Source: Chloroflexota bacterium
GTDB taxonomy: Bacteria; Chloroflexota; Dehalococcoidia; Lucifugimonadales; JADFKI01
Assembly: GCA_027623195.1 (NCBI GenBank)
Contig: JAQBUT010000004.1
Coordinates: 32,001-96,000, forward strand
Length of the DNA: 64,000 nt
Direction of reading: 5' to 3'
Part shown: in pieces, positions 1 to 64,000 of the stretch
How the letters are laid out: every line of letters begins with the position of its first letter
Position numbering within the stretch: the stretch's first letter is position 1
Made by a program: the position numbers and the translations under genes
The notes under the pieces: generated by a model
What the model saw: only the letters and a program-made list of their open reading frames with translations
Databases searched by the model: none
Told to the model about the DNA's origin: nothing

Positions 1-284
1 TCCAGAACGGCGTATTGCCGGTCGTCCTGCCCGAGGAGACCGTGAACCAGATCCTCGAAAAGGCGGAGGCCAACCCAGGCTACCAGCTTCACATCGATCT
101 GGACGGCCAGCGTGTCTGGGACGAGGACGAGGAGATAGTTTCAGGCTTCGAAATCGAGTCATTCCGGCGCTACCTGCTGTTGAATGGGCTGGACGACATA
201 GGCCTCACCCTGGAGCGCGACGACGAGATCGCAACCTTCGAGGCCAACCGCAGCACTCACGGCGGGGTTCTCACCGGCGACTAA
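1..284 (+). CDS. leuD: 3-isopropylmalate dehydratase small subunit, 3' part (truncated by window edge)
   Basis: Frame reads QNGVLPVVL...IDL..Q...FEIESFRRYLLLNGLDDIGLTL, the LeuD C-terminal signature. Confidence 0.93.
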   Translation, partial: QNGVLPVVLPEETVNQILEKAEANPGYQLHIDLDGQRVWDEDEEIVSGFEIESFRRYLLLNGLDDIGLTLERDDEIATFEANRSTHGGVLTGD

Positions 285-325
285 GTTGCCGCACGAATAC
301 CAACTACAGCAAATGCCATAACATC

Positions 326-351
326 AGGGTCCGCTTATTGCGGGCCCTTTT
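326..351 (+). terminator. intrinsic terminator after leuD
   Basis: agggtccgc-ttatt-gcgggccct followed by T run. Confidence 0.7.
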
Positions 352-856
352 GCTTGCACACCTAAACCCCACTCCTACTAATCGTTAATCTCACCTACCG
401 TCCCTTCCCAACCACTAAACTGGGGTTGACTAGCTTAAACTCTTAAAGACATTCAAACGAGGAAAGACCATGATCCGACCACCGGAATGGGACTAATTCA
501 GATCAAGTGTCGACCAGGCGAAGGTGCTCTTATAGCCGCCTCCCTCACCTTGGCCATGCCATAGCGCGCGGGTTAACAGAAATGTCACTCGCTCTCCACC
601 CGTTTTGTCCCCAGTGTTATGTAAACTGCGGTCAAGGGCAGTGGGAGGACCCCCTTGCTTGGAAGGGCGATGTACCTCCTCCTCTAAGCAACTTCCTCTG
701 CCCCGAACCACACTCCCCTAATCTTCCAACTGCATCATCTGCTATTCACCGCATTAATATTCCCTTCCCCTTGCGCAGACACCTCTCATGTATGGTTTGG
801 CCTATGCCATGCTAGAGTTTCAGGCTTGAGTAATCTCTGACGAACCCAAAGTAAAT

Positions 857-893
857 AAAACGGCCCCTGGCATTTAAGCCAAGGGCCGTTTTT
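857..893. terminator. bidirectional intrinsic terminator downstream of accDA
   Basis: aaaacggcccctggc-atttaa-gccaagggccgttttt, A/T tracts on both sides. Confidence 0.75.
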
Positions 894-918
894 GCGTGCG
901 TTCTAATGGGTGTCCAGA

Positions 919-2724
919 TTAAACTTCGATTATCTCTTCATCGTTAACGGGCGTGCCGGACTGCCTCCGGGCGATTCGCCTTACACCAGTCGCCACGTAA
1001 CCCTGAAGTGCGCTGGCCTCGCGACCCACAGCGGTACGGAACCTGGAGCTATATTCGCCCATATTTCGAAACTTCTTGTACCTGCTTCGAAGCATCTTGC
1101 GCTTGGACTCAGAACGCAATTCCGCAAGCTCCTGAAGGAGAATGCGTCGTAGTTGCCTGCCCGCCTCCTCAGGATCGACGTGGGCGCCACCCGGTGGCTC
1201 CTGCACTATTAGGTCCACGATACCGTAGTCCAGACAGTCCTGCGCCGTAAGCTTTAGCGACTCGGCAGCCTCTTCGGCCCTAGATTCGTCCTGGTAAAGC
1301 AACTCGGCAGCGCCCTCAGGCGAGATGACCGTGTAGATGGCGTTCTCCATCATCAAAACTCGGTCCGCCACGCCCAGGGCAAGCGCACCCTCGCTGCCAC
1401 CCTCTCCAATGACGACAGATATGGATGGCGTCTCCAACTGACCCATTTCCGCCATCGTGCGTGCCAGGGCATTCCCCAGACCGCGCTCCTCGGAATCCAA
1501 GCTGTCATCCGCACCCGATGTGTCTATGAGCGTAATCAACGGCAGGCCAAACTTCTGAGCCAGCGCGATGGCTCTACTGGCCTTTCGGAATCCTTCGGGC
1601 CTGATGCCTGAGGAATCGTCGTAGCCAGACTTTCCTTTGCACTGGCCGATTACAACGACGGTCTGAGCCGCCAGTTGGCCGAATCCGCATAGAATTGCAC
1701 CGTCGTCGCCGTGTATTCGGTCACCATGTATCTCAACAAAATTGGTAAATATGCGAGCTATGTAATCGGACGAGGTGGGTCTGGACTCGTGCCGAGCCAA
1801 CTGAACGGAGTTCCAGGCTTCGACCTGTTGAGGCTCAACCGTAGGCGCAGCGGTTCTGTCGCCTGCAGTGAGCTGATATTGCGGTCCCAAAAGGTCTAAC
1901 ACGACGCTGAGGAGCGTTCGTAGGTGGGAGCGGTCTACCACGCCATCCAATAGGCCATGCCGCATGTGGGACTCAGCAGTATGGGCGCCGACCGGCAGAG
2001 GCTCATCGCTGGAGCGTTTGATCGCCCTCATGGGAGAGAAACCAATTATGGCCCCAGGTTCTGACACGACAATGTCGGCCAGGCTTCCGAAGCTTGCGTA
2101 TGTCTGTCCCGTGGCGGGGTTTGCCAGCACGGCGATGAAGGGGAGGCCCTTCTTGGCGAACTGGGTAGCGGCTATGCTAGTTTTGGCCATCTGCATTAGC
2201 GAGAGCACGCCCTCTTGTATACGAGCGCCTCCGCTGGTAATCACGGCGATCACCGGGAGTTTCTTCTTAGCCGCCTGCTCGAAAGCCAGCGCGACCTTTT
2301 CGCCCACAACGCAACCCATGGAGCCGCCCATGAATCCGAAGTCGAGCACTATGAGCATGGCGGGACAGCCGCCTACAGCACAGGTACCAGTCACCACGGC
2401 TTCAGTCAATCCCGTGCGCTTCTGGTCCTTAAAGATACGCTGCTTGTAGGAACCTTTGGAGGAGAAGGACAGCGGGTCCGTAGATGTGACGGACCGGTTG
2501 ATCTCTTGGAATGTATCCAGGTCGATGAGCGAGTCGATACGCTCTCGTGCGGTCATGCTGTAGTGGAATCTACAAACGTGGCAAACTCGGTGCCGGGCGT
2601 AAAGCTCTGAACCGGCAAATTGGGCGGCGCAAACTAAACAGGTTTCCCTGACTTCCGGATCGGCTTCTCCGTTATGGTCGCCTCCAGCAGAGCTGCTGAA
2701 GAGACCAGCAACACTTCGCACCAC
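919..2724 (-). CDS. accDA: acetyl-CoA carboxylase carboxyltransferase, fused beta+alpha subunits (AccD-AccA)
   Basis: N-terminal C4 zinc ribbon (CLVC...CHVC), GGSMG, SGGARIQEG (AccD); PEGFRKA, IDTSGA, GEGGSEGAL, VISPEGAA (AccA). Confidence 0.92.
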   Translation of the reverse strand: MVRSVAGLFSSSAGGDHNGEADPEVRETCLVCAAQFAGSELYARHRVCHVCRFHYSMTARERIDSLIDLDTFQEINRSVTSTDPLSFSSKGSYKQRIFKDQKRTGLTEAVVTGTCAVGGCPAMLIVLDFGFMGGSMGCVVGEKVALAFEQAAKKKLPVIAVITSGGARIQEGVLSLMQMAKTSIAATQFAKKGLPFIAVLANPATGQTYASFGSLADIVVSEPGAIIGFSPMRAIKRSSDEPLPVGAHTAESHMRHGLLDGVVDRSHLRTLLSVVLDLLGPQYQLTAGDRTAAPTVEPQQVEAWNSVQLARHESRPTSSDYIARIFTNFVEIHGDRIHGDDGAILCGFGQLAAQTVVVIGQCKGKSGYDDSSGIRPEGFRKASRAIALAQKFGLPLITLIDTSGADDSLDSEERGLGNALARTMAEMGQLETPSISVVIGEGGSEGALALGVADRVLMMENAIYTVISPEGAAELLYQDESRAEEAAESLKLTAQDCLDYGIVDLIVQEPPGGAHVDPEEAGRQLRRILLQELAELRSESKRKMLRSRYKKFRNMGEYSSRFRTAVGREASALQGYVATGVRRIARRQSGTPVNDEEIIEV

Positions 2725-2767
2725 CAGCCATGACCCTCATAAAGAAATCCAGTGTGATGTTAATCGA

Positions 2768-5452
2768 CTATACCTGATTCATTATAACATCCCGGGACTT
2801 GGAGCCGTCACTGGGGCCTACCACGGATTTTTCTTCCAATTCGTCCATTAGCCTCGCAGCTCGCGGATATCCGATACGCAACCTCCGCTGGAGCAGAGAC
2901 GTTGAAAGCTTGTTGTGCGCATGAGCCAACTCAACGGCCTTACCGAACATTTCGTCCGCGTAGGAGTCTTTTCCATCACTGGTATCTCCGTCAGAGCCGT
3001 CCTCGCTTTTCACGGGACGCAAGAATATCTGGGGTGTCCATCCCCTGGGTGTGGACTGCCAGAATTTGACCAGGTTCTCTATCTCTGCGTCGGATACGTA
3101 AGCTCCCTGTATCCTCTGGGGCCTGGAGGCGTCACGAGGCAGGTACAACATGTCGCCCTTGCCTATGAGCTTCTCAGCTCCTGTTGCGTCCAAGATCGTC
3201 CGAGAGTCGATGGACGACGTAACCCCGAAGCTCACACGGCTGGGGAAATTAGCCTTTATGAGGCCTGTAACGACGTCCACTGAAGGTCTCTGCGTGGCCA
3301 AGATCAGGTGAATGCCGGTAGCCCGACCCAGTTGCGCCAGACGACACAGAGCCTGCTCCACGTCAAAGGCTGCGGTCATCATCAGGTCCGCAAGCTCGTC
3401 CACAACCACCATAAGGAACGGCATCTGGTCTTCAGGTACCCGCTTGTTGTACACCTCGATATTCCTGACGCTAACCTCTTCCATGCGGCGATAGCGGTCC
3501 ATCATTTCACTGATGACACCCTTGAGCATGCCGACCACTTCGTCGGAATTGACCACCACCGGCGCGAGCAGGTGAGGTATGCCGTTATAAGGCGTCAGTT
3601 CCACGCGTTTGGGATCTATAAGAAGCATGCGCATTTCCGCTGGGCTTTTCTCCATTAGCAGACATGTCAAAATGGAGTTCAGGCAGACGCTCTTACCGCT
3701 ACCCGTTGCGCCAGCAATCAGCAAGTGGGGCATCTTGGCCAGGTCAATTACGACGGTTTCGCCGCCGCTGCCCTTGCCGAATGCTACTGGCAGATCACCG
3801 GAACGCTTTAGGCTCTGATATTCCTCGGTATTCATAACGCCGAGGAGGGTTACGGGACTGGGATTTGCGTTAGGTATCTCTATGCCAATCTGTGCCTTGC
3901 CCATCACAGGAGTCTCTATGCGCAGGCTGGGCGTCTTCAAGGCCAGGGACAGGTCCTTCTCTCTAGAAAGGATGCTGTCGACCTTGACGCGGGTCTTCTG
4001 CTCCATGCGTGTCACGATCTGCTTGCCACGCTCGTCCAGAACAGGCAGGCCATTTTCGTCAACCTTCTTGACCAGCTTGTCGCGCCTGACCCAGCCAGGT
4101 ATAAATCCGTACATCGTAACTGTAGGCCCGGGCCTTATCTGACCGACCTCAACCTCGATGTCGTAGTCGCCAAGCGTCTTCTTAATGATCTGTGCGGTCT
4201 CTAATATCTGGCTCTCAGATATTCCTTGCCCAGGCAGGTCCTTGAGGATACTGATTGGAGGTTTAGACCACTTCTCCTTGCGTTTTCCCAGGAGCGAAAT
4301 TGTTTTCACAATGTGGCCGTTGGAACCGCTGCTTTCGTTGATGGGAATAACGATATTCTCAGGCTCGACGACAGGCTGTGGGGCAGGAGTAGAGTCCGAT
4401 CCCCAAAAGCGGTTGAACTTGTTCCTTAAACCCGAGGTGCCTTCGTCGTCCACAGAATCTTCTGGCTCCAGGCCGTCAGAGCGTTCAAATTCAATTACGT
4501 CGTCCAAAGCCGATGGCGACGCCTGGTCGAAAATACTTACGGGCTCTGCCACATCTGCCCAGGCGTTATTAATTCCATCGCTGCCGTGGCGTTCGAATGC
4601 CGAATTCAGCTCACCATTTATGTCACTGGAAATGTCTTCTTCATCCTCGTATTCGTCACCAAGAAACGAAGCGGAGGGAAGAGTGGAAATAATCGATCCG
4701 GTGAATGCTGACGCAGGTTCGGGCATATGCGTGCCACCGTTCTGCGCGGAGATATCAAGTTCATCCAAGGAACGCAGCTTTGCGTAAGAGGAGTAGGCAT
4801 CAGAGCCGTTAGAGGTCGTTTCAAGAACCGGCTCTGCCATTTCTGTTGGGAGATTTTTCTTACGATATATTTTGCCTATGCCCCGAGCGGCAAGGACCAA
4901 CGAAATATACGCGTAGACCAGTATCTTGCCCAGGGCCATCACGGCAAAAGCGGCGAATACCGGGGACGCAAGAGCCACTATTGCGGCTCCAATGCCAACC
5001 ATTCTAAGGACGGCTTGCCATTCCACGGGGCCTGCAATCAGGTCTCCGGTCTCTCCTCCCAGGTTCACATAGCCGTTCAGGGTGAAGGAGTGCAACAGCC
5101 AATCATAAGTCTGGAAAAACGAAAGTACGCCGAGGGTGAGTGCAACGAGACCTATGGAGGCGACCCACAGCCGATAGTGCTTGAAAAGACGAGGTCTGAG
5201 GGCCAGAACGCCGACGAAGGCCACTAGCCATAACGCCACTGGAATGACACCCACACCCAAGTAAAAGAGGACCTCGTTTTGTCCAGTGAAGTAAAGCTGG
5301 GCCAGATAATCGCGGAACCAGTAGATGGCCACGCCAATTGCCACAACAGGAATTGCCAGAAGCTCGTGCCATGTCAGCCGCGATGTAATCGCCGCCATTG
5401 GGGACTTGCCGGACTGTTGGGACAGAGTAGTGTCTGCGCTGCTCTTGGCCAT
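2768..5452 (-). CDS. ftsK: DNA translocase FtsK/SpoIIIE
   Basis: N-terminal TM helices, acidic linker, PHLLIAGATGSGKS, DELADLM, ATQRPSVDV, gamma domain SLLQRRLRIGYPRAARL; start placed at MAKSS after GAGG. Confidence 0.95.
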   Translation of the reverse strand: MAKSSADTTLSQQSGKSPMAAITSRLTWHELLAIPVVAIGVAIYWFRDYLAQLYFTGQNEVLFYLGVGVIPVALWLVAFVGVLALRPRLFKHYRLWVASIGLVALTLGVLSFFQTYDWLLHSFTLNGYVNLGGETGDLIAGPVEWQAVLRMVGIGAAIVALASPVFAAFAVMALGKILVYAYISLVLAARGIGKIYRKKNLPTEMAEPVLETTSNGSDAYSSYAKLRSLDELDISAQNGGTHMPEPASAFTGSIISTLPSASFLGDEYEDEEDISSDINGELNSAFERHGSDGINNAWADVAEPVSIFDQASPSALDDVIEFERSDGLEPEDSVDDEGTSGLRNKFNRFWGSDSTPAPQPVVEPENIVIPINESSGSNGHIVKTISLLGKRKEKWSKPPISILKDLPGQGISESQILETAQIIKKTLGDYDIEVEVGQIRPGPTVTMYGFIPGWVRRDKLVKKVDENGLPVLDERGKQIVTRMEQKTRVKVDSILSREKDLSLALKTPSLRIETPVMGKAQIGIEIPNANPSPVTLLGVMNTEEYQSLKRSGDLPVAFGKGSGGETVVIDLAKMPHLLIAGATGSGKSVCLNSILTCLLMEKSPAEMRMLLIDPKRVELTPYNGIPHLLAPVVVNSDEVVGMLKGVISEMMDRYRRMEEVSVRNIEVYNKRVPEDQMPFLMVVVDELADLMMTAAFDVEQALCRLAQLGRATGIHLILATQRPSVDVVTGLIKANFPSRVSFGVTSSIDSRTILDATGAEKLIGKGDMLYLPRDASRPQRIQGAYVSDAEIENLVKFWQSTPRGWTPQIFLRPVKSEDGSDGDTSDGKDSYADEMFGKAVELAHAHNKLSTSLLQRRLRIGYPRAARLMDELEEKSVVGPSDGSKSRDVIMNQV

Positions 5453-5612
5453 TCGCCTTACCTCGTGTGGTGTGTTTGCTACCAATGGAAAATATGGTTC
5501 CATCTGTATTATGCGGTAGCAAGCATTACCAGGGTGTTACGGAAGATCACCTGAGGCACGCATACCATAAATTGTCCCGTAGAAAGGAAATGGCGCGGAG
5601 GGTATCTGCTAA

Positions 5613-7271
5613 TTACACCTGGTCGATGATAGTCAGCACTGTGGGGCGCCTTCGGGTCTCTTTAAACAGGAACCTGGAAATGGAATCCGTGACCTTGGCT
5701 TTCAACTCTTCCAACTCTAGGCCCCCTGCACCGCCCTCCTCTAGGTTTGTTGTGACCATTTTTGACGTTCTTTCAAAAAGGTCTTGGCTTTCGTCCAATT
5801 CCGCAAAGCCAGACGACACGACCTCAGGAGGAGAAAACGCCTTGCCTGTGCTCTCGCTGAGGACCACAGACACCACGACTACCCCATCCTTGGCCAGCCG
5901 CCGCCGCTCGGAGATTATGTTGCTGTGCATATCCAAAAGGTACCGGCCATCGACGAAAATGTGTCCAGCCTGGACCTTGTCAACGACATGCCCTTCTTTC
6001 GCCGTTAGCTCCAGCACATCGCCATCATCCAGGACAAACGTGTTTTCCTCTGGGATGCCCATGGACTGACCCAATTTTGCGTGGCTTATGAGGTGCCTGT
6101 GTTCGCCGTGAACCGGCACCAGATACTGGGGGTTCACCAGGCTGAGCATCATCTTCAGCTCCTCCTGGCTTGCATGGCCGTGGACGTGTACCGTCGCTAT
6201 GCGGCTGTACAGAACGTTGGCCCCTTTCCGGAACAGGTTGTCGATGGTTTTAGCCACCACCAACTCATTTCCGGGAATGGGAGATGCGGAGATTATGACG
6301 GTATCACCGGGAACGACCTCGACATCCTGATGCTGGCCGTTAGAGATCCGCACCAACGCAGAGGTGGGTTCGCCCTGGCTGCCCGTGGCCATAATGATGA
6401 CCTTATTGTGGGGAAGCTGCCGGGCATCCTTCATGGCGACTATGGTTCCCGAAGGAGCCGTCAGGTAGCCCATGTTAAGGGCCATGTTGACGTTGTTGCT
6501 CATACTGCGACCAACGACGGTTACCTTACGGTCGTACTTGATCGCCGCATCTATGACGTGCTGCACCCTGGAAATAAGGGAGGCGAAGGTAGCAACCATC
6601 ACCCTGCCCTTGGCCTCGCGTATGGCACTGTCCAGCGCCTCGCCTACGATCTTCTCAGATTCCGTGTAGCCCTTCACTTCGGCATAAGTGGAGTCAGAGC
6701 ATAGGAGCAGTACACCGTCTGCGGTGATTTGAGCCAGCGAGGCGAAGTCGGTTGCATGGCCATCAGCGGGCGTATGGTCGATCTTGAAGTCGCCGGTGTG
6801 GACCACGATGCCCAGTGGAGTGGTGATAGCTATCCCCATGGCATCTGGTATCGAATGACACACGCGGAAGAACTCCACGCGGAATTTGCCAACCTTGAAA
6901 GGCGCATAAGGCTCCACGACGTTCAAACGCGCGTCCTTGAGGGCGCCGCGTTCTCGAAGCTTCACGCTAATCAAGCCGTGGGTCAGACGCGAGGCGTACA
7001 CCGGCACGTCCAACTCTTTCAGCACATAGGGCAGCGCGCCAATGTGGTCCTCGTGCCCGTGGGTAATGAGGATAGCGCGTATCTTATCCTTGTTTTCGAT
7101 GAGGTACGTGATATCCGGTATGGCGAAGTCCACGCCAGGCATATCGCCTTCCGCGAATAGTACGCCCGCGTCAACTACAACTATGTCGTCCTCGTACTCG
7201 AAGACCATCATGTTTTGGCCTATTTCACCGAGGCCGCCCAGTGGGATAACCCTAAGAGGGGAATCTGGCAT
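5613..7271 (-). CDS. rnj: ribonuclease J
   Basis: PLGGLGEIGQN, THGHEDHIGA, HTGDFKID, GSQGEP, HVHGHA, PVHGE. Confidence 0.96.
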   Translation of the reverse strand: MPDSPLRVIPLGGLGEIGQNMMVFEYEDDIVVVDAGVLFAEGDMPGVDFAIPDITYLIENKDKIRAILITHGHEDHIGALPYVLKELDVPVYASRLTHGLISVKLRERGALKDARLNVVEPYAPFKVGKFRVEFFRVCHSIPDAMGIAITTPLGIVVHTGDFKIDHTPADGHATDFASLAQITADGVLLLCSDSTYAEVKGYTESEKIVGEALDSAIREAKGRVMVATFASLISRVQHVIDAAIKYDRKVTVVGRSMSNNVNMALNMGYLTAPSGTIVAMKDARQLPHNKVIIMATGSQGEPTSALVRISNGQHQDVEVVPGDTVIISASPIPGNELVVAKTIDNLFRKGANVLYSRIATVHVHGHASQEELKMMLSLVNPQYLVPVHGEHRHLISHAKLGQSMGIPEENTFVLDDGDVLELTAKEGHVVDKVQAGHIFVDGRYLLDMHSNIISERRRLAKDGVVVVSVVLSESTGKAFSPPEVVSSGFAELDESQDLFERTSKMVTTNLEEGGAGGLELEELKAKVTDSISRFLFKETRRRPTVLTIIDQV

Positions 7272-7439
7272 ATTTAAAGGTTCTCAATCTTACCTAAATA
7301 GGTGCTAAAAATCAGCGCTAACTTCACTGTTTCGTAAGCTAAAATTATACTCGATTTCCCCCAGCCACGTAACAGAAATGCAGTCACATTTGGCTCAAGA
7401 AAACGGGTACCAAGCTATCACCATCCCACGAAAGACAGG

Positions 7440-8063
7440 CTAGAACATAGTCACCTGCTCGGATTTGGTAGGTTCCACGGCCGATGCTGACCCAGCACTT
7501 ACCACATCCGGCTGAACAACCTGCCCTATAAGCTCCGTTAGCTGGCCGAAGTCGTGCTCTAGCACAGGCCGCAGCTTGGGGTTGTACAGAGAAGCCGCTG
7601 GATGGTACATAGGGTACACAGTCAAGTCCTTCCAACGTCTCGGCTTCCCTCGTGCATTCGTTATCGATTCACCTGGAAAGAATTTGCCGAAAGAGAACCT
7701 GCCCAGCGTGACGATGACTTTGGGCTTAATCAACGCTATCTGGGCGTCCATAAAGCCAGAGCACGCGCTCAACTCGTCAGCCATGGGGTCCCGGTTGTCC
7801 GGGGGCCTGCACTTGACCATGTTGGTGATGTAGACGTCTTCCCTGCTAAGACCTATGCCCTCCAGCAGTCCTGTCAGCACGCTGCCGGCCCGACCAATGA
7901 AGGGCTTGCCATCTCTGTCTTCGTTAGAGCCCGGGCCTTCACCAATGAACATGATGTCAGCGGTTGGCGAACCTTCACCAGGCACCGCCTGAATCCTTCC
8001 CTTCGAAAGCACGCACTGGGTACAGGATTTTATTTGTTGAAACAGCTTTTCATATTCAGACAT
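7440..8063 (-). CDS. uracil-DNA glycosylase, family 4 (Fe-S)
   Basis: [31 protein letters not shown] motifs. Confidence 0.93.
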
Positions 8064-8266
8064 GTTTTACTTCCCTGTATCTCAGACTCATTTCCTCGGG
8101 CGTCTCGCCCTGCATCTTATTTAAGACGTCTTTCAAGATTCAATACCATTCCTATGGATTTAAGATGACTTGTGCTTCCCGTCATGCCTCTCGGCCGTTT
8201 AGGCAAAACTATTTGTGTGGGTATGAACGCCTTGATATACTGACAGCGGAGGCACAGGCAGCATAT

Positions 8267-9127
8267 ATGACCAGGCTTGTCGGCATATTCGGATACCCCC
8301 TATCCCACTCGTTATCGCCCGCTATACAGCAGGCCGCCTTCGATTACCACAACATCGATGCAGTCTACAGTCCTTGGCAAACGCCGCCCGATGCCCTTGC
8401 ATCCGAAATCGCAAAGCTACGGGGAGACCAGTACCTTGGGGCCAACGTCACCATCCCGCACAAAGAACAGGTGATGCGACACTTGGACCGCATCGATCAG
8501 ATGGCCACTGACATCGGAGCCGTCAACACCATCGTCAAGGAAGGCAGCGAGTTGGTCGGTTACAACACCGACGCCTACGGCTTTATCAGGTCGCTCAAAG
8601 AAGGCAGCGGCCTGGAGCCCATGGGCAAACGAGCGCTGCTCCTTGGAGCCGGTGGTGCAGCTCGCGCGGCGGCCTACGCGCTGGCCCAAGAACGGGTGAT
8701 CTGCCTCACAATTGCCAACCGCACGCTTTCCCGAGCCGAATCGTTGGCAGGCGAAATCAGAAAAATTCTTCCTGAGGTTAGAGCCATTGCCACAGGCGGA
8801 CCCGACTTGCAAGAGGCCTCCCGTGAGGCCGATCTGATAGTCAATTCGACATCTATGGGCATGTGGTACGGGGAAGGCGAGGGCCAGACCATGCTGACCG
8901 CAGACTCAATTCTATTGACTGCTGTTGTGTACGACATGGTGTACAACCCACCGGAGACACCGCTTATGGTCGAGGCCCGTCATGCAGGCGCAACAGTTGT
9001 GGGCGGGCTGTCCATGCTGATCCACCAGGGCGCCGCTGCCTTCCAGCGATGGACTGGCAAAGAGGCGCCGATCACGTTGATGATGGAAGCGGGCGAGGAA
9101 GCGCTGTCCCAGATGGTAAGCGGTTAG
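8267..9127 (+). CDS. aroE: shikimate dehydrogenase
   Basis: GYPLSHSLSP, GANVTIPHK, GAVNT, NTD, GAGGAARA, DMVYNP; start at ATG 8267 (ORF-track start 7964 overlaps the udg gene). Confidence 0.95.
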   Translation: MTRLVGIFGYPLSHSLSPAIQQAAFDYHNIDAVYSPWQTPPDALASEIAKLRGDQYLGANVTIPHKEQVMRHLDRIDQMATDIGAVNTIVKEGSELVGYNTDAYGFIRSLKEGSGLEPMGKRALLLGAGGAARAAAYALAQERVICLTIANRTLSRAESLAGEIRKILPEVRAIATGGPDLQEASREADLIVNSTSMGMWYGEGEGQTMLTADSILLTAVVYDMVYNPPETPLMVEARHAGATVVGGLSMLIHQGAAAFQRWTGKEAPITLMMEAGEEALSQMVSG

Positions 9128-10792
9128 TTGACTACACAGGCGAAATCCAACATCTACGTCACCGGCTTTTCCGGCACCGGCAAGACAACTGTGAGCATGG
9201 AGTTGGCCCGTCTCTTGAACAGGCGCTACGTCGACCTGGATGACGAGATTACGAACGCTGCTGGCAAAGCCATCCAAGAAATCTTTGCGGACGAAGGCGA
9301 GGCCCGGTTTCGAGAAATTGAGAGCCAGGCTCTTAGAAATATAAGTTTGGCTGGCGATCAGGTCGTGTCAACGGGCGGCGGCATTGTGACCGACTCCGAC
9401 AATAGATCTATCATGGATTCCACTGGATTCGTCGTATGCCTGGAAGCCTCGCCGGAAACCATATACAGTCGCCTGGAGGCACAGCGTCCGGACGAGCCAG
9501 GTGTAGCGCGCCCTATGCTCGACTCCGAAGATCCCCTGGAACGCATCCGCTCGTTGAAAAGCCAGCGTCAGGTGCACTATACTACCGCCCACTGCACTGT
9601 AGACACCGACGGCCTTACACCGGTTCAGGTGGCAGAGAAAATAGTAGTGGCGTGGAATATGCGAAACAGTCAGCCTAATGCAAACAAAGATGCCCAAGAC
9701 TCGGATTTGGCCTCCATCGTTAGGACATCTCAGGGCGACTACCCCATCTGGGTGGGATGGGGAATTCTCGACGAGTTAGGCGAGCGTATCCAGCGCACTC
9801 TCTCGCCCGGAACCGCGTACATCATCTCGGACGAACACGTGTCGCGACACGCTAGACGCGCGCAGCTTGCCATGGAAGCTGTAGGAATCCCGACCCACAT
9901 ATTCATGATGCCTCCCGGAGAACAGCACAAGACCCTGGAAACGGTGCAGCATGTTTACGCCTGGTTGGCAGACCGAAAAGCAGAGCGCGGGCACTTGATC
10001 GTTGCCGTGGGGGGCGGGGTCGTAGGCGACCTGGCGGGACTGGTTGCGGCCACATATTTACGAGGCATGCCTTTTGCCCAGGTACCAACAAGCCTACTGG
10101 CCATGATGGACGCTGCCATAGGGGGCAAGGTCGCAGTAGACCTACCACAGGGCAAAAACCTGGTTGGCGCCTTCTACCAGCCGAAGTTCGTTCTTTCGGA
10201 TGTGAGCACCCTACAAACGCTGCCGAAGCGGGAGCTAACGTCAGGTTGGGCCGAGGCAATCAAGCACGGGCTTATTCTAGATCCGGAACTGCTGGACTCG
10301 TTCGAGCGCGACCGAGAAGACATACTTTCCTTACAGCCGGACGTGGCCACGGACATCATCCGACGCAGCGTAGCTATAAAGGCAAATATCGTCTCGCAGG
10401 ACGAGCGCGAGACCCTGGGCATTCGAATACTGCTCAACTACGGCCACACTCTGGGTCACGCCATCGAGGCTGCCAGCGGATACGGCAACTTCCTACATGG
10501 CGAGGCCGTCAGCATCGGAATGATGGGATCAGCGTACATCGGCAACGCAATGGGTATGATGAGCGACGACGAGGTGGAGCGTCAACGTGCTGTGCTGGAG
10601 AGCTATGGCCTTCCACTAACCTGCGGCGAGATCAATATTGAGGCCATCAATAATGCCATGCTGTCTGATAAGAAAACGGCTGGGCGGGCCATCCGATGGG
10701 TCCTGCTGGACGGCATAGGAAACGCAACCACCCGAAACGATATACCCGCCGAAAAAGTTCAGGAGATCATTAGAAAGCTCACGGCAGACTAG
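9128..10792 (+). CDS. aroKB: bifunctional shikimate kinase / 3-dehydroquinate synthase (AroK-AroB fusion)
   Basis: GFSGTGKTT, GEARFREIE, STGGG, RPML then GGGVVGDLAG, PTSLLAMMDAAIGGK, GKNLVGAFYQP, LNYGHTLGHAIE. Confidence 0.95.
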   Translation: MTTQAKSNIYVTGFSGTGKTTVSMELARLLNRRYVDLDDEITNAAGKAIQEIFADEGEARFREIESQALRNISLAGDQVVSTGGGIVTDSDNRSIMDSTGFVVCLEASPETIYSRLEAQRPDEPGVARPMLDSEDPLERIRSLKSQRQVHYTTAHCTVDTDGLTPVQVAEKIVVAWNMRNSQPNANKDAQDSDLASIVRTSQGDYPIWVGWGILDELGERIQRTLSPGTAYIISDEHVSRHARRAQLAMEAVGIPTHIFMMPPGEQHKTLETVQHVYAWLADRKAERGHLIVAVGGGVVGDLAGLVAATYLRGMPFAQVPTSLLAMMDAAIGGKVAVDLPQGKNLVGAFYQPKFVLSDVSTLQTLPKRELTSGWAEAIKHGLILDPELLDSFERDREDILSLQPDVATDIIRRSVAIKANIVSQDERETLGIRILLNYGHTLGHAIEAASGYGNFLHGEAVSIGMMGSAYIGNAMGMMSDDEVERQRAVLESYGLPLTCGEINIEAINNAMLSDKKTAGRAIRWVLLDGIGNATTRNDIPAEKVQEIIRKLTAD

Positions 10793-11650
10793 ATGTTTGA
10801 AATTCAGTGGCTGTGGCTCATTCTAATGGGCCTGGGCACAGGGATTTACGGCGTGCTTGTTGGGGCCGGTGGTGGCTTTATTCTGGCTCCACTTCTTTTG
10901 ATATTCTTCCACAAGGATCCCGCAATGGTGGCCGGTACGGTTCTGGCACTGGTGGCCGTTAACAGTATCTCCGGCGCAATTACGTTCGGGCGCATGGGTA
11001 TCGTCGATAAGCGCAGTGCATACCTTTTCGCGGCGGCGGCCATTCCAGGATCTGTAATAGCCCCGTTCATACTGAAGGCCTTGGTTAAGGGTTCACCAGG
11101 CCTCTTCCATATTCTATTCGGGGTTATACTTTTACTCCTGGCCATTCGAATCCTAACCAAGCAAAAAAGCGATGCGGCGGAGCAGCAACCCCAAAGTGCG
11201 CCCGTGACATTGCCTGACACAAAGTTGGTTCGCAGTCGCACCATAATTTCAAAACGTGGTCAGACCTACAAATATCGATTTAATGAGGGGTCGGCCACTG
11301 CGATAAATTTCGTGCTCGGCTTCATATCCAGCTTCTTTGGTATTGGCGGAGGGTTCCTTCGCACCCCGATACTAATTTACGGCTTTGGCTTCCCGGTCCA
11401 GGTGGCAGTGGCGACATCGATATTCACATTGGCGTTCCCTGCCACGGCCGGAGCGCTGACCCATGCATGGCTGGGTCATGTCGATTTTTTCCCCACCTTC
11501 GTCCTTGCCGGCGCGGGCCTCATAGTCGGCGGTCAGATTGGCGCCAAGCTAACGGGCGTGGTTAAAGATCAATGGATAATGCGACTGCTTTTGCTAGTGG
11601 TATTCATACTGGGCATAAGTCTGATGATTCAGGGCTTCACAGGATTGTAA
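10793..11650 (+). CDS. TSUP (TauE/SafE-family) membrane transporter
   Basis: Hydrophobic protein with internal repeat GAGGGF..P / GIGGGF..P. Confidence 0.85.
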   Translation: MFEIQWLWLILMGLGTGIYGVLVGAGGGFILAPLLLIFFHKDPAMVAGTVLALVAVNSISGAITFGRMGIVDKRSAYLFAAAAIPGSVIAPFILKALVKGSPGLFHILFGVILLLLAIRILTKQKSDAAEQQPQSAPVTLPDTKLVRSRTIISKRGQTYKYRFNEGSATAINFVLGFISSFFGIGGGFLRTPILIYGFGFPVQVAVATSIFTLAFPATAGALTHAWLGHVDFFPTFVLAGAGLIVGGQIGAKLTGVVKDQWIMRLLLLVVFILGISLMIQGFTGL

Positions 11651-12825
11651 TGTCAGCTTTCACACTTGGCAAAACCGACGGTGACGCCCGCGCAGGCACT
11701 TTGCACACGCCGCACGGCGACGTTCCTACTCCCGCCTTCATGCCAGTGGCGACGCAAGGCTCTGTCAAGGCACTGGACCCTGATGATCTGAAGAAAGTCG
11801 GCGCCAGAATAGTGCTGTCCAACACCTACCATATGTACCTCAGGCCGGGTGTCGAGATAGTGCGCTCACTGGGTGGGCTGCATGGGTTTATGCAGTGGGA
11901 CGGCCCAATGCTAACCGACAGCGGCGGGTTCCAGGGCTTCAGCCTGGCACATCTTCGCAAGATCACCGAAGACGCCATCATATTCAAATCCCACATCGAC
12001 GGAAGCACGCACTACTTCAGCCCTGCCGCAGCGACGCAACACCAGGAGGGCCTGGGCGCTGACATCATCATGCCTTTAGATATCTGCGTGCCCGCAGACA
12101 GCGACCGCGCCACCGCTGATGCGGCTGTCGAAAAGACCAACCGCTGGGTGATGCTGTGCCGCGAAGCCCACACGCGACAGGACCAGCACCTTTTCGGAAT
12201 CGTGCAGGGTGGGCTATTCCCCGACCTTCGCAAGAAGTCGGCAGACTTCCTTACTTCGTTAGGCTTTCCGGGTTACGCGGTGGGCGGACTTAGTGTTGGA
12301 GAGTCCAAGCATGACATGTACGAAGCCGTCGGATTCACAACGCCTTTGTTGCCAAAGGATTCGCCACGTTACCTCATGGGCGTGGGCTCTCCGGAGGACC
12401 TGGTGGAGTGCGTGGCTCGCGGCATAGATATGTTCGACTGCGTGCTGCCGACAAGAATTGCCCGTAACGGCGCCCTGTTCGTGAAAAGCGGCCGGGTGAA
12501 CATCGACAACGCACGTTTCAGGTCAATGGACGCCCCGGTTGAAGAGGGCTGCGATTGCTACACCTGCCGCACCTTCTCCGCCGCCTACGTGCACCACCTG
12601 TTCAGGACCAAGGAGCTGCTGGCTTTCCGGCTAGCCACTATCCATAACCTTCGCTTCATACTGAGGCTAATGGAGGAGATGAGGGAGGCCATTCTGCAGG
12701 GGACATTCGCGGAGTACCACAATGCTTTCAACGAGCGTTTCACGGCACCGGACGAGGCTACGCGGAGGGAACAAAAGCGGAAGTGGTTGGATGCGCTGGC
12801 CAAGTCAAAATCGACTTCAGGATAA
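11650..12825 (+). CDS. tgt: tRNA-guanine transglycosylase
   Basis: TPAFMPVAT, NTYH, TDSGGFQ, GIVQGG, GGLSVGE, PRYLMGVG, DMFDCVLPTR, zinc motif CDCYTC...H; start overlaps TSUP stop (TAATG). Confidence 0.96.
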   Translation: MSAFTLGKTDGDARAGTLHTPHGDVPTPAFMPVATQGSVKALDPDDLKKVGARIVLSNTYHMYLRPGVEIVRSLGGLHGFMQWDGPMLTDSGGFQGFSLAHLRKITEDAIIFKSHIDGSTHYFSPAAATQHQEGLGADIIMPLDICVPADSDRATADAAVEKTNRWVMLCREAHTRQDQHLFGIVQGGLFPDLRKKSADFLTSLGFPGYAVGGLSVGESKHDMYEAVGFTTPLLPKDSPRYLMGVGSPEDLVECVARGIDMFDCVLPTRIARNGALFVKSGRVNIDNARFRSMDAPVEEGCDCYTCRTFSAAYVHHLFRTKELLAFRLATIHNLRFILRLMEEMREAILQGTFAEYHNAFNERFTAPDEATRREQKRKWLDALAKSKSTSG

Positions 12826-12895
12826 AACAAATGAAGAGGGCACAACCAGCCACGGCGGGTCATACCCTCTTCTAGAAAACTGAATGGCTATTAGG

Positions 12896-13174
12896 CTAGA
12901 AGCCGCCTGCTACGGCTGGCACGATGCTAACCTCGTCCCCGGTCTTGGTAGCCGTGCCCAAACCATCTAGGAAACGGACATCCTCTCCGTTCACGTATAT
13001 GTTAACGAAGTTCCTGAGCGCTCCCTGATCGTCACAGAGCCGACCCCTGATACCTGGATATTGCGCCTCCATCGAGTCGATGATTCCGCCCAGGGTTGCC
13101 CCCTCCACGGTCACTTTGTCGTCGCCGTTGGTAACCCGGCGAAGGGGCGTGGGAATTCTCACCATGATACTCAT
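12896..13174 (-). CDS. MoaD/ThiS/CysO-like ubiquitin-like sulfur carrier
   Basis: VRIPTPLR, FVNIYVNGEDVRFL, C-terminal IVPAVAGG-F. Confidence 0.9.
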   Translation of the reverse strand: MSIMVRIPTPLRRVTNGDDKVTVEGATLGGIIDSMEAQYPGIRGRLCDDQGALRNFVNIYVNGEDVRFLDGLGTATKTGDEVSIVPAVAGGF

Positions 13175-13248
13175 TCGTCCATTTCCTCCATCAGTTCGCT
13201 CTGCCTGAGCGCTGTTTGACTAGTTGGATGCTAAAAAAGATGTACGGG

Positions 13249-13491
13249 TTAACCTTCTACAACGTCGCCGCTAACAGGATCAACCCTGACGCCCGACTCG
13301 ACGATCCAATGCAGGCCTCTTTCGATTTCGTGTTCCTCGCCGTCGAGCTCTAGCACGACCCAGCCCATATTCTCGCGAACGTCGGCCCTGCGAATATTCG
13401 ACACGATCTCGAAGTTCTTTCCCAGCAGGTGGATTAGAGGCTCCTTAACCATGTCCTGCGGAAACGTAAGTTTGATTCGGCGACGAGTCAT
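13249..13491 (-). CDS. NIL-domain protein
   Basis: 80 aa, LTFP...EPLI...NIRRADV...GWVVLELDG. Confidence 0.8.
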   Translation of the reverse strand: MTRRRIKLTFPQDMVKEPLIHLLGKNFEIVSNIRRADVRENMGWVVLELDGEEHEIERGLHWIVESGVRVDPVSGDVVEG

Positions 13492-14729
13492 TGGCTTTTT
13501 CCATTCGTATGAGCGGCCATGGATTCCATAAAGTCGTTGTAGCTGGGGGAAGTGAAAACGGGGTTAATCACGCCCTCTATGGCCTCCTGGGTTTTGAGGC
13601 CGTTTCCGGTGATATAGGCCACCGTCACATCGTCGGGTTTGATCGCTCCGGAGAGGGCCAGCTTTCGCAGACCGGATATTACCACGCCGCCTGCCGTCTC
13701 CGTGAAGATTCCCTCGGTCTCAGCCAGAAGCTGAATGCCCTCGACGATCTCGTCCTCAGGCGCTATGACGGCGCTGCCATGGGAGTCCTGTATTGTTTGG
13801 ATGGAGTAGAATCCGTCCGCTGGATTCCCGATGGCCAAGGACTTCGCAATGGTGTTCGGTGTAACCGGTCGCACATGAGGCGTACCCTCTTCATATGCCC
13901 TCGCTATGGGCGAGCAACCTTCCGCCTGAGCCATGTGCATTCTAGTATCGTTCTTTTCTATCAACCCAAGGTCGGTTAGCTCTTTTAGGCCCTTCCATAT
14001 CTTGGTGAACAGAGACCCTGATGCGCCAGGGACCACACAAACGTCCGGTGCCCTCCAGCCCAGTTGCTCCGCCACCTCGTAAGCAAGGGTCTTGCTCCCC
14101 TCGGAATAGAAGGGGCGCATATTGATATTAACGAATGCCCAACGGTGATTGTCCGCCAGCTCACTGCAAAGGCGGTTTACCTGGTCGTAGTTACCCTCCA
14201 CGGCCACCAACGTAGCACCGTAGATACCGGCCCCCAGAATCTTGCCCCGCTCCAGGTCTGCCGGGAAAAAGACCATGGTGTCCATACCGGCCTTGGCTCC
14301 GTGGGCCGACACTGATCCAGCCAGGTTACCCGTGGAGGCGCAGGCCAGCGTATCAAATTCGAATTCCAAGGCTTTTGCAGACGCAGTCGCGACCACCCGG
14401 TCCTTGAAAGAGAACGTAGGATTAACACTGTCGTTCTTGATGTACAGCTTGTTAAGCCCGAGCTTACCGCCCAGGTTCTTGGCATGGATAAGAGGTGTAA
14501 ATCCGGTGCCCATATCCAAAGCCATTTCGACGTCCACGGGCAGAAGATCGTGGTAACGCCACATGGTCAGAGGCCCTTTGGCTATGCTTTCGTGACTGAT
14601 GACTCTGGCAATGGAATCGTAGTCGTATGCGACCTCCAATGGCCCGAAGCAGAAATCACAAACGTATATGGGCTCTACCGGGTACTCGGTGCCGCACTCG
14701 CGACATCGAAGGCACTTCACATGGGACAC
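13488..14729 (-). CDS. thrC: threonine synthase-like PLP enzyme
   Basis: Zinc ribbon CREC...CDFC, NPTFSFKDR (PLP Lys), CASTGN, EGSKT, ITGNGLK; GTG start after GGAGG. Confidence 0.85.
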   Translation of the reverse strand: MSHVKCLRCRECGTEYPVEPIYVCDFCFGPLEVAYDYDSIARVISHESIAKGPLTMWRYHDLLPVDVEMALDMGTGFTPLIHAKNLGGKLGLNKLYIKNDSVNPTFSFKDRVVATASAKALEFEFDTLACASTGNLAGSVSAHGAKAGMDTMVFFPADLERGKILGAGIYGATLVAVEGNYDQVNRLCSELADNHRWAFVNINMRPFYSEGSKTLAYEVAEQLGWRAPDVCVVPGASGSLFTKIWKGLKELTDLGLIEKNDTRMHMAQAEGCSPIARAYEEGTPHVRPVTPNTIAKSLAIGNPADGFYSIQTIQDSHGSAVIAPEDEIVEGIQLLAETEGIFTETAGGVVISGLRKLALSGAIKPDDVTVAYITGNGLKTQEAIEGVINPVFTSPSYNDFMESMAAHTNGKSQ

Positions 14730-14800
14730 TTGTCCCCTCCCCACAAACTGAATCGTTCAATTATACAAAAACCCGCTAGGTGCGGGCAATAAACATCGGA

Positions 14801-14830
14801 ATCTTAGCAATTTACAAGGGTTATTGTCAA
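14801..14830 (-). promoter_or_regulatory. sigma70-type promoter for thrC-NIL-moaD
   Basis: TTGACA-18 nt-TAAGAT with TG extended -10 on the minus strand. Confidence 0.5.
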
Positions 14831-14950
14831 CCAGCCGCCCCGTGGGACAGGTGCGCAGCCTCTTTGTCCTTCACGCGTCGGCGTACCCATCTGTAACGGA
14901 CTTGTGGACTCATAAAATGCCTTATATACTTTACCAGTAAGCCACAGGGG

Positions 14951-15610
14951 GTGACTATGGCGCCCAGAGAACGAAACCTTCCCCTATTTCCGCTCAACAC
15001 GGTTCTGTTTCCTAATGCTAGCTTGCCACTTCAGATATTTGAGGATCGGTACAAGGAAATGCTGCAGGACTGCCTTGACGCGGACTCCAGATTCGGGATT
15101 GTCCTTATCAAAGAAGGCCAAGAGGTCGGCGAGGGAGCCGTCCCCTACGGCATAGGCACGGTGGGCCATATCGTCCAGGTTAACGAAGCAAGAGGCGGAA
15201 ATCGGTTCTTCGTTTCTATCCAGGGCGAGCGTCGGTTCTCCATCAAGAACATAACTCAACACCGGCCATACATGACCGCAGATGTGGTGTTGCTGGACGA
15301 CGAGTCCCAGCCGGACCTGGTTGGCGAGGAGATGGAGGACGTAAAAAAGGCGCTGATCCAGTATCGAAGTCTGATAACCGGATTGGAAGGCGGCTGGCAA
15401 GGCGAGGCCAATATCACAGCCAATCCCGTTTACCTTTCCTACCACATCGCCAGCGTGCTGCAGATCAAGATGCGTGAGCGCCAGGCTCTCCTGGAAGAAC
15501 CCTCTGCCTCCGCCCGATTGCAAGCAGAGTTGAAATACCTTCAGCGTGATGTGGAGGCGCTAACGCGCCAGGTCTCCCGAAACCTCCGCCGCAAATTCAG
15601 CAATCAATAG
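14951..15610 (+). CDS. Lon peptidase N-terminal (substrate-binding) domain protein
   Basis: LPLFPLNTVLFP..LPLQIFE.RY..M, GERRF, RQALLE. Confidence 0.9.
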   Translation: MTMAPRERNLPLFPLNTVLFPNASLPLQIFEDRYKEMLQDCLDADSRFGIVLIKEGQEVGEGAVPYGIGTVGHIVQVNEARGGNRFFVSIQGERRFSIKNITQHRPYMTADVVLLDDESQPDLVGEEMEDVKKALIQYRSLITGLEGGWQGEANITANPVYLSYHIASVLQIKMRERQALLEEPSASARLQAELKYLQRDVEALTRQVSRNLRRKFSNQ

Positions 15611-15780
15611 TTTGGGATCGTCGGGCAAAAGAGGACTGGTCAAGTGGTGACAGGTTCGATTGCCAGAACGCATCGAGAAATGCGAATCTATTCGCAAATG
15701 GAGTCCCGGCTGACACTCTCTGGATTTAACATTCGTGGTGAGTTCGTCGAACCACAGGCCAACGTACCCGACCCTATCAT

Positions 15781-16713
15781 TTACTCAGCCGCTGGGAATT
15801 TTGTAAGGCGGACGGCATCATTCGCCTGAAGCGGCGCATCGAAGATCCCTGGCTGAACCACCTGTGCCAACAACTCCAACGCATCAACCAGCCTTGGCCC
15901 GCTACGGCTGAAGTAAGCGCTGGCATCCGCCATGTATGCCCTACCTTCGCGAACAGCCCTTAGCTCTTTCCACTCGCCCAGGTTTTCAAGACCGGATAAC
16001 TCTTTTACGCCCCGCGTTACGCCCATGCCGCAAGGCATCATAAGCAGAACGTCGGGGTCGGCATTTCGCAAATCGTCCATCGTGATGCGCTTGGAGGGCT
16101 GACCCGGTTCGGCCAATGCGTCAACACCGCCTGCCATCTCCACCATCTCCGGCACCCAGTGACCAGCCACGATTGTCGGCTCCAACCACTCGATGCAGGC
16201 CACGCGGGGCTTATCCTCAGCCGACGCAGCCTGAGAACGTACCTTGTAAATCCTGGATTGAAGTTCGGCGGCTATCTCTTTGGCTCGGGGAAGAGTACCC
16301 GTAAAACGCCCCACGTTCTCAATGTCCTGTAGCACGTCGCCGATGCTGCCAGGGTCTAAAGACATTACAACCGGCGGCATTTCCAGTTGCACAACCGCCT
16401 GCTGAACATCTTCGTAAGACACGGCACAAACGTCGCATAGCTCCTGCGTAAGAACCAGCTCCGGCTTCAGTTCCTCAAGGGCCTTCTGATCAACCTCGTA
16501 AATTCGTTCGCCTCGTGCGTACATTTCTGAGACAACGCGGTCGATTTCCTTGCCGCTCAAGGACGACGCGTCGAACTTGCTCCGAACGACTTTGGGCTTA
16601 GCGAGCGCCTCAGTGGGGAAGTCGCATTCGTGGCTAACGGCCATCAATGAGTCGCCAAGCCCCAGAGCGTAAACGATCTCCGTGGCGCTGGGCAAAAAGG
16701 AACATATCCTCAT
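15781..16713 (-). CDS. BtuF/TroA-like cobalamin-binding protein without signal peptide
   Basis: MRICSFLPSATEIVYALG, SHECDFP, TQELCDVCAV, GHWVPEM, FSRSGPRLVD. Confidence 0.85.
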   Translation of the reverse strand: MRICSFLPSATEIVYALGLGDSLMAVSHECDFPTEALAKPKVVRSKFDASSLSGKEIDRVVSEMYARGERIYEVDQKALEELKPELVLTQELCDVCAVSYEDVQQAVVQLEMPPVVMSLDPGSIGDVLQDIENVGRFTGTLPRAKEIAAELQSRIYKVRSQAASAEDKPRVACIEWLEPTIVAGHWVPEMVEMAGGVDALAEPGQPSKRITMDDLRNADPDVLLMMPCGMGVTRGVKELSGLENLGEWKELRAVREGRAYMADASAYFSRSGPRLVDALELLAQVVQPGIFDAPLQANDAVRLTKFPAAE

Positions 16714-16842
16714 TATTTTTAAATCCGTTCTTTTGAGTCTTATTGATTACGATATTCCAAAGCATTGGCAATATTGGGAAAGGTCAAAATGCCGCAAGTC
16801 CCAGTGTCGCGGCCAATCGTACCATAGCAGCGCGGGCAAAAT

Positions 16843-16875
16843 GAAAGGCCGACAGGAACATCCCGTCGGCCTTTC
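16843..16875 (-). terminator. terminator-like hairpin after the aminotransferase gene
   Basis: gaaaggccgac...gtcggcctttc inverted repeat. Confidence 0.6.
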
Positions 16876-16896
16876 TCACATTAAGCTAAGTCGGTG

Positions 16897-18102
16897 CTAA
16901 GCGTTGAGCACGCCTTCTTTAGCAAAGGAATCCGCAAGACGGGCTATGCCTTCATGGATATCCTCGGGGGTGTTGTATCCGAAGCACAGCCGGGCGTAGT
17001 TCTTGCCAGACACGCCATCAGGAGCGAATAGAGGGCCGGACTGGTATCCAACGTCGGCCGTATCCAGAACCTTGTCGCGAATGGCCTGAAGGTCGGCCTC
17101 TTCCTGCATCTTAAGCCAGATGAACAGACCACCCTTAGGCTCGCTCCATTCAGCTGCGGAGCCGAAATTCTCGCCCAGAGCGGCAATCATGGCGTCGCGC
17201 TTGCCCCTCTGAATGTTATTTATCTCTACGATGTGTTCGTCCAGGTGGCCCGTGGCGTAACGATGTACGGCCCAGGCGGCGAACTGGTTGACGGATCCGC
17301 CACTCTTCACGCCCCTGGCAATGTCCATTACAGCTTTGGGGGCCGTCATGTAACCCAGGCGCATCCCAGGACCGATAATCTTCGAGAATGAGGCCGTGTA
17401 CATCACGCTGCCTGTGTCGTCCATCGAGTAAATGGAAGGGACAGATTCCCCCTCGTATCGAAGGTCGACGTAGCAGTCGTCTTCCAGAATTGGCACGCCG
17501 TACTGATGCGATATCTTCAGCATGGCCTCTCGCCGCTCTCGGGTGGCGGTCCACCCCTGTGGGTTCTGAAAGGTTGGGATGGTGTAGATGAACTTGGGCT
17601 TCTTGCCCTGGCCGATGGCATTCTTGATAGTGGATTCCAGGGCGTCGGGCAGCATGCCCTCCTGGTCGCAGGCCACACCGCGAATGTCCGTGTGAAAGCG
17701 TCGGAGTTGCCCCAGCGTACCCGAATACACGAAGTCCTCTGTAAGGACAACGTCACCAGGGTCCAGCAGCGTCTCGCATATCATATGTATGGGCTGCCCG
17801 GAGCCGTCGCCCAGAATGATATCGTCAGCAGAAACGTTGATACCGCTATCGCGAGCCAGTTTTTGAGCGACAAATTCTCTTAATGGAGAATAGCCACTCT
17901 GATGGGTATAGAGGGCCAGATCTCCGCCCTCTTCCGCCATGGCTTCCTTCAGACCTTCCAGCAGGCCATCGGTCGGCACGGAGGCCGGATCGGGGTATGC
18001 AACAGCAAAGTCGTATTTGCCCCGCTTCACTATAGGCGCTTCTCTGGGTTCTGGAGAGTTTTTTGCGAACAGTCCCTCAAAGCTGAACTGGGAACCTGCC
18101 AT
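16897..18102 (-). CDS. PLP-dependent class I/II aminotransferase (Aro8/LysN-like)
   Basis: YTIPTFQNPQG, ILEDDCY, SFSKIIGPGMRLG, PKGGLFIW. Confidence 0.9.
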   Translation of the reverse strand: MAGSQFSFEGLFAKNSPEPREAPIVKRGKYDFAVAYPDPASVPTDGLLEGLKEAMAEEGGDLALYTHQSGYSPLREFVAQKLARDSGINVSADDIILGDGSGQPIHMICETLLDPGDVVLTEDFVYSGTLGQLRRFHTDIRGVACDQEGMLPDALESTIKNAIGQGKKPKFIYTIPTFQNPQGWTATRERREAMLKISHQYGVPILEDDCYVDLRYEGESVPSIYSMDDTGSVMYTASFSKIIGPGMRLGYMTAPKAVMDIARGVKSGGSVNQFAAWAVHRYATGHLDEHIVEINNIQRGKRDAMIAALGENFGSAAEWSEPKGGLFIWLKMQEEADLQAIRDKVLDTADVGYQSGPLFAPDGVSGKNYARLCFGYNTPEDIHEGIARLADSFAKEGVLNA

Positions 18103-18321
18103 TCGTCATCCTCCTTGATCCGGCGTTTTGGGGTGCGGCACAATTACGAGCGTGCCACAGGGCTGTACCGGCAATTTACCGATTAGTGTATTACCTTTCC
18201 TGAAAGAATACAACGCACCTCAAAGGAACAAGCCAATGGCCTTTACAGGGGCATAAGGGCGTGCTATGAAATAAGGGAATACCTCTAGACATCTGCAGTC
18301 TCGACGAGATCGTCAGGCGCA

Positions 18322-18876
18322 ATGAACAGGACGCATTTGCTTACATTCATCAGGGTACTGTTTCTGGGCTTGGTAGCCGCCACATTTCTGACGAACTTGG
18401 GATGGAGGAAACGCCTCGTTATCCTGGCCTTTTCCGGCCTCGGACTAATTGTGGGGTCTATCATTGTTATTTCGCTTACGAGCAATACAAGCAAAGAGCC
18501 AACTTTGCCCACATCGCCTACTGCCATAGTAGTAGTCTCGCCGGCCCCCACTCGAGAGCCTGAGGAACCCAGCTTCGAATCTGCATGCCGACTATTCCGG
18601 CTGGTTGTGCAAGATATTGAATCAGACCAACTAGGGGCATTCGACGAACGCAACCGGCGATTCAATGAGATTCGGGCCAACGCCAAGTTTCCGGGTTCGC
18701 CAGCCTCGTTTCTCGATCTAATTAACACCTATGCAGCCGCAGTGGACAAGAAGTTGGGTGTAGACGGGGCAGCAGAGCCTCCTATTTTCACGGAGACTGA
18801 CGTAATAGTGCTGGACAGGGCCATACGCAGGTCCCGCGACGATATGCTCAGCGAATGCCGCGCCAGGGAGGGCTAA
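18322..18876 (+). CDS. hypothetical membrane-anchored protein with Pro/Thr linker
   Basis: 184-aa ORF filling the gap; hydrophobic N-terminus, PTLPTSPT linker; start uncertain. Confidence 0.55.
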   Translation: MNRTHLLTFIRVLFLGLVAATFLTNLGWRKRLVILAFSGLGLIVGSIIVISLTSNTSKEPTLPTSPTAIVVVSPAPTREPEEPSFESACRLFRLVVQDIESDQLGAFDERNRRFNEIRANAKFPGSPASFLDLINTYAAAVDKKLGVDGAAEPPIFTETDVIVLDRAIRRSRDDMLSECRAREG

Positions 18877-20087
18877 ACGACGCCCATCTCCCTGAGCCGA
18901 ACGAGGTCTTCTTTTGAGAATCCCAGCAGGTCGCCGTAAACCTCCTGGTTATGCTGACCCAGCGTAGGCGCGGGGTTCAGTTCCCAGTCGATGCCTCGCG
19001 GCTGATAGGGGCCGACCGGGTACTCCAGTTCCCCTGCCACAGGGTGAAGGACCTTGGTGAAGTAGTCTCGCTCTCGCAGGTGCTCCCAGCCTAGAATGTC
19101 CTCGGGTGAGGCGACGTAGGCGAAGGCCAGTCCCATATCCTGGGCCTTCTCGAATATCTCGCGCTTGCGGTGCTCCAAGAGCCAGGGCAACATCAGGCCG
19201 TCTAGCTCGTCTGCGTTGGCGCCTCTACCAGCGCGGTCGTCGAACTTGGGATCGGCCAGAGCGCCAATCTCCATGAGCTCGGAAACCTGCGGCCACCGAT
19301 GGTCTGGGCCGGCAATCACTCCAACGTATCCATCTTTGCAAGGATAAGGCCCCCATGCTGCGCGTCCGTAACCGCGGTTGCCCGTCCTTCGAAAGTTGCT
19401 GCCGGTGTAGCTGTACTGGCTGAGGGCGTTTTCGAGAATGGTCGAAAGGTACTCCGATATGGCCACGTCCACCTGCTGGCCCTGCCCGGTGCTATCGCGG
19501 TGCCACAGCGCGCTCAGCGTGCCGACGAAGCCATTTTGACCTGCCCCATACTGAGCCAGTCGAACGCCCATGTGCAGCGGTTCCCTGTCCGGGTCGCCGG
19601 TGATGTACATGAGTCCGCCCAGGGCGTACAGATTGATCTCTCTAGCGGAGTAGTCACGATATGGCCCCGTCTGCCCAAAATTGGAGATGGACGTCATCAC
19701 CAGTTCTGGCTTGATGCCCTTTAGAGTCTCGTAGTCCAGGCCCAGGCTAGCCATAACCCTGGGCTGGTAATTTTCGACGACAACGTCGGCCCAACCCAGC
19801 ATCTCAAGGAAGATGTTTTTCCCAGTCGACTTTTTTAGATCGAGAGTTACGCTTTTCTTGCTGCAGTTGAGGGCAAGGAACAGCCCGCTCTTCTCAGGGT
19901 CTGGATTGTCGTCAGGGAAGGGCCCGAGGTGCCTGGAAGGGTCGCCAAAGCCTGGACGCTCGATCTTGATAACATCAGCGCCCTGCGTGGCCATGAGACG
20001 TGTAGCGTAAGGCCCAGCCACGTAGTGCGTTAGGTCCAACACCTTGAGTCCCGACAGCAGCCCCTGATTGGTCAGTGGTTCTTCTAT
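18873..20087 (-). CDS. CaiB/BaiF family III CoA-transferase
   Basis: LSGLKVLDLT, AGPYA, GADVIKIE, KKSVTLDLK, ENYQP, SNFGQTGPY, APTLGQHN; family N-terminus extends upstream of the ORF-track GTG, probable ATA start after AAGGA. Confidence 0.9.
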   Translation of the reverse strand: MEEPLTNQGLLSGLKVLDLTHYVAGPYATRLMATQGADVIKIERPGFGDPSRHLGPFPDDNPDPEKSGLFLALNCSKKSVTLDLKKSTGKNIFLEMLGWADVVVENYQPRVMASLGLDYETLKGIKPELVMTSISNFGQTGPYRDYSAREINLYALGGLMYITGDPDREPLHMGVRLAQYGAGQNGFVGTLSALWHRDSTGQGQQVDVAISEYLSTILENALSQYSYTGSNFRRTGNRGYGRAAWGPYPCKDGYVGVIAGPDHRWPQVSELMEIGALADPKFDDRAGRGANADELDGLMLPWLLEHRKREIFEKAQDMGLAFAYVASPEDILGWEHLRERDYFTKVLHPVAGELEYPVGPYQPRGIDWELNPAPTLGQHNQEVYGDLLGFSKEDLVRLREMGVV

Positions 20088-20126
20088 GGTAAGTCCTTAT
20101 TCCGGAGTTCGGCTGGCAACCGCCAA

Positions 20127-20498
20127 CTACTGAATGGGTATAACGGCCCGCTTGTGGTTGGCCACCGCGATGCGCTTGTCCGGCCCCTCGTAGACCTCAA
20201 TGTCGTAGGTCAACCTGTTCCGATCGACCCCGGAGAGCAGTACCTTGACTTGCACCTTCTCGCCCAGGGCGGTCGGCGCAACGTGTCGCAACCCATCGAC
20301 GGCATACCCGACGGTCGTGTGCTGCTCAGGCAGGTAAGGCTCGGACTGCAGGATGCATGTGTTCTCCATCAGGCCCAACAGCGCCGGGGTGGAGAGCACG
20401 TCGGCCCCTTCCTTACCCATCCGGTTGACACTGTGGTCTTTCGTGATCACAACCTCCTGCTCGAAGGTCTGCCCCATCTGGAATTTATCCATTGTCAT
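20127..20498 (-). CDS. hotdog-fold thioesterase (fluoroacetyl-CoA thioesterase FlK-like)
   Basis: VLSTPALLGLME, TTVG, HVAPTALG, HKRAVI. Confidence 0.8.
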   Translation of the reverse strand: MTMDKFQMGQTFEQEVVITKDHSVNRMGKEGADVLSTPALLGLMENTCILQSEPYLPEQHTTVGYAVDGLRHVAPTALGEKVQVKVLLSGVDRNRLTYDIEVYEGPDKRIAVANHKRAVIPIQ

Positions 20499-20664
20499 TT
20501 CACTGCTCCGTCAGGCTGCGACCCTGGCCAATCGCCAAAGTCCGGCCATTGTTCTTTGCTGCTTTCCCAAACGAGAGTAGCCATTTTCTATCGAGATGTC
20601 ACATCTAAGCCCAGGTTCCGTTTACCAAGTGACCTTCTCTTTAGTCAGCCCCCGCCTTAATTAT

Positions 20665-21438
20665 TCAAAAGACTTCGATGCGCTTGAAAGCTTCTGCATA
20701 TTGGACGCCGATGCGCCTGCCAACTTCCGTGTAACGCGTACGCGCCCGGACATCGCGCAGCTCCCAGCCTTGCTCGACCTGGCTGCGATGGCAACTGAGC
20801 GCCCTAAGCTTGGTCTCAAAGGAATCGGTTACGTCCAGGAAGGTGTCGGGCTCAGGCGATCCCCACAGATACACCTCGCGGACCTTATGCGGCTCCAGGC
20901 CCTCCCTGATGTGTTCCGGAAAGGCATGTACATCCCTGGCAAACGGAAATACGCAATTCAGCGTAACTCGACCAGCAGTGTAATGGTCTGGGTGGCGAAT
21001 GTATGGTCGATTCGGGTCCACTGTGACGACCGTTTCCGGACGATGAATGCGAATCTGCCGGGATATCTTCTCTCGCAATTCGTAGCAATCTTCCAGGGCC
21101 TGGTCTGGAAACCGCAAGAACACAACCTCAGACAGCCCTAACACTTCGGCCGAATTCTTCTGCTCTTCTTCTCGAGTGGCAGCCAGAACTTCCGGGGCCA
21201 TATCGAGATCGGAAGTGCCCTTGTTGCCGTTGGTACAAACAACCAGGACTACCTTTCGTCCCTGCGCGGCCCACCTGGCTACCGTACCGCCAGCGCCCGA
21301 CTCCATGTCGTCGGGATGAGGGCTAACCACGAGGACAGGCGTGGTGCTTCGAGAGGTATTCATTGGGTCCTCAGGAATGGGGTAAGGCGACCCGCTGGGT
21401 TCCTGACTCACATTTCTGCGCGAACTAGACTCTGTCAT
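20665..21438 (-). CDS. PIG-L/LmbE-family deacetylase
   Basis: SPHPDDMESGAGG, TNGNKG, REEEQ, HPDH, HRSQ, AEAF; true start may be 21363. Confidence 0.9.
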   Translation of the reverse strand: MTESSSRRNVSQEPSGSPYPIPEDPMNTSRSTTPVLVVSPHPDDMESGAGGTVARWAAQGRKVVLVVCTNGNKGTSDLDMAPEVLAATREEEQKNSAEVLGLSEVVFLRFPDQALEDCYELREKISRQIRIHRPETVVTVDPNRPYIRHPDHYTAGRVTLNCVFPFARDVHAFPEHIREGLEPHKVREVYLWGSPEPDTFLDVTDSFETKLRALSCHRSQVEQGWELRDVRARTRYTEVGRRIGVQYAEAFKRIEVF

Positions 21439-21474
21439 TTACACAACCCTAACCCAAAATTTTGAACTGTTCCC

Positions 21475-22242
21475 CTACTGGCCACGGAACACCGGCGTGC
21501 GCTTCTCCTGGAAAGCTTTGATTCCTTCCAGGGCGTCCTCTGTGCTCTGCAATCGGCGATTCACTATTCCCGCCAGACGGACCCTGTCTTCAAGCCTCAT
21601 GTTCTGGCCGCGCACCGCTACTTCCTTGATAGTGCGCATTGGCAATGGTGCGTTTTGCTTGAGTTTATGGATAAGTTTTTCTACCTCATCCATTAGGTCC
21701 TCGTGCGGCACTACATGGTTGACCATGCCAATCTGGTAGGCACGTTCTGCGGAGATCATGTCTCCCGTAAAGAGGTGCTCCAGTGCGAGATTGATTGGCA
21801 CCTTCTGGGCTAGCATGCACGGGCCGCTCACAGAGCCGATACCTCGCTTGGCCTGGGGCCATCCGAACTGGGCCTGGTCAGAAGCTATGCGAATATCCGA
21901 AGCCAGAGCAAGCCCGCCTCCCTGTGCCAGGCAGAAGCCGTTTACTGCGGCAATCAAAGGCTTGAATATCTCGGCCTGGTAAACGTACAGGTCCTCGGTG
22001 GAGATCTCCGGATCATAGAGAGCGTCGCTTCGACCCGACATCGATGCCAGGTCATGCCCTACCGAGAATGCCCGACCATTGCCGGTGATGACCGCCATCC
22101 AGATATCGGGATTGTCGTTTACCTCATGCAGGGCCTGCCAAAGCTCCCTGCGCATCTCAACGTCGATGGCATTCAGCTTTTCCGGCCTGTTCATGGTGAT
22201 GTAACCGACCTTCTCCCTGATCTCGAACTCCACTGTTGACAT
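21475..22242 (-). CDS. enoyl-CoA hydratase/isomerase (crotonase) family
   Basis: NRPEKLNA, AFSVGHDL, KPLIAAVNG, SDIRIAS, EGIKAFQEKRTPVF. Confidence 0.92.
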   Translation of the reverse strand: MSTVEFEIREKVGYITMNRPEKLNAIDVEMRRELWQALHEVNDNPDIWMAVITGNGRAFSVGHDLASMSGRSDALYDPEISTEDLYVYQAEIFKPLIAAVNGFCLAQGGGLALASDIRIASDQAQFGWPQAKRGIGSVSGPCMLAQKVPINLALEHLFTGDMISAERAYQIGMVNHVVPHEDLMDEVEKLIHKLKQNAPLPMRTIKEVAVRGQNMRLEDRVRLAGIVNRRLQSTEDALEGIKAFQEKRTPVFRGQ

Positions 22243-22559
22243 CTGTTACTCCTGTATTTCTTGCATCACGGTAGTTATTTTGATTCAAAATGCTGTTCAA
22301 GGCGCGCAGCATGCCAGCGAAAATATAGCATAGGGCCGATGCCCTAACAAGCAAAGCGAGCCTCTTTCAGGCTCAAAGGGGCAACGTTCTTTGAACAGTG
22401 TCACCACTCGTGGACTGCGTCAAGTTACTCTGCATTGTTACCTGTCTATAATAGCTATGCAAACGGCTTAGACTTGACAATGCTGCAGTCCTGCTAGAAG
22501 ATTCACCGCATGAAGGTGTTAAAATAAGTTTAAAGGCTCTTGAAACGGGGGCAATAGAA

Positions 22560-22790
22560 GTGCCAAAAGTCCCATATAAAGGCAGAGACGTTGACGGGGA
22601 TGACGTTAGTTTCAGCGTTACCAACGAAGATTGGAATAGATACCAGTTACATGACGGCACTGAAATCCGCATACGTCTCATAGTCCAAGATGTAATCAAA
22701 ATACCGGGCGAAGTTGACGCCCAGGGCAATCCAGCATATGTGGTTCGGTCAAGCCAGATTATGGTTGTTAAGCCGCCTGAAACCAGGTAA
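22560..22790 (+). CDS. small hypothetical protein (76 aa), first gene of AT-richer island
   Basis: GGGGG RBS-like element before GTG; compact beta-rich-looking ORF (EDWNRYQLHDGTEIRIRLIV...GNPAYVV). Confidence 0.7.
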   Translation: MPKVPYKGRDVDGDDVSFSVTNEDWNRYQLHDGTEIRIRLIVQDVIKIPGEVDAQGNPAYVVRSSQIMVVKPPETR

Positions 22791-22816
22791 TAAGAGGACC
22801 TCAAGGTGAGAACAAA

Positions 22817-23194
22817 ATGGTGACTACCTCTTCCGCTCCTAGTGACTTAACTGTGTCCAGTGAATACCCCCCAACGCAGACGGAAATAGAAATAATTGAT
22901 AGCCAGTCGCAAAGTTGGATTAGCATGATAAGTGAAACTGTCTATGCTAATCCGGCGGTGGAGGCTCTTTTTGTGTCTAGGGGCGAAGAGGCCGTAAGGG
23001 ATTACTGGGTGGTAATTCCGGAACGGGACATTGCCTTGGTTCGGGAACTTATTAGCGAACAGCAGAACAAGGTTCTCCGATTGTTCGCGCACACTGACGC
23101 CCCTTTTCAGTTGGATTTTCATATTGTGTACAGAAATGAGCGGGATATTAATGAATTGATTCCTAGTGAGGCCATTTCTATACCAAAGCCGTAA
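22817..23194 (+). CDS. degenerate minimal nucleotidyltransferase (MNT)-like protein, putative antitoxin
   Basis: 125 aa; VEALFVSRG...RDYWVVI and LDFHIV resemble the MNT pattern LFGSxxRG...DxDLLV...VDL; directly upstream of a HEPN-like gene. Confidence 0.5.
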   Translation: MVTTSSAPSDLTVSSEYPPTQTEIEIIDSQSQSWISMISETVYANPAVEALFVSRGEEAVRDYWVVIPERDIALVRELISEQQNKVLRLFAHTDAPFQLDFHIVYRNERDINELIPSEAISIPKP

Positions 23195-23203
23195 GCGAAG
23201 AGA

Positions 23204-23578
23204 ATGCCAACACGACAAGCTCACATCGACCAAGCAGAACATAATCATGCCTTTTGGTCTCAAATTGAACTTGATACGACCCAATTTCTCGATTGGGTCG
23301 TTGTCGGCATGTTTTATGAGGCTGCCCACTGGATAGAAGCCTATCTCGCACAAAATAACAGACACTCCAGTAATCACCATGAAAGAGGCATGAGCCTCGC
23401 ATCATTCCCTGATTTGGCCAATGCACCAAACTTGGGGACAGACTACGGCGTCCTGCGCACTGAGAGCGAAGCGGCGCGATATTGGGCCCAAAAGTACTCT
23501 CCTGAGCAGATACAGAATGATTTGATACCTCTGGTCGATAACATTCGAACGGTCATTCAACCACTACTCGGCATTTAG
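23204..23578 (+). CDS. HEPN-like protein, putative toxin
   Basis: 124 aa helical pattern H..QA.HN, DW....FY.A.H..EAYL, H..R, Y..L...S..ARY. Confidence 0.65.
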   Translation: MPTRQAHIDQAEHNHAFWSQIELDTTQFLDWVVVGMFYEAAHWIEAYLAQNNRHSSNHHERGMSLASFPDLANAPNLGTDYGVLRTESEAARYWAQKYSPEQIQNDLIPLVDNIRTVIQPLLGI

Positions 23579-23804
23579 CTCCGCTTACCATCTATCCAAT
23601 ACGCCCCTTCTTCACCCTATAAATATGCAACACGCTCAAGTTAATGGCACCTCTGAACGGTCTAAGCCGACCAACCCGCCCGGGGCCAACGACGGCCCTG
23701 GGGACAGGATTGAGTTTGGCGAGAAATCGACATTTGTGGTACCCTTTGCCACAGAGTTTATGCCCGTATTGCCAGCTTAACGCTGCGACGGATAGGAGAG
23801 GCAA

Positions 23805-25442
23805 ATGGCAAAAGTTACCGGCAGTTACCTCATCGCAAGGACTTTGAAGGAAGAGGGTGTTGAAAAAATCTTCTACCTTATGGGCGGCCCTAACTTCGAC
23901 ATAATGATGGCAGCCCAGGACTTTGGCATAGAAACCATCGACTTCCGGCATGAGCAGGCAGCGGCCTTTGCCGCCCACGCATACGCTCGCGTCACCGGCA
24001 AGCCCGGCGTGGTTGCTGCGGCATCCGGTCCTGGCACGCTGAACCTTCTAACAGGCGTTTACACCGCATCAGTAGACTGCGCACCTATGTTGATCCTTGG
24101 AGGCGCAGGCCCCGTGCACGAAATCGGACGCGGCGCATTCCAAGAAATAGACCAAACGGGAATCATGAAGCCTCTTTGCAAGTACTGGCACCAGCCTACT
24201 AAAGCAGCCCGGTACCCCGAAATCGTTAGCACGGCCTACCGCCAATGCCTTTCCGGAACGCCCGGCCCGGTCTACATAGACTGCGGCGCAGACGTCCTCT
24301 ACGAAGAAATCGAAGAGTCAGATGCAGTCGCTCCTACCCACGCGGTCAGGAAGAGCGCACCCGCGGGCGACCCTGTTGCGATAAAAGAAGCCGTCGACAT
24401 GCTGGCAGATTCCAAGAAACCGATCATATTCGCAGGAGGCGGAGTCTTCTTCTCCGGCGGAGCGCCGGACCTGGAGAAGCTGGTCGACATGACCAGCACG
24501 CCGTTCTACACCGCCCCTATGTCACGCGGCCTGGTACCAGAGGATCATGTGGTCTCATTCCAGGCAGCCCGCAGCACGGCCATGCGCGAGACCGATCTGG
24601 TCCTGGTTATCGGCACTCGCATGAACTGGATGCTTCAGTATGGACGCCGGTTCCCCAACGCCAAGGTTGTACAGGTGGATATCAACGCCGCCGAGATCGC
24701 TCACAACCGTGACGTTGACCTGGGTATCGTTGGCGACGCCAAATTAATTCTGGGTCAGATGAACGCTGAGATCGAAGCCCGGCCGCAGGACTTCGCTGGC
24801 AGGCTGGAAGGCGAGTGGGTAACCCACCTACGCGATGAAAACGACCGCCGCGCAGAACGCAGCGCGGCCATACTTAACTCACCGGCCAAGCCCATTCATC
24901 CTCTGCGCCTCTGCAAGGAGATTGGCGACTTCCTGGACAGAGACGCCATTCTTTGCGTGGACGGCAACGAAATTCTGCACTTCGGACGGCAGTCGCTGGC
25001 AACATACGTGCCAGGCCATCGGCTTAACTCCGGCGTGACGGGGACCATGGGCGTGGGTCTGCCATACGGCATCGGAGCCAAGATTGCCAAGCCAGACAAT
25101 CAGGTGCTGGTACTTCACGGCGACGGCTCTATGGGCATGAACGCCATGGAGTTGGACACCTGTGTGAGGCACAGCATCAATGTGGTGACGGTCATCAGCA
25201 ACAACGCAGGCTGGACAGCCAGGACGCCCGACCACCGCAAGCCAGGCCGAGAGCTAGGCTTCACCAACTTCGATGGCATGGCCAGAGAGTTAGGCGGTTA
25301 CGGAGAGACGGTGGAGGACCCGGACGAGATTCGTCCTGCCCTTGAGCGAGCCTTCGCCAGCGGAAAGCCCGCCGTGATCAACGTCATCGTCGAGACTACT
25401 GCAGCCGGCGTATCCCGGTCATGGGGCGGCTCGAATATGTAG
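23805..25442 (+). CDS. thiamine-diphosphate-dependent enzyme (acetolactate synthase / 2-hydroxyacyl-CoA lyase-like)
   Basis: RHEQAAAFAA, SGPG..N, GAFQEID, PGPVYID, GTMGVG, ThDP motif GDGS-x(24)-NN. Confidence 0.92.
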   Translation: MAKVTGSYLIARTLKEEGVEKIFYLMGGPNFDIMMAAQDFGIETIDFRHEQAAAFAAHAYARVTGKPGVVAAASGPGTLNLLTGVYTASVDCAPMLILGGAGPVHEIGRGAFQEIDQTGIMKPLCKYWHQPTKAARYPEIVSTAYRQCLSGTPGPVYIDCGADVLYEEIEESDAVAPTHAVRKSAPAGDPVAIKEAVDMLADSKKPIIFAGGGVFFSGGAPDLEKLVDMTSTPFYTAPMSRGLVPEDHVVSFQAARSTAMRETDLVLVIGTRMNWMLQYGRRFPNAKVVQVDINAAEIAHNRDVDLGIVGDAKLILGQMNAEIEARPQDFAGRLEGEWVTHLRDENDRRAERSAAILNSPAKPIHPLRLCKEIGDFLDRDAILCVDGNEILHFGRQSLATYVPGHRLNSGVTGTMGVGLPYGIGAKIAKPDNQVLVLHGDGSMGMNAMELDTCVRHSINVVTVISNNAGWTARTPDHRKPGRELGFTNFDGMARELGGYGETVEDPDEIRPALERAFASGKPAVINVIVETTAAGVSRSWGGSNM

Positions 25443-25483
25443 GTGGGGCGTTGGTTCTTTGTTGCTAGTCTTTGGTATTTAGT

Positions 25484-25528
25484 AAACAGGGACGGACCAC
25501 CGTGGTGGTCCGTCCCTGTTTGGTTTTT
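25484..25528 (+). terminator. strong intrinsic terminator
   Basis: perfect 17-bp stem aaacagggacggaccac/gtggtccgtccctgttt followed by a T-rich tail. Confidence 0.85.
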
Positions 25529-25581
25529 CTGAAATACACAGTGGAAACTCTGGTATTGCCCACCCCTGCTAAAATGAATCC

Positions 25582-26727
25582 ATGACCCCATCCAAACAAT
25601 CCGAAAGGCACGACTTTACGGCGCACCTAACTCGTTTTTCCCGGGTGCTGCGTGGGCATGGGTTTCTGATTGGCCCGCTGGAAACGGCGGACGTCATCAA
25701 AGCGATGAGCGCCGTGGATATGATGGACCGAGGTCGTGTTTACTGGGCACTGCGTAGCCTACTTGTCTCACGACAGGACGAGTTCCTCACATACGACATG
25801 CTCTTCGAAAAATTTTGGAACTTCGAGCCCATGCCGACTCGAGGTCCCTCCAGCGAAGGCTCCAAGAAGCTTGAAGAGTCGATGACCCTTCAGCGCAGAC
25901 CAAGATCGCTGTTCGGGGTGAGCAACGACCAGCAGTCCGAAGATATAGCCATCCAGGAAATGCGGGTCGGAGCCAGCGACGTGGAGCTAAACGCCAAGAA
26001 AGACTTTACCGTGATCCGCGCAGATGAGTTCTCGGAGCTTTCCCGCATCGCCGCGCGAATGGTGAAGGCCCTGGCCTCCCGCCCCGGACGCCGACGCAAG
26101 CGTCACAAGCGCAAAGGCACCCCCGACCTGCGTGGCGCAATGCGACTGAACCTCTCCTCCGGTGGCGACCCTATCATCGTGCCCCGACGCAAGCGCGTAC
26201 CCAGAGTCCCACGCCTGCTGGTGCTGCTGGACGTTAGCGGGTCCATGGAGCGGCACGTCCAGCTACTTCTGCAGTTGGCCTACGCAGTTTCCCAGCAGAC
26301 CAGGCGTGTGGAGGCCTTCGTATTCAGCACAAAGGTTACGCGGGTAACACGAGAGCTTGCCATGCCATCATTTACCGATGCCCTGAAGCGCATTGGCGAT
26401 GAGGCATCCCACTGGTCTGGCGGCACGCGCATTGGCGAGGCTCTGTCCACCGTGAACACAGACTTCGACTATCTGCTGGACAAGCACACAACCGTGTTCC
26501 TACTCAGCGACGGTTGGGACACCGGGGACCCCGACCAACTAGCATCCCAAATTCGGCGCATGCAGCGGCGCGTACGAAGCTTCGTGTGGCTAAACCCGCT
26601 AATGGGAACCCAGGACTACCAGCCTCTGACCCGAAGCCTGCAATCGGCCGAGCCATACGTGGACCACTTCGCCTCGGCCATGGACGTAGCGCATCTGCGG
26701 CGGCTACCCCAGTTACTACGCTCTTGA
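25582..26727 (+). CDS. coxE: CoxE-like VWA-domain protein
   Basis: LLDVSGSM (MIDAS), EAFVFST, WSGGTRIG, LSDGWDTGDP, WLNPL. Confidence 0.85.
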   Translation: MTPSKQSERHDFTAHLTRFSRVLRGHGFLIGPLETADVIKAMSAVDMMDRGRVYWALRSLLVSRQDEFLTYDMLFEKFWNFEPMPTRGPSSEGSKKLEESMTLQRRPRSLFGVSNDQQSEDIAIQEMRVGASDVELNAKKDFTVIRADEFSELSRIAARMVKALASRPGRRRKRHKRKGTPDLRGAMRLNLSSGGDPIIVPRRKRVPRVPRLLVLLDVSGSMERHVQLLLQLAYAVSQQTRRVEAFVFSTKVTRVTRELAMPSFTDALKRIGDEASHWSGGTRIGEALSTVNTDFDYLLDKHTTVFLLSDGWDTGDPDQLASQIRRMQRRVRSFVWLNPLMGTQDYQPLTRSLQSAEPYVDHFASAMDVAHLRRLPQLLRS

Positions 26728-26984
26728 AAAGGTTATGTATCCCATAGCCATCACCTGAATCCCACACCTTTCTTGAACACTTTCCACACTAACGACCGAG
26801 GGCCACCCCCGTACACTATTACCTGTGGCGAGTTCCCCAAGACCTCAATGGGGCATCACTCTATCCCTTCAATCGTGAACTAGACGGCAAAGCTCTGGTA
26901 GCTCTTCGCAAACTGAGCGCTACCTAGAGCAAAACTGCGTCAATGCGGGCTGTAGCTGACAAGCTTTAGGAAAAGGATTAGCAG

Positions 26985-27647
26985 ATGATGAACGCCGTCA
27001 ACATAAGGCCTTTGCGATTGCCCAGGGTGGTGTGGCCCCCAGAGGCAATAAACGCAGACCTTCACGTTGACGATTTCGTCCTTAGCCCCCAGGGACTAAA
27101 GACCTCATCGATGAGCCTTGGCATGATCCTTCCCTTGGCTGCGGCGCTTGCCTTTTCTGTGCTGATCGTATTCCTCATGGTCGAGTTCCGCCACGTCATC
27201 GCGGACCTTGGACGTTGGGGTTACCTGGGCGTATTTTTCATCGAGCTAGCCAACAGCGCGACTATCTTGTTCCCGACGGCTGGACAGTCGTATACCTTTG
27301 CGCTGGGAGTAACCCTCAACCCTCTTATGATCGGTCTGATCGGCGGCATAGGTTCCGCTATTGGCGAGTTGACCGGCTACGCAGTGGGCGCAAAGACGGG
27401 CCAGCGATTCAAGGGCGGGCGCATCTTTAACAAGCTCCAGAGATTCACAATGCGTTGGGGAGGCTTTTCGCTATTCTTGTTCGCTACGATACCCGGACCT
27501 TTTGAAGTGGCAGGTCTGTGGGCCGGCACTGTCCGGTATCCATTAGCACGCTTCTTCGTGTTCGTCGCTATCGGCAAGATACTAAAGGTTACCGCCTTCG
27601 CTCTGGCAGGTTACTACAGCCTCACCTGGCTGCTAGGCGGAAGCTAA
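26985..27647 (+). CDS. DedA/VTT-domain membrane protein
   Basis: GYLGVF, GSAIGELTGYAVG, FEVAGLWAG..RYPL.RFF....IGKILK; AAGGA RBS. Confidence 0.8.
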   Translation: MMNAVNIRPLRLPRVVWPPEAINADLHVDDFVLSPQGLKTSSMSLGMILPLAAALAFSVLIVFLMVEFRHVIADLGRWGYLGVFFIELANSATILFPTAGQSYTFALGVTLNPLMIGLIGGIGSAIGELTGYAVGAKTGQRFKGGRIFNKLQRFTMRWGGFSLFLFATIPGPFEVAGLWAGTVRYPLARFFVFVAIGKILKVTAFALAGYYSLTWLLGGS

Positions 27648-27782
27648 GTTTTCTGCCCAACTATGTCCTGCGCCCTCCGAACCACTTCAGGACACATAGC
27701 CCCAACTGAATTCCTGGATAGTATCTCGGAAACCGGCATGTGTTAGCATAACGCCTCATAATCCCTTCTCTCGAAGGAAACC

Positions 27783-29381
27783 ATACCAGAAATCGTTGTC
27801 GCCTTCGGCCTCATCGCCACCGTACTAATCATCAAAGCCTTGGCCTCGGGGCTGGTAGAACGCTCCATACTTTCGTTCCCCTTCCTATTCATAGCGTTAG
27901 GCTTTGTACTTGGAGAGCGAGGCGTCGGCCTGCTGAATCTGGGACCGCACAGCGCCATCCTCGAGATCGTTGCCACACTAACGCTGGCCCTGGTGTTATT
28001 CCTAGACGCCGTAAAACTGCAGGTCAAGGAACTGGGCAAACGTTGGCTCATTCCTTTTCTGATTCTGGTGCCAGGCACAGCGCTCATCATAATACTGGGG
28101 GCTCTGCCTCTGGCCTTGATTTTGGGTTTTGGCTGGGTCATGGCTTTCATAGGCGGCGCGCTTCTTGCCTCCACGGATCCTGTCGTATTACGCGATATCC
28201 TCCGCGACAACCGTATACCGAGGCCTGTGCGGCAAATCCTCAAGTTAGAAGGCGGCACGAACGACCTGGTGGTCTTGCCCGTCGTGCTGATTCTTATAGC
28301 GATAACCACCGCGCAAGCAGGAGGCCCGGAACAGTGGGCGCCATTTCTGATCCAACTGCTGATTCTAGGCCCGCTGATGGGAGCAGTCGTAGGCGTCGTA
28401 GGCGCATGGTGCATGTCCCGGGTGGACGAGAAGATGGGCATTCGGCTGGAGCATCAGGCGCTGTTTGGGATTGGCCTCGTGCTGGCTGCGTACGCGTCGG
28501 CAACCATAGTTGGCGGTGATGGCTTCCTGGGAGCATTCTTCGCGGGCATAGCCGTCGTAATGCTTAACCAGAAGCTTTGCACCTGCTTCCTGGACTACGG
28601 CGAGGTCACATCCGAAATGATGATGATGTTGGCCTTCGTCCTGTTCGGCGCTGTCCTGTCTGGCATCATCGACACAGTCCCGCTGGTACCGGCCCTAATC
28701 CTGGCTGCACTGGTAATCTTCGTGATTCGACCGTCCGTCATTAACCTTGTTCTGGTCAAGGCTAATATAAGCTGGGAGGCACGCGCCTTCATTAGCTGGT
28801 TCGGCCCAAGAGGGCTAAATTCGCTGCTGCTTGCTTTGCTCGTGGTCCAGGCGGCGGTGCCCGGCGCTGAACTGCTGCTGGCAACCGTTGGCATCGTGGC
28901 TCTGGCATCAGTGGTGATACACGGAGCATCCGCTTCACCTATAACGGCATGGTACGGCCGTAAAGCGTCAGAGGAAACGCTGGCGGAGGAGCGCCAGAGC
29001 ACGGTCGTGGGACTGTTCAGACCGGAAGAGCCAGAGCTGATCCGCATTACGCCGGACGAGCTTAACGAGATGATTTCCGGCGAGGACTCTCCTGTGATAT
29101 TGGACGTGCGCTCTAGATCGACCTTCGAGCACGATGACGCAGAGATTCCTAGAAGCGTGCGAGTCCTGCCTGATCAAGTCCTCGAATGGGCCAGCGATGA
29201 GTCGAATCGGGGCCTCGCTGACAGGCTGGTGGTCGCGTACTGCACTTGACCGGATGAGGCGACTAGCGCCCGTGTGGCGCGACATCTCATTTCCGAAGGA
29301 ATAAAGGCGGTCGCACTGGAGGGTGGATTCAACGCTTGGCGGGCCAAGTACCCGGTGAGCCCATTGACTGCAGTGGCCTAG
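27783..29381 (+). CDS. CPA1 (NhaP-type) cation/H+ antiporter fused to a selenocysteine-containing rhodanese domain (TGA 29247-29249 read as Sec)
   Basis: LVLFLDA, LASTDPV, EGGTND, WFGPRG (CPA1); ILDVRS...IP...VVAYCT-TGA-PDEATSARVA...ALEGGFNAW completes the rhodanese fold to TAG 29379-29381; SECIS-like hairpin right after TGA; probable ATA start after AAGGA. Confidence 0.85.
29250..29295 (+). promoter_or_regulatory. bacterial SECIS-like hairpin
   Basis: Lower stem cggatgag/ctcat(t)tccg, upper stem gcgcc/ggcgc, apical loop CGTGT with GT, loop begins 21 nt after TGA. Confidence 0.75.
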
Positions 29382-29488
29382 CCAATTTCCGTCCGATTCC
29401 CTCTACACACACACCATGTTCCTACCTGACGCAAACTGGCATATGGGTGTAGAATTAGGTATGCGATACGCCCCCGGAGGCCACCCAA

Positions 29489-31462
29489 CTGCCTGAATTC
29501 GAGATAGTCTCAGACTTTGTTCCCACTGGAGACCAGCCCGAAGCCATCAACAGGACAGTCGAGGGCATCAACAAGGGAATGACACATCAGACGTTGTTGG
29601 GTGTAACCGGCAGCGGCAAGACGTTTACCATGGCCTGCATCGTTGAAAAGGTGCAGCGTCCGACTCTTGTCCTAGTCCACAACAAGACGCTGGCAGCCCA
29701 ACTAGCCACGGAGTTCAAGGAGTTCTTCCCGAACAACGCCGTTGAGTACTTCGTCAGCTACTACGACTACTACCAGCCAGAGGCGTACGTTCCTCGCAGC
29801 GATACCTATATCGAGAAGGACGCCGACGTTAACGAGGAGTTGGACAAGCTCCGCCACGCCGCAACACGCGGTCTTCTTACTCGACGCGACGTGCTTATAG
29901 TGGCCTCTGTCTCCTGCATCTTCGGCCTGGGATCGCCAGAGGAGTACCAGAGCTTCGTCGCCTACATACGCAAAGGTGAGCAGCGCAACCGCGGCCGCCT
30001 GATGCGCCAACTTGTAGACATGCAGTACGAGAGAAATGACATGGACTTCTCCAGGGGCAAGTTCCGCATACGCGGCGACACCATGGAGATCCTGCCCGCG
30101 TACGACGAAGTAGGCGTACGCATCGAGTTCTGGGGCGACCAGGTAGACCGCATCATGATGGTGGACCCCCTCACCGGAGAGGTGTTGGGCGAACGAGATG
30201 ATATAGAGATATACCCTGCTAAGCACTTCGTGACCTCCCAGGAGAAGATGGACCTGGCGATGGTGGACATCGAGGAGGAGCTGCAGGAGCGTGTAGCGCT
30301 GTTTAAGGAACAGGGCAAGCCGCTTGAGGCTGAACGGATCGAATCCCGCACTCGCTACGACATAGAGATGATGCGTGAAACAGGCTACTGCGGAGGAGTC
30401 GAGAACTACTCTCGCCACCTGGCACGACGCGAGGCGGGTAGCTCACCGTACACCCTGCTCGACTACTTCCCTGAAGACTACCTGCTGTTCGTCGATGAGT
30501 CCCACATGACACTGCCCCAGGTACGTGGGATGTTCTTTGGAGACAAATCTCGGAAAGAAACCCTGGTGGACTTCGGATTCCGTCTCCCTTCAGCGCTGGA
30601 CAACCGGCCGCTTAATTTCAGCGAGTTCGAGGAGCGAGTCAATCAGGCCGTATACGTCTCTGCGACGCCCGGCCCATACGAGTATGAGCACTCACAGGCA
30701 ATCATCCCGCAGGTTATTCGGCCAACTGGGCTGATCGATCCCCTGATAGAGGTGAAGCCCACCAAAGGCCAGATCGACGACCTGCTATACCAGATAAGAA
30801 TGCGCGTGGAAAAGGGCCAACGATGCCTGGTAACTACGCTGACGAAGCGTATGTCCGAAGAGTTGGCGGATTTCTTACGCGAGATGGGCGTCAAGGTCCA
30901 CTACCTGCACTCGGAAATCGACACACTGGAACGCAGCGAGATCCTCCGAGACCTGCGTCTGGGCGTATACGATGTCGTGGTTGGCATCAACCTGCTCCGG
31001 GAAGGCTTGGACCTGCCGGAAGTTAGCCTCGTCGCCATACTTGACGCAGATAAAGAGGGCTACCTCAGGTCGCAGACTGCTCTGACGCAGACGGTAGGAC
31101 GCGCAGCGCGACACGTCGAAGGCCACGTCATCATGTACGCAGACGTTGTCACCGGCTCGATGAAGCGCACTATCGACGAGACTGATCGGCGACGGACCAT
31201 ACAGGAGGCCCATAACCTCGAACACGGCATAACGCCGCAGGGCATTCAAAAAACAATCCACGACATAACCGAGCGTGTAAAGGCCATTGCTGAAACAAGG
31301 ACGCCATACATCACTCAGAGAGATCTGCCAAAGGACGATATCCTGCGGCTAATCAAGGACCTGGAATCCCAGATGAAGACGGCCGCCAGGAACCTGGAGT
31401 TCGAAAAAGCCTCACTGTTGAGGGACCAGATAATAGACCTTCGCAAGGTAGTCGTCGACTGA
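29489..31462 (+). CDS. uvrB: excinuclease ABC subunit B
   Basis: [43 protein letters not shown]-terminal UVR coiled coil; conserved N-terminus requires a CTG start at 29489 after GGAGG. Confidence 0.97.
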
Positions 31463-31486
31463 GGGCGGCGCCTCAACGTACAGATA

Positions 31487-32488
31487 ATGATGATTACTAA
31501 CAGGCATGTGGAACGGAAGACGAGGTTGTTGAGGGCTTGGGCCACGAGCTTGGCGCTGCTATTTGTATTTGTTGCAACCGGCTGCGAAACCGCCACACTT
31601 ACAGGAAACGCCCTGTTGCCGGCAGGCATGAATGAAGCTGAGGTGCCTCAAGTTGAATCTCGAGGATATCTGTACTTCAACACAGGCTCCCCTGTCATTG
31701 TGTCCGGTGGACTCTTTAACGTTGGTCTACCAGTAAGCGAAATACCAGAGTCTATCTCCTTGGACAAAGCCACCCTTATATTGGGTTCCAACACTGAAAA
31801 CGTCGGAGCCTCTCTCCAATTCTCCTCTGAGAACGATAGTCAGGCAGCCTGGGACATTGTTTCGGCTACTCTAGCCTCTGAAAATATTTGGGGCCAGAGA
31901 CAGGATAACCAGCTGTTCTTGGCTACCGGCGATCAGTCATGGCGCGACGCCGTCACTGGCGCTTACGTTAGTCGGGAGCTGGAATCCGTGAAGACGGCAT
32001 CCCCTTCCACATGGAATTTACTTAGCAATCTGCCGAAGTCGCCGCCCGCCAAGCCCGTAATGGCTGGCGTCCTCCACTTAGATGCCGACCTTCTGCAATC
32101 GCTCATGGCCAGTGTTGATCTGGAGGCTGAGGGCATAGGCAACGCGTTCGGGCTAGTGAGGGTTGAGTCGATGGCATTCGCCGTATACACTGGCGACCCC
32201 CTTCACATTAGCACGGCTTTCAACTACGAACAGCTGATAAATACCGGCTCCGGAATCTTACTGGTCAGCCAGTCCAGCTACCCCGGACCTATCGTGTCGT
32301 TCATGCTAGGCGTTATGTCCGACCGCACCGACCTGGAGCTGATTGAGCTTGGCACCACCAACGCCCGATACCGCAGGATTGAAGACCTGCATTTGGTCAT
32401 AAAAAATCGGGGTAGCCTTCTTTTCGCAGCCATAGCGACTAATAGAGCAGATGCCGAAGAGCTAATGCTAAGCGCCCTGTTCGACTAA
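31487..32488 (+). CDS. hypothetical lipoprotein
   Basis: Signal-like region ending VATG-C (lipobox); 333-aa ORF; exact start uncertain. Confidence 0.65.
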   Translation: MMITNRHVERKTRLLRAWATSLALLFVFVATGCETATLTGNALLPAGMNEAEVPQVESRGYLYFNTGSPVIVSGGLFNVGLPVSEIPESISLDKATLILGSNTENVGASLQFSSENDSQAAWDIVSATLASENIWGQRQDNQLFLATGDQSWRDAVTGAYVSRELESVKTASPSTWNLLSNLPKSPPAKPVMAGVLHLDADLLQSLMASVDLEAEGIGNAFGLVRVESMAFAVYTGDPLHISTAFNYEQLINTGSGILLVSQSSYPGPIVSFMLGVMSDRTDLELIELGTTNARYRRIEDLHLVIKNRGSLLFAAIATNRADAEELMLSALFD

Positions 32489-32582
32489 CACCCCTCCTGC
32501 ATACAATCCTAGCCGCCCGTAGACTGGTTCAGCCCCATCATTACCTCATATAAAGCGCATTATGTGCGAAATATGACGCAAA

Positions 32583-32611
32583 TTGACACTCATTTTAACC
32601 ACAGGTACAAT
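32583..32611 (+). promoter_or_regulatory. sigma70-type promoter for DUF59-mrp
   Basis: TTGACA-17 nt-TACAAT. Confidence 0.75.
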
Positions 32612-32654
32612 GAATCTACCCTATGTTGGTAACTGATAATCTGGAGGATCTTCT

Positions 32655-32969
32655 ATGGCCGACAAAGCCGTGTTGACGCTGGATGACGTCTACGAAGCCC
32701 TGCGGGACGTATACGATCCTGAAATACCCATTAACGTAGTCGACTTGGGTCTTGTTTACGACGTTAAGGTCGAGAACTCAAATGTCGATATCAAGATGAC
32801 GCTGACCTTTGCAGGCTGCGGCATGGGCCCTTATATTGCCCAGCAGGCCGAGTGGAGATTGGCAGAGCTTGAGAACATAGACGACATTAACGTCGAGCTT
32901 GTGTTCGACCCCCCGTGGACTCCAGACATGATCACGGAAGAGGGCAAAAAGCAGTTGGGCTTAGACTAA
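32655..32969 (+). CDS. metal-sulfur cluster assembly factor (DUF59/SufT-like)
   Basis: VYDPEIPINVVDLGLVY, MTLTFAGC, FDPPWTPDMI. Confidence 0.92.
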   Translation: MADKAVLTLDDVYEALRDVYDPEIPINVVDLGLVYDVKVENSNVDIKMTLTFAGCGMGPYIAQQAEWRLAELENIDDINVELVFDPPWTPDMITEEGKKQLGLD

Positions 32970-33070
32970 GCCAATCAAAATTGACGATAGACCATCGAAA
33001 ATGGCCGTTCCTGCTAACATAGTCCCGTAACCTGCCCCCGAATTTAAAGAGGAGTCCAGGAGAACCCTTA

Positions 33071-33901
33071 ATGACAATAAACCCTCAGCAGGCCGCACAG
33101 GCTCGCGCACGAATCGAAGCTATGAAGCGTCAGTTCGAGCAGAAGCGGCAGGTAACGGATTCCCTATCCAACATCAAGCACAAGATCGGCGTCTACAGCG
33201 GCAAGGGTGGCGTAGGCAAGACCACTGTAGCGGTCAACATAGCCACAACCCTAGCCCATGGGGGAGCCTCCGTCGGCATCCTCGACGTTGACATAGACTG
33301 CCCCAACGTTGTTAAGGCCATGAAAGTCTCCGAGCACCCGGTGGTAGGCGAAGACAAACGTATGCTTCCTGCCGAGAAGTATGGCGTGAAGATCATGTCC
33401 ATGGGGTTCTTCCAGCAGAACGAGGACGAGGCCATTATCTGGCGCGGCCCTATGGTGCATAACGCCATCAATCAGCTTTTGCAGTCCACCGAATGGGGCA
33501 AGCTAGACTACCTAATCATCGATCTTCCTCCCGGGACATCCGATGCGCCGTTGACGGTTATGCAGGTCTTGGACCTGGATGGATTCGTAGTGGTGACTAC
33601 ACCTCAAGAGCTTGCCAAAATAGACGCAAAACGGTCCATCAACATGATCAAGAAACTGCAGGTCAGCGTCTTGGGTGTTGTGGAGAACCTGTCCGGTGAG
33701 ATTTTCGGGAGCGGCGCAGGAGAGGAATTGGCCGAAGAGATGGGTTTACGATTCCTTGGAAAGCTGGAGCTCCGGTCGGATTACCGCGATACCTCCAAGC
33801 CTACCGTGCTAACCAGCAACGTGGTGCTAGACGAGTACATGTCGCTGGTCGGCGGCATGCTTACGGCCCTGGAAGAGGCTGAGGCAGCGGAAGCAAGCTA
33901 A
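33071..33901 (+). CDS. mrp: Mrp/NBP35 (ApbC) family P-loop ATPase
   Basis: SGKGGVGKTT, IWRGPM, WGKLDYLIIDLPPGTSD, VTTPQ, GVVENLS. Confidence 0.9.
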   Translation: MTINPQQAAQARARIEAMKRQFEQKRQVTDSLSNIKHKIGVYSGKGGVGKTTVAVNIATTLAHGGASVGILDVDIDCPNVVKAMKVSEHPVVGEDKRMLPAEKYGVKIMSMGFFQQNEDEAIIWRGPMVHNAINQLLQSTEWGKLDYLIIDLPPGTSDAPLTVMQVLDLDGFVVVTTPQELAKIDAKRSINMIKKLQVSVLGVVENLSGEIFGSGAGEELAEEMGLRFLGKLELRSDYRDTSKPTVLTSNVVLDEYMSLVGGMLTALEEAEAAEAS

Positions 33902-33941
33902 CCCTCTGTCCCACGCAGAAGCCCTCACATACGCAACAAAT

Positions 33942-33972
33942 AAAACGGCAGGCTTTGAGTCTGCCGTTTTTT
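33942..33972. terminator. intrinsic terminator after mrp
   Basis: aaaacggcaggct-ttg-agtctgccgtttttt. Confidence 0.8.
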
Positions 33973-34009
33973 CTTTACCCAACCCAAGCCTAATTGGGAT
34001 CAACCATCT

Positions 34010-34225
34010 AATAACTACAGCATCCAAATCCTGCCCCGGCAAACTAAGATCGCCCTGTCCCTGCTAATGGGCGATAAGGAAACCCGGTCATATAGTCAGC
34101 GCCATCCCAACGAAAGCGTCGGCTAAGGCAAGCCATTGCGCAAGAGGGTTGGCTTCAGGACATAGAGGACAAATACCAGGTCATCGTAGTTGGAGTAGAG
34201 CCCATAGGCGTGGCTTCTTATCCCG
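34010..34225 (+). pseudogene. possible decayed RelE/ParE-type toxin gene
   Basis: Mosaic of frames gives YSIQILP..., HIVSAI, GKPLRKRVGFR, DIEDKYQVIVVGV, AHRR; interrupted by a stop and frameshifts. Confidence 0.35.
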
Positions 34226-34329
34226 GTCCACCCAGACCAGTATGTGGTATGGTCTGGCAATCGAACACCGGATAGTGTGGGGGAACTTCTACGGAAAGTA
34301 GCTGGCCGTTTGAAATACTGGACCTGGTG

Positions 34330-34725
34330 TTACTGAACCGTAGGTACTGAGCGCCTCAGCACGGCGTTTACCCTGGCGATGAGTTCTTTGATACCGAAAG
34401 GCTTAACCAGATAGTCATCAGCGCCAGCCTCAAGAAGGCCACGTATGATGTTTTCAGTGGTTCCCTGCCCCGTGACGATTATCACCGGACACTCGGATAT
34501 CTTCCGAACGCGCTCGAGGGCCTCCCAGCCATCCATCTTCGGCATGAGAAGGTCCAGCAACACAAGATCAGGGTTGATCTCGTCGAACGCCTCAATGCCT
34601 TCCGCGCCGTTAGCCGCGATAGACGTTGCATAACCCTCAGACGCCAGCGCCTCGCTGAAAAGATCTCTCAACGAGTTGTCGTCTTCGACTATGAGTATGT
34701 GCGGGCTTGTTCCGTTATTATTCAT
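34330..34725 (-). CDS. stand-alone response regulator receiver domain
   Basis: ILIVEDD, DLVLLDLLMPKMDG, GADDYLVKPF, ELIARV..VLRR then stop; no output domain. Confidence 0.9.
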   Translation of the reverse strand: MNNNGTSPHILIVEDDNSLRDLFSEALASEGYATSIAANGAEGIEAFDEINPDLVLLDLLMPKMDGWEALERVRKISECPVIIVTGQGTTENIIRGLLEAGADDYLVKPFGIKELIARVNAVLRRSVPTVQ

Positions 34726-34922
34726 ATGCTCGCTCTACAGATAAACGTCTACTAACCTAAACTAACCATATTTCGGGGCAAATTCTTGGTCAATGCCTAA
34801 ATCGAAAGCATATCTATAAGAACCTGCCTCCTGTCGGCATTTGACCGGCCAGTGCGGTGCAAATACAATTCATTCCACGAATACCAGGAATTCCAAGCCA
34901 CAGGAATCCAAAGGAGAAAAAC

Positions 34923-35243
34923 TTGATATACAGACTCTACACAGGTGAAGATGGACAGTCCCACATGGAAGAAAACTACCAACCTCCGCAACAAGTAGAG
35001 AAAGGGCCAGGAATGACGTGGCGCAGACATGAGTCCGGCGACTTCATCGACTGGCATATTGCGCCCAGAAAGCAGTACCTCATAACCCTATCAGGGCAGG
35101 TCGAAATCGGTCTGGGCGATGGCACTGTCTTTACGCTGGGGGCAGGAGACGCCATGCTGGCTGAGGACCTGACGGGCCAGGGGCACACCACAAAAGCGGT
35201 TGGTCCGGAGCCACGAATATCAGTTGCCATACCTGTGGAATAG
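34923..35243 (+). CDS. cupin-domain protein
   Basis: RLYTGEDGQSH, WHIAPRKQY, EDLTGQGH; TTG start after AAGGAG. Confidence 0.8.
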   Translation: MIYRLYTGEDGQSHMEENYQPPQQVEKGPGMTWRRHESGDFIDWHIAPRKQYLITLSGQVEIGLGDGTVFTLGAGDAMLAEDLTGQGHTTKAVGPEPRISVAIPVE

Positions 35244-35288
35244 ATATCCTTCGAGCCCTACATTAAGCCATTAAGAGACCTTCGCCGT

Positions 35289-35317
35289 TTGACGGCTTGT
35301 GACCGCTGAATTATACT
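35289..35317 (+). promoter_or_regulatory. sigma70-type promoter for crotonase-CaiB genes
   Basis: TTGACG-17 nt-TATACT. Confidence 0.65.
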
Positions 35318-35400
35318 TTCGGTGGTCACGGCGTTTCGTCAAAACCGGTGCCAACAATCGGCGAAACCCATGCCAATCAAAACCAGGAGATGCTTAATCA

Positions 35401-36159
35401 GTGACCTACGAAAACATTGTGCTAACCCGGGACGAGGGCGTCGGAATTATCCGGCTAAACCGTCCCAAAGTGCTTAACGCACTGAGCAAAAGTCTCTACC
35501 GCGAAGTGGACACAGCCATAGGTGAGTTTGAGGCCGACGACGAAATCAAGGCCGTAGTCTTCACGGGAACCGGCGAACGTGCATTCTCTGCCGGCGCAGA
35601 CATTCATGAACAGGTCCGTGACGCGGAGAACCCGCCGCCCCCGGATCCCCGGCGGTCGGAGCAGCAGTGGAATATTGCTGCCTGCAAAAAGCCCACTGTC
35701 GCTGCTCTTAACGGTCTTTGCTACGGCGGCGGCGCTGTGATGGCGTCCAGCTTCGATATTCGTGTCGGCTGCGAACGAACCAGCTTCAAGTTCCTGGCAG
35801 CCTCCTACGGGAGAGTTAACTCCACATGGAGCCTGCCTATGCAGGTCGGATGGCCTGCCGCAAAGGAACTGCTATTCACCGCCCGCGTAGTGGAGGCAGA
35901 AGAGGCATTTCGCATAGGCCTGTTGAACCACCTGGTTTCCGCCGACGAACTAATGCCCAAGGCCATGGAGATAGCCAGGCAGATAGTAGTCAACGACGCT
36001 CGCATGGTCCAGGGCATCAAGGAGCTCATGTTCGAGGATGTCGGGGCAACGTTCCGAGGCATGTACGACAACGAGGCCCGGGCTCGCGATGGCAAGCTAA
36101 GCGCAACCCCAGTCGAAGAAGGCTTCAAGGATTTCTTGGATAGGAAGGGTAGGAAGTAA
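35401..36159 (+). CDS. enoyl-CoA hydratase/isomerase family
   Basis: LNRPKVLNAL, AFSAGADI, KPTVAALNG, DIRVG. Confidence 0.92.
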   Translation: MTYENIVLTRDEGVGIIRLNRPKVLNALSKSLYREVDTAIGEFEADDEIKAVVFTGTGERAFSAGADIHEQVRDAENPPPPDPRRSEQQWNIAACKKPTVAALNGLCYGGGAVMASSFDIRVGCERTSFKFLAASYGRVNSTWSLPMQVGWPAAKELLFTARVVEAEEAFRIGLLNHLVSADELMPKAMEIARQIVVNDARMVQGIKELMFEDVGATFRGMYDNEARARDGKLSATPVEEGFKDFLDRKGRK

Positions 36160-36163
36160 GTTT

Positions 36164-37372
36164 ATGACAACCAGCGGAAACATGAACGGCCCCTTAGAGG
36201 GCATTCGAGTTTTGGACCTGGGCAGATATCAGGCGGGGCCACGTTGTGCCCTGATGTTCGCCCGCATGGGCGCCGAGGTAATCAAAGTCGAGAACATCGG
36301 CGGCGACGAGAGTCGGCAGAACGGCCCACGCGTCCGTGGTCAGAGCGCATACTGGGTGCAGTACAACAGCGGCAAGAAGAGCCTTTCCATCAACATGCGC
36401 ACCGAAAAGGGCAAAGAGGTCCTTCGGGAACTGGTAAAGGTCTCCGATGTTCTTCTGCAGAACTTCAGGCCCGGCACCATCGACACAATGGGCTTCGGCT
36501 ATGACGTGTTGAAAGAATTGAACCCCAAGATAGTCATGATTAACGTTTCCGCCTACGGGCAGTATGGCCCTAACAGTGAAAAGGTTGGATTCGACCCTAT
36601 TGGTCAGGCCATGGGTGGCCTTATGACGCTGACCGGCTATGAAGGCCTTCCGCCTATCAAGACCTACTTCCCATTGATCGACAGAATTACCGCCCTACAC
36701 GCCTGCATAGGCGCTTTGGCGGCACTTCGTGAACGAGAAATATCCGGCCAGGGACAGTCCCTGGAGGTCTGCCTCGCCGACACAGGATTCACCGTCAACG
36801 AGATACCCATATCGGCGTTTCTGGGCGACGGCCAGATAACGAAGCGCGCACCTCAAGGCGGCGGCTCCGGTATCGTTGGCGGCATGTACGAGACGGCCGA
36901 CGGCCACATGATCCTGGCGGCTGGTAACGACGCCATGTGGCAACGGATGTGCGAAGCCTTGGAGAAGCCTCACTGGGCTGAGGACGAGCGTTTCAACACC
37001 CGCGCACAGCGACAGGCCAACGGAGAGTTATTGGAAGAGGAAATGGCAGCCTGGTTCAAGGCGCGCGAAACCAAGTACATCATCGATTACCTTTCCAGCT
37101 TCAGTATTCCATGCGCGCCCGTAAACACCACGGAACAGGCGGCAGTGGACCCCCAGCTTCACGAGCGTGGCATGATGGAAGAAGTGCCTGACCCAGTAGC
37201 AGGCACCATGTGGGTTACTGGCAAGATGATCAAGTTCGGTCGCACGCCAATGGTGGTGGGCTCGGCCCCCACTGTGGGACAGCACACCAGGGAGATTCTT
37301 CAAGAGCTGCTCACGTACTCGGAGGAAGACGTCGCCAAGATGGTGAACGATAAGGTAGTCGCAACCGACTAA
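36164..37372 (+). CDS. CaiB/BaiF family III CoA-transferase
   Basis: PLEGIRVLDL, AGP, GAEVIKVE, GKKSL, QNFRPG, YGQYGP, GFD, APTVGQHT. Confidence 0.93.
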   Translation: MTTSGNMNGPLEGIRVLDLGRYQAGPRCALMFARMGAEVIKVENIGGDESRQNGPRVRGQSAYWVQYNSGKKSLSINMRTEKGKEVLRELVKVSDVLLQNFRPGTIDTMGFGYDVLKELNPKIVMINVSAYGQYGPNSEKVGFDPIGQAMGGLMTLTGYEGLPPIKTYFPLIDRITALHACIGALAALREREISGQGQSLEVCLADTGFTVNEIPISAFLGDGQITKRAPQGGGSGIVGGMYETADGHMILAAGNDAMWQRMCEALEKPHWAEDERFNTRAQRQANGELLEEEMAAWFKARETKYIIDYLSSFSIPCAPVNTTEQAAVDPQLHERGMMEEVPDPVAGTMWVTGKMIKFGRTPMVVGSAPTVGQHTREILQELLTYSEEDVAKMVNDKVVATD

Positions 37373-37416
37373 CTCGAGCGAGGGGCTTTGCACAAAAGGA
37401 CATTTTAGGGCATTAG

Positions 37417-37513
37417 GTTCGACAGATCCCGACTCGGTCGAGGATACTCGATTGAATTGGCGTTTACCACGAACGTGAGAATAAAAATCCCTTTGTGGTG
37501 AGCCTGTCGAAGG
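37417..37513. repeat. composite REP-like palindromic element, copy 1
   Basis: gttcgaca...accacgaacg plus inverted partner ccctttgtggtgagcctgtcgaagg; 54-nt core matches 60939-60992 at 45/54 without gaps. Confidence 0.7.
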
Positions 37514-37565
37514 ATGATTTACTCGAACACCTTATTATTGTGCAGAGGGCGAAGAGGCAATCAGC

Positions 37566-38381
37566 ATGAGCGAAGACGTTTACATCGTCGAGCAGACGGG
37601 CCACGTTGCGACCTTTACGATAAACAGGCCGGACAAGCGTAACGCGCTGAATCCTGAAATTCATGCGGCGCTTGTCCGGGAAATCGACCGCATGGCGGAA
37701 GAGGCCACTGTCAGATGCCTGGTCATCAGAGGCCAGGGCGACAGAGCATTCTCCGCAGGCGACGACCTGAAGCGCGCTCCGGGCGACCCCGGTCCGCAGC
37801 TCGATCCTAGCAAACCGGATTCTATGCAATGGCCGCAGCGTGTTTCTCGTGAGGCCATCCACGACGCTCCATTTCCCGTCGTGGCCATGATCCAAGGCTA
37901 CTGTGTAGGAGGCGGCCTGGCGCTGGCCACCGAGTGCGACATTCGCATCGCGGCCAAGGGCAGCCAACTAGGCATACCGCCCTCCAGGCTGGGCATAATC
38001 TACGACTTCGAGCGCATCCAGGTATTTATCGATCTCGTAGGCCCGGCATTTACCAAAGAGCTTTTCTGCTCCGGCCGCCGAGTAAGCGCAGACCGGGCCC
38101 TGGACATGGGGCTGGTCAACGAAGTGGTCGAGCCGGACGGCTTGGAAGCTGCGGCGTATGGACTGGCGGACGAGTTCGCGGTCACCGCTCCGTTGTCGCT
38201 CAAGGGCCACAAGGCAGTGGTCAACACTCTGGTGCGGAGGCGCAACGAAGGCTCCGCATTGACAGCAACGGACATCGAAACCATGCGCGAAGCCCAGAGC
38301 ATCGCCAGGGCCAGCGAGGACGCCACCGAAGGCCGCGTGGCCTTCAGCGAGAAGCGAACCCCGGTGTTCAAGGGACGATAA
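37566..38381 (+). CDS. enoyl-CoA hydratase/isomerase family
   Basis: INRPDKRNAL, AFSAGDDL, GGGLALATECDIRIA, EGRVAFSEKRTPVFKGR. Confidence 0.92.
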   Translation: MSEDVYIVEQTGHVATFTINRPDKRNALNPEIHAALVREIDRMAEEATVRCLVIRGQGDRAFSAGDDLKRAPGDPGPQLDPSKPDSMQWPQRVSREAIHDAPFPVVAMIQGYCVGGGLALATECDIRIAAKGSQLGIPPSRLGIIYDFERIQVFIDLVGPAFTKELFCSGRRVSADRALDMGLVNEVVEPDGLEAAAYGLADEFAVTAPLSLKGHKAVVNTLVRRRNEGSALTATDIETMREAQSIARASEDATEGRVAFSEKRTPVFKGR

Positions 38382-38451
38382 TGGCAGAATCGGGACCTGT
38401 CAGACCACATGCCCATAGAAGCTATCTCGATGGACTAACGGTTTACTTTAC

Positions 38452-39387
38452 ATGCAGACAATAATTAACGAGCCCGGCGACTTTTCCTACGTCATCGGGC
38501 CTTACAAGGCTCCGATTGCCACGGTACGCCCGGGTGAGACAATCATCGTCGAAACGTTGGACGCCTTCGAGAATCGCATAGATTCGCCTGACGCCGACAT
38601 CGCCAAGATCATCACCCTGCCCTACGTGAACCCGCTCACAGGGCCCATATACGTCGATGGCGCAGAGAAAGGCGACACCATCACAGTGTCCATACAGTCC
38701 ATAGAGGTGACGCGGGACTACGGGGTGAGTTGTCTTATACCCGAATTCGGAGGCCTGTGCGGCACCGGCTTCACCCGTACCCTGAACTCTCCCTTGCCTC
38801 CTCGCGTGATGCTGCACCCTATTGCCAACAACGAGGTCACGTTCTCTCAAGACCTGGATATCGCACCCATTCCCTTCGAGCCTTTTTACGGCACCATCGG
38901 CACAGCGCCCGAGGTTGAAGCAATCTCATCGCTCACGCCGGGCTTCCACGGAGGCAACATGGACGCGGCAGACGTTTGTCCCGGCAACACAGTTCATTTG
39001 CCTGTCCAAGTACCGGGTGCCCTACTGTACATTGGTGACGGCCACGCGGCCCAGGGAGACGGAGAGGTCTGCGGCGTTGCCACGGAGATACCTACACGAG
39101 GAACGGTAACGATAGGTCTTATCAAGGGACATGCCGTCGCGACCCCCAGGGTTGTGTCTGACGAGTTCCTGATGACAATCGGCAGCGCACGGCCCATGGA
39201 GGACGCTGCCAGAATCGCTTTCTACGAACTTGTGATGTGGCTTGAGACCGAGTACGGCATAGAACGGCTGACGGCTTACCAGCTCTGTTCCCAGGTCGCC
39301 AGGGTGCGGCTGGCAAACATGGTGGATATTCAGTATTCGGTGGTAGCCAAGTTTCCCAAGCGCTACCTCCCCCGAACTTACGCTTGA
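38452..39387 (+). CDS. acetamidase/formamidase family protein
   Basis: NPLTGPIYVDGA, PFYGTIG, GGNMD, GDGHAAQGDGEV. Confidence 0.9.
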   Translation: MQTIINEPGDFSYVIGPYKAPIATVRPGETIIVETLDAFENRIDSPDADIAKIITLPYVNPLTGPIYVDGAEKGDTITVSIQSIEVTRDYGVSCLIPEFGGLCGTGFTRTLNSPLPPRVMLHPIANNEVTFSQDLDIAPIPFEPFYGTIGTAPEVEAISSLTPGFHGGNMDAADVCPGNTVHLPVQVPGALLYIGDGHAAQGDGEVCGVATEIPTRGTVTIGLIKGHAVATPRVVSDEFLMTIGSARPMEDAARIAFYELVMWLETEYGIERLTAYQLCSQVARVRLANMVDIQYSVVAKFPKRYLPRTYA

Positions 39388-40220
39388 CTACCAAAGAAAC
39401 GCCCTCACCGGAAGACTGCTACTTAGAAACCAACGGCGTTCGTCTCCACTATGTCGATTGGGGCAACACTCAGGCCCAGGGTATGCTTATCTTGCACGGC
39501 TTGCAGGACTGCGCCCGATCTTGGGACACCTTCGCCAACGGCATGCAGCACGACTATCACGTAATCGCATTGGACAGCCGGGGACACGGAGACAGCGCCT
39601 GGCTGGATCCAAGCCAGTACACATTCCGCGACTACGTTAGCGATATTGAGGCGTTGGTGGATGCGCTGGGCCTGCAAAAGATCATCTTGGTTGGCCATTC
39701 CGCAGGCGCGCGGTACGCATTCGTGTACGCTAGTGAGCACCCAGATGTTGTCGAATCGCTGATCGTTGTGGACATAGACCCCGACTCTGTTAACCCTGAT
39801 TCACAAGGCATGTTCGACCGCTACAACACGGAGTCTGACGAATGGGCTTCTCTGGAAGACGTGGTGGAGCGACTACGCACCCGCCAGCCACAATCGTCGG
39901 TGGAGATGCTACGCCTGCAGGCCGAGGCGATGACCAACGATTTGGGCGATGGCAAACGCGTCTGGAAAAGGGACAGGGCCATCCTGGGGGCTTACCAGCG
40001 ACCCGAATTGTGGGATGAGTGGTCCAAGGTCAAGATGCCAACGCTAATCGTCAGGGGGCGTCAGAGCAACCTGCTAAATCATGAGACCGCCGTGAAGATG
40101 CACGAAGCGCTGCCACATACGCGGCTCGCGGAGTTGGAAGGCGGAGGCCACTGGTTTTACCAGGAGTTCCCGGGGGCATTCGAGACTACGGTGCGCTGGT
40201 TTCTGGAGAGTCGGAGTTAA
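39384..40220 (+). CDS. alpha/beta hydrolase
   Basis: LHG, DSRGHGDS, nucleophile elbow GHSAG, GGGH. Confidence 0.9.
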   Translation: MTTKETPSPEDCYLETNGVRLHYVDWGNTQAQGMLILHGLQDCARSWDTFANGMQHDYHVIALDSRGHGDSAWLDPSQYTFRDYVSDIEALVDALGLQKIILVGHSAGARYAFVYASEHPDVVESLIVVDIDPDSVNPDSQGMFDRYNTESDEWASLEDVVERLRTRQPQSSVEMLRLQAEAMTNDLGDGKRVWKRDRAILGAYQRPELWDEWSKVKMPTLIVRGRQSNLLNHETAVKMHEALPHTRLAELEGGGHWFYQEFPGAFETTVRWFLESRS

Positions 40221-40446
40221 TCTCTCTATAGTCCGTATCGGCGATTTCTTTTGCCCTGTCGAAATCTTCCTCAGGCACAAACAGTCGATGGGGAATGAAT
40301 TGGGTTACGCCGAGGGCGCCATAGCCGCCACCCATCGGCTGGATAACAGCCGGGATTCCATACTCCTCAAGAATCTGCGCCATCATCTGCGCTTCCATCT
40401 CGTTGTTAAACGTATCCAGAGGGACTATTTTTTGTCTCTGCGGCAT
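40186..40446 (-). CDS. DUF2007-like (putative signal-transducing) small protein
   Basis: EAQMMAQILEEYGIPA...LFVPEEDFDRAKEI; GAGG RBS; 35-nt convergent overlap with the hydrolase. Confidence 0.75.
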   Translation of the reverse strand: MPQRQKIVPLDTFNNEMEAQMMAQILEEYGIPAVIQPMGGGYGALGVTQFIPHRLFVPEEDFDRAKEIADTDYREINSDSPETSAP

Positions 40447-40472
40447 TCAGACCTCACTCGCGCTGCTTCTGA

Positions 40473-41324
40473 CTAACGTCCCTTGTAGACCGGTTGTCGC
40501 TTCTCGACGAAGGCGCGGACGCCCTCCTTGTGATCGGACGTGCTTCGGGCTATGTTCTGGGCAGGGCCGGCCAGCAACAGGCTCTCCTCCAGGTTTTTGA
40601 ACAGCGAGTCCTGTATCAGCTTTTTGATAAGAGCCATCGAATAGGTCGGGCCACTGGCCAGCCGCTTCGCCAGTTCCATGGTCGTATCCATGAGTTCTGA
40701 GGGCGACACAACCTTGCTGACCATACCAAGCCGATATGCCTCCTGCGCCTCCACAGCGTCACCTGTGTACTGAAGCATGAAGGTATGGCTCAAGCCAATC
40801 ATTCTGGGAAGCTGCCAGCAAGAGCCGTCTGCGGGAATCAGCCCTCTGCGTATGAACGTCTCGGAAAACCGAGCGGACTCGGATGCGATTCGTATGTCGC
40901 ATGAGAGGGCAATGCCCATGCCCAGACCCATGGCGTACCCGTTCACTGCGGCAATGGAGGGCTTCTGCAGGTTATGGAGCTTCAGCGGCACAAACCTGAC
41001 GCCGTCCATGTAGGACTCGCCAGAAGCCATTGTGTCCCATTGCTGTTGCAGGTGGTCCCAGGGCTTCACGCCATCCGGGACCGACGTTTCGCCCCGCTCC
41101 TCGTTGGCCTCGTTCATGCGCTTGACGTTCGCGCCTGAGCAAAAAGAAGGGTCGCGTCCAGTGAGCACCAGTGCCCGCAGGTCGGCATCCGCCTCCAGCC
41201 TCTCCAACTCCTGATTAAGCTCACCGGCCATCTCATCGCCGATAGCATTGCGCGTGGGAGGGTCATCCAGCGTAACAATCAGGACGCCGTCCTCTTCAGC
41301 CACGTCTATGAACTGGTATGCCAT
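40473..41324 (-). CDS. enoyl-CoA hydratase/isomerase family
   Basis: FCSGAN, KPSIAAVNG, CDIRIASE, F.RRGL, DHKEGVRAFVEKRQP. Confidence 0.92.
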   Translation of the reverse strand: MAYQFIDVAEEDGVLIVTLDDPPTRNAIGDEMAGELNQELERLEADADLRALVLTGRDPSFCSGANVKRMNEANEERGETSVPDGVKPWDHLQQQWDTMASGESYMDGVRFVPLKLHNLQKPSIAAVNGYAMGLGMGIALSCDIRIASESARFSETFIRRGLIPADGSCWQLPRMIGLSHTFMLQYTGDAVEAQEAYRLGMVSKVVSPSELMDTTMELAKRLASGPTYSMALIKKLIQDSLFKNLEESLLLAGPAQNIARSTSDHKEGVRAFVEKRQPVYKGR

Positions 41325-41370
41325 GACACTCCTTTATCCACTATCGTCGGGTCCACGAATATGGCACGTC

Positions 41371-41811
41371 CTATTGAGCAACCTTGGACTGCAAACACTC
41401 GAAGAACTGTTTCATCAACATTTTGGATGCGTTACCCATAAGGCGCTGCCCAACCCTGGCAACGATTCCAGTGACCCTGGCGTCGCCAACGACGCTGACT
41501 TGCGTTCCACCGTTGTCCGCGTCCTCGAAGTTCAAAAAACCCTCGCCTTTGACGCCGCCACCGGCACCCCGTCCCTCAACGATCATCTTGTAGGACACCA
41601 TGTCGATCTTATCCGTAACAACCACCTTGCCGGTGTACGTTCCGGAAACGGCAGCCACGCCGACTCGCATCACTACCTCGTAGGAATCCGGGCCAACCTC
41701 GTCCAGCTTCTGGCAACCTGGTATACAGTCGGCCAAAACCTTGGGCGATAGTAGCAAATCCCAGACCTTGGCCTTGGGCGCGTCGAATGTGAAAGAGCCT
41801 TCAACTTTCAA
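41371..41811 (-). CDS. coxG: CoxG/SRPBCC-family protein
   Basis: VWDLL...LADCIPGC, G.V...V.G.Y.G, ARVGQRLM...FF. Confidence 0.85.
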   Translation of the reverse strand: MKVEGSFTFDAPKAKVWDLLLSPKVLADCIPGCQKLDEVGPDSYEVVMRVGVAAVSGTYTGKVVVTDKIDMVSYKMIVEGRGAGGGVKGEGFLNFEDADNGGTQVSVVGDARVTGIVARVGQRLMGNASKMLMKQFFECLQSKVAQ

Positions 41812-42114
41812 TGAGTTTCACTCCCAGTCCCGAAATAAGGCGATGCTAAGGATATTCGCTTGTTCTCATCCTGCGCACTCCGTACGAAGAGGCGGCACCC
41901 GCATTATAGCCGGTTTACTGCCGCAGATAGATGGTCGCATCAAGCCTACCACAAGCCGGCTTTATCGCGCCAACGCCGCCCGATTACGTGGCATTTTATT
42001 GAATTTATAAGGGTGGTAGCCCAACTATGTTTTTGCTGTTATAATCCTGCTGCTTTCGGCATAGACACCTAGTATACGAGTCGTACAAAAACATTCCTCT
42101 GGAGGTTTCACCTC

Positions 42115-42582
42115 ATGACCGTGACAATTACAGTCGAAGTCAACGGCGAATCATACACCAATGACGTGGAACCCCGCCTGCTGCTGACCCACTACATACG
42201 GGAAGTTCTAAATCTCACTGGCACCCATGTGGGATGCGACACCAGCAACTGCGGGGCATGCACAATTATTCTGGATGGCAAGGCTGTTAAGTCCTGCACT
42301 GTCCTGGCGGTAAGGGCCAACGGGGGCAAAGTTACAACGATCGAAGGTCTCGCCAAAAAGAACGGTGAGCTTCACCCGTTGCAGGATGCCTTCTGGGAGA
42401 AACACGGCCTCCAGTGCGGATTCTGCACTCCTGGCATGATCATGTCGGCCTACGATCTGCTAAGCAACAATCCTAACCCCTCGGAACAGGACATCCGCGA
42501 GGGAATGTCAGGCAACCTTTGCCGATGCACCGGATACCACAACATCGTCAAGGCCATCGAGTACGCCGCCCAAAAGATGTGA
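42115..42582 (+). CDS. coxS: CO dehydrogenase/xanthine dehydrogenase-family small [2Fe-2S] subunit
   Basis: [31 protein letters not shown]. Confidence 0.93.
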
Positions 42583-42714
42583 TTTTGGCTTCTGTCGATC
42601 TTTAGGACGATGGAGGTTCGGCCATAACGTAGCGCACCTACGCAGATTGCGATTTTTTAAAGATAACATTTGCCAGACGGACCCATCCAAAAGAACCAAA
42701 ATAAAGGAGAGGGC

Positions 42715-43578
42715 ATGATACCAAGGGCATTTGAATACCACGCACCAACAAGCGTTGCCGAAGCGGCCAGCCTGCTGGACCAGCACGGCGATAGCGCAAA
42801 GTTGTTAGCCGGCGGCCATAGTCTCCTTCCGTTAATGAAGTTGCGCCTGGCCCAACCTGAGGTCGTTATCGACCTGGCCAAGATTAGCGATCTGTCGTAC
42901 ATACGTCAGAGCAACGGAGGCCTGTCCATTGGGGCGATGACAACGTACGCCGACATTGAGTCGTCTGCGGATGTTCAGAGCCTGGCGCCCGCGTTGGCTG
43001 AAACGGCCGGTATGGTGGCAGACAGACAGGTCCGCAACATGGGCACCATTGGCGGTAGCTTGGCTCACTCAGACCCTGCTGGAGACCTCCCGGCGATAAT
43101 CCTGGCTCTGGGCGCTCAGATGGTGACCAGCTCCAGCGGCGCTCATCGCACAATTGCCGCAGACGATTTCTTCGTTGATCTCTTCACCACTGCTCTGCAG
43201 CCAAACGAGATATTAAACGAAATACAGATACCCGCCCTGCCCTCTGGCACGGGAACCGCATACGCCAAGTTCGGCAACAAGGCCTCGCATTACGCCATCG
43301 TAGGCATAGCCGCTGTGCTAACAGCAAGTGGCGGTAAATGCCAGAGCGTACGCATTGGCATCACCGGAGCAGGGGCTAAGGCCACTCGTGCCACTTCCGT
43401 GGAGAATGCCCTCACGGGCGCAAGCTTGGACGGCGCTACTATCAAAGCAGCGGCCCAACTTGCCAGCGACGGCATTGATTTCAATGAGGATGTTCACGCC
43501 TCTGCGGAGTATCGTGCCCACCTTACAAGGCTATACACCGAACGGGTGCTCCTGGAAGCGGCGTCCAGAGCAGGCTAA
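42715..43578 (+). CDS. coxM: CO dehydrogenase/xanthine dehydrogenase-family medium FAD subunit
   Basis: MIPRAFEYHAP, AGGHSLLPLMKLRLA, QVRNMGTIGGS, DPAGD, SAEYRAHL; ATG after AAGGAGAGG. Confidence 0.93.
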   Translation: MIPRAFEYHAPTSVAEAASLLDQHGDSAKLLAGGHSLLPLMKLRLAQPEVVIDLAKISDLSYIRQSNGGLSIGAMTTYADIESSADVQSLAPALAETAGMVADRQVRNMGTIGGSLAHSDPAGDLPAIILALGAQMVTSSSGAHRTIAADDFFVDLFTTALQPNEILNEIQIPALPSGTGTAYAKFGNKASHYAIVGIAAVLTASGGKCQSVRIGITGAGAKATRATSVENALTGASLDGATIKAAAQLASDGIDFNEDVHASAEYRAHLTRLYTERVLLEAASRAG

Positions 43579-43608
43579 TTTTCTTTGGGTATTTAGAGGA
43601 TTGAAAAC

Positions 43609-43645
43609 AAAAAGAGGGACGGTCGTAAAACCGTCCCTCTTTTTT
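43609..43645. terminator. bidirectional intrinsic terminator
   Basis: aaaaagagggacggt-cgtaaa-accgtccctctttttt between convergent genes. Confidence 0.85.
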
Positions 43646-43687
43646 ATTCATGCGTTTGCGCAATGAGTGCCAACTCTGGGCGATTTA

Positions 43688-43713
43688 CCCTTGGGCAGAC
43701 TCAGGTTGAACGG
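43688..43713. repeat. degenerate REP-like unit
   Basis: cccttgggcagactcaggttgaacgg resembles the cttcgacag-ctca-g-gaacg type units at 37417-37513. Confidence 0.35.
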
Positions 43714-43785
43714 GCTTTTTGCCTACGCTTCTGGTGAGACATATGATCCACGCACCGACGACATGGGCTGCATTACCAGCGGGCT

Positions 43786-44790
43786 CTAACCTGGCTCCAG
43801 TGCCGTGGCAATCGCTTTAACGTCTATGTGCTCTTCCATAAGCCGGGCAAAGCGTTCCAGCTTGGCCGGATGATCGAATCGGCCATGCTCCATCAGCGAA
43901 TTCAGATTTTCCATTGTGCCCAGCGTGCCCTCTGAGACCAGCACAAGGGGCACCTCTTCCAGCTCGGCCTCATTTTGGACATACCCAATTGGCTTAACGC
44001 CATTGGTAAGCACCAGGCAGGCTGTGGTTCCAGTCGCTGACAACGCAGCCATCTGGATGTCGGGACGGTCGCCCCGAACGACCACCGCACGGTTGTCGTG
44101 AATCCCAAAGTAAATCTCGCCGGGGTCCAGACTCATCCCACCCACCATGAGATACTCCACCAGGGAGTCTCGGTCACCGCCATCTGCCAGGTATTCTCCA
44201 CCGAGGTGCTCGGAAAGCTGGTTTACGGATACACCCAAAAGACGCCTATCCTCAGGCACCGCCCCAAGTGATTTCATTCCCTCGTTAGCCATGGATTCCA
44301 GCAGGCCCGACTTCGACGCCGTACCCTGGTACATGGATACGCCGTTAATCACGTACCCCAACAGGCGGCCTTTGAACGCGTCCTGCCACTTACGAAATTC
44401 AAATGCCTTTCGTTCCGAGCTATAACGCGATACCACAACTGCCTTGGCGTCCAGAGCTTCAGCCAGCTTCCCGGCGTCGGCGGCAGAAATATCGCTTGAG
44501 CCTTCAACGATCACAACGTCCTGGTCTTCGGCCACGCCAATGGCGGCCGTCTTGATCTGCCCTAAGAGATCGTCGGATATTGCCCCAGAAGCTGAAATAA
44601 TGGGCCAGCCATCAACTTCTGTGGACAGAAGGGCCTGATATATAGCAACGTCGGGGTCATCATCAGATGTGCCGATGGGCTTGAAGATTGTGACCCTTTT
44701 CCCCTGTTTTGTGAGCAGATGGGCCAGCCCAACGCAAAGCGAAGTCTTCCCTGCGCCTCGCTCGTTAGAGGTGACATACAGCAGTGTCAT
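43786..44790 (-). CDS. BioD-like/DRTGG-domain protein (phosphotransacetylase N-terminal-like)
   Basis: LYVTS...GAGKT, FKPIG, VVIVEG, RGDRPDIQMAAL, CLVLTNG. Confidence 0.85.
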   Translation of the reverse strand: MTLLYVTSNERGAGKTSLCVGLAHLLTKQGKRVTIFKPIGTSDDDPDVAIYQALLSTEVDGWPIISASGAISDDLLGQIKTAAIGVAEDQDVVIVEGSSDISAADAGKLAEALDAKAVVVSRYSSERKAFEFRKWQDAFKGRLLGYVINGVSMYQGTASKSGLLESMANEGMKSLGAVPEDRRLLGVSVNQLSEHLGGEYLADGGDRDSLVEYLMVGGMSLDPGEIYFGIHDNRAVVVRGDRPDIQMAALSATGTTACLVLTNGVKPIGYVQNEAELEEVPLVLVSEGTLGTMENLNSLMEHGRFDHPAKLERFARLMEEHIDVKAIATALEPG

Positions 44791-45074
44791 TAGTCGCTGC
44801 CTTTCCATGCAAACGCTTTCGGATAATATACGGCATCGGGCCTAATCCGAGCGTACCATGCGGCCCCAAAATTACGGACGCAATTATAGCAAAGGCAAAA
44901 ATAGCGTGCACCGGTTTCACAGACAAGGTTATAATGTCTTGGCCTAACACTCGCCAGCACCTTCCAAGGAATTCGCACAACTCAAGACAACTGTTCCTTG
45001 TGGAAAAGGGTGAGTGCACGGCATCCACTAAAGGCCGTCAAGCGTATAAATACCTGGTAGAGCCAGTCCTGGTA

Positions 45075-45677
45075 ATGACTTCCCATTTGAGCAAATTCGT
45101 TTACACATCTAGGGCGTCCACTGTGGTTAGAACGGCCATGGCGGCCGCTGTTTTGGCCCTGCTGTTCGTGGCATGCTCCACGGCACAAAGCGATGTTCCA
45201 AAGTATGATCAGCGAGCCCAGGGCCTTAACAAGACCATCATGTGTCCCATCTGCCCCGGGGAGTCTATCGACCAGTCGCAGGCGACTATCTCGCTACAGA
45301 TGAGGGAAATCGTCCGTGAGAAACTGAACGATGGTTGGTCCGATGACCAGATTCGTGACTTCTTCGTGGACCGTTACGGACCCAGCGTTCTCATGGAACC
45401 CCCAACGGAGGGCTTCAGCATCATGGCGTGGATAGTTCCGCCGGTGATCGTCGCCACAGCCATTGCAGCCTTTTTGCTTGCGATAAGATGGATGCGCCAG
45501 CCGGGTCGACATGAGCGGCAGGCCGAACGAAGGGGCGACACAGTTTATCAAGCCGACCTCGAACGCTACTATGAACGCATTGAGGCCGCCTTGGAGCCAC
45601 CGTTGACTGGGGCGTCAATCGCCAGCAGCGATAACGTAACGGACGATACAGGTAACAAAGAGGAGCACCATGGTTGA
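45075..45677 (+). CDS. ccmH: cytochrome c biogenesis protein CcmH/NrfF
   Basis: MCPICPGESIDQS, MREIVREKL..G.SDDQI.DFFVDRYG.SVL.EPP, WIVP; start uncertain. Confidence 0.85.
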   Translation: MTSHLSKFVYTSRASTVVRTAMAAAVLALLFVACSTAQSDVPKYDQRAQGLNKTIMCPICPGESIDQSQATISLQMREIVREKLNDGWSDDQIRDFFVDRYGPSVLMEPPTEGFSIMAWIVPPVIVATAIAAFLLAIRWMRQPGRHERQAERRGDTVYQADLERYYERIEAALEPPLTGASIASSDNVTDDTGNKEEHHG

Positions 45678-47655
45678 GGCGGGTCAAATTGCGCTGGTAA
45701 TCGCCTTCGTGGTGGCGCTGTACGTTCCCGTGGCGTCATTTGTGGGTTCGTGGCAAAAGGTGCCCGAGCTAACGGCCAGCGGACGCTACGGTTTCTACAC
45801 GATTCCTCTAATGCTTCTGATTTCCACGGCGGCGCTGGTTTACTCATTCGTCGTTCGGGACTTCTCTGTGCGTTATGTATTTGAAAACAGCAATCTGGCG
45901 ATGCCACAGATATACACATGGGTTGCCTTCTACGCCGGAAACGCAGGCTCCCTGCTTTACCTGGCAGTCACACTGTCCATCGTCTCCGTAGTTGCGGTGC
46001 TAACAATACGAAAGCGGCTGCCCTACACGGCTCCCTACGCCACAGGCATCATGGCTTTGGTTATTGCATTCTTCCTTGGAATCATGGTCTTTATGGCGAA
46101 TCCGCTGGCGGTTCTGGACTTTGTGCCCCCCGATGGTCAGGGAATTAACCCGCTTCTCATTCATTTCGGCATGTTCATACACCCTCCACTGCAGATGGCT
46201 GGCCTTGTGCTCGTAGCCATACCATTCAGCATAGCTATCGGCGCGCTGGCGGCCCGTCGCGGAGGCCGGGACGAATGGGTAGACCTGGGCAGGCTATGGG
46301 GAATGATCTCCTGGTTAATCCTCACCATTGGACTGCTGCTCGGGAGCTGGTGGGCCTACACGATCCTTGGTTGGGGTGGGTACTGGGCCTGGGATCCCGT
46401 GGAGAACTCCGCGCTGATGCCCTGGCTTGCTATGACGGCATTCGTTCATTCCATCATGGTACAGAAGCGGCGGGGCATGTTCCGAATGTGGAACATGGTC
46501 CTTATCATCGTTGGGTTCACCTTGGCCCAGATGGGTATGTTCATCAACAGAGGAGGCCCAGTGCCGTCGGTCCACTCGTTTGCACAGTCGGCAATGGGAT
46601 GGCTGTTCCTGATGTTCATGGCGGTCACTATGATTGCGGCCATCGCCGTATTCTTCTGGCGACTGGAGTCCCTCAAGAGCCGGGCTAGCCTGGAGTCTCC
46701 CCTCTCCCGCGAGAGCGCATTTCTGGGACAGAACATACTCTTTCTGACCGTGGCCTTTGTGACTCTGTGGGGAACGCTATTCCCTATTTTCAGTGAGGCC
46801 GCTCAAGGCACAGTCATAACCGTAGGCCGACCTTTCTTCGACAAGGTTAACGGCCCCATACTTCTGGGCATAGTCTTCCTTATGGGCGTCGGCCCGCTGT
46901 TGCCGTGGCGCAGAGCGACCGTACGCAATCTGCTTCGCGCGCTTCGAGTGCCCATGGCAACAGCTCTGTTGACCGTCATAATTCTGGTTGTCCTCGGCAT
47001 CCGGCAGGTCCCAGCCGTTGTTGCCTTTGCCACCGTGGCCCTGGTTCTGGCAGGCATCGCCAACGAATGGTTCCGAGGAACACGCTCTCGACATAGCAGA
47101 GGCGAGTCCTACCCAGTTGCGTTCATGAACCTGCTCTCCGGCAACAGACCTCGGTACGGCGGCTACATAGTCCACCTGGGGATTCTGATGCTGGCAATAG
47201 GAGCAATCGCATCCTCGTTTTACAGCACCCAACGCGACCTGGTCATGGAACCCGGAGACGTGGCCAGTATCGGCAATTACACCTTCGAGTATCTTGGTGT
47301 AGAGAACAAAACCTACTCCGACCGTGAGGAGGCCATTGCCTCCTTTAGCGTCTTTCAGAAAGGCAAGAGCGTGGGCAGAATGGAGGCCTTCCGTGCCTTT
47401 TATCCAGACTTCCGCATCGCCGCCACCAAAGGCGCAATACGAAGTACCCCGGTGGAGGATTTCTACATAGTCCCGTCTGAGTTCCAGGACGGAGGACAAG
47501 CCGTGTTTCGTATTCTGGTAAATCCTCTGGTGTGGTGGATGTGGGCATCCGGCCCTATCATAGCTTTGGGGATAGGCTTCGGGCTTTGGCCTGTGCGACA
47601 GCCGGTTGCGGCTACAGTACGTCTTCCCGCCGGCGTCCAGGCAGCGAGGGCATAG
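45670..47655 (+). CDS. ccmF: heme lyase CcmF/NrfE
   Basis: GINPLL, IHPP, WAYTILGWGGYWAWDPVEN (WWD domain), SVHSF, GGYIVHLG, NPLVWW.W. Confidence 0.95.
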   Translation: MVEAGQIALVIAFVVALYVPVASFVGSWQKVPELTASGRYGFYTIPLMLLISTAALVYSFVVRDFSVRYVFENSNLAMPQIYTWVAFYAGNAGSLLYLAVTLSIVSVVAVLTIRKRLPYTAPYATGIMALVIAFFLGIMVFMANPLAVLDFVPPDGQGINPLLIHFGMFIHPPLQMAGLVLVAIPFSIAIGALAARRGGRDEWVDLGRLWGMISWLILTIGLLLGSWWAYTILGWGGYWAWDPVENSALMPWLAMTAFVHSIMVQKRRGMFRMWNMVLIIVGFTLAQMGMFINRGGPVPSVHSFAQSAMGWLFLMFMAVTMIAAIAVFFWRLESLKSRASLESPLSRESAFLGQNILFLTVAFVTLWGTLFPIFSEAAQGTVITVGRPFFDKVNGPILLGIVFLMGVGPLLPWRRATVRNLLRALRVPMATALLTVIILVVLGIRQVPAVVAFATVALVLAGIANEWFRGTRSRHSRGESYPVAFMNLLSGNRPRYGGYIVHLGILMLAIGAIASSFYSTQRDLVMEPGDVASIGNYTFEYLGVENKTYSDREEAIASFSVFQKGKSVGRMEAFRAFYPDFRIAATKGAIRSTPVEDFYIVPSEFQDGGQAVFRILVNPLVWWMWASGPIIALGIGFGLWPVRQPVAATVRLPAGVQAARA

Positions 47656-47665
47656 GCCAAACTTC

Positions 47666-48064
47666 TTGATCATACTGATAGCATTACTTCTGGCGCTAAT
47701 TCCCGCTCTGGCGGTGCTTTACCCTTTCCTTCGAGGCAACGCCGCCAACGAGTGGTTAGACGACGAAAGCTCCCCTATGGTCGATCTGGAACGACGTTGG
47801 GATTCGGCCATCTCCGGCATCAAAAACACCGAGCTGGAATACTCCATTGGCAACCTGGATGAGGAAGACTACCTGTGGCTTCGGCAGGAGTATATGCGTG
47901 AGGCGGCTATGGTTATGCACTCCATGGAGTTGGAGGACGAGCAGGAGGCGGAGCTGCTGGCGGCCATCGAGCGGGAGATACAGCAGGTGCGAGAACGCAC
48001 TGTCGGTAGCGACGCCGCTGTGACTGGCGCAGAGGCCCCTCAGGACCCTGTTTCCGGTGAATAA
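47666..48064 (+). CDS. ccm-associated hypothetical membrane protein
   Basis: TTG start, N-terminal TM ending YPFLR, helical motif IKNTELEYSIGNLDEEDY. Confidence 0.65.
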   Translation: MIILIALLLALIPALAVLYPFLRGNAANEWLDDESSPMVDLERRWDSAISGIKNTELEYSIGNLDEEDYLWLRQEYMREAAMVMHSMELEDEQEAELLAAIEREIQQVRERTVGSDAAVTGAEAPQDPVSGE

Positions 48065-49247
48065 ACGTCTTGCGCTGTCGGGAATAGTGCTTCTAGCCTT
48101 GATAACTACTTCGCTCATCAACCCGTTGTTCGTACTCGCTCAACAAGAGGGCTTTACCGTAGAAGGCCGCGTGGTTGACGGCTCTCCAGACGCAACTGCC
48201 CCAGCGGGCCTGGTTGTGACGCTACATCAGGAAGGGGCAGCCTTACACGAACATCTGGAAACCACCACCGACTTCGAGGGCCGCTTCCAGTTCGAGAACG
48301 TCGTGCCAGAACCTTTCGTAGTTTACGGGGTGTCCGTCCGTTACCAGGAGGCACTATACGGCACCGACGTTAACCTGCGGAATGGCAAGCCAGAGGCCTT
48401 GACACTGAAAATTTTTGAGATCTCCAACGATCTGCAAATTATCCACACCAACTCGGCTTCTGTGCTGTTCTCCGACGTCGACAAGGAGGCGGGAACTATC
48501 GCCGTTCTGGAGATCGTGCAGCTGGCGAACGACTCCGACTACACATACGTCGCGGGCACTGACGTGCCGATGAACCTGTTGCGATTTGGGCTACCGCCCG
48601 GTTCAGAATCACTGCAGGTGGACACACGCCTATTAGGGGCAGACGTTGTGCAGGTGGACAGGGGCTTCGCTGTTCTGGCAGCCGTCCCGCCAGGAAATCA
48701 CGACATCATGTACACCTACGAGTTCCCGTACACAGAGGGCGTGGAAACCTTCACCAAGTCGTTGCCCTTCGGAGCGGAAGGACTGCGGATACTCTCACCT
48801 GACGAAGTCCTTACTCTTTCCAGTGAACAACTCGGTAGCCCCAGTAATGTAACCATAGGCCAGCGCCCATACCAGTTGATAGAAAAGGCAGACCTACCCA
48901 GAGGTTCGCGCGTTGACGTTACCCTGTCCGACTTACCCCAACCATCGTCTATTGAGCGCATTTTCTACACCGCCAAGACTATCCGCGTGGAGTTCGCAGC
49001 GCCGGCGGTCCTGGCCCTACTAATGGCCATCCTCACAGTCTTTGCAGTCCGCATGAGTCGGCGAAGACATACACTTCCTGTATTGGCAGACCCGGCCGCG
49101 GCAGTGGAGCAGCAGGAACGATTCACCCTACTACGACTCGTCTCCGAATTGGAGAAGAGCTATGAGGACGGCAGCTTGCCTGCAGAGAACTACCTCAGAC
49201 AACGCCGAGTGCTGGAGGCTAGACTTCAATCAACCAAAGAGGATTGA
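48057..49247 (+). CDS. ccm-associated exported, C-terminally anchored hypothetical protein
   Basis: Signal peptide, beta-sandwich-like VEGRVVDG...TTTDFEGRFQFENV, C-terminal TM and ELEKSYEDGSL..ENY motif. Confidence 0.7.
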   Translation: MNKRLALSGIVLLALITTSLINPLFVLAQQEGFTVEGRVVDGSPDATAPAGLVVTLHQEGAALHEHLETTTDFEGRFQFENVVPEPFVVYGVSVRYQEALYGTDVNLRNGKPEALTLKIFEISNDLQIIHTNSASVLFSDVDKEAGTIAVLEIVQLANDSDYTYVAGTDVPMNLLRFGLPPGSESLQVDTRLLGADVVQVDRGFAVLAAVPPGNHDIMYTYEFPYTEGVETFTKSLPFGAEGLRILSPDEVLTLSSEQLGSPSNVTIGQRPYQLIEKADLPRGSRVDVTLSDLPQPSSIERIFYTAKTIRVEFAAPAVLALLMAILTVFAVRMSRRRHTLPVLADPAAAVEQQERFTLLRLVSELEKSYEDGSLPAENYLRQRRVLEARLQSTKED

Positions 49248-49378
49248 GGACCGTCGTAAAAGTACGCCCTAGCGCCAATTGGTTCACAACGGTAGCTTAG
49301 ATACGTTCTGCGCTGGTCTACAATCGTCTGATTCCATGTAAAATACCATTGAATCTGTAACCGGGGTACAGGATCAGG

Positions 49379-50374
49379 GTGGACTTCCAACGTAGCCGAA
49401 CACTCAGAAGCGTCATCGTGCTGGCCGCTCTGATCGCCATAGGCATCGCGGGATACATGACCATCGAAGGTTGGTCCTTCCTGGATGCCGCATACATGAC
49501 GGCTCTCACGTTCACTACCGTTGGCTTTGCGGAAGTGCACCCACTCTCAAGCGGCGGTAAAGCCTTCTCGATCTTCCTTATGATAGCGGGAGTCGGCGCG
49601 ACGCTGTACTTCCTCTCGATCTCCATGCAGCGGATCATTGAGGAAGGCATTTTCAGAGGCTTCGTTCGGAGGAGAAGAATGGAGACGCGATTGGCAGGGG
49701 AACGCAATCACTTTATACTATGCGGCTTTGGCAGGGTTGGTAGAGAGGTCGCACTGGCTTTTCAACAAGAGGGCGCCCATTTCATAATCGTAGAAAAGGA
49801 TCTCGAAGCGATTTCCGACGCCGACAATATGGGATTTGCTTACGTTCTAGGCGACGCTTCTGACGACGAAGTGTTAAGGGCGGCGGGTATAGAAAGAGCG
49901 CGAGGCCTTGTTGCAGCCACGGGCAACGACAGCGATAACGTTTTCATAACACTTTCCGCCAGAGGCATCCGACCAGAACTCTTCATAGTCGCAAGGACAA
50001 CCTACCAGGACAACGAGGGTAAGCTCATACGAGCAGGCGCGAACAGCGTCGTATCCCCTCATACCATTGGCGGACGCCGCATGGCGCTTTCTGCGGTCCG
50101 GCCTATGGCCGTGGACTTCTTCGATTCGTTGCTGGACGGTCGAGGTAAACGTGACCTTAGGTTCACGGAAATAACCGTCGGCGACGGGTCGGTTCTTCTA
50201 GGCAGCAGTATCTTGCAGTGCAAGGAGAGCCAGGGAATTGACGTGCTGGCTCTGGCACGCGGTGAAAATGAAATGATGGTCAATCCCATAGGTGATCTGC
50301 AAATAGAGGAAAACGACAGGCTTTTCATCGTGGGACCGGATACCAGGCTTGCAGATTTGGAAGGTAAGGCCTAG
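49379..50374 (+). CDS. two-TM potassium channel with RCK (TrkA-N/TrkA-C) domains
   Basis: GWSFLDA.Y, pore TTVGFAEV, HFILCGFGRVG, GDASDDEVL..AGIERA. Confidence 0.9.
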   Translation: MDFQRSRTLRSVIVLAALIAIGIAGYMTIEGWSFLDAAYMTALTFTTVGFAEVHPLSSGGKAFSIFLMIAGVGATLYFLSISMQRIIEEGIFRGFVRRRRMETRLAGERNHFILCGFGRVGREVALAFQQEGAHFIIVEKDLEAISDADNMGFAYVLGDASDDEVLRAAGIERARGLVAATGNDSDNVFITLSARGIRPELFIVARTTYQDNEGKLIRAGANSVVSPHTIGGRRMALSAVRPMAVDFFDSLLDGRGKRDLRFTEITVGDGSVLLGSSILQCKESQGIDVLALARGENEMMVNPIGDLQIEENDRLFIVGPDTRLADLEGKA

Positions 50375-50377
50375 CCG

Positions 50378-51097
50378 ATGCCCGACAAGTCGAGGTCACT
50401 ACTATGCATATTCGCCCACCCCGACGATGAGTCGTTCGGGCCAGGCGGCACGCTGGCCAAGTACGCCGCATCCGGCACCAGGATTACCGTTATCTCAGCA
50501 ACCCGAGGTGAGGGTAGCACGTTAGGCCGGGAGACCCACCAGGCCAACCTGGGCGATGTCCGGGAGGCGGAAATGCGTTGCGCATCCGAAGCGTTGGGCC
50601 TGGCGGAATCACGCGTTCTGCATTACCCATACACGGGCCTAAATGACGTGGACGATGGAGAGCTATGTAACCTCGTCACGAATGCCATCGCCGAATTAAA
50701 ACCCGACGTTGTGATGGCTTTCGGGCCTGGAGGCATCACCGGCAACCCTGACCACGTAGCTATAACCAGGGCTGCCACTTCGGCAATCCAACGTATGCCT
50801 CAACAACTGCGTCCCAGCCTTTTCTACTGGGCAATCCCGGAGGCCATAGCCAGCCGCCTGCGAGAGCTATCCGACATACCATTCGTCGGCGTGCCGAAGC
50901 AGGACATCAACACAGTCATCGACACATCTGATTTTCTTGAAACCCAGTTGAATGCCATACGCTGCCACAAAAGCCAGAGTGATCCAATGCCGCCTGTTCT
51001 TACCGAAAGGCTCAAGATGCATGCGGGTGATGAGTATTTCGTAAGGGTGGGTCCTGGTGCTGATAGTGAGAATATATCAAATGACATATTCAGCTAA
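50378..51097 (+). CDS. PIG-L/LmbE-family deacetylase
   Basis: FAHPDDESFG.GG, ATRGE, REAE, G.TGNPDH, CHKSQ. Confidence 0.9.
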   Translation: MPDKSRSLLCIFAHPDDESFGPGGTLAKYAASGTRITVISATRGEGSTLGRETHQANLGDVREAEMRCASEALGLAESRVLHYPYTGLNDVDDGELCNLVTNAIAELKPDVVMAFGPGGITGNPDHVAITRAATSAIQRMPQQLRPSLFYWAIPEAIASRLRELSDIPFVGVPKQDINTVIDTSDFLETQLNAIRCHKSQSDPMPPVLTERLKMHAGDEYFVRVGPGADSENISNDIFS

Positions 51098-51121
51098 TGG
51101 GCCTAATCGTCGTACGCAAAA

Positions 51122-51153
51122 AGACGAGGCAGTCGAATCCGACTGCCTCGTCT
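51122..51153. terminator. bidirectional terminator between the PIG-L gene and the act operon
   Basis: agacgaggcagtcg-aatc-cgactgcctcgtct perfect 14-bp stem. Confidence 0.8.
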
Positions 51154-51181
51154 CATTTAATTACTTTGTCGCAGCTTAAGC

Positions 51182-51868
51182 CTACTGACCTATTCTAGAC
51201 CGTAGGAACTGCACCAGTGCCCAGCGGTCCTCTTCGCTTAACAGCTTGCGGTACTCCGGCATAGGCGAGGTGGAATCTCGTCCGCGAAGACGTACTGCCA
51301 ACCCCTGCCTGCCACCGCCTGATATGAAGCCGAACAACTCTCCGTCCGTAGAGTTTTTCGTTGCGTCTGACCTCAGGTCGGCAGGGTATGGCCCCCTGTC
51401 ATAAGCGAGGTTGCCGTCCGATCCTACCAGGGTAGTTATTGGCCCTTTGCCATCAAGCAATCCACCATGGCACACCAGACAGTTCACCTGATACGTCCGC
51501 CATGCAGATGCATCATCGTAGTTCCCTGAAAACTCTTGCGGAATCTCAAGCGCCTTGAAGGCATCCATACTAACCGGCAGTATTTCCGCGCCGGATATCG
51601 GCACCGATCCTTCTGGGGGCAACAGCCTAGGCCCCTCTTGAACACGATAGGACGGTTGGAAGTGCATTTCCGTCCACATCTCAACGGAATGCGAGCCAGT
51701 CTCTGGGAACGCCGGCATCGTGAAATTAATGGCTCCACCTACGTTTACCGCACCTGTGCCAGTGTTATAGCAGGCCGTGGCAAGCAAGGTCGCCAAAAGA
51801 AGCGCTCCCAACACTGCGGTTTTACGGTTCCGCAGGCCAATCATCTTCCAGCCAAGTGAGAAAGTCAT
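51182..51868 (-). CDS. actE: alternative complex III monoheme cytochrome c lipoprotein (ActE-like)
   Basis: Lipobox LATA-C, MHFQPSY..QE...PPEGSVP, CLVCH, MP.Y...LSEEDRWALV. Confidence 0.8.
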   Translation of the reverse strand: MTFSLGWKMIGLRNRKTAVLGALLLATLLATACYNTGTGAVNVGGAINFTMPAFPETGSHSVEMWTEMHFQPSYRVQEGPRLLPPEGSVPISGAEILPVSMDAFKALEIPQEFSGNYDDASAWRTYQVNCLVCHGGLLDGKGPITTLVGSDGNLAYDRGPYPADLRSDATKNSTDGELFGFISGGGRQGLAVRLRGRDSTSPMPEYRKLLSEEDRWALVQFLRSRIGQ

Positions 51869-51872
51869 CTAA

Positions 51873-52397
51873 CTACTTGCTCTCCCAGCCTCTTGTGATA
51901 TCTCCAGCCCCCGACTGCTTTAAGACCTCTTCCGCCCGAGGAATCCTGTCCTCTTCCGTCGTCACGGTAACACCGATGTAACCTTCGGTGATGCGCTTGT
52001 CATAGGCGCCCATGAACAATCGGGGAAGCCTGGATTCCAGGAGTATACCAATGATCGTAAATATGATGGCGCCCAACATGGTGCCCTCATACATGATGAT
52101 TGCCATGGGAGGGATGGATAGAATTGGCTTGCCGCCAGTGACCAGAGGGAATGCCAACTGCGAACCTGCCGTCAAGACGAGGCCGATGATGAATCCGCAC
52201 GCGGCCCCGGTAAGCGGCCATCGGAACAACTTGTGTTTGGGTTCCGCCTCTCCAAAAGTCCCTTCTGGATAAGGCGTTCCCGTTAGTACCTCGTATTCGG
52301 TGGTCGTGTATCCGGCAGAGGCCAAGGCTTCCAAGGCGTCTCCGGCCTCATCCACCTGCTCCTCCGTAAACAGTCCCAATACACTTCTTTTCGCCAT
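51873..52397 (-). CDS. actD: alternative complex III membrane subunit (DUF3341, ActD-like)
   Basis: TPYP, two TM helices around PLVTGGKP..SIP...YE.TML, LPR....YD.R. Confidence 0.85.
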   Translation of the reverse strand: MAKRSVLGLFTEEQVDEAGDALEALASAGYTTTEYEVLTGTPYPEGTFGEAEPKHKLFRWPLTGAACGFIIGLVLTAGSQLAFPLVTGGKPILSIPPMAIIMYEGTMLGAIIFTIIGILLESRLPRLFMGAYDKRITEGYIGVTVTTEEDRIPRAEEVLKQSGAGDITRGWESK

Positions 52398-52445
52398 AAT
52401 TGAGCCCCGTCCTAATAATTGGTTCTTAATCGTTTAATCGAAGGT

Positions 52446-53825
52446 TTACGGCGTTTCCCGTATGCTTGCTGGCACGATACGACGGCCAATCTTAATTTCC
52501 TCACGGACCTGCATTCCCTCTTTCATGTCGAAGATAGGAATAATAGGGAAGAACTTCGAGAAGAGAAGCATTCCCAATGCAACGAACGCAAAGGTCTCAG
52601 CAACGACCAGTATTTCAACAATACTGGGGTGATAACTACCCCAATCGAACTGCAAAGGCTGCCTTCGGGCTAGCCCTGGAATAATAATCAGGAAGCGTTC
52701 AAGCCACATGCCGATGTTGACAAGTATCGTAGAGAGGAACATCAGCCCAGGGCTACGTCTAACGCTTTTGAAAAGCCACATCGGCACAGGAATGAAGAAC
52801 GACGTAAGCAAGAACGCTAAGAAAAGCCACATATATGGCGCCTGGAAGACCTGCAATTCCCTTAGGGCCAATTCAGGCGACTCCAACGTGTACAGCGCGA
52901 ATATCCACTCCACGAAGAAGAAGAAGAACCAGGTAGTGGCGACAACGATAAGAAGCCTACCGATAGCGTCGAAATGGTCTGGGCGGAGATAGTTGTCCAG
53001 CTTCCACATCCACATGGCCAGAGCCATAATCATGGCAACCGCAGACACTCCAGAGTGAATGGCTCCAATGATGAAGTATGGCGCAAAGATCGTCGAGTGC
53101 CAGCCTTCTACTCCAATGGCCACGGCGAAGTCCCAAGAGACTATGCTGTGAACAGAAACGAACACCGGCAGGACCAACGCTGAAAGCAAAATACCGGCGA
53201 TTGCCTGTAGCTTCCATTGCCTTGGCGTACCGCGCCAACCCAGGCAAAGCATGCCGTATATCTTCGGCGCAAACTTGCCCGTTGCCCTGTCCCGGACGAC
53301 TGCGATGTCCGGTATAAGGGCGACATAAACGAATAGAGTACTACCGATCAGGTAGGTCATCACGGCGCTGGGGTCCCAGACAAAGGGAGAGCGAATGTTC
53401 ATGAAAAGGCCGCGAGAGAAGTCGTAAGGGTAAACCCAGAACAGCCTCCACGGCCTGCCAACGTGGAACATGATGTTGGACAGCGCTGCCATCAGCGAGA
53501 ATATCGTCATAACTTCAGCTACGCGCGTAACTGGCCTACGCCACTCAGCCTGAGTGAGGCGCAGAATAGCGGAAATCATAATACCGGCGTGGCTAATACC
53601 AATCCAGAAGACGAAATTGGTGATGTAGAATCCCCACAAAACCGGCCTGTTAAGGCCAGTAACGCCGAGACCCTTATTTATCTCATAGCCATAAGCGCCA
53701 ATTCCTGTGGCAATAACAAGCAACAGGAATCCGACTGCCCCGAGCCACCACTTGGGCATACCTAATACGCCGGCCAGGAGATCGTCGTTTATCTTTTTCT
53801 GACTAAGTTGGACGTGTTCCTGCAT
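52446..53825 (-). CDS. actC: alternative complex III NrfD-family quinol-site subunit (ActC)
   Basis: WGFYITNFVFWIGISHAG, HVGRPW, SPFVWD, SVHSIVSWDFA, GWHSTIFAPYF.IGAI.SG, GMWLERF. Confidence 0.9.
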   Translation of the reverse strand: MQEHVQLSQKKINDDLLAGVLGMPKWWLGAVGFLLLVIATGIGAYGYEINKGLGVTGLNRPVLWGFYITNFVFWIGISHAGIMISAILRLTQAEWRRPVTRVAEVMTIFSLMAALSNIMFHVGRPWRLFWVYPYDFSRGLFMNIRSPFVWDPSAVMTYLIGSTLFVYVALIPDIAVVRDRATGKFAPKIYGMLCLGWRGTPRQWKLQAIAGILLSALVLPVFVSVHSIVSWDFAVAIGVEGWHSTIFAPYFIIGAIHSGVSAVAMIMALAMWMWKLDNYLRPDHFDAIGRLLIVVATTWFFFFFVEWIFALYTLESPELALRELQVFQAPYMWLFLAFLLTSFFIPVPMWLFKSVRRSPGLMFLSTILVNIGMWLERFLIIIPGLARRQPLQFDWGSYHPSIVEILVVAETFAFVALGMLLFSKFFPIIPIFDMKEGMQVREEIKIGRRIVPASIRETP

Positions 53826-53858
53826 TTAGCAGCTACTCCACCCTCGGCATGTTTTGAA

Positions 53859-55307
53859 TTATCTAGGTTTGCCCAGCACGAGGACTTCAGTTCGATGATA
53901 TGCCTTGTGCAATTTGTAAAGCATTAACTCTTTTTGTTCCCATATGCTTACGGGTGGAATCAACCTGGCGGCGAGCAAATAGAACAGCACTGCGCCCCCA
54001 ATTACTCCGAGCACGATCAATACATCCGGGACACCGGGCATATTAGCCGCGGGTATCGAATCAAAAGGTATCTCGTGCTTGTCCACCCTGTAATCACCAA
54101 CGCCCGGGTAAGACCAGGCCGCCACGTATAGACGAAGCCTGTCGAAGAAGGTCCCGGCGAGAACGGCGACCGACATAATAGTAGGACCCCAGAAGCTCTT
54201 TCGAACGCGGTTCCACATCATCACCAGAAGCGGTGTCACAAAGCTTAGTATGAAACCCGCCATGAACGCAGGCTGATAAGACCCAACCATGAGATATTTA
54301 AGAACGGCCTGCTCACTAGGCTTCTTTCCGTACCAGAAGACATTAAAGCTAGAGAACCAGAACCAGAACCACAACAAGGACAAAGCAAAGAGCAGCTTGC
54401 TCATCGCCCAGAACTGGTCCAATGTAAAGTAGTCCTCGTACCCTCCGAATTTTCGAAGGAAGAACATGGTCAAAATTACAGTTGCGACGCCTGCCTGCAA
54501 TGAGTTAGCAGCGTGAGTCAGCGGATAAAGCGAGTCTATCCAGCCTGGCACCAGCGTCATCAGAAAGTCCGTGCTCACCAAGTAGTGCACAAACACCAGC
54601 ATCATGAAATATAACGCGCCAACAATGCCCATGCGATGGTGAAGCATATTCCATTGTTCCGTGGTCCCAATCCATCGTCCGGAAAGACGAGCGGACCATT
54701 TCTGCTTCCACCCGGTACTATGCTCACGCATCAGGGCAAGATCCGGCATTGCTGATAGCCAAAGCAGCATAATGCCAAGCGCTGCTAACGACAGTAGAGC
54801 TGCCGTAGTCCATATATGCGGGGAATACACCGGCACCTTGCTAAAGAACGGGTCGTCGGAGTTATAAAACCAAAGGCTACGGCGTCCGTCGGTTAGCGGC
54901 GGCAATATCCACAGCATGGGAATAAACAGCAAAAGACTGAAAATACCAGCAGCCGACCAGAGTTCAGCTACACGGGAGACTGGCCTACGCCAATGTGCGT
55001 TTGCCAACCTGGGCGCAATCGCGACCATCGGCGCGGCTGACGCGGTTGTGAGAATGAAGCTAAACATCATGGCGTAGTAGGCCCACACCATCCTGTCACT
55101 CACGCCGTCATTTACCCTCATCACAAAGCCGATGACGCCAAGCACTAGCAGAAACCCAGCAGCAGCTACACCGCTCAACCACTTGTCGCTGATCTTGTCA
55201 TGTTTGGTTACGAGGTCGTTCACCACCTCCCTTTGGGAAGTGAACGGCACATACATACCTTCTGCATGATGCTCTTCGTTATGACCGCTGGCGTTGTGAC
55301 TAGCCAT
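53859..55307 (-). CDS. second NrfD-like membrane subunit (ActF-like)
   Basis: About 10 TM helices, AHWRRPVSRVAE, divergent paralogue of ActC; His-rich N-terminus. Confidence 0.7.
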   Translation of the reverse strand: MASHNASGHNEEHHAEGMYVPFTSQREVVNDLVTKHDKISDKWLSGVAAAGFLLVLGVIGFVMRVNDGVSDRMVWAYYAMMFSFILTTASAAPMVAIAPRLANAHWRRPVSRVAELWSAAGIFSLLLFIPMLWILPPLTDGRRSLWFYNSDDPFFSKVPVYSPHIWTTAALLSLAALGIMLLWLSAMPDLALMREHSTGWKQKWSARLSGRWIGTTEQWNMLHHRMGIVGALYFMMLVFVHYLVSTDFLMTLVPGWIDSLYPLTHAANSLQAGVATVILTMFFLRKFGGYEDYFTLDQFWAMSKLLFALSLLWFWFWFSSFNVFWYGKKPSEQAVLKYLMVGSYQPAFMAGFILSFVTPLLVMMWNRVRKSFWGPTIMSVAVLAGTFFDRLRLYVAAWSYPGVGDYRVDKHEIPFDSIPAANMPGVPDVLIVLGVIGGAVLFYLLAARLIPPVSIWEQKELMLYKLHKAYHRTEVLVLGKPR

Positions 55308-56058
55308 GAACCTCATGTTCCTCGGCCGTCTTGTCGACCTTCTTTAGGTATACAACATTAGGATGTGTGCCCAAATGCTCAAGCATATGGTAGCCTCTGC
55401 CGCCAGGACGCGATCCGGCAGGCTGCTTGAGCTCCTCTTTGGACTGTTTTGAAATCGCGCTATCTGAGTCATCAAGGTTACCGAACGTTAGCGCATGGGT
55501 CGGGCAAGCGTTCACGCAAGCCGGACTCATACCCCTATCGCCGTCTTCGACCTCTTGGCCATCCTTGGCGGCCTCTCGAGTCGAGCGACGAATTCGCTGA
55601 ATACAGAAGGTGCACTTTTCCATGATGCCCCTGCTTCGCACGGTGACATCCGGGTTTAGCTGATTTTTAAGGCTCTCAGGCCACTCAGGCTCCCAGAAAT
55701 TGAAGAACCTTGCCTGATATGGGCAGTTGTTGGCGCAGAACCTGGTGCCAATGCAGCGGTTGTAGACCTGAACATTCAGGCCTTCGCTGTTGTGATACGT
55801 CGCGTATACAGGGCATACGGGCTCACATGGAGCGTCATCGCACTGTTGACAGAACACAGGAACAAAGCGAGCCCTAACATTGGGGAACTCCCCTTCCCAG
55901 TAGCGTTCTATTCGAATCCATTCGATAGCACGTCGCTGGTTGAAGTGGCCTTCCTCGTTAATGGGGATATTGTTTTCGGACTGGCATGCAACAACGCACG
56001 CCTGACAGCCGATACACTTGTCGATATCGACGATCATTCCCCATTTATTCTCTGCCAT
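55300..56058 (-). CDS. 4Fe-4S dicluster subunit (ActB2/NrfC-like)
   Basis: CIGCQACVVAC, CQQCDDAPCEPVCP, YNRCIGTRFCANNCPY, VR.RGIMEKCTFC, PACVNACP. Confidence 0.92.
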   Translation of the reverse strand: MAENKWGMIVDIDKCIGCQACVVACQSENNIPINEEGHFNQRRAIEWIRIERYWEGEFPNVRARFVPVFCQQCDDAPCEPVCPVYATYHNSEGLNVQVYNRCIGTRFCANNCPYQARFFNFWEPEWPESLKNQLNPDVTVRSRGIMEKCTFCIQRIRRSTREAAKDGQEVEDGDRGMSPACVNACPTHALTFGNLDDSDSAISKQSKEELKQPAGSRPGGRGYHMLEHLGTHPNVVYLKKVDKTAEEHEVHG

Positions 56059-56120
56059 ACCCAGTTCCTCCGGTAACCCTTCTTCACGCCCGGGCCCCTA
56101 CGGTCTACTTGTCACCCGCT

Positions 56121-58370
56121 TTAGCTGTCCAGCGGAGTTATCTCGATAATAAGTCGCTCATCGTCCCGTGGTGGCTCTGTAACGGTGTTCTCGAGCTTGG
56201 GAACCCGTTTCCACTCACCGGTTTTAACGATGTCCACCTTTGTCGCAGCCCAAGCGAGCGCGCCAGTTGTTGAATCCGAACTAGCGTCCAATATGGAGTA
56301 AACGTTCGAGCCACGATCCTTCGCGTACCTGCCGCCTGCGATATGACCTTGCCCAACCGGCACAGCCACAACGTTCGGCGAAACTCCGGGATGCGGGTAA
56401 GCCAGCGCTTCGATACTCCCGGCGTCCGACGTTATTCTGACGACGTCGCCCTCGCTAATGCCGAGTTCCTCGGCAGTGTGCATGTTAATCTCAACCCACG
56501 TTTGCCAGGTGGCAGACGTAATAGGGTCAGGCGTAGCCTGCATCCAAGGCAGCGCCGCGCCTCTGCCATCGCCAATCCCCGTTGTGGCAAAAGGCATCAG
56601 GTAAAAATCTCTGTTACTGAAACTGGCCTGCGGGACTTCCACTAGGGGTGAAGCAGCAAACACATGAGTTTCCTTTTTCGAATCGTCCCACCAACCGCCC
56701 CGCTGTAGCAACCCGTTCCAGAAACCCTCGAACGTAACGGCCTTGACGGAGCCTCTGTTCTCCTCGAACAACTGACGAGCACCGTCTTTCAGTACGTCCT
56801 GGAATGTATCACCAGGCAATTCCAGGTCCATTTCCAGACCCAGGGCAACTGCCATCAGTGTATCCCCAAAATTCCTGGTTCCCAGGTGCTCGCCTCTGTG
56901 CTCAAAGAAAGGCCTGACGACCGGCTGCTGAAACCCTACAGTCTGGTAGCCGGGACCAGCATCCGGAATGTCGCTGCCCCAATCTTCCAGAGAGTTGTGT
57001 TGAGGAAGCACGAGGTCAGACATCGCCGTTGTGTCGTCTATGAATCCCGAGAAGCTGACAATCAGCGGCACATTGAATGAAGCACCTTTAAAACCGGTTG
57101 CTTGCGGCAGGCCGTGGAACAGGTCCGCATCACGGACCATGAGTACCTGCACCCCACCGTTGCGCATCTCTTCTGCAAGCCGGTGCCAGTCAGCGAAGGA
57201 GTCCACGCCGGCAGTTACCGGCACGTCCTTAAACGGAGACGTCGGATTTAATATCACCCCGCCCGGCTTATTCACGCTGCCCACAAGTTGGTTCAGCGAG
57301 TAAATGGCAACCAGGTTGGCGAAACCGTTGGTGTGCGCGCCGGCGGAACCTCCGCCAATGGCCACCGACGGACCGTGGCTGGCGAACTGAACCGCCACCT
57401 CGTGAATCCTCTCAGCGGATACGCCAGTCGCACCAGCGACATTGTCTGGAGCAAATGCTCCCAGATTAAATCTTCCGTTGTTGGTTAGCGCCTGCGCGGC
57501 GGCAGCGTCACCCAGACCCTCGTCAATGATGACCTGAGCGATACTTAAAGCCAGCAGACCCTCAGTACCAGGATTAACAAAAACCCACTTGTCGGCGTTG
57601 GCCGCCGTCATAGAAAAGCGCGAATCGACGTGAATGAAATCGCCACGCTCGCGGTCGCCCTGCCGAAACTCGCCGTATCCCCTGGCGTGCCGAACCGGCG
57701 AACCCCAGGTGTTTAGGAAATCGGCCCCGAAGGACAGGACTACATTGGAATTTTCAATATCGAAGTCAGGCATCGTATCCTGACCAAACACATGCTTGAT
57801 GGCGCGACGTACGGTGGTGCGTTCCATAGGCTCGTAACCCATGTGTCGTCCGCCGTATTTGGATACGAACCGCTCAACGACTCCACCAAGGTGGCCACCC
57901 ACCGGGTCTGTTGCCATAACAACCGACGACTGATTACCGTCGTTTTGAATATTCTGGAGTTGCTCGGTCAGACGCCCCAGGGCATCCTCCCAGCTAATCT
58001 CTCGGAACTGCCCAGACCCGCGCTCGCCAACCCGAACCATGGGCCCGCGAATCCTGTCCGGGTGGTAGAGAGCTTGAAGGCCAGCCTCGCATCGGGCGCT
58101 ATGGCTACCCTGATTAATCGGGTAGTCGATGTTGCCTTCGACCTTCTTGGCGCGGCCTTCCATAACTCTAACAACGATACCCTCGCTGGTTGAGCACTGG
58201 CGGCACAAAGTGGCGTACCAGTTGTCCAGGCCGGTGACCAGGTCCTCAGGCATCTCGACAGGCGCTTGCACGAGCAATTCGTCAGCCGGCACGCCGCATG
58301 CCTGAAACACTACCGCACCTGCGGCAGAGCCACCAACATAGGTCATAAACTGTCTTCGAGTTATCGCCAT
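56121..58370 (-). CDS. molybdopterin-oxidoreductase-like subunit (ActB1/QrcB-like), Tat-exported
   Basis: TRRQF Tat motif, QA-C lipobox-like site, KVEGN..YP.NQG, LYHPDR, SFGADFLNTW, PWMQ.TPDP.T..TW..WVE. Confidence 0.88.
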   Translation of the reverse strand: MAITRRQFMTYVGGSAAGAVVFQACGVPADELLVQAPVEMPEDLVTGLDNWYATLCRQCSTSEGIVVRVMEGRAKKVEGNIDYPINQGSHSARCEAGLQALYHPDRIRGPMVRVGERGSGQFREISWEDALGRLTEQLQNIQNDGNQSSVVMATDPVGGHLGGVVERFVSKYGGRHMGYEPMERTTVRRAIKHVFGQDTMPDFDIENSNVVLSFGADFLNTWGSPVRHARGYGEFRQGDRERGDFIHVDSRFSMTAANADKWVFVNPGTEGLLALSIAQVIIDEGLGDAAAAQALTNNGRFNLGAFAPDNVAGATGVSAERIHEVAVQFASHGPSVAIGGGSAGAHTNGFANLVAIYSLNQLVGSVNKPGGVILNPTSPFKDVPVTAGVDSFADWHRLAEEMRNGGVQVLMVRDADLFHGLPQATGFKGASFNVPLIVSFSGFIDDTTAMSDLVLPQHNSLEDWGSDIPDAGPGYQTVGFQQPVVRPFFEHRGEHLGTRNFGDTLMAVALGLEMDLELPGDTFQDVLKDGARQLFEENRGSVKAVTFEGFWNGLLQRGGWWDDSKKETHVFAASPLVEVPQASFSNRDFYLMPFATTGIGDGRGAALPWMQATPDPITSATWQTWVEINMHTAEELGISEGDVVRITSDAGSIEALAYPHPGVSPNVVAVPVGQGHIAGGRYAKDRGSNVYSILDASSDSTTGALAWAATKVDIVKTGEWKRVPKLENTVTEPPRDDERLIIEITPLDS

Positions 58371-58404
58371 TCTCTAAATAAAGCCTCTAGAAATGACCCT
58401 AATC

Positions 58405-59112
58405 CTAATAATGACAGGTAGTACAGTCAGTCGGGGCACCGTTATCTCGGTGACAGTCCACGCAATCGCCCATCTTCAGGGGACGTACCTGTTCGACCGT
58501 AGCCATACTGCCCACATCGCCATGACAGACGGAGCAAACCTGCGCCTCGGCAATCTCCATGGTCTGACCCACTGATACGCTGGGGTCAATTCTCAGCGCC
58601 TCGCCCAACCTGATTTCCCCAGCCTGCTCGTTGGGATCGGTCCATTCCTCAACAACGGTTTTCACGCCTGAGAATCTTCTGATATGAGCTTCGTGAACGA
58701 AATGTACATGGTCTGGGACTCGATGCACACGCACCCAATCGATGGGTCGATCATCCGCGACCTGCTCCCGCATATTTTCAATCTGCTCCAGACCATCGCC
58801 TACAACCTGATGACAGGTCAGACATAGTCCAGCAGAGGGTATGGTGGCGGCGGCGCCCTCCGTTACATTCCTGTGACAGAAGGTGCAGTCCAACCCCAAA
58901 TCCTGAACGTGAGTTGGATGTGGGAATGCAATTGGTTGCGTGGGGCCCTGGTCGTGAGCAAATATGACTGGCATTCCTAGCCATGCAGACACAATCCAGG
59001 TGAGCCCTAATGCAATAGCAACGAAGCTACCCAGGCCCACGACACCAAGAGTGCCGAATATAGCCAGTTGTTTACTTGTAGGCTTCTTGACTTGAAAGTC
59101 GCCAGGTATCAA
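58405..59112 (-). CDS. actA: pentaheme cytochrome c subunit (ActA)
   Basis: N-terminal TM, QPIAFPH..H, five CxxCH (CTFCH, CLTCH, CSVCH, CVDCH, CTTCH), WVRVHRVPDHVHF.H. Confidence 0.9.
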   Translation of the reverse strand: MIPGDFQVKKPTSKQLAIFGTLGVVGLGSFVAIALGLTWIVSAWLGMPVIFAHDQGPTQPIAFPHPTHVQDLGLDCTFCHRNVTEGAAATIPSAGLCLTCHQVVGDGLEQIENMREQVADDRPIDWVRVHRVPDHVHFVHEAHIRRFSGVKTVVEEWTDPNEQAGEIRLGEALRIDPSVSVGQTMEIAEAQVCSVCHGDVGSMATVEQVRPLKMGDCVDCHRDNGAPTDCTTCHY

Positions 59113-59124
59113 AGTCGGTGTTCC

Positions 59125-59415
59125 CTAAATATAGTAATCGGCCCAAAAGTTACGGAGAATTCCCGCGAGATCAATCACCCGGTAGAGAAAGAACATTGCC
59201 AGCCCGAAGCAAATGATCGCGAAGGAATAGAAGGCAATCCTGGCCTTTTGCCAGTAGTTGGGAAGGTGTCCGGACATAACGAATGAAGGTAGAAAGTTAT
59301 GCCCTACAATCATGTTCGCAGCCATCAAGACTACGAAAAGAACCACCATCCAAAGCGAAACCAGTAGTTTGCCTAGTTCGCTCCACTCAAAGGGGCCAAG
59401 CGCAGCAGGGTCCAT
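59125..59415 (-). CDS. small two-TM membrane protein heading the act operon
   Basis: 96 aa hydrophobic ORF, AAGG RBS, 12 nt upstream of actA. Confidence 0.7.
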   Translation of the reverse strand: MDPAALGPFEWSELGKLLVSLWMVVLFVVLMAANMIVGHNFLPSFVMSGHLPNYWQKARIAFYSFAIICFGLAMFFLYRVIDLAGILRNFWADYYI

Positions 59416-59651
59416 TTATTGCCTTGCCTCAGAATTTACGTTTGCTGTTGTGTTCAACAATTGGCTTTATCAGCCTGGTGAAAATTATCACAGTGGTTAA
59501 GCCGGTGTCAAGGGTTTACTAGGCAAATACGCGGCCGCCGGTCCCTAACATTAACTATTCCAAAGCGCCAATAAAAGGATTCCTTTTTGACACAATGTCC
59601 ACGATTTTTGCGGCGAGTTTTCCACGGTAGACGCGGACGAAACATGGCAGA

Positions 59652-60842
59652 TCAGTCACGGAAACCTTCCACAGTGTGAGCCTTAAGAAAGTCTTCGTCC
59701 AGGTTCATACCAAGGCCTGGCCTATCAGACACGTACAGATCGCCGCTACGGATATCCAAAGGGACATCCATAAACTTGTCGTAACCACTCAGGTCGTATC
59801 GAATTGTCTCCAGTTTGTAGAAGTTCGGCACGGTCATCATCACCTGCGCTCCGGCCATGATATTGATTGGCCCGCTGGCGTCGTGCGGAGACACAGGTAT
59901 GTAATAAGCCTCGGCCATGGTCGATATCTTCTTCAGCTCGCTGATGCCGCCGGTCCAGGTAACGTCCGGCATGATGTAGTCGGCCAGGTTGTTCTCGAAA
60001 ATAGGCACGAACTCGAACCGTGTATGCAGTCGCTCGCCCACGCTAATTCTGCAGGAAATTTTTTCACGCACCTGCTTCAGGGCCGAGTAGCTCTCCACCG
60101 GAACAGGCTCCTCGAACCAGTGGATGTTAAAAGGCTCCAGCGCGTTGGCCAGCTGAATAGCAGTAGGCACGTTGTACCGACCATGAGCGTCGATAAGCAC
60201 CTCTATTTGCGGGCCAACGGCCTCACGTACGGCAGCGGTAATGTCCACAGCCTCAGCCAGCCCTTGCGGACTGAGTTCGCCATCCATGAAGCTGATGTTG
60301 CCGTCCTTCAGACCGCCGTGCAGCGAGTGCATCATGGGGTCCATCTTGAGGCCGCGGTGGCCTGAGGCTACGATCTCTTTCGCGTCTGCCACCGCTTCCT
60401 CAGGCGTGTTGGGCTCAGGCGGATGGGTGTACAGCGCGATGCGGTCTCGAACGGGACCGCCCAGCAACGCGTATATGGGTTTGCCGAGGCTCTTGCCCAG
60501 GATGTCCCACAACGCAATGTCGATTCCGCTTATGGCCGCTGTCGTTGCGCCACGAGTGCCGGTGTAGGTGAACAGCCGGAAGGTCCGCTGCCATATGTAC
60601 TCGATGGCCCTGGGGTCCTGTCCCACCAGGAACTGCTTCAGCTCCTGTATGTACCGACCCACCGCTCGGTTGCCCACAAAGCCAGGATAGTTGGTGACCT
60701 CTCCCCAGCCGGATATACCCTCGTCGGTCTCCACTTTAACGAAGATGAACTGTCGCCTGGTGGGTAGCCTTGGCCGGTCACCGCCAGGCCTGTCGTCCCA
60801 ATCGGTCTCGATAACATACGTCTTGACGTCGGTTATTTTCAT
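59652..60842 (-). CDS. mandelate racemase/muconate lactonizing enzyme family (galactonate dehydratase-like)
   Basis: MKITDVK, VKVETDEGISGWGE, AISGIDIALWD..GK, IDAHG, WFEEP, GER, PHD, PGLG; ATG after GAGGATAGG. Confidence 0.92.
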   Translation of the reverse strand: MKITDVKTYVIETDWDDRPGGDRPRLPTRRQFIFVKVETDEGISGWGEVTNYPGFVGNRAVGRYIQELKQFLVGQDPRAIEYIWQRTFRLFTYTGTRGATTAAISGIDIALWDILGKSLGKPIYALLGGPVRDRIALYTHPPEPNTPEEAVADAKEIVASGHRGLKMDPMMHSLHGGLKDGNISFMDGELSPQGLAEAVDITAAVREAVGPQIEVLIDAHGRYNVPTAIQLANALEPFNIHWFEEPVPVESYSALKQVREKISCRISVGERLHTRFEFVPIFENNLADYIMPDVTWTGGISELKKISTMAEAYYIPVSPHDASGPINIMAGAQVMMTVPNFYKLETIRYDLSGYDKFMDVPLDIRSGDLYVSDRPGLGMNLDEDFLKAHTVEGFRD

Positions 60843-60938
60843 GTTTTTCCTATCCTCAAAGCCTGTTTCATTGTTGGCGTTCCCGGTTGCCTGCATCGTT
60901 CATCTTTTCTTGGAGCATAATGCATGCTCGGGCCAGTC

Positions 60939-61034
60939 GTTCGACAAGTCCCCACTCTGTCGAGGATGCTCGATTGAATCGGCACTCACCACAGCCTTAA
61001 ATTCTAAGAAGTGTTCGCCTTGAATTCATCCAAA
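60939..61034. repeat. composite REP-like palindromic element, copy 2
   Basis: 54-nt core 60939-60992 matches 37417-37470 at 45/54; followed by a degenerate partner gttcgccttgaattcatccaaagg. Confidence 0.7.
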
Positions 61035-61074
61035 GGCAGCACACTCAAAATCTTGCCAGCGCAGGGGAAGTGCG

Positions 61075-62355
61075 CTACGTAATATTCCAGCGCGGATGCG
61101 CCGCCGCCTCTTTCTGCATGCGCTCCGGAAGCCAACCCCTTACAGCAGGGTCCACGTAAAAGGTCGGATGAAGCAGTTCGTCATCGTTCTCTATCATTCC
61201 CTCATCCCTTGCCCTGCGCGAAAGCGTTGTGTACGGCAGCAAGCGGTTACCTATTCTCAAAGTAACGAAAGCCGGCTGGGTCTCCCGAAGGAAGTCCAGC
61301 TTCTCGTTTACCGTATCCTCTGTCTCGCCCGGCAACCCAAACGCAATGTTCATCGTGTGCGGCAGGTCTACCGACTTGCATGTGGCAGACGTATCCCGAA
61401 GCTGATTTAGACGTGACGTGAGGTCCTCTGCGGTAGCGCTGCCCTCATTGAGCAGCGCCAAGGAGCACCCGGCCCTCTTCATCAAATCAGCCGTTTCGCC
61501 ATCGAAGTCCACAGGATGAATACCTGAGTTCCACCGGATTCCTATACTCGCGTCTATGATGGCCTGACACAACTCTTTTGCGTGATCCATTGGCACATTG
61601 AAACCGGATGATATGAAGAAGAATTTGCGTATACCGAATTCGGCCTGAATATCCTTCACTTCACTCACAACCTCGGCTACGTCCTTGATGCGCCACTGGT
61701 CGCTGTCGGACTGGGACGATTTCCCTTCGGTGGGGTAATAGGCCTGGGCAAGCTTGGTTATCACCCCTACGCCGAACCCGGAACCGTCATATTTCTTCAT
61801 GTCCAAAAGATCAAGCCGGGGCTTACTTTGATAGTTGGATGAAAAACTACCTTCACTAATTACCGTTTTACCGCCTTCTCGATGGACCAGTCCAGGAATG
61901 GCCTTGTAGTCCGAACCCGTGTCCAACTTGTCAAGCAACTGCGAGAACGCCTGCCCGGCGTCGCCTACAACTCCAAAGTCGGCTCCCACATATTCCAGGC
62001 ACGGGGCGGGCAGAATGCTGAATGCCGGGCCACCGCAAACCGTGGTGGCACTACCAGCCGAACTTATGCGATCGATTGTCTCCTTCACCGCCGGTAAGTT
62101 GGACACCGGGTTGAAGTAGCTCTGGTTGTCCAGGTTGCGTAGGGACAGGCCCACAACTTCGGGCTGGAACTCTCTAACCGTCGCCTCTACATCGGCGGCC
62201 CCATCCTCAGAAAACATAAGGTCCAGCACCCGCATCTCGTGGCGCGATTCGTCCACACTCGCAGCCAGATATGCCAGACCAATGGGTACAGGGCGCACGA
62301 CCATCCTGTCCATAAACCTATTCGTCTGATTGGTGGCAACTAACAAAACTCGCAT
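61075..62355 (-). CDS. B12-binding-domain radical-SAM-like protein lacking the CxxxCxxC motif
   Basis: PIGLAYLAA, VLDLMF, VGLSLRNLDN, GGPAFS (B12 domain); barrel-like remainder (FNVP..HAKELC, MKRAGC, FGLPGET, R..PYT.L) without the Cys triad. Confidence 0.82.
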   Translation of the reverse strand: MRVLLVATNQTNRFMDRMVVRPVPIGLAYLAASVDESRHEMRVLDLMFSEDGAADVEATVREFQPEVVGLSLRNLDNQSYFNPVSNLPAVKETIDRISSAGSATTVCGGPAFSILPAPCLEYVGADFGVVGDAGQAFSQLLDKLDTGSDYKAIPGLVHREGGKTVISEGSFSSNYQSKPRLDLLDMKKYDGSGFGVGVITKLAQAYYPTEGKSSQSDSDQWRIKDVAEVVSEVKDIQAEFGIRKFFFISSGFNVPMDHAKELCQAIIDASIGIRWNSGIHPVDFDGETADLMKRAGCSLALLNEGSATAEDLTSRLNQLRDTSATCKSVDLPHTMNIAFGLPGETEDTVNEKLDFLRETQPAFVTLRIGNRLLPYTTLSRRARDEGMIENDDELLHPTFYVDPAVRGWLPERMQKEAAAHPRWNIT

Positions 62356-62536
62356 TGAGACTCCTCTCGAATCGCCGCTAATCACGACGGAGGATATCAT
62401 AATTTTGTTGAGGATTCACCGTGCCGCTCACGCCTTGATAGACGGTTACAAGCGACATGTTGTACGAGGCTTTACCATGCAATACAATAGCGCCGATTCG
62501 TCCTGCGGATAAACGGAATTATGAGAGGATCATACC

Positions 62537-63253
62537 ATGAGAGTAAACAACGTTATTACGAAAATGCAGGCTGGCGAAAGGGCGCTCGGATGCAACTTTT
62601 CGTTCCCGTCAACAACGCTGATTGAATTGGCCTCCATGGCCGGATTCGATTTCGTCACGTTCGACAGCGAGCATGGCCCTTTCACGGTGGATATTCTGGA
62701 CGACCTCTGTCGGCTCTCCTCTGCTCTGGGTTTGACGCCTATGGCAAGGGTGCCCAACATAGAGGACTCAACTATCCTTCGATTCCTGGACCGGGGTATT
62801 ATGGGCATTACAGGGCCGCACATCATAAACGGCGACCGAGCGAGGCAACTGGCAGGCGCCTGCCGATACGTGCCCAGGGGCAAGCGCAGCTTCGGATCGG
62901 GTCGTGGCGCGTATTACGGCGATTTTGAGTCAGGCCCAGCTTACATGGAGCATACCAACAACAACATCCTCGTCATTGCCCAGTTGGAGGATGCGGAAGT
63001 CCTCAACAATATCGACGACATCTTGTCTGTGCAAGGCATCGACCTCTTTACGTCAGGGGCTCAGGACATCGCCCAGTCGATGGGATTGCAGGGGCAACCC
63101 AATCATCCCGACGTGCAAGCTTTTGAGGCCAAAGTAAAAGACCTCGTCCACGCTGCGGGCCGAAAGATGGCCGAAGACGTTATGGCGTCAGTCCGCGCCG
63201 CGAACCTGTTCCTGGACGGGTGCAAAGGCTACCTGGCCCAAAACCGACCCTGA
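62537..63253 (+). CDS. HpcH/HpaI aldolase family
   Basis: AGFDFV.FDSEHG, ARVP, LDRG..G...PH, RYVPRGKRS.G, AQLE, DIAQSMG. Confidence 0.9.
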   Translation: MRVNNVITKMQAGERALGCNFSFPSTTLIELASMAGFDFVTFDSEHGPFTVDILDDLCRLSSALGLTPMARVPNIEDSTILRFLDRGIMGITGPHIINGDRARQLAGACRYVPRGKRSFGSGRGAYYGDFESGPAYMEHTNNNILVIAQLEDAEVLNNIDDILSVQGIDLFTSGAQDIAQSMGLQGQPNHPDVQAFEAKVKDLVHAAGRKMAEDVMASVRAANLFLDGCKGYLAQNRP

Positions 63254-63325
63254 TCTCTAAGGCCAGTCTAAGTCGTCGCATTAGAGCAACTGACGTAACA
63301 GTTTGTGATATAAGTCTGAGATTTG

Positions 63326-63403
63326 CCCCCATCCTAACCTTCCCCCGCGGCGGAGGAACGGACACAAATCCTCGCCCTGAGGGAGAGGATTGAGGTGAGG
63401 GGG
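63326..63403. repeat. inverted pair of G/C-rich palindromic repeats (CCCCATCCTAACCTTCCCCC / GGGAGAGGATTGAGGTGAGGGG type)
   Basis: Two related units in inverted orientation, each with an internal hairpin, in an intergenic gap. Confidence 0.6.
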
Positions 63404-63451
63404 AAACGCTGCGCCAACAACAAAGTATCGGAAACGTCGAAAGGACGAAAA

Positions 63452-64000
63452 ATGCGAAGCCAGGTCCGTCTAAATATTCAATCTCCAAAACCTTTTGCCG
63501 ATGGGATGGCCTTTGGCGACGTTGGGCCTTACGAGGCCATTGAGGGCAGCGTAGACTTCGCAATCGATCCAAACGACCTGGCCAACGCCGGCATCGTCGA
63601 CCTGAAGCAGGCGCCTCGAAACGCGGAAGGCCTGGTGGAGTATTCGACTGAGTTTTACATTCTTCGGCCCGTCGACCTGGAACGTGGTAACGGCCGACTA
63701 ATCTACGACGTGAACAATCGCGGCAACAAGCGCATCCTGCAGTTCTTCAACGACGGAGTTCACAGCAACACGCCCATCACCGCAGAGAACGCGGGCAATG
63801 GATTTCTCATGAGGCGAGGCTACTCCATAGTGTGGTCGGGCTGGCAGGGAGATGTCCTTCCGATTGACAGCCAACTCTCCATGCGGCTACCCGTGGCCAC
63901 GAATAACGGCGTCTCCATCACAGGCGATGTACGCACCGAGTTCATCATAGAAACTCAAGGCGTCCAGTGCAGGCCATTGTCGGCAGCCGATTACGCGGAC
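63452..64000 (+). CDS. alpha/beta-hydrolase-domain protein, 5' part (runs off window; absent from ORF track)
   Basis: ATG after AAGGA; open to the window end: FGDVGPYE..EG...FAIDP....NAGIVDL..APRN.EG.VEY...FYILRP.D..RGNGRL.YDV.NRG...GFLMRRGYS.VWSGWQGD. Confidence 0.8.
   Translation, partial: MRSQVRLNIQSPKPFADGMAFGDVGPYEAIEGSVDFAIDPNDLANAGIVDLKQAPRNAEGLVEYSTEFYILRPVDLERGNGRLIYDVNNRGNKRILQFFNDGVHSNTPITAENAGNGFLMRRGYSIVWSGWQGDVLPIDSQLSMRLPVATNNGVSITGDVRTEFIIETQGVQCRPLSAADYAD

Follow-up and report, generated by a model that had tools for sequence, protein, structure and literature searches.

An apparent stop codon in a Chloroflexota antiporter gene almost certainly encodes selenocysteine in a C-terminal rhodanese domain

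Introduction

KefC and KefB are glutathione-gated K+ efflux systems of the CPA2 family that rely on a KTN/RCK domain, use non-covalent glutathione ligands and involve no selenium. Rhodanese domains can also be attached to membrane helices, as in Escherichia coli YgaP, which has a single rhodanese domain and just two C-terminal helices. The title of PDB entry 5hbo describes the YgaP cysteine as S-nitrosylated and S-sulfhydrated. Standalone CxU rhodanese-like selenoproteins (‘form 3’) are listed in the accessible parts of PMC13188914 and PMC9312934, and the accessible text of a 2026 review names several membrane-transport proteins with predicted selenocysteine (Sec): a cation-transporting ATPase E1-E2, YeeE/YedE, the SO_0444 efflux transporter and SaoP/SaoB/SaoX. 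As described there, these proteins include no secondary antiporter of the CPA type and no rhodanese domain with Sec; neither ‘antiporter’ nor ‘exchanger’ appears as a word in the accessible text of the selenoprotein review.

Here we analyze a gene on the forward strand of a 64,000-nucleotide stretch of Chloroflexota DNA (the window), for which an original prediction had proposed a CPA1 antiporter fused to a Sec-containing rhodanese and had noted that no characterized example of this architecture was known. Our literature searches agree with the latter point: CxU rhodanese selenoproteins are already known, but we came across no published account of one fused to an antiporter. Among selenoprotein models, the tail is matched best by NF041203 (rhodanese_LYCAU; 75.9 bits, profile 18–124 of 126), which shares the rhodanese fold with C-x-U at the active-site loop. 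The score falls short of the curated 115-bit cut-off (72.4 bits in a six-frame search), and the known family differs in being standalone, with ~126 residues and an L-Y-C-A-U motif, whereas here the motif reads Y-C-[TSA]-U-P-x-E and the domain sits at the C terminus of a membrane transporter of 532 residues. YgaP (2mrm, 5hbo), which appears at ranks 33 and 43 in the Foldseek list of structural neighbors of the tail, is also a single-domain rhodanese on membrane helices, but it lacks a transporter, Sec and C-x-U and has a single catalytic Cys. Under our preferred reading, the Kef systems would offer a functional analogy, not family membership, as antiporters gated by a cytoplasmic C-terminal domain that senses thiols or electrophiles; they differ in family (CPA2, not CPA1), in sensing domain (KTN/RCK) and in having no part for selenium.

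Results

The table-11 open-reading-frame list closes this gene at 29249, on a TGA (29247–29249) that directly follows ...VVAYCT, as had been read originally. Past this codon the frame remains open for the predicted 43 codons (PDEATSARVARHLISEGIKAVALEGGFNAWRAKYPVSPLTAVA), up to a TAG at 29379–29381, and the whole selenoprotein coding sequence, 27783–29381 including the stop, specifies 532 residues, in agreement with the ~532-residue antiporter–rhodanese fusion that had been proposed. Both domains are recognized in the read-through product. PF00999 (Na_H_Exchanger) matches residues 16–390 (27828–28952), the CPA1 (NhaP-type) cation/proton antiporter domain, with 127.8 bits against a gathering cut-off of 26.2. 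PF00581 (Rhodanese) matches residues 423–521 (29049–29345, with the TGA inside) over profile positions 1–101 of 102, with 37.9 bits against a gathering cut-off of 22.2, and this match is complete only because the tail beyond the TGA is included.

Among the best 80 of 314 related stretches from genome contigs, the Sec column reads TGA in 62 and Cys in 17, with the domain absent from the remaining one, and TGA is retained even in relatives with just 49–62% protein identity. A search of 301 genomes from the class gave eight other fused matches, and all 8 carry exactly one TGA, at the same YCT-TGA-P column. The database homologues mostly break off at this point: of the 120 matches listed, 112 stop one residue before the Sec column, 4 read CxC, 2 read CxS and 2 are otherwise broken. 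Across the family the Sec motif is C-[TSADNG]-U (Y-C-T-U in the window), Ser replaces Sec in two forms and one form is without Cys487; the Cys homologues read YC-x-C-P-x-E, matching the YCxCPxE that had been forecast. Information per codon position past the TGA is 1.09/1.16/0.41 bits (codons 13–35, 65 sequences) and upstream of it 0.93/1.12/0.55 bits (65 sequences), a similarity in periodicity that shows coding selection on the tail. The homologues thus show what the original prediction had anticipated, Cys or TGA at the column together with a conserved, codon-periodic downstream frame. Close relatives do not uniformly carry TGC or TGT, given TGA in 62 of those best 80 of 314, and conservation continues 3' of the TGA as coding periodicity in the tail.

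A hairpin lies behind the TGA, where it had been predicted, with stem strands at 29266–29270 and 29276–29280 (GCGCC/GGCGC), a CGUGU loop at 29271–29275 and a gap of 21 nt from UGA to loop. A 64-nt fold of the window (−18.8 kcal/mol, z −0.36) is matched by 69 of 200 shuffles, which fold equally well, so we relied on comparative data alone. The consensus fold of 64 sequences has an energy of −8.41 kcal/mol, and pairing in the 5-bp core stem holds in 98.8% of 320 cells (64 distinct sequences), compared with 20–61% for slid controls. Three of these cells are compensatory, 20 are G.U and 4 are unpaired, and support for the hairpin comes mostly from conservation more than from compensatory change. 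In 64 distinct Sec forms the wobble bases are nearly frozen (C21 in 61/64, C24 in 64/64, U27 in 58/64, G30 in 64/64 and G33 in 60/64), whereas in 14 Cys forms the hairpin wobble positions are close to random; wobble positions flanking the hairpin are saturated. CGT occupies the loop codon in 53 of 59 genes but makes up 12% of the 1,485 CGN Arg codons elsewhere in those genes. The Cys forms nonetheless pair in 77% of stem cells, because amino acids fix two of the five pairs. Taken as a comparison of sequences, the hairpin signal lies far beyond chance.

According to the legend of Fig. 2 in PMC13188914, a bacterial SECIS (bSECIS) element has an apical loop of 3–9 nt, an upper stem of 4–16 bp, a position 16–37 nt from the UGA, a G in the first two loop positions (G[G|U]) and a minimum free energy of −7.5 kcal/mol or below. 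The bacterial SECIS that had been proposed agrees with that legend on all four published counts (loop CGUGY of 5 nt, stem of 5 bp, spacing of 21 nt), and from the conserved pairing, the frozen wobble bases and this description we assign the putative bSECIS core to 29266–29280. An Rfam scan of 29150–29420 at E ≤ 10 returned no SECIS family, its sole match being an unrelated weak sRNA, Ref68 (E 0.34). The minimum-free-energy fold also predicts, in the window only, an extended lower stem at 29251–29295; this is probably not a conserved part, and we dropped it from consideration as such on finding it absent from the consensus fold of 64 sequences.

The machinery for Sec insertion, proposed as a check on the prediction, is present in full in the genome. 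selB (311 bits), selA (554 bits) and selD (385 bits) match above their curated cut-offs, selC is found as a tRNA-Sec with anticodon tca called by ARAGORN, and the selD gene itself contains one in-frame TGA. Of 30 Sec-form genomes, 29 have selA above cut-off; of 14 Cys-form genomes, 4 do.

Of the originally claimed span, 27783–29381, the stop and the frame stand, but 27783 begins an ATA, not a usual start codon. Alignment with relatives places the family start position at this unusual ATA (27783–27785), and direct reading finds a Shine-Dalgarno-like GAAGGA at 27773–27778, ahead of it; the closest relatives (L035 and L046) carry GAAGGA at the same place, ahead of ATG. All 59 relatives examined have a usual start codon at the aligned position: ATG (25), GTG (18) or TTG (16). 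In an independent study, contigs that are 99.4% identical read G at 27785, giving ATG, and retain the TGA; a possible source run reads A. Because its own copy begins with ATA, the strain represented by the window may express the antiporter–rhodanese gene poorly. Additional frameshifts or stops occur in 6 of 79 domain-bearing loci, and the copy in genome G296 (L029/L034), from the class search, is frameshifted as well. These disrupted copies reflect either gene decay in some lineages or assembly errors. A further copy, L053, ends at a TAA at codon 376 with C-D-C still present; we had considered it as an unfused control and dropped it, because a truncated copy of this kind is uninformative in that role.

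The rhodanese domain is modeled with a pLDDT of 95.6, and Foldseek relates it to single-domain rhodaneses with probability 1.00 and TM-scores of 0.7–0.8; neighbors include CoA-disulfide/persulfide reductase-RHD, persulfide dioxygenase-rhodanese and membrane-anchored YgaP. In each solved rhodanese chain, we presumed the catalytic residue to be that assigned by a C-x4-R-[ST] motif. The Sec column (Sec489, 29247–29249) aligns without gaps with this cysteine in 6mxv (both domains), 3iwh and domain 2 of 1yt8; in BH2092 (3o3w/3nhv), the Y-C aligns instead with Y-C487. Cys487 (TGC, 29241–29243), two residues before Sec in the family alignment, is Cys in 82 of 83 family members, the exception (L058) reading Y-A-U. 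Sec489 probably stands where the rhodanese active-site loop canonically has its catalytic residue, and Cys487, at −2, is its probable partner thiol. The loop itself, U-P-D-E-A-T, is acidic, unlike the loops of classical sulfurtransferases.

The transporter domain, searched against the PDB as a single sequence, returned nothing at E ≤ 1e-5; a family profile over residues 14–379 matches PaNhaP (4cz8) and MjNhaP1 (4czb), and the predicted helix count agrees with a 13-TM fold. The A-S-T-D-P and N-D motifs are conserved, leaving the TDP and ND ion-site motifs intact, with S130, D132, E156 and D161 invariant in the family and N160 nearly so. We take the motifs around S130, D132, E156, N160 and D161 to serve the ion site as they do in the NhaP structures. 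In the alignment to PaNhaP, its A-T-D-P and N-D stand opposite the family motifs, and the T-D-P of the unwound helix, N-D and the G-P-R-G of the second unwound helix of the solved proteins are all kept, although those proteins have neither a rhodanese tail nor Cys at 266 and 268. NCBIfam equivalogs for potassium/proton antiporters score far below their cut-offs (NF003716, 146.5 versus 355 bits; NF003715, 120.9 versus 309 bits).

The only conserved Cys/Sec columns in the family are 266, 268, 487 and 489. The first two form a C-x-C motif (C266-T-C268, 28578–28586), at the start of the predicted helix spanning residues 263–298; of 83 fused family members, all 83 have Cys at 266 and 81 have it at 268, and both are absent from 4 of 4 unfused CPA1 relatives and from the PaNhaP alignment, a small control with one solved structure. 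Helix parity suggests that this motif lies on the cytoplasmic side. At the junction of transporter and rhodanese, residues 400–412 (28980–29018) form a conserved linker motif, L-x-E-E-R-x-S-x-x-x-G-L-F, in which E402, G410, L411 and F412 are invariant both in A1 (Sec and Cys forms) and in A5 (Cys forms only). A docking prediction of transporter (1–400) against rhodanese (416–528), for Cys-form homologues only and with P0028 (62% identical to the window's protein) as first row, gave scores of 0.01 and 0.00, where the mark is 0.32. Across 87 loci we found no conserved operon partner: VWA, DedA/VTT, UvrB and ORF-333 neighbors are common to just 2–3 of the 87, and a TPP enzyme neighbor, 26% identical, to 7.

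Discussion

The apparent stop in this antiporter gene, judged by comparative sequence evidence, almost certainly encodes selenocysteine. The gene as a whole very probably specifies a single selenoprotein, in which a 13-helix NhaP-type (CPA1) antiporter is followed by a linker and a C-terminal rhodanese, with the UGA decoded as Sec by way of the hairpin. In this model, the organism's SelB/tRNA-Sec system would decode the UGA at 29247–29249, with a GC hairpin inside the coding sequence itself, 5 bp long and capped by a C-G-U-G-Y loop 21 nt past the UGA, as the directing signal. An ordinary stop, created by nonsense mutation or sequencing error and followed by a decaying remnant of the domain, would fit the public gene calls that finish at the TGA, the odd ATA start in the window's copy and the disruption of some relatives. 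We consider this extremely improbable, because TGA stands at the same column in 62 loci, down to 49–62% identity and in an independent strain too, the tail has coding periodicity, Cys occupies the column in 17 loci, the hairpin stays frozen in the Sec forms but not in the Cys forms, and the Sec machinery is encoded in this genome and goes together with TGA across genomes. The UGA could instead act mainly as a stop, making a 488-residue antiporter the usual product and the full selenoprotein one made only when selenium is plentiful. Such a selenium-dependent isoform switch draws some credit from bacterial physiology, as release factor 2 competes with Sec insertion in bacteria, and a truncated product would retain the entire transporter core. 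By contrast, a rhodanese cut where strand 483–486 ends, and lacking its last helix-strand-helix, could not fold; strong purifying selection on the tail and hairpin marks the full-length form as the selected product, and the Cys forms yield full-length protein only. We regard a switch of this kind as very unlikely.

What the C-x-U pair does for the transporter is a less certain matter. Our preferred reading, to which we give slightly less than an even chance, is that the pair, being highly reactive, senses redox state, persulfides or electrophiles and that its own state gates the antiporter. The rhodanese domain would be cytoplasmic and C-terminal, the gating states could be a selenol, a selenenylsulfide or a Se-S-S adduct, and the signal would reach the antiporter through the conserved linker, possibly also through the family-specific cytoplasmic C266-x-C268, so that cation/proton exchange would be coupled to cellular thiol or sulfane-sulfur status. 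A more specific version, in which C487-x-U489 and C266-x-C268 (helix 10) make up one intramolecular selenosulfide/disulfide relay, or a four-ligand site common to both pairs, and thereby switch the antiporter on or off, strikes us as unlikely. The protein may also be a real selenoprotein whose rhodanese works as a membrane-tethered sulfur/selenium transferase, or as a persulfide/selenide carrier, and does not regulate the antiporter, the fusion merely localizing the enzyme or giving it a loose link to pH or cation flux nearby. Rhodanese domains are mostly catalytic, the catalytic Cys of four solved domains stands opposite the Sec column, the structural neighbors include enzyme-linked rhodaneses, and standalone CxU rhodanese selenoproteins occur without any transporter. 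This proposal is nevertheless doubtful: rhodaneses do not act on the CPA1 substrates Na+, K+ and H+, the linker motif and transporter C-x-C are conserved along with the domain although a passive tether needs neither, the acidic active-site loop lacks the basic residues of thiosulfate sulfurtransferases, and sulfur-metabolism neighbors are not conserved. Finally, exactly four Cys/Sec columns are conserved, as two vicinal pairs that are both specific to the fused family, and C266, C268, C487 and U489 could accordingly form one cytoplasmic site for a soft metal or metalloid (Zn, Cu(I), Cd, Hg or As(III)) in a metal-sensing or metal-handling transporter. With metal-resistance neighbors absent and CPA1 ion-site residues the same as in ordinary Na+/K+/H+ exchangers, we think a metal site quite unlikely.

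Several consequences follow for how this family is recorded and studied. Annotation that ends at the UGA leaves the rhodanese domain broken and selenium dependence invisible, and a widespread family is recorded ~44 residues short, with 112 of the 120 database homologues listed stopping at the UGA; truncated calls affect many Chloroflexota and related bacteria. A secondary ion transporter would join the selenoproteins as a new class, beside proteins that the accessible text of the 2026 review presents as mostly redox-related, plus some metal-handling transporter components. The carriers include marine Dehalococcoidia, among them UBA1141, which is in the BSepDB top-ten table of the richest bacterial selenoproteomes. 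Related metagenome-assembled genomes bear the labels Nitrolancea, Rubrobacter, Roseiflexaceae and Herpetosiphonaceae, and one natural Cys form belongs to an Anaerolineae member. Natural Sec, Cys and Ser forms coexist in the family and provide a ready series for probing why selenium is preferred at the site.

If the relay or shared four-ligand site were real, the protein would be the first ion transporter with selenium-dependent gating by redox or persulfide chemistry, a covalent-chemistry counterpart to glutathione-gated KefC that would be widespread in marine SAR202/Dehalococcoidia, other Chloroflexota and Actinomycetota. More generally, if the C-x-U pair does gate the antiporter, pH and cation homeostasis in these bacteria would be tied directly to cellular thiol and sulfane-sulfur chemistry.

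Results

A conserved selenoprotein gene shortened by public gene calls

The gene at 27783..29381 (+) genuinely encodes a conserved selenoprotein, and public gene calls have shortened it. The original prediction placed an in-frame TGA in a rhodanese active-site loop, at the point where the ORF track stops, and this arrangement stands: the table-11 ORF ends at 29249, TGA 29247-29249 lies directly 3' of ...VVAYCT, and the same frame runs on for 43 codons to TAG 29379-29381. The roughly 532-residue antiporter-rhodanese product it envisaged was also recovered, with both PF00999 (Na_H_Exchanger, residues 16-390, 127.8 bits) and PF00581 (Rhodanese, residues 423-521) matching the 532-residue read-through protein. 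Because the PF00581 match spans profile positions 1-101 of 102, the rhodanese domain is whole only when the tail is included.

In the window strain the start position (27783-27785) is ATA, with GAAGGA upstream; ATG, GTG or TTG occupies the aligned codon in 59/59 relatives. Contigs from three runs of an independent estuary study carry a 99.4%-identical strain (10 differences in 1,751 bases) with G at 27785, giving ATG, and with the TGA unchanged, and the run that is possibly the source of the window has A at 27785 (ATA) at a depth of 33.6. The window strain may therefore initiate weakly, or start at TTG 27840, at a cost of 19 first-helix residues.

Directly upstream, 26985-27647 encodes a DedA/VTT-domain membrane protein whose gene adjoins the antiporter gene in only 3/87 related loci; DedA proteins have been linked to selenite uptake. 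UvrB downstream (29579-31462) and a CoxE-like VWA protein (25582-26727) and a TPP enzyme upstream are ordinary neighbors, and a ParA/NUBPL-type ATPase is encoded at 33071-33901. In seven loci of a 'YCS-U' subclade (L039, L043, L047, L049, L061, L072, L099), a gene for a TPP-dependent enzyme with about 26% identity to 23805-25442 sits just upstream of the antiporter gene. Comparison of neighbors across related loci revealed no conserved partner gene beside the antiporter gene.

Conservation of the TGA and its downstream frame

The top 120 database homologues are 64-99% identical, and 112 of them stop one residue short of the Sec column, at ...YC-[T/S/A/D/N/G]; these short proteins, of 484-488 residues, are named 'cation:proton antiporter'. 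The others read C-x-C (four) or C-x-S (two), or are otherwise broken or cut (two). Matches occurred in 13 of 301 sampled genomes of the class, 12 besides the window's own; eight of these 12 carry fused forms, each with exactly one TGA, at the YCT-TGA-P column (8/8), and the remaining four are unfused CPA1 proteins of about 30% identity. A scan of species-representative genomes yielded 314 related stretches, and in the best 80 of these 314, on which our counts rest, the Sec column holds TGA in 62 and a Cys codon in 17, with one stretch lacking the rhodanese. Carriers are labelled Dehalococcoidia/SAR202, Thermomicrobia/Nitrolancea, Chloroflexia, Roseiflexaceae, Herpetosiphonaceae, Caldilineaceae, Rubrobacteraceae, Acidimicrobiia and others, and Anaerolineae are the main carriers of Cys forms.

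Information at codon positions 1/2/3 was 1.09/1.16/0.41 bits for codons 13-35 after the TGA, a region taken 3' of the hairpin (65 Sec-form sequences, leaving out L046 and L103, which have indels), and 0.93/1.12/0.55 bits for the 12 codons upstream. These like patterns indicate that the tail evolves as protein-coding sequence, so that both expectations of the original prediction, Cys or TGA at this column and a conserved frame beyond it, were realized. Additional frameshifts or stops occur in 6/79 domain-bearing loci (L046, L055, L060, L063, L072 and L109, with frameshifts and TAG/TAA stops; L060 has a second TGA at about codon 118). L053 is a truncated copy, and the copy in genome G296 (L029/L034) is frameshifted; the disrupted copies are either decaying genes or assembly errors. 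One Sec form, L058 (locus 3692-4072), reads Y-Y-A-U, lacking the Cys at -2 but retaining the TGA and hairpin.

Recoding hairpin and selenocysteine machinery

The hairpin that had been proposed just after the TGA, with a CGTGT loop 21 nt downstream, is present as stem 29266-29270/29276-29280 with loop CGUGU. Numbering the T of TGA as 1, wobble bases within nt 19-34 are nearly frozen in 64 distinct Sec forms (C21 61/64, C24 64/64, U27 58/64, G30 64/64, G33 60/64), adjacent wobble positions in the same forms carry just 0.07-0.7 bits, and the 14 Cys forms examined have nearly random bases at the five. This conservation is not a product of codon bias, as the loop codon is CGT in 53/59 genes (five disrupted loci left out) versus 12% of the 1,485 CGN arginine codons elsewhere in them. 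The consensus structure is a 5-bp helix (nt 20-24 with 30-34) closed by a C-G-U-G-Y loop, with pairing in 98.8% of 320 cells (20 G.U, 3 compensatory, 4 unpaired) against 20-61% in slid controls; L110, a locus added later, contributes one further U-A compensatory pair. Pairing persists in 77% of Cys-form cells because G20:C34 and G22:C32 are fixed by the amino acids. The window's hairpin alone folds no better than shuffles (z -0.36), and an Rfam search matched it to no family. It lies within all four bSECIS criteria set out in PMC13188914 (Fig. 2 legend): a 3-9-nt loop, a 4-16-bp upper stem, a G among the first two loop nucleotides with G or U next, and 16-37-nt spacing with MFE <= -7.5 kcal/mol.

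All four components of the machinery on which the original prediction depended (selA/selB/selC/selD) are found in the genome above curated cut-offs: selB (311 bits, 334 with a C-terminal piece), selA (554 bits), selD (385 bits) and tRNA-Sec (63.4 bits; anticodon tca by ARAGORN). A single in-frame TGA lies within the selD gene (L019, G000:C46:6726-7649, minus strand), which makes SelD itself a probable selenoprotein here. Although selA exceeds its cut-off in 29/30 Sec-form genomes versus 4/14 Cys-form genomes, these genomes are mutually related and many are incomplete MAGs, which makes the co-occurrence a pattern rather than a test. One unpublished genome (G319, via L083) is among the 30 Sec-form genomes, the 62 TGA loci, and the rows of the alignment of relatives and the tree; without it the counts become 28/29 for selA and 61/79 for TGA loci, and no claim depends on it alone.

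Protein architecture and history

Over residues 14-379 the family profile aligns with PaNhaP (4cz8) and MjNhaP1 (4czb), and the transporter motifs A-S-T-D-P, N-D and G-P-R-G are conserved. Helices in the full-length model (pLDDT 78.8, pTM 0.71) follow the pattern of the 13-TM fold. Folded alone (pLDDT 95.6), the tail is by Foldseek a canonical single-domain rhodanese, with TM-scores of 0.7-0.8 to BH2092, 3iwh/3mzz, Alr3790 and YgaP. In the models, C487-T488-U489 sits between strand 483-486 (VVAY) and a helix that starts at 490. Gapless HMMER alignments set the Sec column opposite the catalytic Cys in both domains of 6mxv, in 3iwh and in domain 2 of 1yt8, whereas in BH2092, with its own longer loop YCWGPAC, Y-C aligns with Y-C487 instead. 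Sec therefore probably stands where the canonical nucleophile does, two residues after Cys487.

Only four columns conserve Cys/Sec across 83 fused sequences: 266 (Cys in 83/83), 268 (81/83; the Cys forms L041 and P0069 read C-D-S), 487 (82/83) and 489 (Cys or Sec in 81/83, Ser in the other two). C266/C268 fall in L-C-[DT]-C-F (28578-28586) at the start of helix 263-298; none of the four unfused relatives has the pair, and Cys is likewise lacking at this place in PaNhaP. Helix parity, given a cytoplasmic C-terminus, would place the pair at the cytoplasmic end of TM10. The linker E402...G410-L411-F412 is invariant in Sec and Cys forms.

We rooted a quick IQ-TREE tree on four unfused proteins; its 87 rows left out the six disrupted loci, L053 and three duplicates and took in five database proteins, P0060 not among them. 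The deepest fused branches of the tree are Sec forms with Cys forms nested among them, well-supported branches require at least three changes between forms, and both Ser forms fall within one Sec subclade; with long outgroup branches, a Sec ancestor of the fused family is only likely. The full-length database Ser forms, P0013 and P0053 (C-S-S), represent 73 and 65 member sequences; P0053 may be decaying, as its closing motif is altered (E-G for G-G, G for W). L096, a Cys form from a MAG labelled Bacteroidetes, groups tightly with Anaerolineae copies, which could reflect binning error or gene transfer.

Discussion

Comparison among relatives establishes, at the level of sequence, SelB-dependent decoding of the UGA at the in-frame hairpin as the predicted route to a full-length antiporter-rhodanese selenoprotein. 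What the fused module does is a matter for more tentative proposals. We favor, at somewhat short of an even chance, a redox-gating role in which the C-x-U pair, which would be a very reactive selenol/thiol couple facing the cytoplasm, acts as a sensor whose oxidation, persulfidation or alkylation gates antiport. KefC, which is glutathione-gated, offers a possible analogy.

The module could instead be a tethered enzyme, an unlikely but serious alternative; we rank the sensor ahead of it because sulfur compounds are not substrates of a CPA1 transporter, the linker and the transporter C-x-C are conserved together with the domain, and a partner gene is absent. A soft-metal site shared between the parts seems improbable, and a selenium-dependent switch between two isoforms slightly more so.

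As the original prediction held, CxU rhodanese-like selenoproteins exist: 'rhodanese-like form 3' (CxU, NF041203) appears in the reviews PMC13188914 and PMC9312934, and PMC1976440 describes rhodanese selenoproteins of a worm symbiont, a UxU form included. Against NF041203, however, the window's tail scores 75.9 bits, below the 115-bit cut-off. The words 'antiporter' and 'exchanger' are absent from PMC13188914, PMC9312934, PMC2398784, PMC1976440, PMC5029168, PMC12013277 and PMC13326102. Searches of the full-text literature gave no relevant publication on such an antiporter selenoprotein, judged by titles and abstracts among the matches listed, and none in full text on rhodanese together with NhaP, in keeping with the earlier impression that this architecture has no characterized example. 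This UGA may already be entered among the rhodaneses in catalogues built on homology, BSepDB for example. The novelty is that a known CxU rhodanese selenoprotein module here forms part of a transporter fusion.
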